Notes: a model not told the origin generated them from the letters alone. A stretch of DNA of 64,000 nucleotides from Pedobacter sp. (GCA_050253415.1 JBFWJC010000001.1:1672679-1736678), one strand, 5' to 3'. Shown: positions 1 through 64,000, numbered from the stretch's first letter. Numbers and translations are program-made.

Positions 1-93
1 GTTCAGCGTGAACCGGCCGTAATTTTATTTATGCATCGGATCAAGGTAGTGGAAACAGGTCTGGCATCCTTCCCCATCCATGCATTGGTTCGA

Positions 94-969
94 TTAGTCC
101 GTAAGGATATCTTTCATGGTTTGCTCCTGGGCCGTCAATGCGAGCTCACGCTTTTGAGACAGTTTGAGAGTTTCAAGACCAAGGGCACGGTAAAGTTCTG
201 CAAGTTCAGGTTGCCAGCACCGCAAGGCTTTGATGTGGCGGCTGACGGTGGCATCGTCCCGGCGTGCGATGGGACCTGTAAGGGCTTCAGCGGGTCCCAG
301 GGTAAAGACATTGTCCAAGGTGTTGCGCACCATAGGTTCGAGGATTTTTAAGCCTGTTGCCGGTGGCAGGCCGGCCTGCTCGAGGGTATCAAGCCCCCAT
401 TGCAGCAGCGTGACAAGATAGTTTGCGCTTATCGCCATGCCGGCATGGTAGAGGGCTTTGGTTTCGGATCGCAAGGGCAGGGGCGTGCCACCAATATTTT
501 CAAATAATGCTGTCAGACGTGCGGTGGCTGCCAAGTCGCCTTCGATGCCACAGAAGGTCCCGCGAAAACTGGTTGCAGCGGAGGCTGGTTCGGCAAAGCT
601 TTTAATCGGATGCACGCTTGCTACCAGTGCGCCATGAGGTTTTACGGCTGCCAGAATATCGGAACCGAGGGCTCCGCTGCAATGAAAGACGATATTCCCA
701 GGTCGCAGGATGCCGGCGCTGGCGAGTTGCGTGGCGCAGGCGGCGATGTCGCTGTCGCCGGTTGCTATCATGGTGAAATCCGCCGGCTGCCATTCACCGG
801 TAGTACATGCCGTGCCGCCGCCGATAAAGTCTGCGGCGCTTTGCGCACTGCCTATGCTGCGATTAGTGATTCCCTGCACGTGGATGATCTGATTGCAGCG
901 CCACAGGTAGGCCAGTGTCTTACCAAGACGGCCGCAGCCGATGATGTTCATGGTTGGCAAGTTAGACAT
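94..969 (-). CDS. Rossmann-like and DUF2520 domain oxidoreductase (PanG/ketopantoate reductase-like)
   Basis: N-terminal IIGCGRLG dinucleotide-binding motif, VFHCSGA, SVHPIKSF, KALYHAG and LTGPIAR motifs typical of the DUF2520 family; start overlaps the end of the upstream GH3 gene. Confidence 0.8.
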   Translation of the reverse strand: MSNLPTMNIIGCGRLGKTLAYLWRCNQIIHVQGITNRSIGSAQSAADFIGGGTACTTGEWQPADFTMIATGDSDIAACATQLASAGILRPGNIVFHCSGALGSDILAAVKPHGALVASVHPIKSFAEPASAATSFRGTFCGIEGDLAATARLTALFENIGGTPLPLRSETKALYHAGMAISANYLVTLLQWGLDTLEQAGLPPATGLKILEPMVRNTLDNVFTLGPAEALTGPIARRDDATVSRHIKALRCWQPELAELYRALGLETLKLSQKRELALTAQEQTMKDILTD

Positions 970-2131
970 GATCCCCCTTGTTGATTACATGCAGCCGGGC
1001 TTTGAGTTTCTCGATGCGCTGAAGGGATTGCAGAATGCGATGCCGGGATACGCGGCCCGAATCGAGCAGTTTCTGCAATACCGCAAGCATGCGGGTCGTT
1101 GTGTCGGGACGGTTGTCGGCCAGCAACAGCATATCCACTCCCGCATCGAGTGCTTTTTGTACCGATTCCTCCAGGGTGTATTGGCTGGTAATGGCGCCCA
1201 TGGTCAGGTCGTCGCTGATGACGACGCTATTAAATCCGAGTCGCTTGCGTAGCAAGCCGTCGATGGTTGGCTTCGAGAGGGTTGCCGGTAGCCGGGGGTC
1301 GAGTCTGGCGTTGAAGACGTGCGCCGTCAGCACGGTATCGGCAAGGCCCTCCTGGATCAGAGTGCGAAAAGGCTGCAGCTCCTTATTGCTCCAGGTATCC
1401 GTTACGTCAACAAATCCTTTGTGGGAATCGGCGGTCGAGCTGCCATGTCCTGGAAAGTGTTTAAGGCTGCAAAGTATCCCCTGCTCATGGTGGGCACGGA
1501 TGAACTCGCGGGCATGTGCTGTAACGGCTGTCGGGTCGGAGGAAAAACTTCTTTCCAGCTTGCCGATGACCGGATTGGCAGGATTGACATTCAAATCCAC
1601 CACCGGACCCAGATTAAGGTTGATCCCGGCGCGCTGCAAGGTGCGGGCAATTTCATTCGCGTGTCGGTGGGTAAGGGCAAGATCGTTACTCTGCCCCAGG
1701 GACGCAAATGAGACCGTGGCCGGGAAACCGAAGCTTTCTTTTAAACGACAAATGCGACCGCCTTCCTGATCGACCGCAATCAGCAATGGGGCCCGGTAGG
1801 AGGCGGCTTGCTGCAAGCGGGTCGTAAGTGTACGCAGTTGACTCGGTGAGATGATGTTGTTGGCCGGCGTCCCGCTATCGGGGCCGTAATTAAACAGTAT
1901 CACCCCACCGAGGTGGCGCTGTCGTATGTCTTCAAGGATGGGATGTCCTTCCTCGATGACGGAACCGGCAAATCCGACCAGCAGCATCTGTCCGAGCGGC
2001 AAATCGCCAGAGTTCTGGCCTGTCGGTGGGCTGACGGCTGTTGCGGCACTTTGCGCCTGAGGTGCAAGCAGAAGCAGGCCGAAAAGGATGAACGCGATCT
2101 TTTGCAGGTACATACGCAACAGCACAGGCAT
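962..2131 (-). CDS. nagZ: Glycoside hydrolase family 3 beta-N-acetylhexosaminidase, with signal peptide
   Basis: AVDQEGGR, PVVDL, KHFPGHGSSTADSH and VISDDLTMGAI motifs; hydrophobic N-terminus. Confidence 0.85.
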   Translation of the reverse strand: MPVLLRMYLQKIAFILFGLLLLAPQAQSAATAVSPPTGQNSGDLPLGQMLLVGFAGSVIEEGHPILEDIRQRHLGGVILFNYGPDSGTPANNIISPSQLRTLTTRLQQAASYRAPLLIAVDQEGGRICRLKESFGFPATVSFASLGQSNDLALTHRHANEIARTLQRAGINLNLGPVVDLNVNPANPVIGKLERSFSSDPTAVTAHAREFIRAHHEQGILCSLKHFPGHGSSTADSHKGFVDVTDTWSNKELQPFRTLIQEGLADTVLTAHVFNARLDPRLPATLSKPTIDGLLRKRLGFNSVVISDDLTMGAITSQYTLEESVQKALDAGVDMLLLADNRPDTTTRMLAVLQKLLDSGRVSRHRILQSLQRIEKLKARLHVINKGDHV

Positions 2132-2316
2132 GGCTTACTCCGAAACATTGCACGCAGGTTGCGTGCAGGAAAGTTGTCTGTTAGGCGAAACACCTTTGCG
2201 TGGAATGTCTGTGCCGTCTGTAGTGGGGTAGGTCCACGTGTATGATGTCATGTCGTTGCCAGAAACGCATCGCGAAGCATTTTTACCCGGTTTTCCCGGC
2301 AATCATTCGCGGGTTT

Positions 2317-2751
2317 TTAAATCCGGTAGACGTCTTCGGCTGGGAGGGTCTGTACTCCCGCGGATTCAAAAACTTTTTGCACATGCTCGGCGTTTTCCAC
2401 GTCGATGATCAGGATGGCCTCCTTATTGTCGCCAATCACGGTACCATAGGCGTTCTGAATGTTGAGGCCCGCCTGGGCCAGAAGGCTCAACATGTCGTGC
2501 AATGCTCCCGACCGATCCTGCATGCTGACCACCACGATTTCCCTCAATACGGCAGGATGCCCCGCCTGTGAAAGTTTTTGGCAGGCTATGTCGGGGTGGT
2601 CGACCAATAGATTGAGGATGCCCCAGCCGGCCGAACTGGTGGACAGGGTCATAGCTCTGATATTGATGTCGGTGGCCTTGAGAACTGCCGTTATCTTTTC
2701 CAGCCGGCCTGGTTTGTTTTCCAAAAAAATTGAGACCTGATGCGCAATCAT
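2317..2751 (-). CDS. Tandem ACT domain protein
   Basis: QVSIFLENKPGRL ACT signature and a second ACT repeat (DRSGAL); directly downstream of paaK. Confidence 0.85.
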   Translation of the reverse strand: MIAHQVSIFLENKPGRLEKITAVLKATDINIRAMTLSTSSAGWGILNLLVDHPDIACQKLSQAGHPAVLREIVVVSMQDRSGALHDMLSLLAQAGLNIQNAYGTVIGDNKEAILIIDVENAEHVQKVFESAGVQTLPAEDVYRI

Positions 2752-2760
2752 GGCAACCTC

Positions 2761-4059
2761 CTAGGGAATCCGTGAATCGATGACCCGAACCGCCTTGCCT
2801 TCATTTTTGGGAAGGCTGCCCGGTTCGACCAGTCTAACGTTGGGAGAGACCAGTATCTCATCCCGCACCTCATGGGCTATACGCCGGGAGAGCTTTTCCA
2901 GGGCCTCGAGGTTGCCGGTAAACCATTCTTTTTGCAATTCCACCTTAACGGTGATGTCATCGTTGCCATCCACGGTTTCCAGTTCGATGAGATAGTCTGT
3001 GCTGACTTCCGTATAGCGCATCAGCACCTTTTCAATCTGCATGGGGAAGACATTGCAGCCTTTGATGATAAACATATCGTCAGTACGACCGGAGATGCGA
3101 TCCAATCGACGGTGCGTACGTCCGCACGGGCAATCGCCCGTCAAAAAGCGGGTCAGATCGCGGGTTCGGTAGCGCAGCAGGGGCATGGCATGACGATCGA
3201 GGGTCGTGAAGACCAACTCTCCTTCTTCACCATCGGGCACGGGCTGCAGGGTATCGGGGTCGATGATTTCCGTCAGAAACGCATCTTCCCAGACATGCAG
3301 ACCGTTCTGGTATTCACATTCAAAGGCAACACCGGGACCGTTCATTTCTGAAAGTCCGTAAGAATTGAAGGCCCTGACGCCAAATAGTTCTTCAATGCGG
3401 CGTCTTTGCGCATCGGTATGCGGTTCCGCTCCGATGACAAACAGTTTGAGGCTGGTGTCTTTGCGCGGGTCCAGTCCCATCTCCTGAAAGGCACTGTGCA
3501 GGCGGAAGAGGTAACTCGGAATCGTATGCACGGCCGTGGTACCAAAGTCCTGCATCAGTTTAATCTGCCGCCGGGTATTGCCGGCCGCAGCCGGGATAAC
3601 AAGGGCGCCGAGACGTTCCGCACCGTACTGGAAACCAAGTCCTCCGGTAAACAGGCCATAGCCGCAGATGTTCTGAAAGACGTCGGTGTCTCGCAGCCCG
3701 GCGCAATACAGGGAACGTGCAACCAGATCCGCCCAGGAGGATAAATCGTGATTGTCATGGAAGATCACGGTAGGATTTCCGGTGGTGCCGCTAGAGCAGT
3801 GCAGGCGAACCGCTCCCTGTTTCGGCACAGTTAGAAAGCCGTAGGGAAAATTGTTGCGCAGGTCCTCTTTGGTGGTAAAAGGCAGGCGCCGTATGTCATC
3901 GACGTTTTTTATGATTTCAGGCCCAATGCCGTGCCGGCGAAACAGTTCACCGTAGTAGGGAGAGTTTACGGCTCGGCCCAAGGTTTCTTGCAGGCGTTGC
4001 GACTGCAGAATACGGAGTTGCGGCTGCGGGAGGATTTCGATTTCCGGTTTCCAGTACAT
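2761..4059 (-). CDS. paaK: Phenylacetate--CoA ligase family protein
   Basis: LPFTTKEDLR, HCSSGTTGNP, YGLSEMNGPGVAFEC, PLLRYRTRD and GRTDDM motifs. Confidence 0.9.
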   Translation of the reverse strand: MYWKPEIEILPQPQLRILQSQRLQETLGRAVNSPYYGELFRRHGIGPEIIKNVDDIRRLPFTTKEDLRNNFPYGFLTVPKQGAVRLHCSSGTTGNPTVIFHDNHDLSSWADLVARSLYCAGLRDTDVFQNICGYGLFTGGLGFQYGAERLGALVIPAAAGNTRRQIKLMQDFGTTAVHTIPSYLFRLHSAFQEMGLDPRKDTSLKLFVIGAEPHTDAQRRRIEELFGVRAFNSYGLSEMNGPGVAFECEYQNGLHVWEDAFLTEIIDPDTLQPVPDGEEGELVFTTLDRHAMPLLRYRTRDLTRFLTGDCPCGRTHRRLDRISGRTDDMFIIKGCNVFPMQIEKVLMRYTEVSTDYLIELETVDGNDDITVKVELQKEWFTGNLEALEKLSRRIAHEVRDEILVSPNVRLVEPGSLPKNEGKAVRVIDSRIP

Positions 4060-4444
4060 GGGCTGTATAGGGTCCTTTCGTCAGAGCTCCGAGCGGTGGT
4101 AATCCTTTGGTCGGATTCTGGATATTTTGGGTCTGCTTGCACAATGCAACGTGATATGACGTGCATCAGGCCTGAGTTGGGGGCGGTTTGGCGGTGCCAA
4201 GAAGATCTCAGCAGTCATTGCCATAATCAACCACGCGACACTTTAAATGAGGTGGAGTGGTTGGAGCAAAAGGCAGCTATAACAGGGTTGCAATATACGA
4301 TCTGGCCAAATGTCGAACATAACAGATTTTGTACTGAAATGGTAGTTTCGCGCTGCGTTGATGGCAACCGGTGACCAATGATAGCAGCTTTGAGTATGTT
4401 TTTTTTGAGCCGGGGCAGGGGGTAGCAGAGAGTGGTACGCTGGT

Positions 4445-4487
4445 GATAAAAAAAGCCCCGAATCGAATCATTCGGGGCTTTTTTATC
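4445..4487. terminator. Intrinsic terminator downstream of the tRNA-Gly pair (bidirectional type)
   Basis: AAAAAAGCCCCGAAT-cgaatc-ATTCGGGGCTTTTTT hairpin with A and T tracts on both sides. Confidence 0.85.
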
Positions 4488-4562
<75 letters not shown>

Positions 4563-4651
4563 ATTGGGTGTTTTGTCTTGCAACGCGTCTGCATCACTAT
4601 CGAGCGGTGGATTGAAAAGCCCCGAACCGAAGAGCTCGGGGCCTTGATCGC

Positions 4652-4726
<75 letters not shown>

Positions 4727-4761
4727 GTGACGCTTACAGCTCCGTGTTGCGAGCGGGCTTA

Positions 4762-4790
4762 TTAATAGCAAATGGCATTTTTCAAGTCAA
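4762..4790 (-). promoter_or_regulatory. Sigma70-type promoter of the tRNA-Gly pair
   Basis: TTGACT-17 bp-TATTAA on the minus strand, 35 bp upstream of the first tRNA. Confidence 0.6.
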
Positions 4791-5135
4791 CAAAAAATTC
4801 AGCGATTTTTGATTTGTTTCGTAATCAGCGGCCAGGGAAGAATTTTGCTGTGGAGGACAACACAGTTTCGTCCTTTACAAAAAGACGATCTTGTCTGGTT
4901 TGCTTTGACCATGCCTCAAATTTCCGGATTATATGGGACATCGCATCTTTTGCGCGTAACCTGATGGATGACAAAATTTGCGGGGCGCGATTGCCATAGG
5001 GCTGGTCAGGCGGCAAGAACCCGGTTGTTTGTTGGAATAAAGTGTTGCCTTAATGCCTGTCAGGAAAGCGTGTCAAACTTTCAAATGACCTGGACGGTCA
5101 TGCCCTTGAACAGGTTTTTTTAAGTGCACGACGTT

Positions 5136-5702
5136 TTATCGGTACGCCTGCAGAAAACGTTTGACCCGTTGAACGTAGTTGCGCGTCTCGGTGTAGGGAG
5201 GGATGCCGCCGTGCTGACGCACCGCACCGGGGCCGGCATTGTACGCAGCGATTGCCAGGTCCGTGTTGCCGTTGAAAAGATCGAGCATTTTTCGCAGGTA
5301 GCGGGTGCCGCCCCGGATGTTGTCTTCGGGGTCGAATGGATCAGCAACCTTCATTTCGCGGGCCGTCTCCGGTATCAGTTGCATCATGCCCTGCGCACCC
5401 TTGCTGGATACAGCGCGGGGGTTGTAATCGCTTTCGGCTTTGATGACGGCCTTGACCAGAGCTTTTTCCAGACGATTGGCTAAAGCATAGCGTTCGATAA
5501 TATCTTCGATGCTTTGATGGGAAGCGTATTTGCTGGAGGATTCCTTGAGGTAAAACGTGTATTGAGGATCCGTCGGGGTGTTGGTGAAATGCATGACGCC
5601 ATTGCTGTCGACGTACCGGTAGATATCCGCCTGGGCGCTGACCGAGCCCAGGAGTATAATCCCTCCCGCAATCAATATGCATGTGACAAAAAGTTGTTTC
5701 AT
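5136..5702 (-). CDS. Lytic transglycosylase (SLT domain) with N-terminal DUF4124-like segment
   Basis: AVIKAESDYNPRAVSSKGAQGMMQL, AAYNAGPG and PPYTETRNYV motifs; DIYRYVDSNGVMHFTN segment; start moved to the ATG after GGAG. Confidence 0.9.
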   Translation of the reverse strand: MKQLFVTCILIAGGIILLGSVSAQADIYRYVDSNGVMHFTNTPTDPQYTFYLKESSSKYASHQSIEDIIERYALANRLEKALVKAVIKAESDYNPRAVSSKGAQGMMQLIPETAREMKVADPFDPEDNIRGGTRYLRKMLDLFNGNTDLAIAAYNAGPGAVRQHGGIPPYTETRNYVQRVKRFLQAYR

Positions 5703-5778
5703 TGTTCTCCTACCGAGGCACCTGAGCACTATAGCCGGAAAGGGATAGCATTACAAGTGGCTTACACATGCAAAAACC

Positions 5779-5807
5779 TTGACAATGCAGAGGGGGGTTC
5801 CGATAAT
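5779..5807 (+). promoter_or_regulatory. Sigma70-type promoter upstream of nadB
   Basis: TTGACA-17 bp-GATAAT. Confidence 0.6.
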
Positions 5808-5949
5808 GGTGCAGTTTATCAGCATCCGAATTTACTTTGACTCGCTTTATTCCTTAAATCATGCAAATAACGGCGTTAGATCTGCCCGTGATTTCAGATA
5901 GGGGTAGTCGATTCGCTTGTATTGTTATTACTGGAAGTGAGGCCTCGCA

Positions 5950-7548
5950 GTGAACATCACCACCGATTTTCTTATTATCGGCAGCGGTATTGCCGGTTTA
6001 TCTTATGCTCTTAAGGTCGCTGATTTCGGCCAGGTGGCCGTGGTGACCAAGCGGGAGATTTCCGAGACGGCAACCACGCTGGCGCAGGGTGGCATCGCTT
6101 CGGTCCTTTCTTCGGAGGACAGCTTTGCCGCGCATGTGCGTGATACCATGGTCGCCGGTGGATACCTGTCCAATGAAGATGTTGTCAGGATGGTTGTGCA
6201 GCGTGGGCCCCAGGCGATTGCCGACCTTATCAACTGGGGGGTTCGCTTCAGCAAAAAAGACGATGATACCTACGATTTGACCCGTGAAGGTGGTCATAGT
6301 CGGCGCCGTATTCTGCATGCCAAGGATATGACAGGGCAGGAGATCGAACGGGCACTGGTTGAAGCGGCAAGGGCTCATCCAAATATTACGATTTATGAAC
6401 ACCATATCGCCATAGACCTGATTACCGATGCCAAGGCCGGGGCCCATATGCATCGGCCCACACGATGTCTTGGTGCCCATATTCTGGATATAGCCGGTCG
6501 CAAGGTACAAACGCTCGGCGCCCGGGTTACTGTTCTGGCAACCGGAGGGGCCGGTAAGGTCTATCTCTATACCTGTAATCCCGATGTGGCTACCGGTGAC
6601 GGCGTCGCCATGGCCTATCGTGCAGGTGCTACCATTGCCGATATGGAATTCATGCAGTTTCACCCCACCACCCTCTATCATCCCAAGGCCAAATCGTTCC
6701 TGATATCCGAAGCGGTACGCGGGGAAGGGGCAATTCTCCGGCGACGCGATGGTACGGCCTTTATGGATCAGTACCATGAATTGCGCGATCTGGCGCCTCG
6801 CGATATTACCGCCCGGGCAATTGACAATGAGATGAAAATTCACGGTGACGAAAGTGTTTTCCTCGATATTACTCACCGTGATGCCGATTACATCCGTGAC
6901 CGGTTCCCCCATATCTATGAAACGTGCCTTTCGTTCGGCATCGATATCACCACCGAACCTATCCCGGTTGTCCCCGCAGCCCATTATGTGTGCGGAGGTG
7001 TAAAGGTCGACAAATGGGGGGAATCGGACCTTGTGAATCTGTTTGCTATTGGTGAGGTGGCTTGTACCGGTCTCCACGGGGCGAATCGTCTTGCGAGTAA
7101 CAGTTTGCTGGAAGGTGTGGTATTTGCGGATCTGGTGGCCCAGCGCAGTCTGGCCCGTATCAAGGAAAAGCAAGAGCAGGTGCCGCAGGTGACGCCGTGG
7201 GATTACGGTAAGGCTACCAACAGCGACGAAGAGGTGGTTGTTGCCCATAACTGGGATGAAATTCGTCGCTGCATGTGGAATTATGTCGGTATCGTGCGTA
7301 CCAATAAACGTCTCAAGCGCGCTTTGCGGCGTATCCAGATGATCAAGGATGAGATTACAGAGTATTATTGGGACTTTTATCCTACCTCGGACCTCATCGA
7401 GTTACGTAACATTGCTACGGTAGCTGAACTGATTGTGCGTTGTGCGCGCATGCGGCGTGAAAGCAGGGGGCTGCACTACAACATCGATTATCCGGAACGG
7501 GATGATTTGAATTGGAAAAAAGATACGTTGATACGTAAAAAACTATGA
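5950..7548 (+). CDS. nadB: L-aspartate oxidase
   Basis: IIGSGIAGL FAD motif, AQGGIA, EGGHSRRRILH, MEFMQFHPT, LISEAVRGEG, GLHGANRLASNSLLE, RESRGLHY. Confidence 0.95.
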   Translation: MNITTDFLIIGSGIAGLSYALKVADFGQVAVVTKREISETATTLAQGGIASVLSSEDSFAAHVRDTMVAGGYLSNEDVVRMVVQRGPQAIADLINWGVRFSKKDDDTYDLTREGGHSRRRILHAKDMTGQEIERALVEAARAHPNITIYEHHIAIDLITDAKAGAHMHRPTRCLGAHILDIAGRKVQTLGARVTVLATGGAGKVYLYTCNPDVATGDGVAMAYRAGATIADMEFMQFHPTTLYHPKAKSFLISEAVRGEGAILRRRDGTAFMDQYHELRDLAPRDITARAIDNEMKIHGDESVFLDITHRDADYIRDRFPHIYETCLSFGIDITTEPIPVVPAAHYVCGGVKVDKWGESDLVNLFAIGEVACTGLHGANRLASNSLLEGVVFADLVAQRSLARIKEKQEQVPQVTPWDYGKATNSDEEVVVAHNWDEIRRCMWNYVGIVRTNKRLKRALRRIQMIKDEITEYYWDFYPTSDLIELRNIATVAELIVRCARMRRESRGLHYNIDYPERDDLNWKKDTLIRKKL

Positions 7549-7621
7549 TTATTCTTCTTGCGGAAATTTGCCGGATACCATCTGTCATTTTTGTAAGGAT
7601 ACTTAAACTCGGGAGTTGGGT

Positions 7622-7894
7622 TTGACTATTGATGAAATAAGAGAAGAAATCGACGCACTGGACGATGAATTGTTGCAGATTTTCAACCGTCGAGCAGCTT
7701 TGGCCCTGGCCATCGGGGAAATAAAAAAAACCGAAGGGCGCGCGGTATACGATCCCAAGCGGGAACAGAAGATCTTTGAGCGCATGCAAGCTACCAATCC
7801 CGGTCCTTTAGATAACGGTGCCATTGTGCGGTTATATGAGCGCGTTATCGATGAAACCCGGCGGTTGGAGCGTATTCGAACGAAAGGGGAATAG
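7622..7894 (+). CDS. Monofunctional chorismate mutase (AroQ / CM_2)
   Basis: IREEIDALDDELLQIFNRRA...IGEIKK...VYDPKREQ; TTG start 6 nt after GGGAG. Confidence 0.85.
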   Translation: MTIDEIREEIDALDDELLQIFNRRAALALAIGEIKKTEGRAVYDPKREQKIFERMQATNPGPLDNGAIVRLYERVIDETRRLERIRTKGE

Positions 7895-7897
7895 ACG

Positions 7898-8104
7898 ATG
7901 CTGGTGATAATGAGGTCAACGGCCACAGAGCAGGATCTCGGCCAACTCAAACAGTATCTGGTAGAGCGTGATTACGATTTTCATCAATCGACCGGGGCCA
8001 ATCGAGTCATCATCGGCGTCATTGGGGAAACTGCTCAACTTGATAAACAGGAGCTTGAGGCGTTGCCGGGGGTCCTGGCGGTGTTCAAAATTCCCGAAGA
8101 ATAA
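7898..8104 (+). CDS. Standalone ferredoxin-like/ACT regulatory domain of type I-beta DAHP synthase
   Basis: MLVIMRSTAT...HQSTGANRVIIGVIG...LEALPGV matches the N-terminal regulatory domain of DAHP synthases; no catalytic barrel follows. Confidence 0.7.
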   Translation: MLVIMRSTATEQDLGQLKQYLVERDYDFHQSTGANRVIIGVIGETAQLDKQELEALPGVLAVFKIPEE

Positions 8105-8125
8105 CCTGGCGTCTGATTAAAGAGA

Positions 8126-8168
8126 AAAATAGAAGGGGGAAAGCCAATGGCTTTCCCCCTTCTATTTT
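8126..8168. terminator. Bidirectional intrinsic terminator between the nadB operon and pyrE
   Basis: AAAATAGAAGGGGGAAAGCC-aat-GGCTTTCCCCCTTCTATTTT. Confidence 0.85.
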
Positions 8169-8196
8169 AGACATATGTTCAAAAGACCAGCTATTC

Positions 8197-8754
8197 TCAG
8201 TCCGCAACGATCTCGCTTTTGGTAAAGATGGAGCGAAGTTGCAGGCCGGCGGCCTCGACTATTTCCCGGCCACCCTCCTGGCGATCGACCAGGGTGATGA
8301 TGCCGAGAACTTCCAGGCCTTCTTCACGGGCGCGGTCAACGGCCTTAAGAGCCGAACCGCCGGTGGTGAGGACATCTTCCACAATCACTACCCGAGCGCC
8401 GGGGCGCAGGTTTTTGCGACCTTCCAGCCATTGCCCTGTACCGTGGCCTTTGGGTTCCTTGCGAATGATAAAAGCCGGGATCGGCGAATCGCCCATGGAG
8501 CTAACCAAGGCCGCGGCCGTGGCAATGGGGTCGGCTCCCAGGGTGAGTCCCCCGACACCTTCGACAGGCGCGGGGAAATGTTTCAGTTCCTCCAATACCG
8601 CTTTGCCAACCAGCATTGAACCGCGGGGGTGAAGGGTCGTCTGCTTACCGTCGAAGTAAAAGTTGCTTTTGCGGCCGGAGGCCAAGGTCACTTCGCGCTC
8701 TTCGTAGGATATCTGTCGAATAATGGCTTTAAGTTCTGCACGATCACTGGTCAA
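8197..8754 (-). CDS. pyrE: Orotate phosphoribosyltransferase
   Basis: TLASGRKSNFYFD, IRKEPKGHG and VVIVEDVLTTGGS (PRPP-binding) motifs; TTG start after AAGGAG. Confidence 0.93.
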   Translation of the reverse strand: MTSDRAELKAIIRQISYEEREVTLASGRKSNFYFDGKQTTLHPRGSMLVGKAVLEELKHFPAPVEGVGGLTLGADPIATAAALVSSMGDSPIPAFIIRKEPKGHGTGQWLEGRKNLRPGARVVIVEDVLTTGGSALKAVDRAREEGLEVLGIITLVDRQEGGREIVEAAGLQLRSIFTKSEIVAD

Positions 8755-8771
8755 AACCAAATCTCCTTTAT

Positions 8772-8898
8772 GATGGCGTCGCAAAAAGTCCACCCTACAG
8801 CGTTGCGGCGTTTTTTCAGGACATCGACATACTAGGTGTATGCCTTCACCCCTGAAAAATCACCACGCCTTGTAGGACGAAAGTTTTGCTTAGCCATC
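8772..8898. repeat. ~127-bp nested palindromic MITE-like intergenic element
   Basis: Terminal GATGGC..GCAAAA / TTTTGC..GCCATC with nested inner arms CCTACA/TGTAGG, TTTTTCAGG/CCTGAAAAA and CATAC/GTATG. Confidence 0.65.
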
Positions 8899-9014
8899 CT
8901 ATAAGTTTTTCGTATGCATCATTTAGAGTAACAATTCAAGTCATTACGCGGCCGGCCAAGGTCTGGGGATTATCCACCTGAAGCCTGGTAAATCTGCCAG
9001 CGCGCTTAAAAAAC

Positions 9015-10421
9015 TCAGAACAGACCGAGTTGGTCGTCCGAATTCAAGCGCGGAAATTTCACAGGGTAGTTACCACTGAAACAGGCTTCGCAATAGTGTC
9101 CAGTGGCTCCCTTGGGGGCGCCGGCAATTTCAAGCATGCCTTCCAGGGAAAGGTACCCAAGAGTGTCGGCTGTAATGTAACGGCAGATTTCCTCGTTAGT
9201 GTGCGACGAGGCGATCAGCTCCTTGCGGGTGGGTGTATCTATCCCGTAGAAACAGGGGTAGGCGGTCGGCGGGGAGGATACCCGCATGTGAACTTCCTTG
9301 GCGCCGGCGTTACGTATCATTTTAATAATTTTGCGTGAAGTCGTACCACGGACAACCGAGTCGTCGATGACCACAACACGTTTACCTTCAAGCACCTCGC
9401 GAATAGCGTTGAGCTTGATCTTGACGCCGAAGTGGCGGATCGATTGTTGCGGCTCGATGAAGGTTCGACCGACATAGTGGTTGCGGATCAGGCCCATTTC
9501 AAAAGGGATGCCTGACTCTTCGGCGTAGCCGATGGCTGCAGGAACACCGGAGTCCGGGATAGGGATGACGATATCGGCTTCGACTTGGTGTTCGCGGGCC
9601 AATTGGCGGCCGAAACCCTTGCGGACCTGATAGACTTGTTGCCCAAACAGGGTGCTGTCAGGGCGGGCAAAATAGACGAATTCAAAAATGCAGGGGGATG
9701 GGGTGCGTTCTTCAAAAGGCCGGTAGGAGGTCATGCCGTTTTGATCGAAAACCACCATTTCACCGGGTTCGATTTCGCGCACATACCTGGCTTCGATCAG
9801 ATCGAGGGCACAGGTTTCGGAAGCAACCACGTAAGTGCCATCCACTTCGCCGAGCACCAGCGGGCGGAAGCCGTGGGGGTCGCGTACGGCAACCATGCGG
9901 GTTTCGGTCAGGAATACCAGGCTGTAAGCACCGCGTACCTGCCTTAAAGCTTCAGCGATGCGGTCGGGCAGGGAGTCGCTCTGGGCACGGGCCAACAGGT
10001 GAATGATGACTTCCGTGTCGGCGGTAGTGGAGAAAATGGACCCCTTTTCCTCAAGGGCACTGCGTACTTCACGGGCATTGACCAGATTGCCGTTATGCGC
10101 CACGGCTACGCTGCCGCGTGCATAGTCGACGGCAATGGGCTGGCAGTTACGGATGTTGTCGCCGCCGGCCGTGGAGTAACGTACGTGGCCTATAGCCGCA
10201 TTGCCTGCCAGTTTTTTGAAAATCTCGTCGTCTTTGAAGACGTCCGCCACCAGGCCGCTGCCGAGATGGGTTCGCAGGCGCGTGCCGTCGGAAGCGGAAA
10301 TGCCGCAACTTTCCTGGCCACGGTGCTGCAGGGCATAGAGCCCCAGATAGGTCAAGTTGGCGGCCTCGGGATGGTTGTAGATACCGAATACGCCGCACTC
10401 ATCTTCGTATTTATCAAACAT
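9015..10421 (-). CDS. purF: Amidophosphoribosyltransferase
   Basis: Propeptide followed by [47 protein letters not shown]; start placed at [10 protein letters not shown]. Confidence 0.96.
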
Positions 10422-10573
10422 AAGACTGTAGAGCTCCCCGCTTGATGCTGTTTGGATAGTCGCGCAGAATTGCGCTGTTACCATAGTTTTTCAATATACC
10501 ATAACCCCGGAATTAGAGGCAGGGGGTTTTTGTATGGTCCTCATGGGGTGTTTTTCGTACCTGGGTTGTAATG

Positions 10574-10607
10574 AAGAGCCCATTCGGGAAGTATCGAATG
10601 GGCTCTT
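10574..10607 (-). terminator. Stem-loop between purQ and purF (possible terminator or stabiliser)
   Basis: AAGAGCCCATTCG-8 nt-CGAATGGGCTCTT 13-bp stem with only a weak U tail. Confidence 0.45.
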
Positions 10608-10617
10608 GCCATTAAAC

Positions 10618-11445
10618 CTAGAGAAGCTCGTCGCGGATAAAGCGCACCGCGTTTTGATATAACCAGAGGCCCATGCCTTCTTCTGGCAACTCCTCCTCGC
10701 GTGTCCAGCGAGGATGATGCGTCCGGTGCACGTAGGCTTCCGGATGAGGCATGAGACCGAACAGGCGGCCTGTTTCATCGCAGAGACCGGCAATGGCCGC
10801 CGTTGACCCGTTGGGGTTGAGGGGATAATCCATGGTGGTCGCACTGTAATCCGGCAGGCTGTACTTCAGAACCCCTAGGTGGTTTTCCTCAATGCGGGCC
10901 AAAGTGGCATCACTATCGACGACCAGTTTACCCTCACCGTGGCGTACGGGCAGGGTCATGCCTTCGATACCACGGGTGAAAATGCATGGCGAAGCCGGAT
11001 CCGCCTTCAGGTAGACCCAGCGATCTTCAAAGCGGCCATTGTCATTGAAGGTCAGAGTGGTGGTCTGGGAGAAATCTCCTCCCAGTGCCGGCAGCAGTCC
11101 CATTTTGACCATCAGCTGAAATCCGTTGCAGACTCCCATGATGAGTTTGCCGTCAGCGATGAACTTACGCAGATGCTCGCTCAGGTGCTCCTCGCTGTCC
11201 TTGATCGGCGCATGCAGCAACCTGTTGGCGCCGGCTTTGGCGCTGCCAAGGTCGTCGCCGTCAAGAAAACCGCCGGCCAGATTGAGGAAGTGGTAATCCT
11301 GCAGCAGCACCCGGCCACTGAGTAACTCGGAAATATGGACGATATCAACCACCTCGGCACCGCCCAGGCGGATGGCATGAGCCGTCTCCCGTTCGCAGTT
11401 GGTACCGTTGCCGGCGATGACGATGGCACGTACTTGTTTGGACAT
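10618..11445 (-). CDS. purQ: Phosphoribosylformylglycinamidine synthase subunit PurQ
   Basis: GTNCERET, GGFLDGDDLG, GVCNGFQ (catalytic Cys), PVRHGEG, GLMPHPE. Confidence 0.95.
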   Translation of the reverse strand: MSKQVRAIVIAGNGTNCERETAHAIRLGGAEVVDIVHISELLSGRVLLQDYHFLNLAGGFLDGDDLGSAKAGANRLLHAPIKDSEEHLSEHLRKFIADGKLIMGVCNGFQLMVKMGLLPALGGDFSQTTTLTFNDNGRFEDRWVYLKADPASPCIFTRGIEGMTLPVRHGEGKLVVDSDATLARIEENHLGVLKYSLPDYSATTMDYPLNPNGSTAAIAGLCDETGRLFGLMPHPEAYVHRTHHPRWTREEELPEEGMGLWLYQNAVRFIRDELL

Positions 11446-11448
11446 AAC

Positions 11449-14430
11449 TTACATCTCCCTTAACGGCGCCTGCCACGCCTCTTTGAGATCATCGATATGG
11501 GCCCGCACCAGGATTTCACCGCCGAGGCCGACGATGCGCAGTTCCTTGTCTTCGGTCACGGTGCCGAGCAAAGAGAGATCCTGTCCGGCAAATACCTTTT
11601 CAAAGGCCGCCTGGTTGTCAGGGCGCACCGTGACCAGCAAGCGGCTGGCCGATTCAGAGAACAAAACGGCATCTTCGCGCAGTACTTCGTCGCATTTGAC
11701 TTTGCAAAGATCCACGTGCATGCCAAAGCCACCGGCAAAGGCCGTTTCCGCCAGGGCAACGCCCAGACCGCCATCGGAAAGGTCGTGGCAGCTGGCCAGC
11801 AGGCCCTGTTCCTGGGCCTGATTTATGCTGCGGTAACGCTGCAGAGCTGTGGCAGCGTCGACTTTAGGCACGTTTTTGCCCAAGTGGCCGAGCATATCGT
11901 AGTATTCCGATGCGCCCAGTTCGTTGCGGGTGGTACCGAGCAGGTAAACCAGGTCGCCGGGGCGCTTGGCATCCATGGTAACACCCTTGCGGATATCGTC
12001 CGTTTTGCCGATAACCGAGAACAGTACCGTCGGCGGAATGGAAATCTTGGTGTCGCCGATCTGGTAGTCGTTTTTCATGGAGTCCTTGCCCGAGATCAGC
12101 GGAACTCCGAAAGCCAGACAGTAATCGTACAGGGCTTTGTTGGCGCGAACCAGCTGGGCGGCTTTGTATTCACCATCCGGGGTCCTGTCGCTTTGCACCG
12201 GATCGCACCAGCAGAAGTTGTCAAGCCCGGCGACATGCTCGATATTGCCGCCTACGGCGACGTAGTTGCGCAGACCTTCGTCGATGGCGCAGGCCATCAT
12301 GTGGTAGGTATCGATGTCGCTGTAACTCGGAGTGATACCATGGGCGACGACAATGCCTTCAAAGGAGTCGGGCAGGGGACGGACCATGGCGGCATCGGCC
12401 GGGCCGTCGTTGGCCACGCCGACCAGAGGTTTCAGGACAGTGCCGGCCTGAACCTCATGGTCGTAGCGACGCACCACGCTCTCCTTGGAGCAGATATCCA
12501 GTCTTGCCAGCATATGGCGCAGGGTCGCGTCCATATCGAGGGGTTGGCTGAACTCCGGTTCCTGGAAACCACGGTCTTCCCAACGGGCCTGCAGTTTTAG
12601 TTGCGGTACCCCCTGATGCAAAAATTCCATGGGCAGGTAGGTAACCGTCTTGCCATTATACAGGCAATGGTAATATCCGGAATCGTTAAAAACACCCAGG
12701 TCGGTGGCTTCCACGTCCATCTCTTTGGCCAGGGCGAGGAATTCCTCCACCTTGTCCTCGGGAACCGCAACGGTCATGCGTTCCTGGGCCTCGGAGATGA
12801 GAATTTCCCAGGGTTGCAGGCCGGAATATTTCAGCGGCGCGCGATCCAGGTGCATTTCGAAGCCGCCGGTGTCCTCGGCCATTTCCCCAACGGATGACGA
12901 CAGGCCGCCGGCACCGTTGTCGGTGATGGAGTTATACATGCCGCGATCGCGGGCAATGATCAAAAAGTCGAACATGCGCTTCTGGGTGATCGGGTCGCCG
13001 ATCTGTACCGCTGTGGCGGGCGATCCTTCGTGCAGTTCTTCGGAGGAGAAGGTTGCGCCGTGGATGCCGTCTTTGCCTATGCGGCCGCCGATCATCATGA
13101 TGCGATCGCCCACTTTGGCCAGTTTGACGTGTCCGGGTTGGCCATGGATTTCAGCCGGCATCAGAGCGGCGGTGCCGCAATAGACCAGCGGCTTGCCGGC
13201 AAACCGGTCGTCGAACACGATCGAACCGTTGACTGTGGGGACGCCGCTCTTGTTCCCGCCATGTTCAACACCTTCTACCACGCCCTCAAAAATCCGGCGC
13301 GGATGCAACAGGCGCGGAGGCAGAGGCTCGTCGTAAAAAGGCGAGGCGAAGCAGAATACGTCGGTGTTGAAAATCAGCCGCGCACCCATGCCGGTTCCGA
13401 AGGGGTCGCGGTTGACGCCGACGATCCCGGTCAGCGCTCCGCCGTAAGGATCCAGGGCGCTGGGGGAATTGTGAGTTTCAACCTTGAACACCAGACTCCA
13501 GTCGTCGTTGAAACGAATGACCCCGGCGTTGTCCTTGAATACCGACAGGCAGAAATCCTTATCCCCCTTGGCGGCGCGTACGTCGCGGGTGACTCCAACG
13601 ATAAAGGTCTTGAACAACGAATCGATGGTCTCGGTATGGCCGTTGCCATCGTCGTAGTTAATCTTGGCTGAAAAGATTTTGTGCTTACAGTGTTCACTCC
13701 AGGTCTGGGCCAGAGCTTCGAGCTCCACATCGGTCAGGCCGGCGGTGAGTCCCACCTTGGTACGTTCAGCCTGCATTTGCGGGTCGTTGGCAAAGGCCTG
13801 AATGACCTTCATCTCCTCCAGGTTCAGTGCCAGCACGCCATCGCGGCTGATGCGCATCAGTTCCTCGTCGGAAACGTTCAGATCGATTTCCCGCACCTTC
13901 GGTTCGGCAGTCGAGACCACCTTGGGTACCGTAACCGGCACGCCGATTTTGCGGTCAAAGTCTGCGGCGGGAATGATGGTCCAGCGCTGAATCAGACCGT
14001 TGCCGAGAAAGCCGGCTGCAATACGCTCAGCTGCGTCTTCATTGATCTGTCCGCTCAGCAGGTATTGCACCGATGTGTAAACGCCTTCATCCGCGTTTAA
14101 CGGGTGACCGACGATGTACTGGATGGCTTCGCGGGAAGTGCGGCCGACGTTGTCGGTGACGCCTGGCCGGAAGCCGACTTCGATAAGGACATCGAACTGA
14201 CCAGCCAGTGGGCGGTTGATGGCGTAATTTTGAATGACCGGATCCGAAAAGGGCCCCTTGGCGGCTGCCTCGACCTCTTGTTGGGACAGGTCGGCATCGA
14301 TTGTGTAGACATCAATCGTATTTACCTGGTCCAATTCGATCCCAAGGTGTTCTCGGATCTCGCGCTTGACGCGTTCGCCGCGCGCATCCCGAATACCTTC
14401 TTTCAGTCCGACTTCTACTCTCCAGGCCAT
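11449..14430 (-). CDS. purL: Phosphoribosylformylglycinamidine synthase subunit PurL with N-terminal PurS-like region
   Basis: QTWSEHCKHK, KVETHNSPSA, DNGAGGLSS, SEAQERM, ISGKDSMKN, HDLSDGGL. Confidence 0.95.
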   Translation of the reverse strand: MAWRVEVGLKEGIRDARGERVKREIREHLGIELDQVNTIDVYTIDADLSQQEVEAAAKGPFSDPVIQNYAINRPLAGQFDVLIEVGFRPGVTDNVGRTSREAIQYIVGHPLNADEGVYTSVQYLLSGQINEDAAERIAAGFLGNGLIQRWTIIPAADFDRKIGVPVTVPKVVSTAEPKVREIDLNVSDEELMRISRDGVLALNLEEMKVIQAFANDPQMQAERTKVGLTAGLTDVELEALAQTWSEHCKHKIFSAKINYDDGNGHTETIDSLFKTFIVGVTRDVRAAKGDKDFCLSVFKDNAGVIRFNDDWSLVFKVETHNSPSALDPYGGALTGIVGVNRDPFGTGMGARLIFNTDVFCFASPFYDEPLPPRLLHPRRIFEGVVEGVEHGGNKSGVPTVNGSIVFDDRFAGKPLVYCGTAALMPAEIHGQPGHVKLAKVGDRIMMIGGRIGKDGIHGATFSSEELHEGSPATAVQIGDPITQKRMFDFLIIARDRGMYNSITDNGAGGLSSSVGEMAEDTGGFEMHLDRAPLKYSGLQPWEILISEAQERMTVAVPEDKVEEFLALAKEMDVEATDLGVFNDSGYYHCLYNGKTVTYLPMEFLHQGVPQLKLQARWEDRGFQEPEFSQPLDMDATLRHMLARLDICSKESVVRRYDHEVQAGTVLKPLVGVANDGPADAAMVRPLPDSFEGIVVAHGITPSYSDIDTYHMMACAIDEGLRNYVAVGGNIEHVAGLDNFCWCDPVQSDRTPDGEYKAAQLVRANKALYDYCLAFGVPLISGKDSMKNDYQIGDTKISIPPTVLFSVIGKTDDIRKGVTMDAKRPGDLVYLLGTTRNELGASEYYDMLGHLGKNVPKVDAATALQRYRSINQAQEQGLLASCHDLSDGGLGVALAETAFAGGFGMHVDLCKVKCDEVLREDAVLFSESASRLLVTVRPDNQAAFEKVFAGQDLSLLGTVTEDKELRIVGLGGEILVRAHIDDLKEAWQAPLREM

Positions 14431-14664
14431 TATGCTCTCCTAGGCAAGGGTGAACCGGTAAACGTCATACGGCGGCCTGCAGGCCGCCGTGCCGCACGGG
14501 AGGTTGGAGTGCAACGGTTCCCGCCGGTAATTGTCATGAATACTATATCGTTATATATGCGCATGCGATTTCATGAACATAGAGTGTTCGAAAGACCATG
14601 GGCGCTGTTTGCCTTTTGGTCTTCGAGCAAAAAGTGAGTATGTCTACAAATGCGCCTTGCGGTG

Positions 14665-15435
14665 CTACCAGGTGAAACGGGCGCTGGGGTTGTTCTGGCT
14701 TCCGATAAATAAGCGGGTCGAGCTGTCGCCTTGATCCTCAAACACCTTGCGCGCAGAGGATTCCGCCAGTTGAGGCGTATTGTTCGTTTCGCTCAGGTGC
14801 GCCAGGAATACCGCTTCCAGGCCGTCCCAGTAAAGATTGCGCAGCAGTTCCGCGCATTCGTTGTTGGACAAATGCCCGTGTCGACTGCGTACACGCTGTT
14901 TGAGATGCCATGGATAGGGACCGTCCCGAAGCAGGTCTTCGTCGTGGTTCGATTCCAGAATCAGTACGCGACATCCCTTGAAACGGTCGACGACCAGCCT
15001 GGTGGCAAGGCCAAGATCCGTGACAATGCCAATTTTGCCTTTTGATGTCGACAGGACAAATCCGGTTGGTGCTACGGCATCATGCGTTATCGGGACGGTT
15101 TCGACTTCTATGTCCCGCAGGCAGAACGTATCGCCGGAATCAAATTCAACCGTATGGTCCAGTTTGCCCACCTTGGGCAGTGCATCGCGTGTAGCATGAT
15201 GCACATGTACTGGCAGTTTCCAGCGCCGAGCGACCGGGCCAAGTCCGCGGCAATGATCACCGTGTTCGTGGGTAACCAGGACGGCGTCAAGATTTTCCGG
15301 TAACGCTCCAATGACGTTTAGCCGGTAGCCGATTTCGCGGGCCGATAGGCCTGCGTCGATCAGCAACCGGCTTTCGGCTGTTTCGACATAAATAGCGTTG
15401 CCTTTACTGCCGCTGGCCAGTAAACAGACTTGCAC
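14665..15435 (-). CDS. MBL-fold metallo-hydrolase (YycJ/WalJ-like)
   Basis: LASGSKGN, LIDAG, THEHGDH, HDA, LESNHD, GHLSN and LAHLS motifs. Confidence 0.88.
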   Translation of the reverse strand: MQVCLLASGSKGNAIYVETAESRLLIDAGLSAREIGYRLNVIGALPENLDAVLVTHEHGDHCRGLGPVARRWKLPVHVHHATRDALPKVGKLDHTVEFDSGDTFCLRDIEVETVPITHDAVAPTGFVLSTSKGKIGIVTDLGLATRLVVDRFKGCRVLILESNHDEDLLRDGPYPWHLKQRVRSRHGHLSNNECAELLRNLYWDGLEAVFLAHLSETNNTPQLAESSARKVFEDQGDSSTRLFIGSQNNPSARFTW

Positions 15436-16101
15436 GAATCCTCCCTGTTTTTATCGGCGCGGCGCCGTTTATATACCGGAAAACGGTCGTGTTCGCAAGA
15501 TAAAATGAACTCCGCAAGGTACCGGGCCGTTCCCGGGAAGTGTATGCCTTGAGTCTTATCGGCACCATAAAGCGGGAATCTTGCCCGGTAATGGAGTATT
15601 GCAATAAGTCTGTCGCAATGCTGAGTGGAATGAACTGATACAGCGTTTGCCGTTTTCTGCAAAACAAGGTAAGTCCGTGTCTCGCAAAGTCTGTAAGGCT
15701 GATGGTTGTATGAAAACAAACGTAACCTGACAGAGGTACAGCACACTAAGGCGATCTGTCGATTTTAACAGGTTTTCTTATATCTATGCGGTCTTTGAGA
15801 CAGTAGACCAATAAACAAAATTATTTACGGTTTTATCTGATTTGCTGCCGAGGTGGCTGAAAAGATACGAGCATTCTGGGTGTTAATTCCGGATTAGCAT
15901 TCAAGATGTGCTTGCACTTTATGCATTGGTTCAACAGGCCTGTGTGCCCCTAGGGACGGAATTGGCCAAGCTTGTCCGCGTTGGAAATATTCTGGAATAA
16001 TGTGGTGCGGCGAGCTATGTCGATCTCTGTTCAGCCCCTGAAGCAATACCATATCGGCCTTAAAAGCACAACCGCGCAATGGTTTTTTCCAGGGAAAGCG
16101 G

Positions 16102-16130
16102 TTGACGATTCCGGGGGGATTGGCTATCAT
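16102..16130 (+). promoter_or_regulatory. Sigma70-type promoter upstream of gap
   Basis: TTGACG-17 bp-TATCAT. Confidence 0.6.
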
Positions 16131-16243
16131 CAATCGCTTTGTTGGTTTTTGGTTTTGTGTTTATAACCTGTTGTTTTTATGGGGATGTTAGCGTTTTTCT
16201 GGTCTTTTTCAGGGCCTTTTTCTCGTTTAGGAGCAAGGTGGTA

Positions 16244-17245
16244 ATGGCGGTAAAAGTGGCAATCAACGGCTTCGGTCGCATCGGACGCAGTATCTTTCGT
16301 GCGGTTTGGGCTGCTGAAGGCGTCGAAATTGTGGCGATTAATGACCTCAATCCGGCGGAAGTTCTGGCGCATCTGCTGAAGTATGACTCCGTGCGGGGGA
16401 TCTTCGCGCCTCCGGTACAGGTAACTGCCAAGGGGTTGATGGTTGCCGGGCGACTGATAAGAGTGTGCGAGAGGCATGACCCTGCCGAGCTGCCCTGGCG
16501 CGAACTCGGTGTTGACATCGTGCTTGAAGCGACCGGCAAGTTTACCGAACGTGCCCAAGCCGCCAAGCATCTCGATGCAGGGGCCAGTCGCGTTATTATT
16601 ACCGCACCCGGAAGCGGTGAGGACATCACATTGTGCATGGGGATCAACCATCATAAATTCGACCCTGAGACGCACCTAATCCTTTCCAATGCATCCTGTA
16701 CAACCAACTGTCTGGCGCCGGTAGCCAAGGTCCTGATGGAAAACTTCGGCATCGTCAAGGGCATGATGACCACCGTGCATGCCTATACCAACGGACAGCA
16801 GATTCTCGATTACCCGGCAAAGGACCTACGCAGAGCAAGGGCGGCAGCTCTTTCCATGATCCCGACCACGACGGGCGCTGCGCGAGCGGTCGCCAAGGTG
16901 CTGCCTGAACTGGCCGGTCGGCTTGACGGTATTGCAGTGCGGGTGCCGACCCCCAACGTCTCCCTTATCTCGCTGGTGGCCGAGACCGAACGCAACACCA
17001 CTATCGAGGCTGTAAATAATGCTATGCTAAACGCGGCAGAAGGCTCCTTGAAAGGGATTCTGGCCTATTGCGAGGAACCGTTGGTCTCCGTCGATTTTAA
17101 CGGCAATCCGGCTTCGTCGGTGGTCGATGCGCTTTCCACCAATGTGCTCGGTGGCAATATGGTCAAAGTGCTTGCCTGGTACGACAACGAATGGGGTTAT
17201 TCCAACCGGGTGGTCGATTTAGTCCGATATGTTGCATCATGCTGA
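16244..17245 (+). CDS. gap: Type I glyceraldehyde-3-phosphate dehydrogenase
   Basis: VAINGFGRIGR, SNASCTTNCLAP active site, RVPTPNVS, WYDNEWGYS. Confidence 0.96.
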   Translation: MAVKVAINGFGRIGRSIFRAVWAAEGVEIVAINDLNPAEVLAHLLKYDSVRGIFAPPVQVTAKGLMVAGRLIRVCERHDPAELPWRELGVDIVLEATGKFTERAQAAKHLDAGASRVIITAPGSGEDITLCMGINHHKFDPETHLILSNASCTTNCLAPVAKVLMENFGIVKGMMTTVHAYTNGQQILDYPAKDLRRARAAALSMIPTTTGAARAVAKVLPELAGRLDGIAVRVPTPNVSLISLVAETERNTTIEAVNNAMLNAAEGSLKGILAYCEEPLVSVDFNGNPASSVVDALSTNVLGGNMVKVLAWYDNEWGYSNRVVDLVRYVASC

Positions 17246-17343
17246 TAAAGTTCTAAAGTGTTATGGGCGACGGTGGCGACACATGTCCTCACTGGTGCCC
17301 GGTGTCATCATGCCATTTTAATAATTGCCTGCGGGAGGTTTTT

Positions 17344-18534
17344 ATGTTCAGCAAAATGACCGTAAAGGATGTTGATTTTAAAGGTAAACGTGTTTTTTGC
17401 CGCGTCGACTTTAATGTGCCTCTCGACAAAAACGGACAGATTACGGACGACACGCGTATCGTTGCCGCGCTGCCAACCATAAAGCATATTCTCGCCCAGG
17501 GTGGTCGTTTGATTCTCGCTTCCCATCTGGGTCGTCCCAAAGGTGTCCCCAAGCCTGAATTCAGCTTGGCGCCAGCCGCCCAACATCTCGGCAAGCTGCT
17601 TGCCCAAGAGGTAACCATGGCGCCGGATTGTATCGGCACCGAAGTGGAACAATTGGTTGCCGGTTTGACCGATGGCGCGGTGCTGATGCTTGAAAATGTC
17701 CGTTTTCATAAAGGGGAGACCGACAACGATCCTGCGTTCTGCGCACAACTGGCGGCTCTGGCCGATGTCTATGTCAATGATGCCTTTGGCACTGCGCATC
17801 GCGCCCATGCTTCCACCGAAGGAGTGGCGCGTCTGCTGTCGCCCGCAGTAGCCGGTTTTCTTATCGAAAAAGAATTGCGCTATCTGGGTGAGGCGATTGC
17901 CGAGCCGGTGCGCCCCTTCGTCGCGGTGCTGGGTGGCGCCAAGGTGTCCGATAAGCTGCCGGCCATCGAAAGCCTGCTCGGAAAAGTGGATTCTCTGATT
18001 ATCGGTGGAGGCATGGCCTACACCTTTCTTAAAGCCAAAGGATATGATCTTGGAAGCTCCCTGATCGAAGAGGAACGACTGGGCATGGCTGCCGAACTTA
18101 TGGAACAAGCCGCCTCCAAGGGAGTCGCACTGCTGTTACCCGAGGATCATGTGGCCGCCTCCGAATTTAAAGCCGAGGCCGAGCATAAAATCTGCGGAAA
18201 TGAAAATTTTCCAGCTGGCTGGATGGGGTTGGACATCGGACCTAAGACTATAGCCCGGTTCAGCGAGGTACTGAGCACGGCCGGTACTGTGGTGTGGAAC
18301 GGGCCGATGGGGGTATTCGAATTCGACGCCTTTGCCCAGGGAACCTTTGCCGTCGCACGGGTGCTGGCTGAATCAAAGGCTGTCTCCATCATCGGTGGTG
18401 GGGATTCTGCAGCAGCAGCCAAAAAGTCCGGGCTGGCGGATAAAATGACCCACATTTCCACGGGTGGCGGAGCCTCACTGGAGTTTCTTGAGGGGAAGGT
18501 CTTGCCCGGAATTGTCGCTTTGACCGATAAGTGA
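17344..18534 (+). CDS. pgk: Phosphoglycerate kinase
   Basis: [52 protein letters not shown] after GGAGG. Confidence 0.96.
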
Positions 18535-18637
18535 CAGGCCTGATCTGACAGTTAGCTTGATCTCTGTCCTGCGGGCCTCATGAGGCTGTATCGATTTAAA
18601 GATGAATAAAGTGCATGCTGGCCGTGGGGTGCGCTGC

Positions 18638-18704
18638 TTCACCGAGCATGGCTTTGAAAGTGTTTCGAGAGTTGCTCCGCTTGCTTTGCGAACTCTGCGG
18701 TGAA
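18638..18704. repeat. Degenerate copy of a CACCGCAGAG...CTCTGCGGTG inverted-repeat element
   Basis: Ends TTCACCG...CGGTGAA; shares the 14-mer GCGAACTCTGCGGT with 41210-41223. Confidence 0.4.
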
Positions 18705-18804
18705 CGAGAGTTCTGTTTTATACTCAATTCATTTTGTAAACATTTGTGTTTTTTTGCGCCGGTTTGGCGTGGGCTAAATTTACTGCATTGTCCGGAGGGA
18801 AAAG

Positions 18805-19563
18805 ATGCGCAGACCCTTTATTGCCGGAAACTGGAAACTACATAAAACAAGAGCGGAATCCATTGCCTTGGTAGAGAAACTCAAGGCTGGTCTTGTCGAC
18901 ATTGTGGATCGTGACATTGTCGTTGCGCCTGTGTTTACATCCCTGTCTTCCGTGGCAGCTGTTCTGTCCGATAGCAATGTGTCCTTGGCTGCTCAGAACT
19001 GTTATCCTGAAACCCAGGGGGCATTTACCGGAGAGGTGTCGCCGGCTTTACTGGCTGATGCCGGTTGCCGTTACGTGATTGTCGGACATTCCGAGCGCCG
19101 TCAGCTTTTTGGCGAAACCGACGCATTTATCAACCGCAAGGCCAGGGCGGTGATCGCTGCCGGCATGTATGCGATTTTCTGTATCGGTGAAACGCTGGAA
19201 GAGCGGGAGGCCGATAAAACTTTCGAAGTGCTTAAACAACAGGTGCTTGCCGGTCTGGAAGGCCTTACATCCGGGGACATGAGCCAAGTCGTCTTGGCTT
19301 ACGAGCCTGTGTGGGCCATAGGTACCGGTAAAACGGCCAGTGACGAGCAGGCCCAACAGGCGCATAACTTCATTCGTCAGCTGATCGCTGATTTATTCGA
19401 CCACAGAGTTGCTCAGCAACTGCGGATTGTTTATGGTGGCAGCGTCAAGCCTGATAATGTCGATGGTCTTCTGCGGCAACCCGATATTGACGGTGCTCTG
19501 GTTGGCGGGGCCAGCCTGAAAGCCGAGGACTTTATTCGTATCGTGCGGTTTCAAGCCGTTTAA
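18805..19563 (+). CDS. tpiA: Triosephosphate isomerase
   Basis: AGNWK, GAFTGEVS, VGHSERR, AYEPVWAIGTG, YGGSVKP, GALVGGASL. Confidence 0.96.
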   Translation: MRRPFIAGNWKLHKTRAESIALVEKLKAGLVDIVDRDIVVAPVFTSLSSVAAVLSDSNVSLAAQNCYPETQGAFTGEVSPALLADAGCRYVIVGHSERRQLFGETDAFINRKARAVIAAGMYAIFCIGETLEEREADKTFEVLKQQVLAGLEGLTSGDMSQVVLAYEPVWAIGTGKTASDEQAQQAHNFIRQLIADLFDHRVAQQLRIVYGGSVKPDNVDGLLRQPDIDGALVGGASLKAEDFIRIVRFQAV

Positions 19564-19688
19564 GAAAAAAGCTTTATGCTGTCTGCAAAAGATCTTTATG
19601 TAGATGGTGCATCGTATTGGTCCTTTTCATTTGCAACGATGTGTGTTAGCTTTTCCGCTTCAAAGAATCGAGTTCACTTTAGGAGTTG

Positions 19689-20048
19689 ATGAAAATGCTT
19701 ACCTTTCTGATTATTCTGCATGTGCTTGTCTGTGTGGCCCTCATCATCATCGTACTGCTTCAGGGCGGCAAGGGTGCTGAAGTCGGCGCAGCATTTGGCG
19801 GCGGTGGCAGCCAGACGATTTTTGGCGCCAGCGGCGGTGCGAGTTTCATGAGTAAACTTACTACTAGCGCAGCGATCATCTTCATGCTGACCAGCCTTAT
19901 CCTGGCTTACTTCTATAAAATTCCCGGTAGCGATAGTATCATGCCGGAAACAATGGCGGCACCGTCTGCTCAGGAAGAGGCGATGCAACCTGTTGAGGTG
20001 CCTGCTGTTCCGGCTCCTGCACAAGAAACGGCTGCACCGGCAAACTAA
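19689..20048 (+). CDS. secG: Preprotein translocase subunit SecG
   Basis: VLLQGGKGAEVGAAFGGG motif, two hydrophobic helices, canonical position between tpiA and tRNA-Leu. Confidence 0.92.
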   Translation: MKMLTFLIILHVLVCVALIIIVLLQGGKGAEVGAAFGGGGSQTIFGASGGASFMSKLTTSAAIIFMLTSLILAYFYKIPGSDSIMPETMAAPSAQEEAMQPVEVPAVPAPAQETAAPAN

Positions 20049-20116
20049 AAATGATTTTTGCTGAATTTCATGTTGACAGCAGCGAATCAAAACATGTATA
20101 AAGTTTTTCGCTTCAA

Positions 20117-20203
20117 GCCGAAGTGGTGGAACTGGTAGACACGCCATCTTGAGGGGGTGGTGGCCAATTGGTCGTGCGAGTTCGAGTCTCGCCTTCGGCA
20201 CCA
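20117..20203 (+). tRNA. tRNA-Leu(GAG)
   Basis: GCCGAAGTGGTGGAACTGGTAGACACGCCATCTTGAGGGGGTGG...GTTCGAGTCTCGCCTTCGGCACCA; long variable arm, GAG anticodon. Confidence 0.96.
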
Positions 20204-20213
20204 TAAAAATTAG

Positions 20214-20251
20214 AAGAGCCCGTGATCGAAATGATTGCGGGCTCTTTTTTT
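20214..20251 (+). terminator. Intrinsic terminator after tRNA-Leu
   Basis: AAGAGCCCGTGATC-gaaat-GATTGCGGGCTCTT followed by a T run. Confidence 0.85.
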
Positions 20252-20650
20252 ATTTAAACGTCAGTATATATGTATACTCTATTAAAATACTTGTAATAGC
20301 CAAATTAATTTGTTATACCACCGTCATGAAATTTTTAATGTAGTACTTCTTTCTTTCTCCCACATATTTTACAAATAAATTTTGCAATGCCCTTCTTTAC
20401 CATATGCATGGTAGCGGGTGGATAAGGTACCTCTTTATCTACTTGTCGGAAGCGTAGTTGCTGTGATTTGACTTGGAGTTTCTTCCACTGCACCGATTTA
20501 GTGTCTGCAGGGAGTAGTCTATAGTTATCGTTGTTTTTTTGATATATATCGCCCTGGTGTTGGTACCTTTTCTTGGCATTAGGTGTTTCTTTAATCTCAA
20601 TATTTTATGGATTAAATCTATTTGGCCACGTAATTTAAAGGAAGACAGAT

Positions 20651-22873
20651 ATGAAAATTCAGGGGAAAATAACGTCTGTTGGTGTTTTGTTAATAGGCCT
20701 CACTGCCTTAAGTATTGTTTGTGTCGCCCTTTACCAAAAAGAGGTTATCAAACAACAAATTGATTCAGAAATTGTAATTCTTGCAGAGCAAGAAGGTTCC
20801 AAGGTTGCGGAAAATATTTACCTGATGTCTCAGGCAATGGCCGAGTCGGTTACCAAACAGGTGCAATCCAATTTGAACGTGGCTCAGGAAATTCTAGACA
20901 ATGCTGGTGGAATTAGTTCGTCGCAAGAAATGGTGACGTGGGAAGCCGTTAATCAGTTTACTAGTGAAAAGCAGACTGTCGCATTACCCAAGATGATGCT
21001 GGGTAATGAGTGGGTGGGGCAGAATACCGACTCCAGTACTGTCACGCCTCTGGTCGACAAGATGTACGATCTTGTCGGTGGGACGACAACGATATTCCAG
21101 CGTATGAACGAAGATGGCGACATGTTGCGGGTAGCCACCAATGTTCTTAAAACTGATGGCCGCCGCGCCATCGGAACCTTTATCCCTCGTATGAAGAACG
21201 GCAAACCGAATCCGGTTATTGAAGCCGTCCTACGGGGGGAAACTTACATCGGTCGCGCCTATGTGGTTAACGACTGGTACATAACGGCATACAAACCTCT
21301 GTGGGACAGGAACCATAGCCGTGTTGTCGGTGTATTGTATTTCGGAGAAAAACAGGAAAACGTCAAGAGTCTGCGGAAAGGGATTCTTGATATCGTGGTT
21401 GGCAAATCCGGTCATGTCTATGTTGTCGGTGGGACTCAGGACCAGAAAGGAAAAGTTCTTCTTTCCAAGGATAAAAATGAGGAGGGGACGGATCTGTTGT
21501 CGGCTCTCGACCTGAATGGTTCGCCTTACATCCGGAATATCCTGGATAAAGCCACAGCCCTGGATAATTCCGACGGGAAAATAGGGACTTTCGTAGAAAA
21601 ATATGTCCTGGAAGACTCGCAGACCGGTCAACCTTCAACAAAATTAGGCGTCGTGTCCTATTACAAACCGTGGGACTGGGTGATTGTCGCGGAATATGAC
21701 GCCAGGGATATTGAGAATTTGATCGCCAACATGAATGACAATCTCAATACCATGGCAAAGTGGATTATCTTTATCGCCTTGGCGGCGGGGGGACTTACCG
21801 TCGTGGGTGCCGCCTTTGGTGGACGTGCCATTAGCAGGCCGCTGGGCGAGGCGGTTGACATGCTGCAGGCGCTGGAGGCAGGCAAGCTCGACCAACGTCT
21901 TGAGATCAAAAGTAACGACGAAATAGGCCAACTTGCCACCACCATGAACCAATTTGCCGATAACTTGAGTGACGAGATTCTTGCCGCTTTCCAACGATTG
22001 TCCGAGGGTGACTTTACGTTTGAAGCTGCGGGCATGATCAAAGAGCCTTTGGCAAATACTAACCGGGCCTTGAACGAATTGATGGTTCAGATACAAAGGG
22101 CCAGCAGCCAGATTTCTTCAGGTTCCGGGCAGGTTGCCGATAGCAGTCAGGCCCTCTCTCAGGGCGCGACGGAATCCGCCAGCTCCATGGAACAGATCGG
22201 CAGCTCTATGCGCGAACTGGAATCCAAAACCAAAAATAACGCCGATAACGCCGCTCAGGCCAATAACCTGTCCCACAATGCGCGTAAAGCCGCCGAAACA
22301 GGTAAATGCCAGATGGAGGAGATGGTGAGTGCCATGCAGGATATCAATGCTTCCAGTATGGATATCTCCAAGATCATAAAGGTTATCGATGAAATTGCCT
22401 TCCAGACCAACCTGCTCGCCCTGAATGCTGCGGTCGAGGCAGCCCGGGCCGGTCAGCATGGTAAAGGGTTTGCCGTGGTGGCGGAAGAGGTGCGCAATCT
22501 GGCCGCGCGCAGTGCGGTTGCAGCCAAGGAAACGGCCGATTTGATCGAAGGGTCGGTGAATAAAACCGAAAGAGGGGCGAATATTGCTGGCAATGCTGCT
22601 TCAGCACTGAATGAAATCGTTCAGGAAATTACACGCGTGACCGATTTTATCAGCGATATCGCACTCTCCTCCCAGGAACAGGTTCAAGGTATCAGTCAAA
22701 TCAATCAAGGATTGACGCAAATCGATGCTGTGACGCAGCAAAACACAGCGACTGCAGAGGAAAACGCCGCGGTTGCGGAAGAACTCTCCAGTCAGGCCAG
22801 TGCATTACAATACCAGATTTCCCAGTTTAAGCTCAAAGATGAACGAACACCGACTCATTTGTTGCATGGATGA
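20651..22873 (+). CDS. Methyl-accepting chemotaxis protein with periplasmic Cache-type (Cache_3-Cache_2-like) sensor
   Basis: Two TM helices, TIFQRMNEDGDMLRVATNV / GRAYVVNDWYITAYKPL sensor, [24 protein letters not shown] signalling hairpin. Confidence 0.93.
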   Translation: MKIQGKITSVGVLLIGLTALSIVCVALYQKEVIKQQIDSEIVILAEQEGSKVAENIYLMSQAMAESVTKQVQSNLNVAQEILDNAGGISSSQEMVTWEAVNQFTSEKQTVALPKMMLGNEWVGQNTDSSTVTPLVDKMYDLVGGTTTIFQRMNEDGDMLRVATNVLKTDGRRAIGTFIPRMKNGKPNPVIEAVLRGETYIGRAYVVNDWYITAYKPLWDRNHSRVVGVLYFGEKQENVKSLRKGILDIVVGKSGHVYVVGGTQDQKGKVLLSKDKNEEGTDLLSALDLNGSPYIRNILDKATALDNSDGKIGTFVEKYVLEDSQTGQPSTKLGVVSYYKPWDWVIVAEYDARDIENLIANMNDNLNTMAKWIIFIALAAGGLTVVGAAFGGRAISRPLGEAVDMLQALEAGKLDQRLEIKSNDEIGQLATTMNQFADNLSDEILAAFQRLSEGDFTFEAAGMIKEPLANTNRALNELMVQIQRASSQISSGSGQVADSSQALSQGATESASSMEQIGSSMRELESKTKNNADNAAQANNLSHNARKAAETGKCQMEEMVSAMQDINASSMDISKIIKVIDEIAFQTNLLALNAAVEAARAGQHGKGFAVVAEEVRNLAARSAVAAKETADLIEGSVNKTERGANIAGNAASALNEIVQEITRVTDFISDIALSSQEQVQGISQINQGLTQIDAVTQQNTATAEENAAVAEELSSQASALQYQISQFKLKDERTPTHLLHG

Positions 22874-22877
22874 ATTT

Positions 22878-22906
22878 AAAGCGCCTCTTCGGGGCGCTTT
22901 TTTTTT
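22878..22906 (+). terminator. Intrinsic terminator between the convergent MCP and DUF2325 genes
   Basis: AAAGCGCCTC-ttc-GGGGCGCTTT followed by a T run. Confidence 0.8.
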
Positions 22907-22911
22907 GTTAT

Positions 22912-23193
22912 TTAGCGGGGCAGGTGCTGAATTTGTTCAGCCAATTCACTCCAGTTACGGCGGCTATAGACAGCTGGAATGCCAAGTTGTTTGGCCTGGG
23001 ATTTCAGTTTGCGTGCAGCTGTGTGGTGCAGAAAATCAGTGAAAAACAACACCGCGTCGACATGATCCGGAATGGTATTCTTGGCTACCTTGCTGTTGCG
23101 GGCCGGCCAGTGGGTAATGCGGGTGGCTCCTATTTCTTCAAGTCGGGGTATGATTGCACCGATCCGGTCTGCACCAATAATAAGAATGGACAT
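22912..23193 (-). CDS. DUF2325 family protein
   Basis: MSILIIGADRIG...HWPAR...IPDHVDAVLFFTDFLHH...AKQLGIPAVYSRR; start placed at the internal Met. Confidence 0.75.
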   Translation of the reverse strand: MSILIIGADRIGAIIPRLEEIGATRITHWPARNSKVAKNTIPDHVDAVLFFTDFLHHTAARKLKSQAKQLGIPAVYSRRNWSELAEQIQHLPR

Positions 23194-23257
23194 AACACCT
23201 ATTCCTTTTGATTGTAAAATCTGTGATAGTTTGCACCTGTCGTTAACCTTACAGAAA

Positions 23258-23274
23258 TTGAAAACCGTTTTCAA
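23258..23274. promoter_or_regulatory. Candidate Fur-type box
   Basis: TTGAAAA-CCG-TTTTCAA palindrome about 65 bp upstream of the DUF2325 gene; resembles the deltaproteobacterial Fur consensus WTGAAAATNATTTTCAW. Confidence 0.55.
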
Positions 23275-23346
23275 GTAAATAAAATTCGAATGCAATAGGA
23301 AAAGGTCTGAATGTCCATTGGGGGATGAAGCTATAGGCAGGCGGTT

Positions 23347-23375
23347 GATGCGGGGGAGACGGGCGCCCCCGCATC
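23347..23375 (-). terminator. GC-rich hairpin downstream of ppnP
   Basis: GATGCGGGGG...CCCCCGCATC 10-bp stem. Confidence 0.55.
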
Positions 23376-23386
23376 GTTATAATTGT

Positions 23387-23701
23387 TTATTTCAGGTAGG
23401 AACAGCAGTAGTCGGCGACTTCTTTAACCTTGAGGGAAAACTTGGAATTGGCCGGTACCTCGAAGCTCTGGCCTTCACTGAAGGTCTGCCATGAATCGGC
23501 GCCGGGCAACAGTACTTCCATGGAACCGCCGAGCATTTCCATGATTTCGGCTGCTGCGGTATCAAATTCGTAGTCTCCCGGCATCATGATGCCAAGGGTT
23601 TTTTTAGTGCCATCGGCAAACATGACAGTGCGACTGGTAACTTTTCCGTCAAAATAAACATTGGCTTTTTTGATGATGGTGACATTTTTGAATTCTGACA
23701 T
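23387..23701 (-). CDS. ppnP: Pyrimidine/purine nucleoside phosphorylase (DUF1255)
   Basis: [14 protein letters not shown]...[13 protein letters not shown]...FEVPANSKF...YCCSY. Confidence 0.88.
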
Positions 23702-24181
23702 GGGTCTGCTCTCCTGACATGGTATGAATGAAATATCCTGTCCCGATAGAGGGGAAGGGAATGTTTATAAAAAGCGGCTACACGAACGCCTGAATCATGG
23801 TTTGACTGTTCGCGAAAGTCAAATAAAACCTTGCTTCTTGTAAAAAATTGCCGGAAAAATCAGTCGACGGCGGTTTGGCGTGTGGTGCAACCGGAATAAC
23901 ATTCTTGATGTCAGAAGAAGGAGATTATTGCCTCATCCAACCATCACCTCTTATTTCAAAATCGCCGCACGTTCTTGTATCAAAACCATTCCACACGCTG
24001 TTGGCATGGGCGGCATTCAGGTACCTGATATATCCCTGGGAACAGTTTTGATTTACCAAATACGACAGCCTAACTCTTTAGAATCAAGTTGGGCCGTTTA
24101 GTGATTTGGAAATGGCAAATTATAGGAAGGCCGAACAGTAAACGTCGCACCTTCGAAGTCTAATCCTGTAGCTCTCGAGGT

Positions 24182-25126
24182 TCACGGCGCCGATGGCTCC
24201 GTCTCGATTTGCCTCTGGAGTCTCTCCTGGTTTTTATACTCTTTTGTCTTGATAGTAAGGTAATCCTCCCTATCCAGTTCATAAAGTTGTTGCCTGTAGC
24301 GATTCGTAAGATCGTTCCAATCGTCGATTCTCATCTTGAAACGACTTTCCTCCGGATAGTGCAATGTTTCCATGAAGGATTGGATCGCGAAATAGTACCG
24401 CGCAGCGTTGCGCTCAAGCGCCCCGCGGGGCCCATGGATATAGACGGGGTTTCCGTCATGATCTGTGCCGGTTATGGTGAAACCGACCTTGTCCCGACCG
24501 AGTGTCGCAAAATAGATTTTTTCCGCGAGGCGAAAGACAAAACTGTCACTGTATGCATATCTGACATGAGCAAAAGTCCTTCCCCCGTCAAGAGGCAGGG
24601 CCTCAAACCTCATCAGGTGATCTTTCGTACCCAAAGGACCTTCCTCGGCACTGAGAACGATATTCAGAAAATCAGGTTGTTGATCGACTTTTCGGTAATG
24701 GTAAATGATTTCATGCGCATCTTCTGGCGCTTTATACACCTTGCGTCCAACGTAAAGGGTCAGCAGCCACTCATCCTGCAGCTCCCGGTACGTACAGGCC
24801 TTGACATTCGGGTGCAGAAATAATATTTCGCACCAGTTTGCCGGAACCTTGACCACGTCGGCGACGCCACCGTAAGGATAATCAAAAACCCCGTAGACAT
24901 CCACCGTCACTCTATGGTCGCGTTCAAAAGACTCAAGAAATAGAGGAAAACCAAAACTGTTTCTCTCCAATGCCGGCATGTTCCTGTGGTAGGTATCGCG
25001 CAGGATGTCCCGTTCCCGCGGGGGTTGTTCGACTGCTGGCGCCAAATCGGCAGAAAAAAGAAACGCCGTTGCCACCATGCACAAGAATAATTTCGAAAGT
25101 TTTCTGAACGCCATCATCTGATTCAC
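24182..25126 (-). CDS. Exported hypothetical protein (possible START-like fold)
   Basis: 314-aa ORF with signal-peptide-like N-terminus; NWCEILFLHPNVKAC and RGALERNAARYYFAI segments look conserved; co-oriented with the upstream small genes. Confidence 0.7.
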   Translation of the reverse strand: MNQMMAFRKLSKLFLCMVATAFLFSADLAPAVEQPPRERDILRDTYHRNMPALERNSFGFPLFLESFERDHRVTVDVYGVFDYPYGGVADVVKVPANWCEILFLHPNVKACTYRELQDEWLLTLYVGRKVYKAPEDAHEIIYHYRKVDQQPDFLNIVLSAEEGPLGTKDHLMRFEALPLDGGRTFAHVRYAYSDSFVFRLAEKIYFATLGRDKVGFTITGTDHDGNPVYIHGPRGALERNAARYYFAIQSFMETLHYPEESRFKMRIDDWNDLTNRYRQQLYELDREDYLTIKTKEYKNQERLQRQIETEPSAP

Positions 25127-25332
25127 TTTTCCGGCGATAAACCGCCCCTCAGCGGAAAGGCTTTCTCGGGCTGCATGAGGCAGGATAGATCACCACTTCG
25201 TTGCCGGCTGTTGCATAAGAGCAGCAGCCGGCAATATTCCCTGGGGCTGCACATTGTTCTGCGGATCTTTAACTCCCTGGTCCTACGGGCATAAAGACAT
25301 CATGAACGGATACCCCAAACAAGCCATCGGGG

Positions 25333-25647
25333 CTATCTTACAATCAGGTTGTTTTTTACAGCCACGACACCGTTGACGCCCCGGGCAACTTCTTCAGCCC
25401 TTATGGCATGTTGGCGCGAATCGACAAAACCGCTTAACTGAACTTCCCCTTTGAAGGTCTCGACGTTGATCTGCAAGACTTTCAGCTCTGAATCTGCAAA
25501 GATTGCGGTTTTTACCTTGGTGGTAATTACCGTATCATCAATATATTCACCGGTTCCTTCTTGTTTACTTGTGGAAGCACATCCCACGAATGTGGCCAAC
25601 AGTACTAAACAAACAAGTAATCCTACAATGCGATGCTTCTTTAACAT
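25333..25647 (-). CDS. BON domain lipoprotein (OsmY-like)
   Basis: Lipobox FVGC; GEYIDDTVITTKVK...INVETFKGEVQLSGFVDS...GVVAVKNNL. Confidence 0.9.
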   Translation of the reverse strand: MLKKHRIVGLLVCLVLLATFVGCASTSKQEGTGEYIDDTVITTKVKTAIFADSELKVLQINVETFKGEVQLSGFVDSRQHAIRAEEVARGVNGVVAVKNNLIVR

Positions 25648-25687
25648 GATTATTGCTCCTTTTGTTGGTTGAATATTGCGTTTACTT

Positions 25688-26011
25688 TCATTCTACGCGC
25701 ACCTCTTTTACTCTTTCCCATCCCGCCACGGACGCAATTGTGCTAAACGTAACGTCAGGCTCTTTGTCGAGCAGTTTCATGGCTCCGACCAGAACACCGA
25801 AAAGAACGGACCGCAGATGGGTCTCCAGGTCCTCCCCGCTCTGCCACTCCTCCTTGAACAAAATGGTGGTTTCAGCTTCAACATCCACGTAGCAATTACA
25901 ACTCAGACAGCCATTCTCGCGTCGGATTGGCCCGAGTATCGCGGTAAGGGTTTGCAGGACCTCTTTTCTCTTTTCGCGTGACACGGTCATTTTAATCGTG
26001 GCGTCGATCAT
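25688..26011 (-). CDS. Antibiotic biosynthesis monooxygenase (ABM)-fold protein
   Basis: IRRENGCLSC...EEWQSGEDLETHLRS pattern. Confidence 0.75.
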   Translation of the reverse strand: MIDATIKMTVSREKRKEVLQTLTAILGPIRRENGCLSCNCYVDVEAETTILFKEEWQSGEDLETHLRSVLFGVLVGAMKLLDKEPDVTFSTIASVAGWERVKEVRVE

Positions 26012-26049
26012 AGGCTTTCACCTTGGGTGATAAAACAATTGGGAGATCT

Positions 26050-26250
26050 CTACCCCACATGAATCGAAGACAGGTAACTTAACAGTCCAAAAACTTTCAA
26101 GAGCCACAAGATCACGACAATGACCACAACGGCGTTCAAGATTGTCTTTATGGATCCCGCCATAGGGATAAATCGATTAACGAGCCAAAGCAGAACACCA
26201 ACCACAATCAGGGCCACTATTATTTGAATTAACGGCATGAGCTGATTCAC
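26050..26250 (-). CDS. Small two-helix membrane protein (Thivi_2564-like)
   Basis: LIVVGVLLWLVNRFIPMAGSIKTILNAVVVIVVILWLL; GGAGG RBS; true start may be 26238. Confidence 0.75.
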   Translation of the reverse strand: MNQLMPLIQIIVALIVVGVLLWLVNRFIPMAGSIKTILNAVVVIVVILWLLKVFGLLSYLSSIHVG

Positions 26251-26401
26251 CTCCCTCTGTTGATCGTGGAAACAGACTCCATAGGACCTCTACCGATTGT
26301 GCGGACAGCTTCACCCATGATCACTTCCTTCGCACCGGTACAAGCAAGCGTGCAGAGCGACGAAGAGATTGGGGTAAAGAGCAGTTTCGGATGAAAACCA
26401 A

Positions 26402-26557
26402 CTAAATTCGACCCAACAGTAACAGGATGATCAGAATCAAAAGCACCAATCCAAGCCCGCCACTGGGATAGTACCCCCACTTCCGGCTGTGAGGCCAAGT
26501 GGGCAACGCTCCCAGAAACAGCAAAACCAGAACGATGATCAAAATTGTTCCTAACAT
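26402..26557 (-). CDS. DUF3309 family small membrane protein (51 aa, absent from the ORF track)
   Basis: Manual translation MLGTILIIVLVLLFLGALPTWPHSRKWGYYPSGGLGLVLLILIILLLLGRI; AAGGA RBS. Confidence 0.88.
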   Translation of the reverse strand: MLGTILIIVLVLLFLGALPTWPHSRKWGYYPSGGLGLVLLILIILLLLGRI

Positions 26558-26664
26558 GGCGTTTTCCTTTCATCAGAGAACAATCTGCTTGCGTGACAGT
26601 TCAGCTACCCGGTCTGCCTTTTGCAAAAAGTCCGACCAGCTCCCTGGCTCGCATAAAAATAAAT

Positions 26665-26680
26665 TGCAACTACCGGACCA
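26665..26680 (-). promoter_or_regulatory. Sigma54 (-24/-12) promoter
   Basis: TGGTCCGGTAGTTGCA on the minus strand, with exact GG-N10-GC spacing. Confidence 0.7.
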
Positions 26681-26706
26681 GAGAAGGAAGGCGGCCACTG
26701 CGAGTC

Positions 26707-26719
26707 TAAGGGTTTGATT
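26707..26719 (-). promoter_or_regulatory. IHF-binding site
   Basis: AATCAAACCCTTA matches WATCAANNNNTTR and lies between the enhancer sites and the sigma54 promoter. Confidence 0.55.
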
Positions 26720-26778
26720 ATACGTAGAAAAAATAGAGGAGTAGCGGACGAAAGGGAGGTAAACCGTCAGCGCAGCCC

Positions 26779-26808
26779 GCCATATTTGACGTAACTGCCA
26801 TATGTGGC
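26779..26808. promoter_or_regulatory. Tandem palindromic enhancer (UAS) sites
   Basis: GCCATATTTGAC and GCCATATGTGGC, starts offset by 18 bp, 100-130 bp upstream of the sigma54 promoter. Confidence 0.55.
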
Positions 26809-26844
26809 GGATCAGCATGAGGGAAACGCTCTGCCCGTTTAACT

Positions 26845-28566
26845 TTATGGTCGGTGGATGTCGTATTTCCGCATCCGGGCGCGAAGAGTGCTGGGGTTGA
26901 GGCCAAGGAGTACCGCCGCCCCGTTTTCCCCCTCGATCCGCCATCCGGTTTTCTGGAGCACCCGGACTATGTGGTCGCGTTCCAGTTCGGCGAGGGCTTT
27001 CATGTCCTGCTCCGGCAAATCTCCGGTTTTTAGGAAAGTGTCAAACCTGTCCAGTACCTGCAACAGGGGCCCCTGACTGGTGATTACTGACCGCTCGATG
27101 ACACTTTCCAACTCCCGCACGTTGCCGGGCCAGGAGTATTGCTGGAGGGCACAGAGCGTTTCTTTCGATACGGCCTCTATCTTCTTGCCCATTTTCTTGT
27201 TGAATTTGGCCACGAAATAATGGACGAGCAGCGGGATGTCTTCCTTGCGCTGCCGCAGCGGCGGGATCGTGATGGGAAAAACATTGAGCCTGTAGAACAG
27301 ATCTTGCCGAAACCTGCCGTTGCGGATCTCTTCCTCCAGATTCCGGTTGGTGGTGGCGATGATCCGCACATTGACTTTGATGGTGTGGGGACTGCCCAGG
27401 CGCTCGAACTCACCATCCTGAATGACCCGAAGTAGTTTGCACTGCAACTCCAGTGGCATCTCGCCGATTTCGTCGAGGAGTATGGTGCCGCCGTGGGCCA
27501 GCTCAAAGCGCCCGATCTGCCGGACGTTCGCCCCGGTGAATGCACCCTTCTCCCGCCCGAAGAGCTCGCTTTCGATGAGGTTTGCCGGCAGTGCCGTGCA
27601 GTTGACGGTGATCATCGGCCGGTCCCTGCGGGAACTTCTGCCGTGAATGGCGCGTGCTACCACACCCTTGCCGGTGCCGGTCTCGCCAAGCAGGAGAACT
27701 GTTGCGTCCTGGGGCGCCACTTGTTCGATGCGGAAGAATACATACGCGATGGCGTCGCTTTGACCGATGATCTCGCTGAAATTATGCTCCCCGGAAACCT
27801 GCTGTCGCAGATAAACGTTCTCAGCCTGGAGCCGGTCTTTTAACTCCTTGATTTGGGCAAGCGCCCCCCGGAGTGACTCTTCAGTCCCCTTGCGCATATC
27901 TATTTCCCGCAAAAGCAGCGCCTTCGCCCTGGTCAGCTCTTTAGTCCGCTGAAGCACGGTCAGCTCCAGCTTGTCATGGGCATCGCGGAGCGCCGATTCC
28001 ATCTGATTGTGACGTGTGCTGTCAATGATCGAGGTAAGGATAGAAACTTCCTTGTCTTCGGTTTCTCCCACCGCTACGCTCTGCAATTGTCCGTGGGTCA
28101 CCGTACCGTCTTTTCCCACAAATCGGAGCTCACAGCGCTGCATGCCCTGTCTTTGCAAAACACTTTCGATATGACGGGAAAAACTCTCTTTCCCCGCCGC
28201 ATCGGCAATAAAACGGTTAAGGGGTTTATTGACCAACTGCCGCCGCTCAACTCCCAAGAGCTGCGCGCCGACGATATTCACCTCCTGAATCCGTCCGCGC
28301 ACGTCAAGGGTGAAATAGCCGACAGGTGCCAGGTCATAGAGTTCGGCATATTTGTTCTGCGTTACCTGAAGCTCATTTCGAACCCGACGCAGTTCTTCGT
28401 TCTGCATCTCCAGCTCAACCTGGTGTACCTGCAGTTCATGGAGGTGGCGGCGCAGATCGGCGCCGCTCCGGGGAAGACTCTCCTTTGTGTCTTTCGACCT
28501 CAGCTGCGCTTCAACGCAGCGGCGCAGTTCAGCAGCCTTGTCCGATGAGCTTTCTTCTTTTTTCAC
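26845..28566 (-). CDS. Sigma54-dependent enhancer-binding protein (PAS + AAA+ + Fis HTH; FhlA/NifA-like)
   Basis: [63 protein letters not shown]-terminal PAS, no receiver domain. Confidence 0.93.
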
Positions 28567-28721
28567 GCGTGACCTCGCCTCACAAGCCTGTATCGTGTGC
28601 CGTGCTCCCCCCCCTGAAAAAAGTCGCAGTCGATGAGGATTCGCTTCCTTGCACTTTCAATCATGTGGCAGGAGCCGGTTACATCCTGATCGGCACAGTG
28701 GAATGACAGTTTTATGGGCAT
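28563..28721 (-). pseudogene. N-terminal remnant of a beta-CASP/MBL-fold ribonuclease
   Basis: IKLSFHCADQDVTGSCHMIESARKRILIDCDFFQG resembles MKLSFHGAAxxVTGSCHL...ILIDCGxFQG and is truncated after about 38 residues. Confidence 0.7.
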
Positions 28722-28922
28722 CTCCTTAATAAGCGTACCACAGACAGGCACTGCAGGCATCCTGTCGGGAATCCGTTTAACCGGTAAATGCGGATATGCT
28801 GGATTAGTAATGGGGGTAAGGTCATGGTGATGGCCTGCCAGTCATGGAAATTTTCTGCAAGCACTGTATTTCCGACGCTACTTATTTGAATTGGAAATCC
28901 TAGTTCGGTGACTCTTTAAGAG

Positions 28923-28954
28923 AAAAGCCCACCGGTTCGCCTGGTGGGCCTTTC
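28923..28954 (-). terminator. Intrinsic terminator downstream of the RelA/SpoT-domain gene
   Basis: AAAGCCCACCGG...CTGGTGGGCCTTT hairpin. Confidence 0.6.
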
Positions 28955-29049
28955 ATGTCTGATGGGCGGTGATTTACGGGACGACTTGGGCGGTGAATCG
29001 AGATCTTTTATAATGATCGGGGCTATTCACGGCTCCTTCTGGTGATAAA

Positions 29050-30132
29050 TTAGGCATAGTCCCCCCGGTATGTTGTCAGCCATCCCTTAAAGCGATCTTT
29101 TGGCCCCTTGGATAAAATCCGATTGAAGGTTTCCTGGTCGTAGAGATACAGACAGTGCCGGATCAATGTGTAGGGACTGAAGGTGTTGTCCGGGTTCTGT
29201 GCCATGAAATAATCGCTATAATCTCTGACGGTTTTCAGATTCTCATTCAAGCTTTTGTGCAGATCCGACTTTTGAAAACCACTATCCAGTTTCAGAATGT
29301 CCTGGACGAAATCGTCAACTTTATAGTCTTCAAATTCAAAATCCCTGAAAAAATGTCCCGCCACACGCAGAAAGCTAAAAGCATTGACAGTTTTTTCACT
29401 GACCGCCGTTGCAGGCTGCCCTGAAATCTCCCTGCTGTCATCAAGGGGATCGCTGATCGAAGCCACCGTGGCTTGCTGGATGAGCTCCGTGGTGGCGTTG
29501 CGGATCTCTTTGAACTCACGGTCGGCCAACTCAAACAGTGCGGAGAGAACATTGATCCTGCGTTTGAGGTCATTGGGGATCGATTTTTTGTATTTGATTT
29601 TGTGGTCCAGCACACTCCAGGCATCCTGTATCAAAGACCTGATCTGCACTTCGAAGGGATAGTCGGCATACTGCTGGTATTTCGGCAAGGAGCTCATCCG
29701 ATCGTTCAGGGCAAGGTCCATGTGCAGGCCTTTGTAGCCAAACGAATCCTCTGTACTCTCAACGGCCGAGATCTTGTCGGTGACGTCGATAATCTTGAAG
29801 TGTTGCTTCAACACATCAGACACCATTTCAATCTGGTCCTCATAGAGGCAGATGATACGGATGCCGATCAGGTCGGAAAGGTAGTCTTTGATCTCGTATG
29901 GATGTTCATCCGCTTCGAGTTTGCTTTGATATTTTCGGTGAAATTTTTTAATGCACTCCTCTTTATCCTTGACCCGTCCTTCGATTTTTGTCACCTCGCC
30001 GATATCAGTCCCCTTGAGTGACGATCTGATAATGCGTATATAGGCCCTCCTGGCATTCTCCAAGAGTTTACAATTGCTGTCGTAGAATTTCCGGAAGGAA
30101 TCTTTTTCCTTTTCAAAGTCCAGAGAGGCCAA
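29050..30132 (-). CDS. RelA/SpoT-domain protein (small alarmone synthetase-like) with extra C-terminal region
   Basis: GRVKD...DLIGIRII...GYKGLH...FEVQIRSLIQDAWSVLDHKIKYK synthetase motifs; TTG start after AAGGAG. Confidence 0.85.
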   Translation of the reverse strand: MASLDFEKEKDSFRKFYDSNCKLLENARRAYIRIIRSSLKGTDIGEVTKIEGRVKDKEECIKKFHRKYQSKLEADEHPYEIKDYLSDLIGIRIICLYEDQIEMVSDVLKQHFKIIDVTDKISAVESTEDSFGYKGLHMDLALNDRMSSLPKYQQYADYPFEVQIRSLIQDAWSVLDHKIKYKKSIPNDLKRRINVLSALFELADREFKEIRNATTELIQQATVASISDPLDDSREISGQPATAVSEKTVNAFSFLRVAGHFFRDFEFEDYKVDDFVQDILKLDSGFQKSDLHKSLNENLKTVRDYSDYFMAQNPDNTFSPYTLIRHCLYLYDQETFNRILSKGPKDRFKGWLTTYRGDYA

Positions 30133-30503
30133 GATTGGCTCCTTATCCGTTAACGTACCATGGAGACTTCGTGTCATCCCATTGCACTTATTGCAAGGCC
30201 GAAGAATGGAGATTGACTAGTCACTAGTCTTCCAGGCACTCTTGCGTTATAAAACTGACTTCCAAGTGACCCAATTAACAATAAAAGCCACCTTCATTAC
30301 TATAGGTGGTTTTCACTTCCTTTCATTATCCCCTCCTGGTCATCTCCACAAATCTGCATAAATAAGACCGTGCCAATTTAACCTCGTCGGAAATTAACGT
30401 CAAAGTGAATCGCTCTTAGATTCTTAGACATTCCTTTTTGTGGATGTGGTTTGGGGTAGCCTCACCCAGAATTTCGACAGATTAATATTGCGGGATCTTT
30501 GTG

Positions 30504-30532
30504 TTGACCATAGCGGTGGTACCGCCTATAGT
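30504..30532 (+). promoter_or_regulatory. Sigma70-type promoter
   Basis: TTGACC-17 bp-TATAGT, 38 bp upstream of the ATG at 30571. Confidence 0.55.
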
Positions 30533-30570
30533 TTCGACATTGAAGTAATCTCATAAAAAGGGAGGTCTGC

Positions 30571-31626
30571 ATGGACAAAGACCAGGCTCAGCGTCGCGCT
30601 GACCGTATCCGTGCCTTCGGGGAAGAACTGGAGGCACTGGAAAAAGAAGATATTCTGGTTCTGGATGAACAGCAGAAGACTTGCCTTGCCCAACATCACC
30701 AGACTCTTCTGTCGCAGTTTTCCTCTTTATACGATGTCGATATCAGCGGTGCCGATAAACAGCTGAGTTGGAGTATGCGCATCGTTTCCTTTCTTGGCGC
30801 CTTGGCGTTGTCTGCGGCGGTTTTCTTTTTCTTTTATCGTTTCTGGGGATTGCTCGGCACCCCGCCTCAGGTTGGAATTTTAGTCGGAGCGCCGATGGTC
30901 GCTGTCGTCGGTGTCGATTTTGCGGCCAGACGTGAAAAAACCCATTATTTCGCCTCTCTTTTCAGTCTTATAGCTTTTACTTCATTTGTTCTTAACCTGT
31001 CCGTTCTAGGCACCATTTTTAATATTACCCCCAGTCAAAACGCCTTCCTGGTGTGGGGTGTTTTCGCCCTTATCCTCGCTTACGCTCTCGGACTTCGGTT
31101 AATGCTGGTTGCTGGCATGACCTGCGTTTTAGGTTACCTGGCAGCAACTGTCGGTACCTGGGGGGGATGTTACTGGCTTTCCTTCGGAGAGCGACCGGAG
31201 AATTTTGTTATCGCCGGTGCATTGCTGGTGGCAGCTGGGTCTTTACCTCATCGTCGCCATGACGATTTCCCGAATCTCTATCGGGGTTATGGTCTGCTCA
31301 CGATCTTTATCGCCATCCTTATTCTGTCAAACTGGGGGCAGGGCAGTTATCTTCCCTGGTCGTCCGGTGTTATCGAAGCGAGCTATCAGGTCCTTGGGTT
31401 TCTCTTGTCCGGAGGCGTCATCGCGCTGGGGATTCGGCGGCAATGGTCGGGGCTGACCAATCTGGGTAGTACTTTTTTCGTGCTTTATCTGTATACCAAG
31501 TTTTTCGACTGGTGGTGGGACTGGATGCCTAAGTATTTGTTCTTTTTCGTCCTCGGCCTTTGCGCGATTCTGATTTTGCTGGTACTCAAGCGGTTGCGGG
31601 CTGCCGCCCGAGGAGGTATGGCATGA
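30571..31626 (+). CDS. DUF2157-type multi-pass membrane protein
   Basis: About 10 hydrophobic segments; AQRRADRIRAF N-terminus and KFFDWWWDWMPKYLFF C-terminus; GGAGG RBS. Confidence 0.75.
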   Translation: MDKDQAQRRADRIRAFGEELEALEKEDILVLDEQQKTCLAQHHQTLLSQFSSLYDVDISGADKQLSWSMRIVSFLGALALSAAVFFFFYRFWGLLGTPPQVGILVGAPMVAVVGVDFAARREKTHYFASLFSLIAFTSFVLNLSVLGTIFNITPSQNAFLVWGVFALILAYALGLRLMLVAGMTCVLGYLAATVGTWGGCYWLSFGERPENFVIAGALLVAAGSLPHRRHDDFPNLYRGYGLLTIFIAILILSNWGQGSYLPWSSGVIEASYQVLGFLLSGGVIALGIRRQWSGLTNLGSTFFVLYLYTKFFDWWWDWMPKYLFFFVLGLCAILILLVLKRLRAAARGGMA

Positions 31627-32489
31627 ACCGTCGATATCTGTATGCCGCCCTTGGTTTGCTGCTATTGGTCAATGCTGTGGTGCTTGTCGGTGTAGCTCGC
31701 AATCGTAGCGGCGTTCCCGACGCCAGCCTTACGCTTAGCGAACGCGAACTGCCCCTATCCTGGGATTTCAGGGATCGGGAGAATACCGGCGTCTCCCTGC
31801 AGCTTAATGTCAATTTCGATAACGAGGAACAGCAATGGTTCAATGAAAGTAAATTGGCGGAACTCGGTTTTGATACCCGCCATGACAGGGAAGAGGAACT
31901 GGGATACACCAAGCGGGTCTTGCCAAAAAAAGCGTTTGTGGTGCTGGAATATGAGGGGGAGGCATGGCAGCGGTATCGGCAGCGTCAGCTCGATGAGATT
32001 GCGGCAATACCCCTGAAAGTCGCGCAGGGTAAACTGGAGTCTGAAGACGCAGAAAGACAGATCAAAGAAAAGCGTTTTCAACTGTCGGTAGTGTCGCGCC
32101 TTTTCAGTGTGGACGCCGGATTGGATCCCGGGGTTTTTCGCGACAAATACCCCGACAGAGCCCGTTACATCATTGTTCCTGCTCAGGTTCGCATGCACAT
32201 TGACAGGCGCCCCAAATCATCAGGCCAGGGAGGTGGGATTGTTTCGGGCCGTGTACAGCGGATCCTGGTCAATCAGGTGCACGTGCCACGTATCTTTCAT
32301 CGACAGTTACAGACGTTGCCTCAAAAAGCGCGCATTCAGCCAGGATATACTTATTACAATCCTGAAGATCCGGCGCAAATTCGTTATCATGTACAGATTG
32401 CCTTTGGTCAGCGACTGGAACCATGGATAACGGAGATTAAAGTGCTTGACGCTCAAGATTTGCATGATGCGGGCTTAAAAGGGTTGTGA
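31623..32489 (+). CDS. DUF4824-like membrane-anchored protein
   Basis: ATGA overlap with the upstream gene; NAVVLVGVARNRSG...LTLSEREL...KLAELGFD...SRLFSVDAG...FGQRLEPWI. Confidence 0.7.
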   Translation: MNRRYLYAALGLLLLVNAVVLVGVARNRSGVPDASLTLSERELPLSWDFRDRENTGVSLQLNVNFDNEEQQWFNESKLAELGFDTRHDREEELGYTKRVLPKKAFVVLEYEGEAWQRYRQRQLDEIAAIPLKVAQGKLESEDAERQIKEKRFQLSVVSRLFSVDAGLDPGVFRDKYPDRARYIIVPAQVRMHIDRRPKSSGQGGGIVSGRVQRILVNQVHVPRIFHRQLQTLPQKARIQPGYTYYNPEDPAQIRYHVQIAFGQRLEPWITEIKVLDAQDLHDAGLKGL

Positions 32490-32522
32490 CCCTCGTCGGA
32501 ATAGGATTGTTTGATGAAAAAT

Positions 32523-32590
32523 GGGGCTGGTTACTATAGCAACCAGCCCCTTCTGTATCGTATCTATCGGGTTAACCGGCTGGTTAACCC
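32523..32590. terminator. Two adjacent hairpins between convergent genes
   Basis: GGGGCTGGTT...AACCAGCCCC and GGGTTAACC...GGTTAACCC followed by TTTT. Confidence 0.6.
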
Positions 32591-32602
32591 TTTTGATAAC
32601 AG

Positions 32603-33541
32603 TTATTTCATACGGGCAGGAATAACACCTGCTTCATCAGAGATAATGATTTCCACCCGGCGGTTCATCTGACGGCCGGCTGTGGTGGCATTTGTGGCCA
32701 CCGGGAATTCCTCGCCATAACCGCGGAAATCGATGCGGGAAGCCTCAATGCCTTTGTCGAGAAGGGCTTTGCGTACCGAAAGAGCACGGCGTTCGGATAA
32801 TCCCTGATTATACTCGGCGGTACCGGTGCTGTCGGTGAACCCTTCAATCATCACCTTGCGGGTCGGATATTCCTCCAAAAAGGCAGCCAGTTTTTCAACA
32901 GTCAAAAAACCACCTGGTTTCAGTTCGGCCTTATTGACGTCGAACACGACATCGCCGAGTGTCATAACCAGACCACGGTCCGCCTTTACCGCTTGCAGCT
33001 CCGCGATTTCCTGCTCAAGTTTGGCATTTTTTTCTTGGGCTGCAGCGGCTTCAGCCATCGCTTTTATCGCTGCGGCTTTTTCAGCGGAAGCTTCCTGCTG
33101 AGCTTTCAATGCGGCAGCTTTCTCCATTGTCGCCTGTTTTTGGGCAAGGTTCGCTTCGGCGGCACGGGCCTCAAGGAGTACCTTGTTGCGTTCGGCGCTA
33201 GCCTGCTCTATGGCGGCTTCTGCTATCTTCTGGTTGCCGATTTCCTGAGCAATGGCCGAGTGCTGTTTGGCTAGGTAGGCTTGATGTTCTACAACGTCCA
33301 AGTCTCCTTTTTGCTGAAATGTTTCTTCAGCTTTGGTCAGGGCCATTTCGGCTTTCTTTAGCTCCAGAGGAGCATTGCGTATCACCGTCGGGTTCGCCTG
33401 CGCTGCTTGGTAAGCCGCCTTTGCTTCATCCAAAGCGGCATTGCTTGCCATCTTTTGTGCACAGCCCGATAGTGCCATTGCCGCTATCATGATACTGGCA
33501 ATTCCTGCTAAAGATTTGAATCTACGCTTGTTTATGGACAT
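32603..33541 (-). CDS. OmpA-family lipoprotein with N-terminal DUF4398-like helical domain
   Basis: Lipobox LSGC; LGDVVFDVNKAEL, IEGFTDSTG...NQGLSERRA, NRRVEI peptidoglycan-binding motifs. Confidence 0.9.
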   Translation of the reverse strand: MSINKRRFKSLAGIASIMIAAMALSGCAQKMASNAALDEAKAAYQAAQANPTVIRNAPLELKKAEMALTKAEETFQQKGDLDVVEHQAYLAKQHSAIAQEIGNQKIAEAAIEQASAERNKVLLEARAAEANLAQKQATMEKAAALKAQQEASAEKAAAIKAMAEAAAAQEKNAKLEQEIAELQAVKADRGLVMTLGDVVFDVNKAELKPGGFLTVEKLAAFLEEYPTRKVMIEGFTDSTGTAEYNQGLSERRALSVRKALLDKGIEASRIDFRGYGEEFPVATNATTAGRQMNRRVEIIISDEAGVIPARMK

Positions 33542-33571
33542 GGTTGCCTCCTGATTATTGTGTAATGACAG

Positions 33572-33949
33572 TTATTGGGGAAGCTTACGTTGTATTTCTT
33601 CACGCAGCAGGTCGATGCCTTGTTGCAGGGAATCCACGGCTTTCAGGGACTTTGTGGTCCGCGATTTTGCTTCTGCAAGCTGTGCATCGATTTCGGCTTG
33701 CTCCAAAAGACGTTCTGCTTTCACGTAGTCTTTTGCCTGCATGGCTGTTTTGGCCTGATCAACCTTATCCTGCGCTGATGTCAGTTCCAAAGGAGCATAC
33801 TCATAAGCACCGGAGGCTGTAGCTTTGTCCACCGCTGATTGGGCGAGGGCCATCTGGCTTGTGGGAGGTTGCATAGACGGAGCACAGCCCGTCAGAGCCA
33901 GAAGGCCCAAGCTGAGAATAATGGTCTTTTTGTTGGTGCTTGCCTTCAT
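33572..33949 (-). CDS. DUF4398 family lipoprotein
   Basis: Lipobox LTGC; AYEYAPLELTSAQDK...AEIDAQLAEAK; GGAGG RBS. Confidence 0.8.
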   Translation of the reverse strand: MKASTNKKTIILSLGLLALTGCAPSMQPPTSQMALAQSAVDKATASGAYEYAPLELTSAQDKVDQAKTAMQAKDYVKAERLLEQAEIDAQLAEAKSRTTKSLKAVDSLQQGIDLLREEIQRKLPQ

Positions 33950-34428
33950 GTTTTCCTCCATCAAATTGGGTTGGTTTAGACCCTGCTCCGGTAGTGTGAC
34001 CGATCGTATAACCTTTTCGGAGCAGAGAAAGTCGTCGTTTGCCTAAAGAGAAATCTCTTACTTGGAGCAAGGTTGGCAGACTATTATTTGAATACACTGC
34101 ATTAACACTATCATCGGAAAGGTATTTTTCAAGTAAGACTAAACGGTCTGCTGTTTTTTACTTTTTTATCTTTATTATAAATTAACTCATGATTTCAGTA
34201 TCTTGAACGATTACTTCCGAAAAAGTCACTGTTTTTGGTCGTATCGCTGACTGCAGAAGTCTTCAATGAGAATAATTTTTAAGCTTCAGTATTGTATTTT
34301 TTTAAAGGGGAGGTGAAGAGGTCGGGCCAACATTGAGAATTGGACGAAATTGAGCAGGGGGTGTCCTTGCGACACTAAGGATATAGGGTGCGAGGTAGGG
34401 GGTAAAAACAATGCAAAGTGAGACAGGT

Positions 34429-34477
34429 CACAAACCGAAGCCCCCGGGATCATTGATCCCGGGGGCTTCGGTTTGTG
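34429..34477. terminator. Perfect 24-bp inverted repeat directly downstream of the MCP gene
   Basis: CACAAACCGAAGCCCCCGGGATCA-t-TGATCCCGGGGGCTTCGGTTTGTG. Confidence 0.7.
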
Positions 34478-34481
34478 TAAA

Positions 34482-36740
34482 TCAGTACTTGCCGAATTCT
34501 CCATCATCCAGGGCGATGATTTCGCTGGGGTCCTGTATGTTCGATTCGAAACTCTCGGCGTGGTGGGATGGCTGCGATCCCCTCCTGGCAAATCCCGGGG
34601 CCAGGGACGGATGGGCCAGTTGCCGTGTTCGATTTAAGTTGTTAGGTGCCGTGAAAGCTTGCGATTCGGAACTTCGACAAGCTAACTGTGCTGTTTTGCC
34701 ACTCTGGTTTCCAAGTTTAAAGCGGGAGAGCATCTTCCTGAGTTGCTCGGCCTGACCGGAGAGTTCTTCGGCAGCAGCGGCGCTTTCCTCAGCGCTGGCG
34801 GTGTTTTGCTGGGTCACTTGGTCAATCTGACCAAGCCCTTGATTTACTTGCCCGATGCCATGGGATTGTTCGTTGCTGGCCGCAGCGATTTCACTGACCA
34901 AGCTGTTTGCCTTGATAACTCCGTCGACGATTTCTTGAAGGGCTTTTTCGGTTTCGGCCGCAATTTGCGAACCGTTTTCAACTTTTTTTACCGATCCTTC
35001 GATCAGTTCAGCGGTTTCCTTTGCGGCCTGAGCGCTGCGGGCCGCCAGGTTGCGGACCTCTTCGGCAACCACCGCAAAGCCTTTGCCGTGTTGACCGGCC
35101 CGGGCGGCTTCAACAGCGGCATTCAATGCCAAAAGATTGGTTTGAAATGCAATCTCGTCGATGACCTTGATGATTTTGGAGATATTCATGCTGGAATCGT
35201 TGATTTCCGCCATGGCGGCAACCATTTCCTGCATGCGCTGATTGCCCTTTTCTGCAGAAGTTCTGGACTGATTAACCAGTATGTTGGCTTGTTCGGCATT
35301 CTCGGCATTGAGTTTCGTCTGGCTTGCCATTTCAACCATGGAGGCGGAAATCTGTTCCAGAGATGCGGCGGATTCGGTGGACCCCTGCGACAGGCTTTGG
35401 CTGGCATCGGCGACCTGCATGGATCCGCTTGCAATCTGTTCGCCGGCTGTTTGAATCTCCATGATGAGGTTGCCCAGGTCGGTGCCAAGTTTTTTAAGAG
35501 CTCCGCGCACGCTGTCTCTATCGTCTCTGGGGACCACTTTAAAGGTCAAATCACCGGCTGCAAGTTTTTGCAGGGAACCGATCATCTCTCTTTGCAGACT
35601 GTCGGCAAAGGCATCCATGGTCCGACCCATTTGGCCAATTTCATCGCCGCGATCCAGGTTAAGGCGCATATCGATATGCCCCTTTTCCATTTCTTCGATC
35701 ATTTGGCAGCTTTTTTTAAGGGGATTGATAATGCCTCGTGCGATGATAATGGCAAAGAAAATCCCCAAAGGCAAAGCCACTATCGCCAGCGTGATCGTGC
35801 CCAATTTCATGGCATTGGCCGCTGTGAGCATTTCCTCATCGGTCATGATGTGTTTGCTGCCGGTATCGACGGTTTCTTTGATAAGTTCTTGAACCTGATG
35901 CAGATTGGGGATCGTTTGCGATGCGTAAATGGTGTTGGCCTGGTTCATGCCGGTTACCATCTCATCCGCTCGTTGTTTCAACTGCTTTAACACAGCCTGA
36001 GTGGCGGCCAGGGCGGGGAGGGTTTTGTTCTTGAATATCGCATAAGCCTGCGCTTTGTTTTTCAATTGTTGACCAATTTCAAAGGCAGACTGGTGCAGTT
36101 GCTCATGAGGCTGTGCAATCTCTTTGAACAATCGCCCAAGTTCAGGGTCGGATGCGGCTGCCTGCTGGGCTTTTGGTCCGTCAAGGAATTTTCCCAAGCC
36201 ACATTGGTGGGGGTCGGTCTGGACGTCGAGTATAGCGCGGTTTTCTGCAAAAACGGCCATGACCTGATTGGCCCAAGCAAGGTGGTCGGTCTCTTTTTCA
36301 GCAAGAAACTTCGGCAGAGTGACATCGGCCTGGCGAAAGACCTTTGCGATGTTGACTGCGGATTCGTGCAGCTTGCGATGAGGATCTTCGATGCGCGTCA
36401 GCACCCCCTGCAGCGCTGGGACCAGTTCCTCGGCTCTTTTACGGCCTTCGCCGTAATACCATTTGCCGAACGCGCATTTATGCGGATCGGTTTCGACGGT
36501 CAATTCGGTAACATGGTCATCCGTCAGCAGGGCGTTGACATTAGCCGCCCAGTTCAGATGATCGACTTCGCGCTGGATCATCTCCGCCCTTAGCGCGTTG
36601 CCGTCGATTACTTCCTCGGCATTCGAAACAATATGGGTGACCCCCAGAATGGCCCATCCCGCAATGACGGACAGCAGTAGCAGGACGACCCCGAATCCGA
36701 GCGCGAATTTACCGGTTAAGCTGATGTTCTTCCAGGTCAT
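34482..36740 (-). CDS. Methyl-accepting chemotaxis protein with two CZB (zinc-binding) domains
   Basis: DHLNW...[11 protein letters not shown]...PHRKLH and DHLAW...[11 protein letters not shown]...PHEQLH between TM1 and TM2; [24 protein letters not shown]. Confidence 0.92.
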
Positions 36741-36976
36741 GACTTTCTCCTCCAAAGAGATGTCAGGGTTGATTCGTTTGTCTACGGTGTGCGGATCGAA
36801 ATATCCTATGGATTCTTTGTTCGACCTAATAGTGTTTTATCTTTATGGTGATATGTTTCTTTTTATAAATTATTTTTTAAAAGTTAATGTAAAAAAAGCC
36901 ACTTACGCTGTCTGTGTAGTTATCTATCGACCGGTATGCATGAATCGAACCATGATGATTAATTTTTAATGGTTTT

Positions 36977-37001
36977 TAAAATAGAATAATATTCTATTTT
37001 A
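36977..37001. promoter_or_regulatory. Perfect AT-rich palindrome (candidate repressor site)
   Basis: TAAAATAGAATA-A-TATTCTATTTTA in the divergent intergenic region between the MCP and yhdH-like genes. Confidence 0.45.
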
Positions 37002-37251
37002 TTTTCGGTTACTTGCAATGTTGGATAATTAAATTTTTATGGAAAAACAGGCTCTCACGGACTAATGCTCCGTTGGCTTAATGCCTTTGAACACTTTTTT
37101 GACAGGTTCGGCTTCGTTGGGAGCATTTTGGGCAGGCTCGTTATTCCGCGATGCTTATGAAATTTAGGCCCAATCGCGCGTTTTTGAAGATCGGATCCAC
37201 GCCGTTGCACCGTTACCGGTATAATGGAGATGCTTTCTAAGGAGGATCGTT

Positions 37252-38244
37252 ATGACTACCAAGGTTTATAAAGCTCTGATAGTGGAAGAAAGGGACCAGG
37301 TATATGTTCGCTCTGTTAAAACCAGAGCCATGGATCAGTTGCCAGACGGAGAGTTGTTGATTCGGGTTGCCTATTCTTCTTTAAATTACAAAGATGCCCT
37401 GTCGGCTATAGGGAACAAGGGGGTTACGCGAAAATATCCGCATACACCAGGTATTGACGCCGCTGGCATTATCGAACATTCCGATACTCAGGAATTTATA
37501 AAAGGTGATGAAGTTATCGTAACGGGTTACGATTTGGGGATGAATACTGACGGTGGTTTTGGCCAGTATGTTCGCGTCCCGGCAACCTGGGCGGTCAAGT
37601 TACCACCGGGGCTGACCTTGAAACAGGCCATGGTTTATGGAACAGCAGGGTTTACGGCAGGGATCAGCGTGACAAAACTTTGCGAATATGTATCGCCCGA
37701 TGCAGGTGAAATCGTCGTTTCAGGCGCCACTGGCGGGGTTGGCTCTCTGAGTGTCGCCATACTTGCCAAGCTTGGATACCGGGTGGTGGCTGTAACGGGT
37801 AAGTCGGCGGATCATCCATTTTTAAGACAACTCGGTGCTTCTCGTATCCTGTCTCGAGAAGCGCTTCAGGATCCAGGCAAAAAGCCTTTACTGCAAGCAC
37901 AATGGGCCGGAGGCATAGATACGGTTGGCGGTACGATGCTTGAAAACATTATTAAATCGACCCGTCCTCTGGGGGTTGTCACCTGTTGCGGCAATGTAGC
38001 TTCACCCGATTTAAATCTGACGGTCTACCCGTTTATTCTGCGAGGCATATCGTTGGTCGGTATCGACTCGCAAAACTATCCGATGCCATCAAGGATAAAC
38101 TTATGGAAAAAACTTGCCAATGAATGGAAGCCGGAAGTGCTGGAAAGACTTTATACCGAGATAAGTTTGGAAGAACTCGATGATTGCATCGCACAAATGC
38201 TGGCGGGTAGGTCGAAAGGCAGAAAAGTGGTTAATCTGCAGTAA
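37252..38244 (+). CDS. YhdH/YhfP (AcuI-like) MDR-family oxidoreductase
   Basis: YSSLNYKDAL, PGIDAAG, GTAGFTA, SGATGGVGS, PFILRGISLVGIDS. Confidence 0.9.
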   Translation: MTTKVYKALIVEERDQVYVRSVKTRAMDQLPDGELLIRVAYSSLNYKDALSAIGNKGVTRKYPHTPGIDAAGIIEHSDTQEFIKGDEVIVTGYDLGMNTDGGFGQYVRVPATWAVKLPPGLTLKQAMVYGTAGFTAGISVTKLCEYVSPDAGEIVVSGATGGVGSLSVAILAKLGYRVVAVTGKSADHPFLRQLGASRILSREALQDPGKKPLLQAQWAGGIDTVGGTMLENIIKSTRPLGVVTCCGNVASPDLNLTVYPFILRGISLVGIDSQNYPMPSRINLWKKLANEWKPEVLERLYTEISLEELDDCIAQMLAGRSKGRKVVNLQ

Positions 38245-38309
38245 GGCTGATTTTCAGGATGGCAGTGGTGCCGGCCCCAGACTGAATTGAAATCATCGTG
38301 TGTTATTTA

Positions 38310-38741
38310 TTATCCGGGCAGGGTAATGACCCGAAAGCGGTCATCCAGATGTCGTTCCAGAAGAGGGCGGACTTCCTTCCAGGAGAGCCCTCCTCCGCCA
38401 CAACCGGGCCGCGGCAGGATTACCAGCGGCCAGTTGTTGCGGTCAGTCAATACTTTAAGTTGGAGGCAGGATCTTTCGATCATACGCAGATCGGGTACTT
38501 CAAAAGGGGTGTTCTCCACAGGAAAAGTTACGATGCCGTTGCCGAGGTCGAAAACCTGATTCCCGTGGCGGCGGATCAACTCCCCCAACTGGGCAGGCAA
38601 CTCCGGGAAACGCTGTCTGGCCTGACTGGCGCAGCCGCGCGGCATGGAGCAGTTGCCTTTTGAACTCACCTGTCCGCCCGTTGTGATGGCGATAATCGCG
38701 TCACCATACCAGGACCAGAGATCTCCAACAATCTCCTGCAT
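38310..38741 (-). CDS. Macro-domain-like (ADP-ribose-binding) protein
   Basis: IVGDLW...AITTGG...MPRGCASQARQRFP...IVTFPV...LPRPGCGGGGLSW. Confidence 0.75.
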   Translation of the reverse strand: MQEIVGDLWSWYGDAIIAITTGGQVSSKGNCSMPRGCASQARQRFPELPAQLGELIRRHGNQVFDLGNGIVTFPVENTPFEVPDLRMIERSCLQLKVLTDRNNWPLVILPRPGCGGGGLSWKEVRPLLERHLDDRFRVITLPG

Positions 38742-38743
38742 GC

Positions 38744-39043
38744 TTACCAGTCCTCACGCAGCACTTCGCGTATCGATCCGAGCAGGTAATCATAGACCTC
38801 ATCGCGACGCGTCAAAAAACCGGGCACGCCACGATTGAGAATCTCTTCGAGCTCGCGCAGGACGTGCTCATCATTGGTTCCCAGAGTGTTCATCACGACT
38901 TCAAACATGGGCAAGACTTCATAAAGGTTGTTGGCATCAAAGGGATGCGCGTCCGGGGCACCGGTAAATTGAGGCAGTTCCCGGGTTTCTTTTTTACGTG
39001 CATACCTGTACCATAAATCCGAAGGTTTGATGCTTACGTCCAT
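38744..39043 (-). CDS. Hypothetical protein
   Basis: ORF with GGAG RBS, 2 bp from the macro-domain gene; PFDANNLYEVLPM segment. Confidence 0.65.
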   Translation of the reverse strand: MDVSIKPSDLWYRYARKKETRELPQFTGAPDAHPFDANNLYEVLPMFEVVMNTLGTNDEHVLRELEEILNRGVPGFLTRRDEVYDYLLGSIREVLREDW

Positions 39044-39082
39044 AGCGATCTCCATGATTGTATTGCTTAAAACTTAGGCAAA

Positions 39083-39337
39083 TTAGTGGCATCCGCCGCA
39101 TCCGCCGCCATGGCCACCATGACCGCAGGCCGGCTTACAGGGTGCCGAGCCAACACCGGTTGTCTCCGATTTAAGAGCCACAAGGCTAGCCGCCTCAACG
39201 TACCACTTGCCTTCGATTTCCTGACCGGCCAATTGTCCGCGTTTGATGTAAAGCAGCACATTCAGCGGGGTTGTACCGAGATCTCGGGCAACTTCTTCGG
39301 CACTCAGCAGGTTTTTTTCCGGGGATGTTTCGCACAT
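39083..39337 (-). CDS. Small excisionase-like HTH protein with Cys/His/Gly-rich tail
   Basis: LLSAEEVARDLGTT...YIKRGQLAG...GKWYV; ends CKPACGHGGHGGGCGGCH; AAGGAG RBS. Confidence 0.7.
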   Translation of the reverse strand: MCETSPEKNLLSAEEVARDLGTTPLNVLLYIKRGQLAGQEIEGKWYVEAASLVALKSETTGVGSAPCKPACGHGGHGGGCGGCH

Positions 39338-39616
39338 AATCTGGCTCCTTTGTTAGTTGTTTCTTAACTAGGCCGTTGAGGTATTTAGCTTGATAATAGT
39401 GATTCGCCATTATTTGCATAGCCGTTGTCGTATAGTTATTGCAGACATCGAGCCAGAACACCGAATGGCAGCGACGCTGTCGGTTCCGCAACCTGTTCCT
39501 GTAGAAGAAATGCAGCGAATCTAACCGACGGTCTGGGTTTTTATGTTAAAAATTTTGTCGGGTACTGCAGGTTTGTAGTCGAAATCTTGCCACCTGTTAC
39601 GTGGGAGAGAAGACGG

Positions 39617-41050
39617 ATGTCTCTGAAAATTGCCACTTTGGATAATAATTGCATTACACTTTCCGATCAGCTCCTGGAAGCTTTCTTCCGACAGTTACAC
39701 GGTGTTGTGATTCGCGAGGGCGACCCGGAATATGAAAGGAGCCGACGCGTCTGGAACGGTATGATAGATCGGCATCCGGCCATGATCGTGCGTTGCGCCG
39801 GAACATCTGATGTTATGGCCACGGTTAATTTCGCTCGTGCCCATAATTTGCGGGTTTCGGTGCGCGGCGGGGGGCACAATGTTGCGGGTAAGGCCGTATG
39901 CGACCGGGGAATGGTTATCGATCTCGGTCTCATGAACAGCGTTTGGGTCGATCATGAGGTTCCATCGATTCGTGTGCAGGCCGGAGCGCGCTTGGCAGAT
40001 GTTGATGAGAAAACCAGACCGTTGGGTCTGGCTGTTCCCGTAGGAGTGGTCAGCAGGACCGGCATCGGCGGTCTTACTTTGCATGGCGGTCTTGGGTGGT
40101 TGCTCCGTCGCGATGGGTTGACGGTCGATAACCTGCTGGCCCTGGATGTGGTCACCGCAGATGGGAAACTGGTCAGGACCAGCGCCACGGAACACGCAGA
40201 CCTGTTCTGGGCGTTGCGTGGCGGCGGCGGCAATTTTGGTGTGGTGACCTCCTTCGAATATCGATTGCGCCCCATCGCATCGAAGGTCTGGTTTGCCGCT
40301 GTTCTCTATCCCTATACCCATGCACAGGAAGCCATTACTTTTTGGCGGGATTTTATGGCGACTGCTCCCGAGGAATTGAGTTCCTTCTGTGTATTGCGCG
40401 GACGGCCTATGCAGGCAGCCGGTCAGAAAATACCGCGGCAACCGGTGGTGGCCTTTCTGGCCTGTTATTCAGGGCCATTTGAGCAGGGAGAGGAAGCGAT
40501 CCGTCCCTTGCGGGAATGGTCGACCCCGATTGCCGATTTTTCAGGACCGAAGGATTTCCATCTTCAGGTGCAGCGGCTTTTTGATAAGGATTATCCGGAA
40601 GGGCGTTGTTATTACTGGGACTCCCTGTTTTTTGATGACCTTGATGCCTCCACTATTAAACACATTACCGAGCTCGCCGAACATAGCGCTTCCCCTTTGT
40701 CCTCGGTGAATATCTGGGCATTGGGCGGTGCCATGAATCATGTAGCAGCATCCGAAACCGCTTTCGGTAAACGAGACTGTAAATTTATGATGGCGGTGGA
40801 AGCCAACTGGGAGAATGCCAAAGATGCCCCGGCCAATATGGCGTGGGCGGCTGGTTTGATCGATGCTTTACGACCTGTGTCGCGGGCTGGAGTTTACCTG
40901 AATTTCCCGGGTGCCGCTGCTGGTGAAAGCCACCTGGTAAAAGGTTCCTATGATGGTAACTTTGCAAAACTGCAGGAGATCAAGAAGCGTTACGATCCGG
41001 ATAACATGTGGCGGGGGAATTTTAATATTCTTCCCGAGTGTGATGCGTAA
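39617..41050 (+). CDS. FAD-linked oxidoreductase (VAO/berberine-bridge family)
   Basis: VRGGGHN covalent FAD motif, GLTLHGGLG, DLFWALRGGGGNFGVVT, YLNF, KKRYDPDN. Confidence 0.9.
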   Translation: MSLKIATLDNNCITLSDQLLEAFFRQLHGVVIREGDPEYERSRRVWNGMIDRHPAMIVRCAGTSDVMATVNFARAHNLRVSVRGGGHNVAGKAVCDRGMVIDLGLMNSVWVDHEVPSIRVQAGARLADVDEKTRPLGLAVPVGVVSRTGIGGLTLHGGLGWLLRRDGLTVDNLLALDVVTADGKLVRTSATEHADLFWALRGGGGNFGVVTSFEYRLRPIASKVWFAAVLYPYTHAQEAITFWRDFMATAPEELSSFCVLRGRPMQAAGQKIPRQPVVAFLACYSGPFEQGEEAIRPLREWSTPIADFSGPKDFHLQVQRLFDKDYPEGRCYYWDSLFFDDLDASTIKHITELAEHSASPLSSVNIWALGGAMNHVAASETAFGKRDCKFMMAVEANWENAKDAPANMAWAAGLIDALRPVSRAGVYLNFPGAAAGESHLVKGSYDGNFAKLQEIKKRYDPDNMWRGNFNILPECDA

Positions 41051-41103
41051 GCGGGAGATGTAAAACCAGCCCATCCGAAAGACACACTTCGGAAAAACGT
41101 GTA

Positions 41104-41226
41104 TTCACCGCAGAGGCCGCTGACACCACAGAGAAAAACAAAAAAGGCGGCGTTGGGTAAAAAAATACTTTTCAGCGGAAAATATCTCCGGGGTTACTTG
41201 GCGCTCTTCGCGAACTCTGCGGTAAA
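41104..41226. repeat. Intergenic inverted-repeat element (TTCACCGCAGAG...CTCTGCGGTAAA)
   Basis: 12-bp near-perfect terminal inverted repeat plus an internal CACCACAGAG sub-repeat; related copy at 18638-18704. Confidence 0.55.
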
Positions 41227-41266
41227 CGATTTTGGACGTTTAACCCGAGGATTTTATATTGAAACG

Positions 41267-41302
41267 AAAGGGGGGCACCGGCGTATGGCCGGTGCCCCCC
41301 CT
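41267..41302. terminator. Terminator between the convergent oxidoreductase and ettA genes
   Basis: GGGGGGCACCGG...CCGGTGCCCCCC stem. Confidence 0.75.
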
Positions 41303-41328
41303 GTTGTTATTGATACATGGCTCACGCC

Positions 41329-43014
41329 TCAGGCGCGGGTCAGCTGGCGGTATTTGATGCGGTGCGGTTGATCGGCGGCGGCACCGAGGCGCTTGCGGCG
41401 GTCCTCTTCGTACTCGGACCAGTTACCTTCGAACCAGACGGCCTGACTGTCCCCCTCAAAAGCGAGGATATGGGTTGCGATACGGTCGAGGAACCAACGG
41501 TCATGGCTGATGACCACCGCGCATCCAGCGTAGTTTTCCAGTGCTTCTTCCAGGGCGCGCATGGTGTTCACGTCCAGGTCGTTGGTCGGTTCGTCAAGCA
41601 GCAGCACGTTGGATTCGCTCCGTAGCATTTTGGCCAGGTGCACACGGTTGCGTTCGCCACCGGAAAGTACACCGACTTTTTTCTGTTGCTGGTCGCCGTT
41701 GAAGTTGAAGCGCGACACGTAGGCTCGGCTGTTCATGGTACGGTTGCCCAGTTCGATGATTTCCTGCCCGCCTGTGATCTCTTCCCAGATGTTTTTTTCC
41801 GGATCGAGGGCTTCGCGACTCTGGTCGACGTAAGCCAGCTTGACCGTGTCGCCCAGGCGAATGGTGCCGCTATCGGGTTGTTCCTGTCCGGTAATCATAC
41901 GGAACAGGGTGGTTTTACCGGCGCCGTTGGGGCCGATGATGCCAACGATACCGCCCGGCGGCAGGCGGAAACTCATGCCCTCGACCAGCAGGCGATCGCC
42001 GTAGCCCTTGCCGACATTATCGGCCTCGATAACGATATCGCCCAGCCGCGGTCCCGGCGGGATGAACAATTCCATCTCCCGCTCTTTTTCCTGAACCTGC
42101 TGACCCAGCAATTTTTCGTAGGAGGTGATGCGCGCCTGGCCCTTTGCATGACGGCCTTTGGGCGACATGCGGATCCACTCCAGTTCTCGCTGCAGGGTTT
42201 TCTGGCGAGCGCTTTCCTGCTTTTCATCCTGGCGCAGGCGCTCCTGTTTTTGCTCCAACCACGAGGAGTAATTTCCCTTCCAGGGGATGCCGTGGCCACG
42301 GTCCAGTTCCAGAATCCACCCGGCCACGTTATCCAGGAAATAACGGTCATGGGTCACGGCGATAACGGTGCCGGCATAGCGCTGAAGATGATGCTCCAAC
42401 CAGGCCACGGTTTCTGCGTCGAGGTGGTTGGTCGGTTCATCCAGCAACAGAATATCCGGTTTTTTCAGCAGCAGACGACACAGGGCGACGCGGCGTTTTT
42501 CACCGCCGGACAGCACATCGACCACAGTCTCGCCGGGAGGGCAGCGTAATGCATCCATGGCCTGCTCAAGGCGGCTGTCGAGGTCCCAGGCATCGAGATG
42601 ATCGAGTTTTTCCTGCACTTCGCCCTGACGTGCAATGAGGTCGTTCATTTCATCGTCCGACATCGGTTCGGCGAACTTCATATTGATGTCGTTGAATTCG
42701 TTGACCAGATCAACGGTTTCCTGCACCCCTTCCTCGACGATCTGGCGAACGGTTTTACCCGCCTCCAGTTCCGGTTCCTGCTCGAGATATCCGACCGTAT
42801 AACCGGCGGAGAGGATGGTTTCGCCCTGGAAATCCTTATCGACGCCAGCCAGAATGCGCAGCAGGGAACTCTTTCCCGAGCCGTTCAGACCCAGTACGCC
42901 GATCTTGGCGCCGTAAAAATAGGATAGGGAAATGTCCTTGAGAATCGGTTTTTTGTTGTGGTGTTTGCTCACCCGCATCATCGAATAGATGACTTTGCGG
43001 CCGTCGTCGCTCAT
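41329..43014 (-). CDS. ettA: Energy-dependent translational throttle protein EttA (ABC-F)
   Basis: GAKIGVLGLNGSGKS, two ABC domains (LSGGEKRR, LSGGERNR), RGHGIPWKGNYSSWLEQK, PHRIKYRQL C-terminus. Confidence 0.95.
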   Translation of the reverse strand: MSDDGRKVIYSMMRVSKHHNKKPILKDISLSYFYGAKIGVLGLNGSGKSSLLRILAGVDKDFQGETILSAGYTVGYLEQEPELEAGKTVRQIVEEGVQETVDLVNEFNDINMKFAEPMSDDEMNDLIARQGEVQEKLDHLDAWDLDSRLEQAMDALRCPPGETVVDVLSGGEKRRVALCRLLLKKPDILLLDEPTNHLDAETVAWLEHHLQRYAGTVIAVTHDRYFLDNVAGWILELDRGHGIPWKGNYSSWLEQKQERLRQDEKQESARQKTLQRELEWIRMSPKGRHAKGQARITSYEKLLGQQVQEKEREMELFIPPGPRLGDIVIEADNVGKGYGDRLLVEGMSFRLPPGGIVGIIGPNGAGKTTLFRMITGQEQPDSGTIRLGDTVKLAYVDQSREALDPEKNIWEEITGGQEIIELGNRTMNSRAYVSRFNFNGDQQQKKVGVLSGGERNRVHLAKMLRSESNVLLLDEPTNDLDVNTMRALEEALENYAGCAVVISHDRWFLDRIATHILAFEGDSQAVWFEGNWSEYEEDRRKRLGAAADQPHRIKYRQLTRA

Positions 43015-43282
43015 GAAAAATTCTCCTGCCAGGGGGATCGGATCTTTGAAGTCTTACGAGGGAAGGGGGAAATCGAAAAACGATTTGCCGCTTATGTCGT
43101 ACTTGTATTCCGTAGTCCGATAGCCTCTTTTGATGTTTAATGGGTAATCAGCGGTATGTACTTATAATCTCTGTGAAATCTCAGGTAGCATCGCGGCTCC
43201 ATCCGTGCAGCGTAGGGGCCGCGGTTTCAAGATGCTTGGGAGATGATGGTAAACCATGCCTTCACACGGAGGTGCAATAAAT

Positions 43283-43402
43283 CTAATCGGCTTTTCTCTG
43301 AATAGCCTCACCAGCTTTTTCAATATCCTTGCCCAGACCCGAAAAGGTATTGCAGGCGCTCAGTGCCATGGTCAGTAACAGCAGTACAACCAGTTTTTTC
43401 AT
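43283..43402 (-). CDS. Entericidin A/B family lipoprotein (39 aa, absent from the ORF track)
   Basis: Manual translation MKKLVVLLLLTMALSACNTFSGLGKDIEKAGEAIQRKAD: lipobox LSAC followed by NTxxGxGKDI; GGAGG RBS. Confidence 0.88.
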   Translation of the reverse strand: MKKLVVLLLLTMALSACNTFSGLGKDIEKAGEAIQRKAD

Positions 43403-43639
43403 AGTTTCCTCCCTCAATGGACAGGTGGCTTAAGTTTCCTGGCCGCAGCACGGCCTTGTTTTGCTGAGAGGATAGGTCGAGAACCACCTAAATTTCAACA
43501 CAAAAATGAAAATTGGAAGTTGCCGTAGATAGCTTGTTGAAGAACATCTTCCAGTGGATACACTTCGTACAAGGGTATTTGGCCATGGCGGCTTTCCCTT
43601 TGTTCGCAAACGAGAAGCACTATCCATGGAGGTTATGTC

Positions 43640-44050
43640 ATGTCCGATAGGTTAAACGGTTCCTGCGCATGTGGCCTGGTAAAGTTTGTACTCGTGGAAG
43701 CCAAGCGCAATATCATTAATTGCCATTGCCACACTTGCCGAAAACTCAACGGCGGGGCGTTTTCGTCCTATGTCGCGGTAGCAGACGATAATTTTCAATT
43801 GCACGAAGGGCAGGATGTTCTGACAAAATATGTGGTAACGGAAAATGTCGATAAGCACTTCTGCCGGGTATGCGGCACGCCCATTTATAACAAGAATAGA
43901 AAATATCCCGGATTGACCATTATCCCTCTGGGCGCATTGGATGAGGTTGGCCAAATGCGGCCGACAGTCAATATTTTCTGCGACAGCAAATTACCATGGG
44001 TGGCCATGCAAGAGGGCACCACGGATTATCCTCAAGGCATGTCGGATTGA
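43640..44050 (+). CDS. GFA family (CENP-V/Mss4-like) zinc protein
   Basis: GSCACG, CHCHTCRK, HFCRVCGTP, IFCDSKLPW. Confidence 0.88.
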   Translation: MSDRLNGSCACGLVKFVLVEAKRNIINCHCHTCRKLNGGAFSSYVAVADDNFQLHEGQDVLTKYVVTENVDKHFCRVCGTPIYNKNRKYPGLTIIPLGALDEVGQMRPTVNIFCDSKLPWVAMQEGTTDYPQGMSD

Positions 44051-44067
44051 TCTGGCAGGTATTTCCT

Positions 44068-46143
44068 TCAAAACCAGAGGTTGCGGCTCAGTTCGCGGCT
44101 CCAGGCGATTTCCGCACTTAGCTCTTCGGGAGTTGCAAAGCCCAGTCGCCTGGAAAGATAGAGGTAATCGGGCGACTCAGGGGAGGGCAGGGTAAGATCC
44201 TTGGCATTGCCGCGTACTGCCCGCAAAGCGTCGATGGTGCGGCGAAAACAACGGTATGCACGGCGCAGGTCGTTGGCTCGCTGCGGGGTTATCCAGCCGG
44301 CGGCTTCGAGCCGTTTGAGCCCCTGCATGGCGTTGGGAACCCGCATATCCGGGTCAGCGGCGCCGTGTTCTATGAGTTGGGCCTGAAGAAAATATTCAAT
44401 ATCCACCAGTCCGCCTTCACTGAGTTTGAGATTGATCATGCCGCTGTCGACCAGTTCCGCGTCCTGTCGTTTCCGCAAATGCAACAGGTTGGCATAGTCG
44501 ATGGGGCGCTCGGAAAAGACGAAAGCATCACGGGCTTCCATGATCTGAGCCAGTAAGTTTGCATCGCCGGCGACGGGGCGCAGTTTAACCATGGCCAGTC
44601 GTTCAAACTGTTCAGCCTGGCTGTCGATCGCATAGTAGTTTTTAAAGGCTGGCAGTGAACTGGCCAGAGTGCCTTTGTTGCCAAACGGCCTCAGGCGCAG
44701 GTCAATTTCGAAAATACCTTCCTTGCGGGATTTGAGAGCCTTGAGGAAAATCCGAACGAATTCTTCGAAATAGCGGCTGTTTTCTACGGAGCGCAGTCCG
44801 TCTGTAGCTCCCTGTCCCTGGTAGATAAAGAGGAGTTCCAGGTCCGAGGCAAAGCCCATTTCCGAACCGCCGTATTTGCCCGCAGCAAGAATGCCCCATT
44901 TGCATCGCTGTCCGTTTATCTTTGGCTGACCGAAGCGGGAGGTGGCTTCCGCATGACAGATCTCGGCAGTTTGCGTCACGATGACGTCGGTCAGGGTTGT
45001 CAACTCGCGCGCAAACGCGACGTCCCCGATGGTGCGGGTGATATGGCGTAAATCGATGCGGAACATCTCCCGATCTTTGAAATCGTTGAGGATTTTTATC
45101 TTGTGCTCGTGGTTTTGCGCAGGTTCCAGTTCTTTACGCAACATGTCGGTCCATTGATGGCGATCGAGGTTTTTCTCGATTTCGGCGCGGTTGCGTATCA
45201 GTGGGAAGAGGTTTTCGTGCTGCATGCGCAGGAAATCCTCCCACAAAAAACGACTGACCCCCATCAGGCTGGCAAGGGTCTGCATGGTCTGCGTCGACTG
45301 GATGCTGGTAAAATCCGCTGCCCGCTGGGGATCTTCCAGGAGGCGCGAGGCGAGATCCCGAAACTGCCTGATGGCCTGTCCCGGGTTCGGACAATGGGGT
45401 AGCAGATAGGCGAATTGCTTGATCAGGGCGCAGGCAAAGCGCAGTTCCTGCAATTTGTCTTTATCGACGATTTTGCGGCCGTGCAGATCCCGGATCCAGA
45501 AGGTGTCGTGAACGTCGCTGCCTTCAGTCCTTATACGGGCCTGCTGGATATTGATTTCCAGAAGGGCCAGGGCATTGGCAAAGGCGAACAGAAACCCGGG
45601 GATGTCCTGGGAGGTGATACGCACTACCGTGTCCGTATCGGATACGGTATTGTCGATGGCGATATTCACCGGCAGCAGTTGTTCTCCCGATGGTGCGGTG
45701 GTTTCAATGGCCTTGGCCACAACGTCGATAAGTTTATCGCGGACGGCATCGATACCATTTTTGGCCATCTCCCGATTGGTGGCTGTCAATTCATCGAACA
45801 GCGCGGAAAGCTTGCACTCCGGATCTTGTGCATCGGCCAGGTTTACGGTGAAGATATCCATGATTCTGGATAGTTTCGGCATTGCTGCCGGTACTCCGGT
45901 TTTGAGTAACGATTCAGGTGCGGCCCATATGTCGGCGCTCATGATGTTGGCGCCATAGGCGGTCAGAAGACCCGCAACCACCGATAACAGGCCTTCTTTG
46001 TCTGTGGTTGCCAAGGCTATTTTCCAGACCTCCGGGGAGATTCTTTCTTTATGCAGACACATATCGTCTGGAGCTGTTACCTGATCCAGCATGGGGCTTA
46101 ACTTTTCAAAAACATCGATGTTCTGCGACAAATACAATGTCAT
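44068..46143 (-). CDS. GlnE-type nucleotidyltransferase with two N-terminal GlnD-like ACT domains
   Basis: DKEGLLSVVAGLL and DIPGFLFAFANAL ACT motifs; GKYGGSEMGFASDLEL, EIDLRLRPFG, NLKLSEGGLVDIEY; start uncertain (46143 or 46149). Confidence 0.8.
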   Translation of the reverse strand: MTLYLSQNIDVFEKLSPMLDQVTAPDDMCLHKERISPEVWKIALATTDKEGLLSVVAGLLTAYGANIMSADIWAAPESLLKTGVPAAMPKLSRIMDIFTVNLADAQDPECKLSALFDELTATNREMAKNGIDAVRDKLIDVVAKAIETTAPSGEQLLPVNIAIDNTVSDTDTVVRITSQDIPGFLFAFANALALLEINIQQARIRTEGSDVHDTFWIRDLHGRKIVDKDKLQELRFACALIKQFAYLLPHCPNPGQAIRQFRDLASRLLEDPQRAADFTSIQSTQTMQTLASLMGVSRFLWEDFLRMQHENLFPLIRNRAEIEKNLDRHQWTDMLRKELEPAQNHEHKIKILNDFKDREMFRIDLRHITRTIGDVAFARELTTLTDVIVTQTAEICHAEATSRFGQPKINGQRCKWGILAAGKYGGSEMGFASDLELLFIYQGQGATDGLRSVENSRYFEEFVRIFLKALKSRKEGIFEIDLRLRPFGNKGTLASSLPAFKNYYAIDSQAEQFERLAMVKLRPVAGDANLLAQIMEARDAFVFSERPIDYANLLHLRKRQDAELVDSGMINLKLSEGGLVDIEYFLQAQLIEHGAADPDMRVPNAMQGLKRLEAAGWITPQRANDLRRAYRCFRRTIDALRAVRGNAKDLTLPSPESPDYLYLSRRLGFATPEELSAEIAWSRELSRNLWF

Positions 46144-46283
46144 CCTCATTCCTTTTGGCCTGGCAGTGGGTACACTCCAGGCTGTCATCGCCGTTAGCGA
46201 AAGATCAACAGTATCGCGATGTTCGTTTAAGGACTACTATACCAGTATTAAATTCTCAAGAAAACTTACCCGGAGGTTTTTTC

Positions 46284-47057
46284 ATGGAAGAGCATTTTGA
46301 AGGCCGCGTGGCTCTGGTCACCGGCGGTGCACAAGGTATCGGCAAGCGGGTTACCTGTGCCTTGCTGGCAGCAGGCATGCGGGTGGCCGTGGCCGATCGG
46401 GATGCTGAAGCTTGTCGGCAGATTATGCAGGAACATGCCGACAGCAATTGTATCAGTACTTTTCCCATTGATGTGGCAGATGAAGCGGCAGTTGCCGCTA
46501 TGATCGCCAGAATTATGGAACACTTCGGCCGACTGGATGCCTTGATCAACAATGCCGGGCATGGTCTCCCTCACCCCGTACCTCTGGAGACGCTGACTCT
46601 GGAGGATTGGAACAGGGTGCTTGGGACCAATCTGACCGGCACCTTTCTTTGCAGTAAACACGCGGTCACTGCTTTACGCCGAAGCAGGGGCGCCATCGTC
46701 AACATCGCTTCGACCCGCGCTCTGCAATCCGAGCCAAACGGTGAAGCTTATGCTGCGAGCAAAGGGGGCGTTGTCGCTTTGACCCACGCCATGGCCAACA
46801 GTCTTGGACCGGAGGTTCGTGTCAATTGTATCAGCCCCGGTTGGATTGCCGTCGACGAATGGCAAAAGTCCGGCAAGTGCAAAACGCCCGAGTTGCGCCC
46901 CGAAGATCACGCCCAGCATCCGGTGGGCCGTGTCGGACAACCTGGAGATATTGCCGAAATGGTAGTTTTTTTGATCTCGGCCCGCGCCGGTTTCATCACC
47001 GGACAGAATTTTATCGTCGATGGTGGCATGACCCGAAAGATGATTTACGCTGAATAG
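46284..47057 (+). CDS. SDR family oxidoreductase
   Basis: VTGGAQGIG, NNAG, YAASKGG, VNCISPG, ITGQNFIVDGG; GGAGG RBS. Confidence 0.92.
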   Translation: MEEHFEGRVALVTGGAQGIGKRVTCALLAAGMRVAVADRDAEACRQIMQEHADSNCISTFPIDVADEAAVAAMIARIMEHFGRLDALINNAGHGLPHPVPLETLTLEDWNRVLGTNLTGTFLCSKHAVTALRRSRGAIVNIASTRALQSEPNGEAYAASKGGVVALTHAMANSLGPEVRVNCISPGWIAVDEWQKSGKCKTPELRPEDHAQHPVGRVGQPGDIAEMVVFLISARAGFITGQNFIVDGGMTRKMIYAE

Positions 47058-47081
47058 ATTACCCCACGCAGGCCACCGGCA

Positions 47082-47936
47082 TCAGTCGTAATTCTGTTTG
47101 GGTATTCCCGCCTCACAGGGCGTGCCCGTCTGGCAGAGACCGCAACCCGGCGCTTGGATGCCATACTGCTCCACAAAAGCTTTGTTGATGGTTTTGTAGG
47201 CGTAGTTCAGACATTTATTTTTATCGTGGCCTTGCGTTGAAAAGGCACCCACGGGACACCGGTCAATGCATTTTCCGCAATGGCCTTCCCGGAAAAACAA
47301 GCAATAACTCCTGGGTGTGTCATACGGACGTGGGGTAGGCGGCAGATCGAGATCGGTAATGATGCTGCCGCAGCGATGCGCCATGCCCTTGGAAGTGATC
47401 AGGCCACCATTGAGGCTGAAGGTGCCCAAGCCGGCTGCATAGGCTGCGTGGCGCTCCGACCATGTAGAGGCCAGGCCTGCAACGGGATCATCGACCTGTT
47501 TAAAGATTTCGGAAAGAAGCGGCGAGATAGCCTGGCAGTCTCTGGATATGAGATAGCTGGTAAGGTGGCGGCGCAACAGATTGTTGAAGGTCTCGCCATG
47601 GTCCCTTGTAAGCGCCCACTCCAGAGAAGGTATCTTTGTTTGCTGTCGGTTGCTTAGCCGGGTCGTTTCGCTGATGGGTAACACCCAGCAGATAACCGAT
47701 CCACCGAAAGAGAGGTCGGGTCCCCAGTATTGTTGCATGATTTCACCGGGAGTGAGGTGAAAGTCACCGATAATGCGTTTGTAGTCGGTAAAAAGAGGGT
47801 CGTTGGCGCGGGCAAAGCCAATAATCGGCGCCTCGAAAAAAGGCATCTCCGTGCCCGGAAAACGGTTGGCCGGGTTTTTAAGGACAAATTGGCGAATTTC
47901 ATGAAGGATAAGCTCTTCCAAGGGAGTCCTCGCCAT
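47082..47936 (-). CDS. Epoxyqueuosine reductase-like 4Fe-4S protein
   Basis: WSERHAAYAAGLGTFS, CGKCIDRCPVGA, CGLCQTGTPC. Confidence 0.75.
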   Translation of the reverse strand: MARTPLEELILHEIRQFVLKNPANRFPGTEMPFFEAPIIGFARANDPLFTDYKRIIGDFHLTPGEIMQQYWGPDLSFGGSVICWVLPISETTRLSNRQQTKIPSLEWALTRDHGETFNNLLRRHLTSYLISRDCQAISPLLSEIFKQVDDPVAGLASTWSERHAAYAAGLGTFSLNGGLITSKGMAHRCGSIITDLDLPPTPRPYDTPRSYCLFFREGHCGKCIDRCPVGAFSTQGHDKNKCLNYAYKTINKAFVEQYGIQAPGCGLCQTGTPCEAGIPKQNYD

Positions 47937-48137
47937 GGTTGGAGGCTATGTAACCGATGGTAATCACACTGCACCAGTGAACTGTAACAATCATACCTTC
48001 GCAACCGGAACGCGTCACCCTATAAATTGATTTCTTCGGGCGGTGGGCGGGAGCGCCTGTTTAACGGGTTATTTGACTTTTAATGAGTTATACTGTCCTC
48101 GTTAGGTGAACAACGAATCGATTTTGAAAGGGATCCC

Positions 48138-48350
48138 ATGAAAAGAATCCTGGTGTTTTTACTCGGGGTTATAGCGGTGATCTATCTGCTTAACCCCGGA
48201 GCTGGTCTTTTTGAATTGTTGCCGGACAATCTGCCGTTTATCGGCAATCTGGATGAAGCGGCTGCTGTCGGGTTGCTGCTCATGTGCCTGAAATATTTCG
48301 GTTTCGACCTGGCGGATATCTTTCGCAGGGATAAGAAGTCAGGCAAATAA
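48138..48350 (+). CDS. DUF1232 (YkvA-like) small membrane protein
   Basis: YLLNPGAGLFELLPDNLPFIGNLDE. Confidence 0.8.
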   Translation: MKRILVFLLGVIAVIYLLNPGAGLFELLPDNLPFIGNLDEAAAVGLLLMCLKYFGFDLADIFRRDKKSGK

Positions 48351-48469
48351 GCCGAAATGCGTTCAAAGTCGCTTAAGCTGCTAAAAAATAACTGACCCGG
48401 CTATAGTTTTTGTATACGATGTGTCGTATACGTTTTATTCGAGTGCATGAAAACTAGGAGGCGACCACC

Positions 48470-49516
48470 ATGATGAGACCCATTGAGACATCCTTCACCA
48501 AGATTCTGTCCCTGTCCAGTGATGAGGCGCTAAAACGGCGCTTCATGATCCTTGACGAACTGATCCAGGCCAATATGCGATTCGGATTGTTGTTGGAGGT
48601 TCTGGATAAAGTGGCGGAAGAAGCCGCTCTGTGTTACGTCAACCGCTTCTTTCCCGATGCCCGGGTGGTCACGGCAGCCATCGACAATATCGTTGTCCGG
48701 CATGTCACCGATATGTCGAAAGATGTACATTTCAAAGCACGCATCAATCATGTAGGTCGTTCTTCACTTGAAATCGGTATTCGCGTTGAGCAACCCGGGG
48801 GGCCGGTAAGGCATATCGCGTCCTGCTATTTCACCATGGTCGCCCGCTCCGGTGTCGGGGAGGGAGCCACCAGTGTCGTACTGCCCGGTTTGGAATATAC
48901 CGAAGAAATTGAGAAGCAACGTGCCGCCAAAGCCTTGCACCGGCGCGAGGAATACAAACAGCAGCAGGCACTGCTGCGCGAACCCCCCAGCCGGGAAGAG
49001 TTTGAAATGCTGACCGGACTGCATGCTGCGCAGGATGAGCCCGGGTTCAACGGCCTGCTGACCGGTAACCTCACTGCGGATGCCTGGGAACGGATGTACC
49101 CGGAGCAGGAAAACGTGCCCAAGAAGATTTTCGGGGGATACCTGATTCGACGTGCTTACGAGCTGTCGTCCATCTGCTCCGAGCAGGTGGCACCCAACCG
49201 CCCCATCGCGGCGGCGGTCAACCGGATCAACTTTTTTCACCCGGTGCGCATGGGAGACACACTCCATTACACTTCGCGCGTAGTGTATACCAGCGGCAGT
49301 TTCATCTGTGTGGAAGCCAATATCGAACGCATCAGCCGTGACCGGACCACGAAGGCTATGTCCAACTCCTGTCTGTTCACCTTCGTGAATGTCGATGCTG
49401 AATTACAACAGCAGCCGGTGCCTGTTGTCTACCCGACCAATTACGGGGAGGATGCCCGCTATCTTGCGGCGCATCGCAGTTGTCAAAACTTGATGAAGGA
49501 TCGTCAGCTGATTTGA
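48470..49516 (+). CDS. Double hotdog-fold acyl-CoA thioesterase
   Basis: VVTAAID, VGRSSLEIGIRV, KIFGGYLIRRAYEL, FFHPVRMGD. Confidence 0.85.
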   Translation: MMRPIETSFTKILSLSSDEALKRRFMILDELIQANMRFGLLLEVLDKVAEEAALCYVNRFFPDARVVTAAIDNIVVRHVTDMSKDVHFKARINHVGRSSLEIGIRVEQPGGPVRHIASCYFTMVARSGVGEGATSVVLPGLEYTEEIEKQRAAKALHRREEYKQQQALLREPPSREEFEMLTGLHAAQDEPGFNGLLTGNLTADAWERMYPEQENVPKKIFGGYLIRRAYELSSICSEQVAPNRPIAAAVNRINFFHPVRMGDTLHYTSRVVYTSGSFICVEANIERISRDRTTKAMSNSCLFTFVNVDAELQQQPVPVVYPTNYGEDARYLAAHRSCQNLMKDRQLI

Positions 49517-49558
49517 TGTAACGGTAACGGCAAGTGTTATTGTAAGACTGATTTTTTT

Positions 49559-49592
49559 ACTAAAAAAGCCCGTTAGAACGGGCTTTTTTAGT
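49559..49592. terminator. Bidirectional intrinsic terminator
   Basis: ACTAAAAAAGCCCGTT-ag-AACGGGCTTTTTTAGT. Confidence 0.85.
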
Positions 49593-49716
49593 ATGTGTTG
49601 ATTAGCTTGACAGCGCATGGGATCCATGTGAATCGCCCCATGCTAAATTATCTTCCGCAGTTAGAATTCCATTCCTTTGCTGCATTTTGGTGAAGTACAA
49701 ATTTGAGCCCAGGAAA

Positions 49717-51270
49717 TTAAACCCCTGTGTTCGGAGCGGGTTTCGCTTGTGAGGATTTTTCAGGTGTAATTTCGCCAAGATATTTGGGTAGCTCGATCCC
49801 CGCCATTCCAGCTACTTCGTGCAGTGGTGGCAGGCTCTTGATCAATCCGGAAAGAAAATTTGAGGTTGCGGTGCCGTCTTGACCGCCACTGGCGGAATCC
49901 CAGACGGTGACCTTGTCGATTTTGATGTTACGGATAGCCTCTACCTGCAGTTGGACGATATCCTGTATTTTTTCGGTCATGAGCAGGGTTGCCGCCGATT
50001 TCGCATCGCCATTACAGCCTTGTACCAGATTGAGATAACCTGCTGCTTTACTTTCCAGAACCAAACGTACGCCTTCGGCCTCTGCCTGATATTTCAGGAG
50101 GATCGCGTCGGCTTGGCCTTTTGCCTCGCGGCGGGTTTTTTCTGCTTCCGCTTCGGCCGCAATTTCGATTTTTTTCTTTTCAACTTCCTGGCGCACCACC
50201 TCTTCTGCGTTGAGCCGTTCCAATTCCGCCTTGTATTGGGCTTTTTGGATTTCAACTTCTGCCTCGCGGCGCGCCACCTCGCCGCGTTGCTGGGCGGAGG
50301 CCTGTTTTACCACCAGTTCGGCGACGGCATCGGCGATATCGGCTTTTGCACGGTTTTCGCCATCCACCGCGTGGGCTTCCTGTTGCTGCACAACGATGCG
50401 TCGATCAGCTTCGGCCATTTTTTGGCCTTTTGCAGACTCCGCGACATTTTCGGCAACTTTGATCTCTTTTTCGCGATTTGCTACGGCTTCGCCTATGGTG
50501 GCTTCCGATTCTTGCTGCTGGACAAAAATGCGCTGGTCCGCTTCCGCCTTTTTCTTGCCTTTTTCCGACTCGGCGACGTTTTCCGCTACCCTGATTTCTT
50601 TTACCCTGGTTGCCTCAGCTTCACCGATGGCTCCAAGCTGCTCTTGCTGGGCCACGTCAACCTTGGCCTGGTTAATGGCCTCCGAGGCGGCTTTCTTGCC
50701 AATGGAGTCGATGTAGCCGGATTCGTCGGTGATGTCGGTAATGTTGACGTTGATCAGAAATAAACCAATTTTATTCAATTCCGGAGAAACATTTCTACGT
50801 ATCGAATCAAGAAAGCTCTCGCGGTCCTGATTGATCTGCTCGATGGTCAACGAAGCCACGGTAAGTCGCAACTGGCCAAAGATGATTTCTTTGGCCATTT
50901 CCTCAATCTGATTCTGTGTGAGGTGAAGCAGGCGCTCGGCCGCTGAAGTCATGACTTCCTGTTCGGTGCTGATGCCGACCGTGAAGGTCGAAGGAACGTT
51001 AATGCGGATATTCTGCAAGGAAAGGGCTTTTTGCAGGGGGATGCTGATGGTCATCGGTGTCAGGCTGATATAGGCATAATCCTGAATCAATGGCCATATG
51101 AAGGTACCACCTCCGTGGATACAATTTGCAGATTGTCCCGCCCCCACCTTCCCGTAGACCACAAGTATCTTATCTGAGGGACAACGCTTATAGCGGGAAG
51201 CAAGATAAGTGATCGTCGACACAATAAGGATGAGGAACGCGGCAATAGGAACGATCCAAAAATCGAACAT
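49717..51270 (-). CDS. Flotillin (SPFH domain + EA-rich coiled coil; FloT-like)
   Basis: N-terminal TM, RYKRCPSDKILVVYGK, IHGGGTFIWP, GQLRLTVASLTIEQIN, IKIDKVTVWD. Confidence 0.92.
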   Translation of the reverse strand: MFDFWIVPIAAFLILIVSTITYLASRYKRCPSDKILVVYGKVGAGQSANCIHGGGTFIWPLIQDYAYISLTPMTISIPLQKALSLQNIRINVPSTFTVGISTEQEVMTSAAERLLHLTQNQIEEMAKEIIFGQLRLTVASLTIEQINQDRESFLDSIRRNVSPELNKIGLFLINVNITDITDESGYIDSIGKKAASEAINQAKVDVAQQEQLGAIGEAEATRVKEIRVAENVAESEKGKKKAEADQRIFVQQQESEATIGEAVANREKEIKVAENVAESAKGQKMAEADRRIVVQQQEAHAVDGENRAKADIADAVAELVVKQASAQQRGEVARREAEVEIQKAQYKAELERLNAEEVVRQEVEKKKIEIAAEAEAEKTRREAKGQADAILLKYQAEAEGVRLVLESKAAGYLNLVQGCNGDAKSAATLLMTEKIQDIVQLQVEAIRNIKIDKVTVWDSASGGQDGTATSNFLSGLIKSLPPLHEVAGMAGIELPKYLGEITPEKSSQAKPAPNTGV

Positions 51271-51280
51271 GTTTAATCCT

Positions 51281-51892
51281 TTACTTGTTTAATGTTTCTA
51301 TGATGAGGATGTTGGCACGTACCTCAATGACCTGTATGGGCGTTCCGGTTGGCACTTTTCTTCCATTTACTTCGGTAGCATCGAATTCGCGGAGACGATT
51401 TTGAAAATTGATACTCACGAGTCCCATACCTCCTTCGGGGATAGTCAGATAAACGATTCCGGTGCTACCTACAGCGTCACGGGTTTGCAATGTTCCGCTC
51501 GAATGCAGTTGCGATGCCATCCGGAAGAGCTTGCCGATGACCCACACCGAGGCCAGTCCTGCTCCAACCGCTCCGATAATGGAAAGGACAACCCCCATCT
51601 GGCTCTGTCGGTATAGGGCGAGCCCCACCAAACCGAACATCATGAAAAAAGAGGAGAGGCCCTGCAGGGAGAGGGCGCGAAAGCCAACATCAGAGTCCGG
51701 ATGTTCCGTATCAAAATCGATACCACCGTCACTGCCAATGTCTGTATCAACATCGCCGCCGAAAAATTGCATGACAAGTTTGATCAGAACAAAGAATCCG
51801 CCGATGATGGCGCCAATCAGGAAGAACGTCTCTAACCCGTTAAAATCTGTAAAAGTATTTATCAATGCATACCTCTCTTTTGCTTCTCCCAC
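51281..51892 (-). CDS. NfeD-like (YuaF-type) membrane protein
   Basis: Three TM segments plus OB-fold C-terminus (VGSTGIVYLTIP...REFDA); immediately upstream of flotillin. Confidence 0.82.
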   Translation of the reverse strand: MGEAKERYALINTFTDFNGLETFFLIGAIIGGFFVLIKLVMQFFGGDVDTDIGSDGGIDFDTEHPDSDVGFRALSLQGLSSFFMMFGLVGLALYRQSQMGVVLSIIGAVGAGLASVWVIGKLFRMASQLHSSGTLQTRDAVGSTGIVYLTIPEGGMGLVSINFQNRLREFDATEVNGRKVPTGTPIQVIEVRANILIIETLNK

Positions 51893-51998
51893 CTTGCGAT
51901 CAATGGCCGAACACTACATCGGACCCATTTGTCCATTTAGAGGAACCATGACAACGGAAATGAAGGTCATCCCTTCTTTTCGGTTCAAATTGAAAGAT

Positions 51999-52532
51999 TT
52001 ATTCACTTATGTTTTTTATGAAGGCCAGGGCCTCGACGCGAGAGGGGTGCGATTTTAACTGTTTGGCAATGAGGTATAGCTTATCGAAAAGTTCGTTGCC
52101 AAATTCCTGCTGAGCCCAATGGATATAGGCGTCTCTATGGGCACTTTCACGTTGTTTGTTTTGCCATGAGGTGGTCCAAAAGTCGGCAATATTGTCAAGA
52201 AGATGGGCCGTTGCAAGTTTGTGCCATTCGCCACGATCAAACCAAATGCCGCCACAGCGACTGCACCGATCCAGGTAGAAGGGATCATTCGATGTGATTT
52301 TAACCCGGGATAAGATTCCATGACCCAGGGGGCAGAGTCCCGTTACACTGTCAATGTGTGTGGTTTTATCGGAGTGCCGCCCGATTTGGCTGAGAACGCT
52401 TTCCTGCGTCATAAACTTTGGTATTTGATCGGCGTGTATCCAGAAGCCTCCGCAATTGCTGCATTTAATCGGGCCCCCTTGGGAGGATGTAACGCATTGC
52501 AATGTAAATGTTTTGCATTTAGGGCAGTCCAT
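51999..52532 (-). CDS. Double zinc-ribbon (zf-TFIIB-like) protein
   Basis: CPKC...CSNCGGFW and CPLGHG...CSRCGGIWFDRGE. Confidence 0.75.
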   Translation of the reverse strand: MDCPKCKTFTLQCVTSSQGGPIKCSNCGGFWIHADQIPKFMTQESVLSQIGRHSDKTTHIDSVTGLCPLGHGILSRVKITSNDPFYLDRCSRCGGIWFDRGEWHKLATAHLLDNIADFWTTSWQNKQRESAHRDAYIHWAQQEFGNELFDKLYLIAKQLKSHPSRVEALAFIKNISE

Positions 52533-53003
52533 AATGGCTAATGGTCCTTTCCGTTTTTTTGTTCTGGCAATTTTTTGCAAATTATCGGTCAGCTGTTTAT
52601 GGACTTCTTCAAATGTATGGCTGCATTAAACAATCTACGGAGAAACACCTGCCTTAGATATATGGGAACACCATAAAAGCTATTTTTGTATGGCTGTAAG
52701 CATAAACGTTTATAGCGTTGCACTTACAAAAAAACACTCAATTAAGAACTTTGGGTTCGTGGTTGCAATAAAATAATGGAGTTCTTTTAACATTGTGGTT
52801 GGAAGAAATCAATAAGCTTTAACTTTTTTACCATGTCTTTCCACTTTGCTACCGCAATCCAAGGAGGAGAATAATTATTTCAGCGCGGACGAATCTTCTT
52901 TGCTTATGGAATGGTTGCAGCAAAAGGGGCGCGCACTTATGCGGCATATTGCGGTGGCGTTTTGTGCCCATCCGCCTACTTCTGGATGGGCACAAAACGG
53001 TTT

Positions 53004-56000
53004 TCATCCTGCCATGGCCTCCAGGGCCAGACGCCTGGCAGTGCCGAGATCCGTTTTTCCTGTACCTAAACGGGGGATTTGTTCCACCTCCAAGAACATG
53101 GCAGGCAGCATGATGGGAATGATTTCGCCGATCAGGCTTTTCTTGATCGCGTCTCCTGACCATTCGGATTTCACCAATGCTACGATGCGTTCTCCCTTTT
53201 TAGTATCGGGTACCGCGACCGCCACAATCTCGGTTCCATTCGGGGTAATTTTGAGGATGGCGTCCTCTACCGCCGCCAGGCTGACCATCTCGCCACCAAT
53301 CTTGGCAAATCGTGAATAGCGCCCGAGAATCGTCAAAAAGCCATCTTCGTCCAGCATCCCCTTGTCGCCGCTTTTATACCAGCGAATACCGTTTTGTTCG
53401 ACGAGAGCTTCCCTGGTCCGCTCCTCATCTCCCAGGTAGCCCTGCATTATCTGGGTTCCGCCTATCAGGATCAATCCCGCCTCATCCGGCGGAAGGTCCT
53501 GCAGCGTCTGAGGATCGACGATTCGAAAGGTGCTGCCGGGCAGGGGCAGTCCTACCGTGCCGGGTTTGTGTCCCAACTGCACGGAAAAATCGGTCATATT
53601 CAAGGCATCGTTGACATTGACGCTGGCGACGGGGGTCGTTTCCGTGGTGCCGTAGCCTTCATGAATCTCCAACCCGAAACGATCGCGAAATGCCTGGCGG
53701 ATTTCGTTCGGCAAACGTTCCGCCCCGGCCACCACCTGTCGCAGGCTGCGGAACATCAAGGGATGCAGCTTTTTATTGCGTGCGTACATGCCCAGAAAAG
53801 TCGGTGTTCCGCACAGAATGGTGACCCCGTGTTCGGCTACCAGGCGGCCGACTTTACGGGCATCGGTAGGATCCGGCTGACAGACAAGAGGAATGCCCTG
53901 CAACAGCGGCAAAAAGGTGGTAATGGTCAGGCCGAAAGCGTGAAACAGGGGCAAGGTTGCCAGGATGACATCATCCTGGCAAGCATTGAGCAGACAGCTG
54001 ACCTGACGAATGTTGCCGACGATGTTGGTGTGGCTGAGCATCACGCCCTTGGGAGTGCCTTCACTGCCGCTGCTGAACAGGATGGTTGCGGTATCCTCCC
54101 GGGACGCTCGCTTGAAAAATATCGGTCGCAGTATAAAGACCGGTAACACGCGGGCCATGATCAGGCAAAGCAGCAGCGCCACCCGGTTCAGGTTGCGTCG
54201 CACATCCTCCAGGTAGACCACCTGCCTGCCTTCAAACGCTGCATCCAGATCGAAGCCTTTGGCCCTCAGTCGGGTCAAAAAGCGCTCCGAAGTCACCACC
54301 GTTTTAATCTCTGCTTTATTCATGCATTTGGCCATGATATCGGCACCGGCAGTGTAATTGAGGTTGACGACCGTCTTGGCCCGCATCAGTAAGGACAGGT
54401 TGGCCATAATGCCGCCGGCGCTGGGGGGCAACAAGACCCCGACATTTCTGACTTCGCCGACGAGCTTTGCGAGTTGTTTTGATATGGCCAGGCAGGCTCC
54501 CAGCAGCCGGGTGCCGGAAAATGAGGTGCCGTCCGCATCGATGATGCAAGTACTGCCCATATCCTTTTTGACTCTTTTGAGCCAGGATACGTCCAGGGTG
54601 TCAAAGGTGTCGCTGTAATATTTCCAGGTTTCGATGGAGAGATGAAAAACCGCGGCTTTGACCTGGCGGGCATCGGCCTCCCGCGGTAGCGGCTTACCGA
54701 AACTGACCGTAACGTCACGCACTGTACCGCGTCCGGTCGTGCGTCGCAGTTTGGCCGACGCGAAGGAAAACGCACTGCCCCAAAGACCCCGAAGATAAAA
54801 AGGAACAATCACGCAATCGGCGTGACGCGCCGCTTCTTCAAAGCCTCGTTTGAATTCGCCAAGTTGACCGTTACGGCTCAGGGCTCCCTCGGGAAACAAT
54901 GCCACGACTTCGCCCCGGTCCAAGGCTTTGCTGACTTCCTCCAGGGCGCTGCGAAAACCGCGTCCCGAGATGGGAATAGCGTGAAACAGATCGAGCGCCC
55001 AGCGCCAGTACCAGCGTTCGTAGAAACTGCGTGCCATGACAAAGCGTAACGGTCGGGGTACCGCCAGTTGCAAAACAGCCCAGTCAAGGAAACTGGTGTG
55101 GTTTCCAAGCAGCAGCACGCCGCCTTGGGAGGGGATGTTGTTAAGTCCTGAGACGGTGAGGTTGTAGCGTTGTGACACAACAACCCGTAACAGATACCGT
55201 AACAACGACTGGGGCAATTTCCACAGGGCATAGATCGTTCCGACCAACACGATGGCCGAGAGTATCTTAAACAGAGGTACGCTGCTGATCCCGTAGTTTG
55301 CGGCCAGTAAGGTGCCGCCCAGAAAGAGCAGCATCGCGATATTTTGCATGAAATTGTTGCCGGCCAAAACCCGTCCGAGATCGCCTTCTTTGGCATTAAA
55401 TTGAATGAGGGCGTTGAGAGGGACGACCAGCATACCGCCGGCTATGCCATACAAGAACAGGAGACTGCCCAGGGCCATGGGGTGGGTAATGCCGGGCAGC
55501 AGGAACAGACAAAGGGTCATGATGACGGATGCGGCGGGGATAAGACCCGTTTCGATATAATTTTTACTGCATCGGCCAGCCGTCATGGAGCCAAAGAATA
55601 AACCCACGCCGCCGACCGCCAGCATCCCTTGGGCGACAACCGTATTGTTTTCGCCGACGGTCGCCTTGAGGTGGGCACCAAACGCAGCCAGTAGCACCTG
55701 GTTGACAGCCCAGAAGATACTTAATCCCAGCACTGCAAGCCAGATGGTGTTGTTGTCGGACAGCAATCGAAAGTTCGTGCGCAACTGACGTCCGCTCAGG
55801 TAATCGGACCAATCGAGACGTAGTCGCCGATCACCGGGAATGGTCTTTGGCAAACCACGGGTCAAGAGTGTTTGCAATACGGCACCTGCTACCAGAAAGT
55901 AGCCACTGGGCGCGATAGTGCGCAGGATGTCGGCCGGGGTGAGTGCGGAACCGCCCAGTAAATATTCGAAAATGATCGAATAGATCACGCCGCCAGCCAG

Positions 56001-56453
56001 GATTGCGACAATGGTGACCGATTGCACGATCGCATTGCCACCGGCAAGCTTCTCCTTGCCTACCAGTTCCTTGAGGTAAGCGTATTTGGCCGGCGAATAG
56101 ATGGCACTCTGGGCGGCGAGCAGGAAGGTCAGGGCGAAGGCCGGCCAGAACAGGCCAAGGTGGTAACAGAGGACAATCAGTAGTGTCAGAGGGATGGTTG
56201 CGGCGGCACAGAGTTTGATGACGACATTTTTGGCGAAGCGATCAGACAGGAAGCCGCTGGGGGTAAACAGCAGGATGAAGGGCAACAGAATCAGTGCGTT
56301 GACTACCGCCGTCAGGGCAATTTGTTCCGTTCCTTCGTAACATTTGAAGACGATGTTCTGAATGATAATCTTATGACCAAGATCGGTTATGGTATTGAGC
56401 AACACCACCGCGATATAGGGGGTGAACCCAGGGATGCGAAACATTTGCTTCAT
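53004..56453 (-). CDS. aas: Acyl-[ACP]--phospholipid O-acyltransferase (MFS/LplT + acyltransferase + acyl-ACP synthetase fusion)
   Basis: N-terminal MFS helices, NHTSFLD and FPEG acyltransferase motifs, FSSGSEGTPKGV and EGYGTTETTP AMP-binding motifs. Confidence 0.92.
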   Translation of the reverse strand: MKQMFRIPGFTPYIAVVLLNTITDLGHKIIIQNIVFKCYEGTEQIALTAVVNALILLPFILLFTPSGFLSDRFAKNVVIKLCAAATIPLTLLIVLCYHLGLFWPAFALTFLLAAQSAIYSPAKYAYLKELVGKEKLAGGNAIVQSVTIVAILAGGVIYSIIFEYLLGGSALTPADILRTIAPSGYFLVAGAVLQTLLTRGLPKTIPGDRRLRLDWSDYLSGRQLRTNFRLLSDNNTIWLAVLGLSIFWAVNQVLLAAFGAHLKATVGENNTVVAQGMLAVGGVGLFFGSMTAGRCSKNYIETGLIPAASVIMTLCLFLLPGITHPMALGSLLFLYGIAGGMLVVPLNALIQFNAKEGDLGRVLAGNNFMQNIAMLLFLGGTLLAANYGISSVPLFKILSAIVLVGTIYALWKLPQSLLRYLLRVVVSQRYNLTVSGLNNIPSQGGVLLLGNHTSFLDWAVLQLAVPRPLRFVMARSFYERWYWRWALDLFHAIPISGRGFRSALEEVSKALDRGEVVALFPEGALSRNGQLGEFKRGFEEAARHADCVIVPFYLRGLWGSAFSFASAKLRRTTGRGTVRDVTVSFGKPLPREADARQVKAAVFHLSIETWKYYSDTFDTLDVSWLKRVKKDMGSTCIIDADGTSFSGTRLLGACLAISKQLAKLVGEVRNVGVLLPPSAGGIMANLSLLMRAKTVVNLNYTAGADIMAKCMNKAEIKTVVTSERFLTRLRAKGFDLDAAFEGRQVVYLEDVRRNLNRVALLLCLIMARVLPVFILRPIFFKRASREDTATILFSSGSEGTPKGVMLSHTNIVGNIRQVSCLLNACQDDVILATLPLFHAFGLTITTFLPLLQGIPLVCQPDPTDARKVGRLVAEHGVTILCGTPTFLGMYARNKKLHPLMFRSLRQVVAGAERLPNEIRQAFRDRFGLEIHEGYGTTETTPVASVNVNDALNMTDFSVQLGHKPGTVGLPLPGSTFRIVDPQTLQDLPPDEAGLILIGGTQIMQGYLGDEERTREALVEQNGIRWYKSGDKGMLDEDGFLTILGRYSRFAKIGGEMVSLAAVEDAILKITPNGTEIVAVAVPDTKKGERIVALVKSEWSGDAIKKSLIGEIIPIMLPAMFLEVEQIPRLGTGKTDLGTARRLALEAMAG

Positions 56454-56537
56454 AAAAAATCCTCCCCACAGACGGGCGATTATTGCTACGCCTGATAGTT
56501 ACAAATGAAATCCCATTAAACACAATAAATCTTTGCA

Positions 56538-56566
56538 AAACTACAGAGTTCATTGGTTTATGTCAA
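56538..56566 (-). promoter_or_regulatory. Possible internal sigma70 promoter for aas
   Basis: TTGACA-17 bp-TAGTTT. Confidence 0.45.
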
Positions 56567-56613
56567 TGGCCAAAGGCGGGTTACCCGATACCCTTCGGAA
56601 GGTTGAGGTTTGC

Positions 56614-57249
56614 TTATGTCTGTTTTCGCCACGGTGCGTTGACATAGAGCTGGCTCCACCAGACCAGGCTGATTATGATTCCAGCCGAAAGGCCCGCTGC
56701 ATGGGCCTGCGGCACAGACGGCCATGCCGTTGCGGTAAACAGTGCTTGATCGTGAAGGGCTTCCAGGGCGATTTTCAAGGTAGCGGCAAAACCTATAACG
56801 ACTACCAGTCCACTGCGGCTGGTACGCCACTGTTGCATCAGGCCGGCCGCCAGCAGGGTATTGAGAAGACCCGACAGGCCGCAATAACGCAAGGGAGCCT
56901 GCCCCCACCAGAGCCAGGCATTCACGGCAACCATGCCGCTCGTCATGATGGTGAGAAACTGCCGATGGGAAAACCGGTCTTCAAACAACCACCCCAGAAC
57001 CAGTAACCCAGCCATATCCCAACAGAGATGGGAAAGGTCGCAATGAATCAGATGTCCGGTTACCAACCGCCACCACTGGCCGTGTGTGACCGCTACACGG
57101 TCAAAAACCAAAGCGGGGGATGCGGGGCCGGCCACGAGGTAGAGTAAAAGGGCCAGGGCGGCCATGATCAGGGTCAACCATGGTACGCCCTGGAGGATAT
57201 GATGCATATTCAAAGCAATATTATGATCATTTGAAGTCTTGCTTGCCAT
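56614..57249 (-). CDS. rrtA: Rhombosortase (rhomboid-family sorting protease)
   Basis: GQWWRLVTGHLIH, HLCWD, YCGLSG (catalytic Ser), AHAAG (catalytic His); adjacent to a GlyGly-CTERM protein. Confidence 0.85.
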   Translation of the reverse strand: MASKTSNDHNIALNMHHILQGVPWLTLIMAALALLLYLVAGPASPALVFDRVAVTHGQWWRLVTGHLIHCDLSHLCWDMAGLLVLGWLFEDRFSHRQFLTIMTSGMVAVNAWLWWGQAPLRYCGLSGLLNTLLAAGLMQQWRTSRSGLVVVIGFAATLKIALEALHDQALFTATAWPSVPQAHAAGLSAGIIISLVWWSQLYVNAPWRKQT

Positions 57250-57257
57250 GGCAGCTT

Positions 57258-59402
57258 TTAACTCCGATTGCGGTTTTTGCTTTGACCGGTCAGGCGCAGT
57301 GCCGCCAGGGGTGCCAGCAATAAGCCGTACCAGAGATCAAGTGCGCCGCCTCCGCCGCCACCAAAAGAAGAGCGAGGCGAGGTGAACATCGGCTTTGAGC
57401 TATCGACCCGGGTCGATTTTGCAGGCTGTACTGCACGCTGTGCCTGAGCTTTGGTTTCCAGTTCGCGACGGGCCCGGTTACGGCGCTGAACTCCCCGTTG
57501 GGTGAACTGCTCTTCGGACATGACCAGCATCGATGTGTAGTCGGTGACCAGACTGTATTCCAATGCCACATCGGTTATGCCCTGCTTGAGATCCGCTGCT
57601 TCACCGAAATCTTCTATTTCAGCCTGCATATCCTCAATGGACGCATAAGCCCAGAGGCGCTCTACTTCAGGGTTAAGAGCAGACACCGGGGGAAAGTTAA
57701 ACTGGGTCTGGTATGTTTTTGCCTCGCCGGCAACCTTGCCGGACAGACGAACGGTTGCATCGCCACCTTTCCAGTAGTGGCCAAAAATCACCAATTGCTG
57801 GCCGCGGTAAAGACTGCCGATGGTGCGGGGTGTCAAGTCGGCTACCTTGATGCCTTCGATGTCGAGTTTGACGCCATGCAGCGCTTCATGCGAGACCTTA
57901 TCCATAGCCAGCAACAATTTGCCGACAATGTCATCGGCATTGGAAATGCTCAGGGCAAACCCGTTGGATGCTTTGGTGATAGCTTCGAGCAGGGGCAGAT
58001 TGGCACTGTTACCCATGATGAAAGTAAACAGACGGATATCCTTTTTTTCCAGCAGCTGGATAAATTTTCGCTGTGCGGTTTCACCGACATTGGCCACGCC
58101 ATCTGTCACCAGTACAATGGCACCGGTTCGATCGGCATCGAGCCCTCGCAGGCCCATTTCGAGGCCGGCAAACAGGTTGGTACTGCTTGAGGGGTTGACC
58201 TGGGCCACCTTATTACTCCAGGTCGCTACATTCTGCGCATTTGCGGTGACGAAGCCGGAGGTCAGTTCGTGTGCTTCGTCATTGAACAGGACAATGCGGA
58301 ATCGATCATCGGGGCGCATCTTCTTCAAGGCGCGCTGCACGCCATCCGTCAGCGTTGCATATTTGCCCTGCATGGAGCCGGAAATGTCGAGCACAAAAAT
58401 CCAGTCGCGGCCTTCGGTGATCGGTTGCAGATCATCGCCGGGCGTCAGGGTCAACATAAAGGTGCCGCGGTCACTGCCTGCTCCTTTGTGGGCGACCATC
58501 TCGACACTGCCTGGGAGCCCCTGCTGATGGCGCCAATAAATAACAACGTCCTGATCCAGACGGTAGCTCGCATGACCTCGATTGCCGACCGTCGACAGCT
58601 CGTTATGTTCATCTATCGATCCGGAAGAAGGGGTATCAGGGAGAGGGGGCGGAATGAGATCAGGGTTTTGAGCCATGGAATCGGTTGCAACGGTCGCAGC
58701 CTGGTTGGACAGTTGTATCACCCAGTCACCGTTGGTATCACGATTGATCTGGGCCCCTGGGTGATTGGGGAGACGTACCGCATCGACAGGGTAGGAAGAG
58801 CGAATGCGCATGTCAAAACTAAAGTGCCCGGTGACTTCATCGTTAGCCGTCCAGAATGCCAGCTTTTCTTCGTCCACTCCACCGTCTTCGAGGGGATAGA
58901 CGTAACTGCCGATGCCTGTATCGACATGGGCCGGTTGCAGGTAAACCAGTCGCATGCGCGTATCCTGTCCGGCGCGGACCGGGGAAACGCTGATATCAAA
59001 GGTTTTGTAGTGATCTTTCTCGGTCAAGCCGGCATCGCGACCGGCGGCTTTTTCCTCTTCGTAAATACGGCGCGCCTCTTTTTTCTCAAACACCTCTCCC
59101 GTCACCGGCTTTCCGTCGATCCACATGCTAAACTCGGCCACGGCAGCGTGTTCCGGAACCGGGCAGGAGTAAATGGCTTCAAGATCCCGGTCATGGGGGT
59201 TGTGAAACACCTGTTCTACGCTGGTTATGGCATAGCCGTCTTCAACGACGACCTTTACCATGTGGTCGTGAATAGCAAGGGCAGGGAGCGAGCCGTCCTT
59301 TGGCGTCAGCAGCCCCGCAGCGAAAACCTGTGTCCACGAAAACAACATGCAGAAGACCATAGATGTTGCTACGGATATTACCCATTTTGTTCGTTGTGTC
59401 AT
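57258..59402 (-). CDS. Secreted VIT + vWA domain protein with C-terminal GlyGly-CTERM sorting signal
   Basis: Signal peptide; VIT domain (VEQVFHNP..DLEAIY...GEVFEKKEARRIYE); vWA MIDAS FVLDISGSM and LVTDG; tail GGGGGGALDLWYGLLLAPLAALRLTGQSKNRNRS. Confidence 0.9.
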   Translation of the reverse strand: MTQRTKWVISVATSMVFCMLFSWTQVFAAGLLTPKDGSLPALAIHDHMVKVVVEDGYAITSVEQVFHNPHDRDLEAIYSCPVPEHAAVAEFSMWIDGKPVTGEVFEKKEARRIYEEEKAAGRDAGLTEKDHYKTFDISVSPVRAGQDTRMRLVYLQPAHVDTGIGSYVYPLEDGGVDEEKLAFWTANDEVTGHFSFDMRIRSSYPVDAVRLPNHPGAQINRDTNGDWVIQLSNQAATVATDSMAQNPDLIPPPLPDTPSSGSIDEHNELSTVGNRGHASYRLDQDVVIYWRHQQGLPGSVEMVAHKGAGSDRGTFMLTLTPGDDLQPITEGRDWIFVLDISGSMQGKYATLTDGVQRALKKMRPDDRFRIVLFNDEAHELTSGFVTANAQNVATWSNKVAQVNPSSSTNLFAGLEMGLRGLDADRTGAIVLVTDGVANVGETAQRKFIQLLEKKDIRLFTFIMGNSANLPLLEAITKASNGFALSISNADDIVGKLLLAMDKVSHEALHGVKLDIEGIKVADLTPRTIGSLYRGQQLVIFGHYWKGGDATVRLSGKVAGEAKTYQTQFNFPPVSALNPEVERLWAYASIEDMQAEIEDFGEAADLKQGITDVALEYSLVTDYTSMLVMSEEQFTQRGVQRRNRARRELETKAQAQRAVQPAKSTRVDSSKPMFTSPRSSFGGGGGGALDLWYGLLLAPLAALRLTGQSKNRNRS

Positions 59403-59415
59403 TGTTTCCTCCTGT

Positions 59416-59439
59416 TAGTAAATAAACGATTATTTACTA
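59416..59439. promoter_or_regulatory. Candidate TetR operator upstream of the VIT-vWA gene
   Basis: TAGTAAATAA-ACGA-TTATTTACTA perfect 10-bp arms abutting the RBS. Confidence 0.7.
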
Positions 59440-59473
59440 TTGTGGGCAAAAAAATTTGCCTCCGGTTTATCGG

Positions 59474-60043
59474 CTAGCTACAACCCACCAAGCGCTGACA
59501 GGCTTCGATGACCGTCTCTACGGTTTGGTCATTGACGCTCAATCGTCCATAACCATGCATGATCAACGGTTGAAGGATGGCTCCCATCAAAAGACCGGCC
59601 AGTAAAACCGGGTCCTGATCAGAGATGTCGCCTTCCGTTATCCCTCGGCGGATAAAGTTGATGGCCATATCGTTGGGATTGTTTTTTTCATCCAGAATTG
59701 CCTGTTCCGGGAAGTTGTGTTGACTGAGCAGGATAAAAGAGAAACGGTCAGGATGTTGAGCGTAATAACGGTAGATATACCGTATTGCATCGGCAAGTCG
59801 GTCGGAGAACGTCCCCTTGCTCTGCAGGATCGGCAACAGCAAATCGGTAAAGTTCTTTAATTCCTGGGAAAAGAGCTGCCATGCCATGGAGTTTTTGCTT
59901 TTGTAGTGCCTGTAAAGCGCTCCTTCCGTGGCTCCGGCTTCCATGGCGATATCCTTCAGGGTGGTTGCGGCCAGCCCCTTACGGGAAAAAAGTTTGATTG
60001 CTGCCGTTTCGATGTTTGTTTTTTTACTGATGGGGCGTGCCAT
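59474..60043 (-). CDS. TetR/AcrR family transcriptional regulator
   Basis: AAIKLFSRKGLAATTLKDIAMEAGATEGALYRHYKSK HTH. Confidence 0.92.
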   Translation of the reverse strand: MARPISKKTNIETAAIKLFSRKGLAATTLKDIAMEAGATEGALYRHYKSKNSMAWQLFSQELKNFTDLLLPILQSKGTFSDRLADAIRYIYRYYAQHPDRFSFILLSQHNFPEQAILDEKNNPNDMAINFIRRGITEGDISDQDPVLLAGLLMGAILQPLIMHGYGRLSVNDQTVETVIEACQRLVGCS

Positions 60044-60061
60044 GCTTGATCCCTCCATTGA

Positions 60062-60085
60062 AATTAAGTAAACATTTACTTACTA
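60062..60085. promoter_or_regulatory. Candidate TetR autoregulatory operator
   Basis: Core TAAGTAAA-CA-TTTACTTA; its reverse complement matches 59416-59439 at 18 of 24 positions and overlaps the -10 region downstream of TTGACA (60101-60096). Confidence 0.7.
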
Positions 60086-60167
60086 ATTGTGGAGCTGTCA
60101 AGTGAAAATTATTATTATCTTAAAGAAAGGACCCGGGAAGGGAGGGGGGCAATAAGCATAAAGGACC

Positions 60168-61376
60168 TTAAAATTGGCTGCCGATCACTTCGAGTCCCAG
60201 AGTTTTCAGTTCCTGGCAATGCTCGCGAACATGTTGCCGTGTTTTGCCAAGGATCAGTCCGCTTGCACGCGGTAAGTTAGGCAAGTGCTCCGTTGCGTCT
60301 GGATTACAGGTAACCAGGGGCACGAATAATCCCTTATCCATGGCGGTGTAAATCGCTTTGATCATGCTCTGGTAAGAATTTGTGCTCCTTAGCCCAGCCA
60401 GCCGCATGGCAGGGTCACCATATTTTTTTCTAAGATTGGCCGCTAACAGTAATGTCGCAGTTGAACCGTTAAGCCGAAAGTTAAGGTCGAATATCAAGAT
60501 TCTTCCATCTTCCATAATGGCCATATCCATCTCGACACAACCCCAATAGCCATGCTTGTAGCCATTTTCGGCAACCCTTCTACCAGCATCGATGGCATCG
60601 GTGGGGGCTTGGCAGTTGTCATCGAGCCAGTTACCGATGTATTTACCTTGCATATCGCTTATCTGCTCGGTACTTCCAATGTAGGATATTTTCCCTTTGG
60701 CAGTGATCGCGTAATTGAGGCAGAGATTGCGGGTCATGGGCAGATACTCTTCGGTGACGACATGCCGGCAGTTACGGAATAAATTCTCTGCGTACTGCAG
60801 GTCTTTCAGGTTGTGGCAGATCGCCACGTCACCGCCTCCGCCTGTTGTTTCGTTCGTTGCGGCCTTAATGACTACCGGCAGTGAGTCATGGACCAGAAAT
60901 TGTCTGAGCTGCCGGGGCGAAACAATACGACGGGCGGGTAATTGGCCAGCGTCGACCAGATGGGTAAGGTGGCCTTTGTTATTAAGAAAAGCGAGTGTCT
61001 CCGGGTTGACCCAGTAGGCATCAGGTCTTGCCTCGGAAGGGTGGGGGGCGTGTTGCAATGCGATTTTCAGGCCTTTTCCAAGCAGGTTACCTATTTGCCG
61101 GTCATGTTCCTTGTTGTTTTTATATCGTACGAGATTACGCGCCTCGGCAAAACCAGCATCGCGTAGTAGCTGCATACCCTCGGCAGTCGCTACGCTGGCG
61201 GCACAGAGTACCGGCATGTCGTCGGCAATGGTCAGCATGCCGCCGCTGAGCATCTCTATGGCGATAGGATCCTGTGGCAGCCAGTTGCGGGTTTTTGGTG
61301 ACGGGGTGGGGGCAAATGCCAATTCGCCACCGTAGATGTCGCCCAAAGTCATTTCAGGAAACAAATCAGGTCTCAA
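60168..61376 (-). CDS. ATP-grasp domain protein (putative amide/peptide ligase)
   Basis: LNNKG, LPVVIK...TGGGGDV, EEYL, GYWGCVEMD...IFDLNFRLNGS; TTGA overlap with the upstream gene. Confidence 0.8.
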   Translation of the reverse strand: MRPDLFPEMTLGDIYGGELAFAPTPSPKTRNWLPQDPIAIEMLSGGMLTIADDMPVLCAASVATAEGMQLLRDAGFAEARNLVRYKNNKEHDRQIGNLLGKGLKIALQHAPHPSEARPDAYWVNPETLAFLNNKGHLTHLVDAGQLPARRIVSPRQLRQFLVHDSLPVVIKAATNETTGGGGDVAICHNLKDLQYAENLFRNCRHVVTEEYLPMTRNLCLNYAITAKGKISYIGSTEQISDMQGKYIGNWLDDNCQAPTDAIDAGRRVAENGYKHGYWGCVEMDMAIMEDGRILIFDLNFRLNGSTATLLLAANLRKKYGDPAMRLAGLRSTNSYQSMIKAIYTAMDKGLFVPLVTCNPDATEHLPNLPRASGLILGKTRQHVREHCQELKTLGLEVIGSQF

Positions 61377-62305
61377 GCTATTGTCTCCTGGCTATCAGGA
61401 TCTATAAAAGTCTGTACGGTAGAGCGGGTATGCACCAATGATGGCAGACCTGTAGCAAGATTTTCGAGCAAGTCCATCTGAGCTTGAGAGGCACTGTTCA
61501 GATTGAAGCATGGGGTGCGGTTGGCGTCCAGCAGTACCGCTTGATCATTGACCAACACAAAATCGAACTTGCCGTAATCGAAACCCATGGCGGCGCGTGT
61601 TTGGCGCAAAGACTCAGGGATAGCGATGCCTGCTTCGCGACGTATAATGTTGCTGGCTTTTACAATCGGGTGTGAAGAGACCGTTTTCTGGCTCATTTCG
61701 GTTTTTCCCAAAAAAATCCACTGACGAAGACAGTAATGATCATCCTCGCGTTCGGGTAGAAATTTTTCAACGACCAGATTCTTATTCCACCAGACTGCTG
61801 AGGGAACTTCCATGGGGGACTCGTAGATGGGATAATTATCGGGAGTAAGGTAACCGCTTAAGTACCAGGGAAGCCGTTTTTTGATGCTGTCCACCAGTCG
61901 GGCAACAGGTTTGCGACGAGCCAGACGTCTTTCCATCCCTCCGCCAAAATTCAGGTCGGTTTTGACCAGCACTCTGCCGTTGTAACTATCTGGAATGGTA
62001 ATAATATTAGAGCTTATCTTGCGTTTTGATATAGTGCGGACCCTGCCGTTGATGACGACCGGATACCTTTCGCTAAAAGCCAGGTAGTTGTCAGGGATGA
62101 CCGTTAGGTCGATGTGAATGAACAGGATATCGGCGGGTTCAAAATGCTCAATGCCCCGCAATATGACCACCTCGATGCCCATTTTTGTCCAAAAATCGAT
62201 CAAAATATGCAGCAGGTAGGGGGTCTTCTCGAGTTTTTGCTTGGCATGAGTGAGTATGGCAATTTTTATAGGCATGTTCGATGGGTCTTTTCTGTTTGCG
62301 GTCAT
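61373..62305 (-). CDS. Divergent ATP-grasp-fold protein
   Basis: VLVKTDLNFGG, LVVEKFL, GFDYGKFDFV...LLDANRTP; start may be 62272. Confidence 0.65.
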   Translation of the reverse strand: MTANRKDPSNMPIKIAILTHAKQKLEKTPYLLHILIDFWTKMGIEVVILRGIEHFEPADILFIHIDLTVIPDNYLAFSERYPVVINGRVRTISKRKISSNIITIPDSYNGRVLVKTDLNFGGGMERRLARRKPVARLVDSIKKRLPWYLSGYLTPDNYPIYESPMEVPSAVWWNKNLVVEKFLPEREDDHYCLRQWIFLGKTEMSQKTVSSHPIVKASNIIRREAGIAIPESLRQTRAAMGFDYGKFDFVLVNDQAVLLDANRTPCFNLNSASQAQMDLLENLATGLPSLVHTRSTVQTFIDPDSQETIA

Positions 62306-62315
62306 TGAGTCACGG

Positions 62316-63125
62316 TTACAAAGGATTGCATGTTGTGCAGTGCATTCTGGTGATGTCTGTGGGTTGTTTAACGGGATGGTACAGCTTATTCCATCTCCAA
62401 CCTGGCTTAGTAAAAGATGGTCGAAATCTCATGGTTCCTTTTTTTAACCGGCCTTTATGGTCTTTCGGATTATCGATATAAAATCTGTTTCTATCACCTT
62501 GATTTACAAAAGGTCCGGTACCTCCTATGTCCTGCAACTGGAAACCATTATGAAAAAGCAGGGTAGGTAGCAATTCTTCGTAATGTCCCGTCCACTGTTC
62601 TTGATGCATTCGGTCGATAAAAGACAATGCGTCAGAAGAAATGCGATAGATTGGATTGAAACTGCGATACCTCTCCGCAAGGGGGATTTCTTTTCTTGGG
62701 TGTCGCAGCCCCCACCAATGCCAGTCCGGTTCTTCCTGATATTTACGGATATGACAGGTCAGCAGGTCTGCTCGGCTGGTTTGATAGTGCCTGAAAAGTT
62801 TTTTCCAGTCGCCACGAAAACGTACATCGTATTCAATTACCCAATAAAAATCGTAATGCGGATATTTACGACCGAAATCCATGACTGGAAAATGGCCGCT
62901 GCCGGGAACGATACTGTCGCTGAACATCGGAAACCCGATATTCCCAAGATCCCGGTTTGTAAACTTATGGATATTACCTGTGAACGAAGGTGCCTTGTGC
63001 CCATGGCAATGAAAAAGAATGAATGCATCACTCCCTTTCACGACAGCTTTCTTTATCTTGGAAAAATCTCCATGACTTTGATTATCCGTCAAGTGTGTCA
63101 ATAATAAATAAACCTGAGATGGCAT
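62316..63125 (-). CDS. DUF3405-like putative glycosyltransferase-fold protein
   Basis: YDFYWVIEYDVRFRGDW, SFNPIYRIS, GHYEELLPT, KLYHPVK. Confidence 0.6.
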   Translation of the reverse strand: MPSQVYLLLTHLTDNQSHGDFSKIKKAVVKGSDAFILFHCHGHKAPSFTGNIHKFTNRDLGNIGFPMFSDSIVPGSGHFPVMDFGRKYPHYDFYWVIEYDVRFRGDWKKLFRHYQTSRADLLTCHIRKYQEEPDWHWWGLRHPRKEIPLAERYRSFNPIYRISSDALSFIDRMHQEQWTGHYEELLPTLLFHNGFQLQDIGGTGPFVNQGDRNRFYIDNPKDHKGRLKKGTMRFRPSFTKPGWRWNKLYHPVKQPTDITRMHCTTCNPL

Positions 63126-63534
63126 GAAGTTTACCTATTGAATTAGTGATAAGTTTTTCTAATTGTGCACCATTTTCTACTTTTAATCAAATAATTTGCG
63201 TGCTTCTCGTTGGTTTTTTTACGATATTTTTAGATTTTTATTAAGTTTATAAAAAAAGTAGTAATTATGTTAGGTATTCCGATTTATTTTATAGTGTTTG
63301 TGTATTTTTGTTTTTTAAAGTTTCACTTTAATTAACTTAAGAATATGCTGCTAACAATAATGTTTTCGGATATTTGTTGCGTTATTATGTTTTCATGCAA
63401 TATTGTGATGCCTTGATTCAAGTTTATGCATAGTTAATAACCTAAAGGTAGTGTTTTCATTTACCATTCTGCTATGAACTAAACGCTAAAAATGAAAATT
63501 CTTCTGAATTAAATTTATTGGAAGACAAAAGAGC

Positions 63535-64000
63535 ATGCACAATTGTTACTCTGGTTATCATCAAGAATATTCTCAATCAGGCAATAATCCCCATAGGGGG
63601 CGTGTGGTCATTATTGCCGGTCCATCCTGTGTTGGTAAGACAACCTTGATTCAAAAATTACGGGAAGGAAAACTTTCGAATCTGCAAAAACAGTTAAACC
63701 TGCATGATTTGGAGTCTTGGGATTTTCTCGATGCCTGGCAGATTGCGGATTTTATCGGGCTCGGCCATCGCAACCTGGTGTTGCATTACGATATTTTGCG
63801 ATTATTGGACCATAATATCCAGGGTTATCAAATGGATACTGCTTTCCATTTTTTGCGGTATGCCGACCAGATAGAAATGCTTACCCTGTGGGAATTTTCC
63901 GCCACATTGCTCGATCGCTGCCGTAGAAGGCAGCGCAAGAATTACCGCAATCTAAAAAAGTGCCGGGTTCGGTTGTTTTTGGATCGCCATCATCGACTTA
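63535..64000 (+). CDS. P-loop NTPase/kinase-like protein, truncated by the window end
   Basis: Manual translation MHNCYSGYHQEYSQSGNNPHRGRVVIIAGPSCVGKTTLIQKL...; Walker A GPSCVGKT; frame open to position 64000. Confidence 0.7.
   Translation, partial: MHNCYSGYHQEYSQSGNNPHRGRVVIIAGPSCVGKTTLIQKLREGKLSNLQKQLNLHDLESWDFLDAWQIADFIGLGHRNLVLHYDILRLLDHNIQGYQMDTAFHFLRYADQIEMLTLWEFSATLLDRCRRRQRKNYRNLKKCRVRLFLDRHHRL

Follow-up and report, generated by a model that had tools for sequence, protein, structure and literature searches.

The window analysed here is 64,000 nucleotides of Pedobacter sp. DNA. On its minus strand, positions 49717–60058 hold seven consecutive open reading frames, each where an earlier note on the same sequence had placed it. 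The terminator that the note put at the end of the gene run and the matching operators that it put at the head are also present (Table 1).

Table 1. Genes and control features of the locus, with positions counted from the first nucleotide of the window
Feature	Position	Strand	Basis or remark
Operator 1, palindrome, AGTAAACATTTACT core	60067..60080	.	Upstream of tetR, just downstream of a TTGACA hexamer
TetR-family repressor	59474..60058	-	PF00440 at 1.4e-13
Operator 2, 10-4-10 palindrome	59417..59438	.	Directly before the VIT-vWA ribosome-binding site
Exported VIT-vWA cargo; signal peptide, MIDAS motif, GlyGly-CTERM-like tail	57258..59402	-	PF08487 and vWA models
Rhombosortase	56614..57249	-	TIGR03902, 109.4 bits versus cut-off 84
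Promoter-like TTGACA-N17-TAGTTT	56538..56566	-	In the 160-bp gap before aas; read by eye
LplT-Aas fusion	53004..56453	-	NF006386, 1461 bits versus cut-off 1221
Hairpin, 16/17-bp perfect stem	52958..52999	.	Directly follows the aas stop codon
Inserted segment, ~3.4 kb, three genes	49594..52957	.	Homology break versus G001/G006; composition
Double zinc-ribbon protein	51999..52580	-	Zn_ribbon_TFIIB, PF13453 at 2.5e-13
Short membrane NfeD (YuaF-like), 203 aa	51281..51892	-	Homologues and AlphaFold model
Flotillin (FloT-like SPFH protein)	49717..51270	-	PF01145 and PF15975
Bidirectional intrinsic terminator	49558..49593	.	17-bp perfect stem, T runs on both sides

The rhombosortase cassette and its control elements

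The cargo protein matches the VIT model PF08487 at 1.4e-31 (109 bits) and the vWA models PF13768 and PF00092. Its MIDAS residues (DxSxS, T, D; D339, S341, S343, T408 and D434) are invariant in the five sequences compared. The tail runs from a glycine run through a hydrophobic helix to basic residues at the extreme C terminus. This is the tripartite GlyGly-CTERM architecture (Gly/Ser-rich motif, hydrophobic helix, basic cluster), and the same order is present in all complete cargo homologues. The GlyGly-CTERM proposed by the earlier note is therefore borne out by the architecture of the tail, but not by the TIGR03501 model, which gave no match to the cargo either in a genome search at E<=1 or by hmmscan at E<=10. 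Assignment as a marine proteobacterial sortase target was considered and rejected, since the protein scores 212 bits against TIGR03788, below the cut-off of 551.65, its tail is of the GlyGly type and its neighbour is a rhomboid. No GspD-type secretin scored above cut-off in this genome. Surface display of the VIT-vWA protein is putative.

The rhombosortase gene starts 8 bp past the cargo stop codon. In a search of the genome its product (110.4 bits) was the sole one above cut-off among six rhomboid-like matches. By motif reading, it carries the rhomboid catalytic motifs GLSG (residues 124–127) and HAAG (H183), which are shared with the five other rhombosortases compared. A wide scan took the best 80 matches to the cargo query and gave 79 loci, a non-random sample in which kin are not independent. 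In this sample clustering showed the cargo gene to be followed directly by a rhombosortase gene at 48 of the 79 loci, and at 45 of the 70 whose downstream flank reaches 1 kb or more. This gene adjacency supports the view that the rhombosortase would cleave the GlyGly-CTERM-like tail of the cargo. As the earlier note had grouped them, TetR, the GlyGly-tailed VIT-vWA protein and rhombosortase are a real, conserved unit, of a kind already described in the available text of PMC3237569.

The TetR repressor is 93–95% identical in the genomes G001 and G006 and 64% identical in G008. AGTAAA-N-TTTACT palindromes are confined to the two operators, one before tetR and one before the cargo gene (2 matches versus 0.02 expected; 2 were reached in 0 of 100 shuffles). 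The operator 1 type also precedes tetR in G008, and operator 2 is kept in loci L037 and L038. The gap between the rhombosortase gene and aas is 160 bp, as the note had measured it. The internal aas promoter that the note thought possible can be read by eye as TTGACA-N17-TAGTTT, but is under the threshold of the promoter scan. A comparable TTGACA-N17-TAGATT precedes aas in G008, and the site in the window may be a candidate aas promoter. A palindrome scan found no operator before aas or between aas and the zinc-ribbon gene, which, together with the promoter-like site in the 160-bp gap, leaves TetR control of aas unproven. We infer that the cassette genes are co-transcribed.

The aas product matches NF006386 (PRK08633) over residues 1–1147 and contains MFS_1, Acyltransferase and AMP-binding domains. 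By family, the predicted activities are those of an MFS lysophospholipid flippase, a 2-acyl-GPE acyltransferase and an acyl-ACP synthetase. It carries HTSFLD at residue 452 and SSGSEGTPK at 794, which we take to be the HX4D acyltransferase motif and the adenylation motif, respectively. This is the sole full-length copy in the genome.

The inserted zinc-ribbon, NfeD and flotillin genes

Homology to the congeners G001 and G006 ends at ~49514 and restarts at ~52980–52998. The GC content of the inserted segment is 0.44–0.49, versus about 0.55 in the cassette, and no flanking direct repeats were found. In both congeners the zinc-ribbon, NfeD and flotillin genes are missing, a thioesterase gene abuts aas and aas stands beside the same terminator. 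The hairpin region is homologous in both and there precedes the thioesterase gene. In the window the terminator is common to the flotillin side and a convergent thioesterase gene (48470–49516, plus strand), and it is homologous to the G001 terminator lying directly after aas and the thioesterase gene. Between aas and the zinc-ribbon gene lie the perfect-stem hairpin and an AT-rich spacer, which measures 423 bp if the gene starts at a TTG and 471 bp if it starts at the ATG at 52532, the latter in agreement with the ~470 bp of the earlier note. That ATG is an alternative start for the zinc-ribbon gene. Transcripts from aas may run on into the flotillin module.

With the queries used here, none of 78 related loci yielded a flotillin, NfeD or zinc-ribbon homologue. 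Across five cassette-bearing genomes, 0 of 21 Band_7 genes lay within 10 kb of the cassette. The flotillin matches PF01145 (Band_7) at 2e-29 (103 bits) and PF15975 (Flot) with 27.7 bits versus 27. Copies 80–82% identical are paired with NfeD in G005 and G022, with no cassette gene nearby (in G022 on a 4-kb contig), and VIT-vWA and rhombosortase are absent genome-wide from G005. The zinc-ribbon gene is not beside NfeD-flotillin in G005, in G022 or in four metagenome loci.

The product of the 203-aa reading frame itself matches no Pfam or NCBIfam model, even with the threshold relaxed to E<=10, and PF01957 was also absent in the genome search. Among its aligned homologues, 24 of 25 match PF01957 (best E 4.7e-6). 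An AlphaFold model places a C-terminal beta domain at residues 144–200 (pLDDT about 78–92), and the best match of this domain is the YuaF NfeD domain 2k14 (E 7.7e-6, TM 0.74), with 2k14 (YuaF), 8z5g (QmcA-YbbJ) and 3wwv as the top PDB matches. The predicted layout is that of NfeD, with membrane helices ahead of an OB-like beta domain at the C terminus. The NfeD identity given earlier thus lacks a PF01957 match of its own, but homologues and modelled fold indicate that the protein is NfeD-like.

Linkage of Aas to the cargo gene

Among the 79 loci from the best 80 matches to the cargo query, an Aas-type gene adjoins the GlyGly-tailed VIT-vWA gene in 15. Where both flanks reach at least 3 kb, an Aas-type gene is present in 12 of 42 loci and none is nearby in 30. 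Ten of the 15 Aas genes are fused and five unfused; for the latter, an MFS gene comes next in all three annotated cases, in a divergent operon behind a regulator. These loci show at least five gene orders, including downstream co-directional, upstream, convergent and divergent, under three regulator types (TetR, XRE-type and sigma-54). On the cargo tree Aas adjacency requires 11 changes, at least nine of them forced. As controls, Aas was found beside VIT-vWA proteins without a GlyGly tail in 0 of 40 loci (35 over the TIGR03788 cut-off and five lower-scoring; tail-less, sortase-type or PEP-type) and beside rhombosortase with other cargo in 0 of 7. Hence, Aas lies within about 10 kb of GlyGly-tailed VIT-vWA genes more often than in controls, with Fisher tests, uncorrected for kinship, giving p=0.002 for 15/79 versus 0/40 and p=0.0002 for 12/42 versus 0/38.

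Two unbiased samples were also surveyed. In the first, a phylum sample of 401 genomes, all three genomes with GlyGly-type cargo have rhombosortase and a fused Aas gene within 4 kb, an arrangement seen in none of the four other genomes with a rhombosortase; of 19 genomes with fused Aas, 16 were without cargo. In the second, 41 relatives, cargo occurs in five and Aas in nine. Aas is adjacent in all five cargo genomes, and the Aas operon stands without cargo in the other four. G041 encodes the cargo and, at a distance, a rhombosortase, yet no Aas at E<=1e-60, and G043 has two Aas genes about 30 kb off. The order in G008 is operator 1, tetR, operator 2, aas, with cargo and rhombosortase absent. 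A sigma-54 activator is divergent from amidohydrolase-aas in G005, G007 and G033, and G024 and G823 have the cargo-rhombosortase pair between that regulator and aas. The trees of cargo and Aas are in broad agreement, and in both the clade of the window stands beside gammaproteobacterial copies.

The link is thus facultative, Aas being a recurrent and not an obligatory companion of this cargo. Comparative genomics supports the view that aas belongs with the TetR-cargo-rhombosortase unit. Where the earlier note had looked to co-occurrence of the cargo and rhombosortase with both Aas and flotillin, the former recurs and the latter does not.

Interpretation and related systems

We propose that the locus probably consists of two independent units, a TetR-repressed rhombosortase cassette with LplT-Aas (53004–60080) and an inserted zinc-ribbon, NfeD and flotillin unit (49717–52580), and we take the second to be functionally unrelated to the first. 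TetR would act on the two palindromes, at its own promoter and before the cargo gene. Induction would yield a VIT-vWA protein that is exported by Sec and has a MIDAS site for metal binding, the adjacent rhombosortase would cut its GlyGly-CTERM-like tail, and the C-terminal glycine so exposed would receive a glycerophosphoethanolamine lipid. The analogy for this last step is VesB of Vibrio cholerae, which according to the available text of PMC6219818 carries a glycerophosphoethanolamine moiety. LplT/Aas re-acylates lyso-PE (available text of PMC11416262). The fused LplT-Aas would import lysophospholipid and re-acylate it to diacyl phospholipid, most likely maintaining the anchor lipid pool by PE resupply or repair of the lyso-form. 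In our reading, LplT/Aas would serve the lipid side of a phosphatidylethanolamine-type anchor. Transamidation onto PE alone yields no lysophospholipid. Why the chemistry should require Aas is then unexplained, which counts against this explanation. The second unit lies on an insertion, specific to this strain, between the 3' hairpin of aas and the old terminator.

The earlier note had instead read all seven genes as one inducible pathway, with a lipid-anchored VIT-vWA protein, phospholipid recycling and NfeD-flotillin microdomains. The genes do share one strand with the sole canonical terminator at the far end, and transcription could pass the aas hairpin. Nevertheless, the three distal genes are missing at this site in both congeners and from all 78 related loci, Band_7 genes are not near the cassette in five genomes, NfeD-flotillin occurs away from cassette genes, in G005 in a genome without cargo or rhombosortase, and aas is separated from the zinc-ribbon gene by the hairpin and the AT-rich spacer, where no operator stands. 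This non-conservation, which the note itself had named as refuting its pathway, largely refutes it on the genomic evidence, and we consider it very improbable.

Two other accounts concern the role of Aas. In one, which is rather unlikely, Aas is a bystander and the real system is TetR-cargo-rhombosortase only, the cargo-rhombosortase pair being a small mobile two-gene unit that enters, or is lost from, regulator-aas operons with which it has no function in common. Such operons do occur intact in G008, G005, G007 and G033, where the pair is missing, most cargo loci are without Aas and G041 has none at all. Against this, the adjacency recurs with fused and unfused Aas, in several orders, under all three regulator types and with at least nine forced changes, both sets of controls are empty, and the chance of finding a single-copy gene no more than 10 kb from a given gene is estimated at ~0.5% in a 4-Mb genome. 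The other account, which we regard as unlikely, makes cargo and LplT/Aas co-regulated arms against phospholipase or lysophospholipid stress, the VIT-vWA layer protecting or adhering and Aas repairing, with no chemical link through the anchor. According to the available texts of PMC8926400 and PMC11416262, LplT/Aas gives protection from attack by phospholipases, and many bacteria have aas next to other genes of defence (arc3). The divergent operons have regulators in common, and L069 has phospholipid-synthesis-like genes after aas. However, this account has no known inducer and leaves unexplained why the link is restricted to rhombosortase-sorted VIT-vWA proteins, the sortase type having none in 35 loci.

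The closest known systems are the dedicated single-target rhombosortase/GlyGly-CTERM systems of Haft and Varghese 2011 (PMC3237569), in which, as here, one rhombosortase stands beside the single GlyGly-tailed target of the genome. The available text shows VIT/vWA proteins with GlyGly-CTERM and lists relatives such as Desulfuromonas acetoxidans and Geobacter sp. M18. TetR operators and an LplT/Aas neighbour are not described there, and the word acyltransferase is absent from it. The mechanistic model is VesB/RssP of V. cholerae, with cleavage at the GlyGly motif and addition of a glycerophosphoethanolamine-containing moiety. As described in the available text of PMC6219818, that system differs in being many-to-one, with protease cargo and proven dependence on type II secretion; Aas involvement is not reported, and neither ‘Aas’ nor ‘lyso’ appears in that text. 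Marine sortase targets and their dedicated sortases (TIGR03788/TIGR03784) share the VIT-vWA body as sole cargo of an adjacent sorting enzyme, but have an LPXTG-like tail and a sortase, and an Aas neighbour in 0 of the 35 loci examined.

E. coli LplT/Aas and the fused P. aeruginosa PA3267 share the three activities that a single polypeptide combines in the window, and the neighbours known from the available texts of PMC11416262 and PMC8926400 are lplT itself or arc3 genes. A literature search found no description of a link between LplT/Aas and rhombosortase cargo, and the recurrent cargo-LplT/Aas link appears to be the new part. For the second unit, the counterpart is the YuaF-FloT operon of Bacillus subtilis, where, as here, the gene directly upstream of flotillin encodes a short membrane NfeD whose C-terminal part is an OB domain. 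The flotillin of the window differs in scoring 125 bits versus 700 for the FloT equivalog NF058507, and the additional zinc-ribbon gene is present only here.

Genes and signals of the window

The host genome of the window belongs to the Desulfuromonadales. Seven consecutive minus-strand genes with two matching operators and a terminator had been described here in an earlier note, and all of this is borne out by the ORF, profile, palindrome and hairpin data. The seven minus-strand ORFs span 49717-60058, and profile searches identify six of them, the exception being an ORF of 203 amino acids. The VIT-vWA protein (hereafter the cargo) has a signal peptide, an invariant MIDAS motif and a tail in which a glycine run is followed by a hydrophobic helix and then a basic cluster. 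The generic GlyGly-CTERM model TIGR03501 gives no score on this tail, and its search of the genome returned nothing at the cargo gene and one sub-threshold match elsewhere. In the whole 64 kb there are exactly two copies of the operator palindrome (0.02 expected), one preceding tetR and the other preceding the cargo gene. The terminator is a perfect stem of 17 bp, on which an Rfam scan of 49000-61000 placed its sole match, a sub-threshold Thr-leader. A further hairpin overlaps aas at its 3' end; it has a perfect 16/17-bp stem, no run of T accompanies it on the aas strand, and its region is kept in the congeners G006 and G001. This hairpin may serve as a transcript end or as a stabiliser. A GspD search found four secretin-like loci in the genome, none of them over the cut-off. 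Upstream of tetR lie three more co-directional genes, all 90-93% conserved in G006, and past 62500 the GC content drops to 0.36.

Table. Features of the window and of loci in compared genomes
Feature	Coordinates	Strand	Identification
Terminator	49558-49593
Flotillin		minus	Band_7 + Flot domains (profile search)
NfeD-flotillin pair	49717-51892	minus
Double Zn-ribbon protein		minus	Profile search
Flotillin end (Zn-ribbon, NfeD-like, flotillin)	49717-52580	minus
Hairpin overlapping aas 3' end	52958-52999
LplT-Aas fusion (aas), 1149 aa	53004-56453	minus	MFS-acyltransferase-AMP-binding; NF006386, 1461 bits vs cut-off 1221
Rhombosortase	56614-57249	minus	TIGR03902, 109 bits vs cut-off 84
VIT-vWA protein (cargo)	57258-59402	minus	Profile search
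TetR regulator		minus	Profile search
LdmS-like ATP-grasp ligase	within 60168-63125	minus	NF047900, 214 bits vs cut-off 475
310-aa ORF	within 60168-63125	minus	No family
269-aa ORF	within 60168-63125	minus	Short DUF3405 match
Second rhombosortase type, locus L039	9913-11459
Second rhombosortase type, locus L040	9029-10506
Second rhombosortase type, locus L041	9060-10504
Tandem unfused aas paralogues, G043	C8:346624-351022
Genes after aas, Sedimenticola locus L069	18356-20579

The 203-aa ORF has no family match of its own, even at E≤10. Its homologues are named NfeD by their sources, and PF01957 is matched by 24 of the 25 that were aligned. Since a sequence search of solved structures gave only a chance match (E 2.5), folds were compared: the closest match of the predicted beta domain at the C terminus is the NfeD domain of YuaF (2k14, E 7.7e-6), with the QmcA-YbbJ complex ranked second. 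On the basis of homologue names, homologue PF01957 matches and predicted fold, the ORF is NfeD-like.

The flotillin end

In both congeners a convergent thioesterase gene adjoins aas, and the Zn-ribbon, NfeD and flotillin genes are missing. Nucleotide homology with the window reaches as far as the end of the thioesterase gene, then restarts at the hairpin 3' of aas, and the window terminator corresponds to one that directly follows aas in G001. The extra segment is ∼3.4 kb long with a lower GC content; a repeat search of its borders found neither flanking direct repeats nor a mobile-element signature. We conclude that the flotillin end is a recent insertion. Flotillin is present in 3 of 21 genomes; the window's copy shares 80-82% identity with those of one congener and of a genome from a different family. 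NfeD-flotillin pairs occur in genomes G005 and G022 (flotillin 80-82% and NfeD 53-56% identical to the window), and the high identity across families, while most relatives are without flotillin, suggests that the pair has spread laterally. Both pairs are without a Zn-ribbon, aas, rhombosortase or cargo gene nearby (in G022, on a contig of only 4 kb), and the whole genome of G005 is free of cargo and of any rhombosortase scoring over the cut-off. A metagenome scan with the Zn-ribbon protein recovered four remotely related loci, at 25-37% identity, and neither NfeD nor flotillin accompanies the gene in any of them.

A cargo-alignment scan, with one genome per species, confirmed 558 relatives; the best 80 went forward, as 78 loci. 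None of these 78 has a flotillin, NfeD or Zn-ribbon match to the window queries at E≤1e-4. None of 21 Band_7 genes in five genomes bearing the cargo-rhombosortase cassette is within 10 kb of it. The earlier note had placed all seven genes in one inducible membrane sorting and repair pathway organized in flotillin domains, and had tied this to conservation of the linkage in other genomes. For the flotillin, NfeD and Zn-ribbon genes that linkage is not conserved, and these three drop out of the model. The case shows that an orderly row of genes on one strand can result from the recent joining of modules with no relation to each other.

The cargo-rhombosortase core and its Aas neighbour

ORFs were clustered from the 78 loci together with two loci from relatives, and cargo was present in 79; the locus that dropped out (L067) holds only a cargo fragment. 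Among these 79 loci (best 80 of 558 relatives), 48 carry a rhombosortase gene immediately after the cargo gene and on its strand, and the same holds for 45 of the 70 with at least 1 kb of downstream flank. Tblastn added L100 and L116 to the rhombosortase-bearing loci, and a missing rhombosortase may sit elsewhere in the genome, as in G041. Upstream regulators differ within the same best-80 loci: TetR is divergent in 27 and co-directional in 3, and 19 have an XRE-type HTH protein and 5 a sigma-54 activator. Passages of Haft and Varghese (PMC3237569) show VIT/vWA proteins with GlyGly-CTERM and describe single-target rhombosortases as adjoining their target. The TetR-cargo-rhombosortase core is of this already known kind.

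Two further loci (L164 and L165, of G046 and G269) encode VIT-vWA homologues (TIGR03788, 460-466 bits) with a PEP-CTERM-like tail (TPEPAALLGLALIALL...), which would give the VIT-vWA body a third sorting signal; a passage of Haft and Varghese notes such a signal (PMC3237569). A second rhombosortase type in G009, G003 and G001 is 28-37% identical and over the TIGR03902 cut-off, and each copy overlaps the end of an unannotated ORF of 282-320 aa, possibly another dedicated cargo. None of these three loci has Aas or VIT-vWA nearby. A general need of rhombosortases for Aas is rejected, G003 and G009 having the second type and no Aas at E≤1e-60.

An Aas-type gene is present in 15 of the 79 cargo loci from the best 80 of 558 relatives, and in 12 of the 42 with both flanks of at least 3 kb. 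Ten of the 15 are LplT-Aas fusions and five are unfused (∼720 aa). An LplT-like MFS gene follows the unfused gene in all three loci where the next gene is annotated, this operon standing behind the regulator and divergent from the cargo gene. Relative to the cargo gene, aas lies downstream on the same strand in the window, L120, G024 and G823 and upstream in G018 and L061; the two genes converge in Sedimenticola and G565 and diverge in L082 and the unfused cases. The adjacency requires 11 changes on a 75-row cargo tree, some of whose 'absent' rows are short contigs, and well-supported branches force at least nine of these changes. Across 41 relatives, cargo occurs in five genomes and Aas in nine, and Aas adjoins cargo in all five; the adjacent Aas is the sole one in the window's genome, G042, G044 and G045.

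The sortase-type control comprised 35 VIT-vWA loci, fetched from the 48 of 401 gammaproteobacterial genomes that exceed the TIGR03788 cut-off; five more control VIT-vWA loci, of lower score, had PEP-CTERM-like tails (two) or no sorting tail (three). None of the 40 has an Aas-type gene (Fisher p=0.002 over all loci, and p=0.0002 when loci are limited to the flank-adequate ones; neither is corrected for kinship). Across 401 genomes sampled evenly from the window's phylum, rhombosortase occurs in 7, VIT-vWA-like proteins in 18 and full-length fused Aas in 19. Cargo, rhombosortase and Aas lie within 4 kb in all three of the sampled genomes with GlyGly-tailed cargo (G000, G823 and G565), the other four rhombosortase genomes have neither a cargo homologue nor an adjacent Aas, and six tail-less VIT-vWA loci checked have neither rhombosortase nor Aas. 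Aas is a recurrent, facultative companion of the GlyGly VIT-vWA cargo across several phyla, and not of the sortase-sorted version of the same protein.

A possible role for LplT-Aas

Genome G008 has an operator-tetR-operator-aas arrangement (64% and 73% identical) with no cargo or rhombosortase, and in G005, G007 and G033 a sigma-54 activator is divergent from amidohydrolase_2-aas, also with no cargo or rhombosortase. The cargo-rhombosortase pair stands between regulator and aas in three cases, namely the window, G024 and G823. These represent two different Aas operon types, and in both the pair therefore has a promoter region in common with the regulator. TetR control of aas is put no higher than plausible, because the window palindrome search found no operator before aas and the 160-bp gap there holds a weak TTGACA-N17-TAGTTT; a similar site precedes aas in G008. 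The window's Aas groups with those of Sedimenticola and Thiodiazotropha, as does its cargo, and joint inheritance or transfer of cargo and Aas with occasional loss would fit these trees. A single specialized clade of cassette-linked Aas is rejected, the Aas tree having two deep clades that both mix cargo-linked and cargo-less members.

In the proposed mechanism, TetR would let go of its two operators, and the cargo would be exported and retained via its tail. Rhombosortase would then cut at the glycine run and move the cargo onto a PE-type lipid; cleavage, PE attachment and surface display are predicted by analogy with VesB (PMC6219818). To judge from linkage and known activity, LplT-Aas, which re-acylates lysophospholipid (PMC11416262), could preserve the pool of anchor lipid through induction, remodelling or shedding. 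For VesB, what was seen amounts to a glycerophosphoethanolamine remnant plus a single intact mass that fits PE, and the authors were unable to rule out a second enzyme (PMC6219818). A lipid-repair enzyme that tracks one class of rhombosortase cargo would point to the source or fate of the anchor lipid on the lipid side of the sorting.

We offer as a tentative and rather doubtful reading that LplT/Aas is a previously unrecognized, co-inherited accessory of VIT-vWA rhombosortase sorting, repairing lyso-forms or the PE drain that arise from anchor attachment, remodelling or shedding. Its nearest analogies are the Lnt-LplT-Aas cycle of lipoproteins and the lipid remodelling of eukaryotic GPI anchors.

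For the proposed mechanism as a whole, simple transamidation yields no lysophospholipid and so would not by itself call for Aas. One main rival to that mechanism is a shared membrane-attack response that links cargo and Aas, against which stands the absence of Aas from the sortase-type control loci. The other is that Aas is a pure bystander of cargo and rhombosortase. Here the aas-free control loci and the forced changes on the cargo tree stand beside the facultative nature of the link: 30 of the 42 flank-adequate cargo loci (best 80 of 558 relatives) are without Aas, G041 has cargo and rhombosortase and no Aas, and in G043 (Uliginosibacterium) two tandem unfused Aas paralogues lie ∼30 kb from the pair. 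A literature search gave no paper joining GlyGly-CTERM with lysophospholipid, and among the matches listed, papers with both rhombosortase and acyltransferase concern other topics by their titles and the starts of their abstracts. A recurrent, tail-specific LplT/Aas link of a cassette of known kind appears to be undescribed.

An Amidohydro_2 (PF04909) gene lies directly upstream of, or overlaps, the fused aas in many loci with or without cargo (L125, L126 and L127, of G007, G005 and G033; L042, L043, L061, L069, L079, L082 and L100), and is often divergent from a sigma-54 activator. In locus L069, of Sedimenticola hydrogenitrophicus, aas is followed by genes for a PlsC-like acyltransferase, a CdsA-like cytidylyltransferase and a CDP-alcohol phosphatidyltransferase, which look like a small phospholipid-synthesis set.
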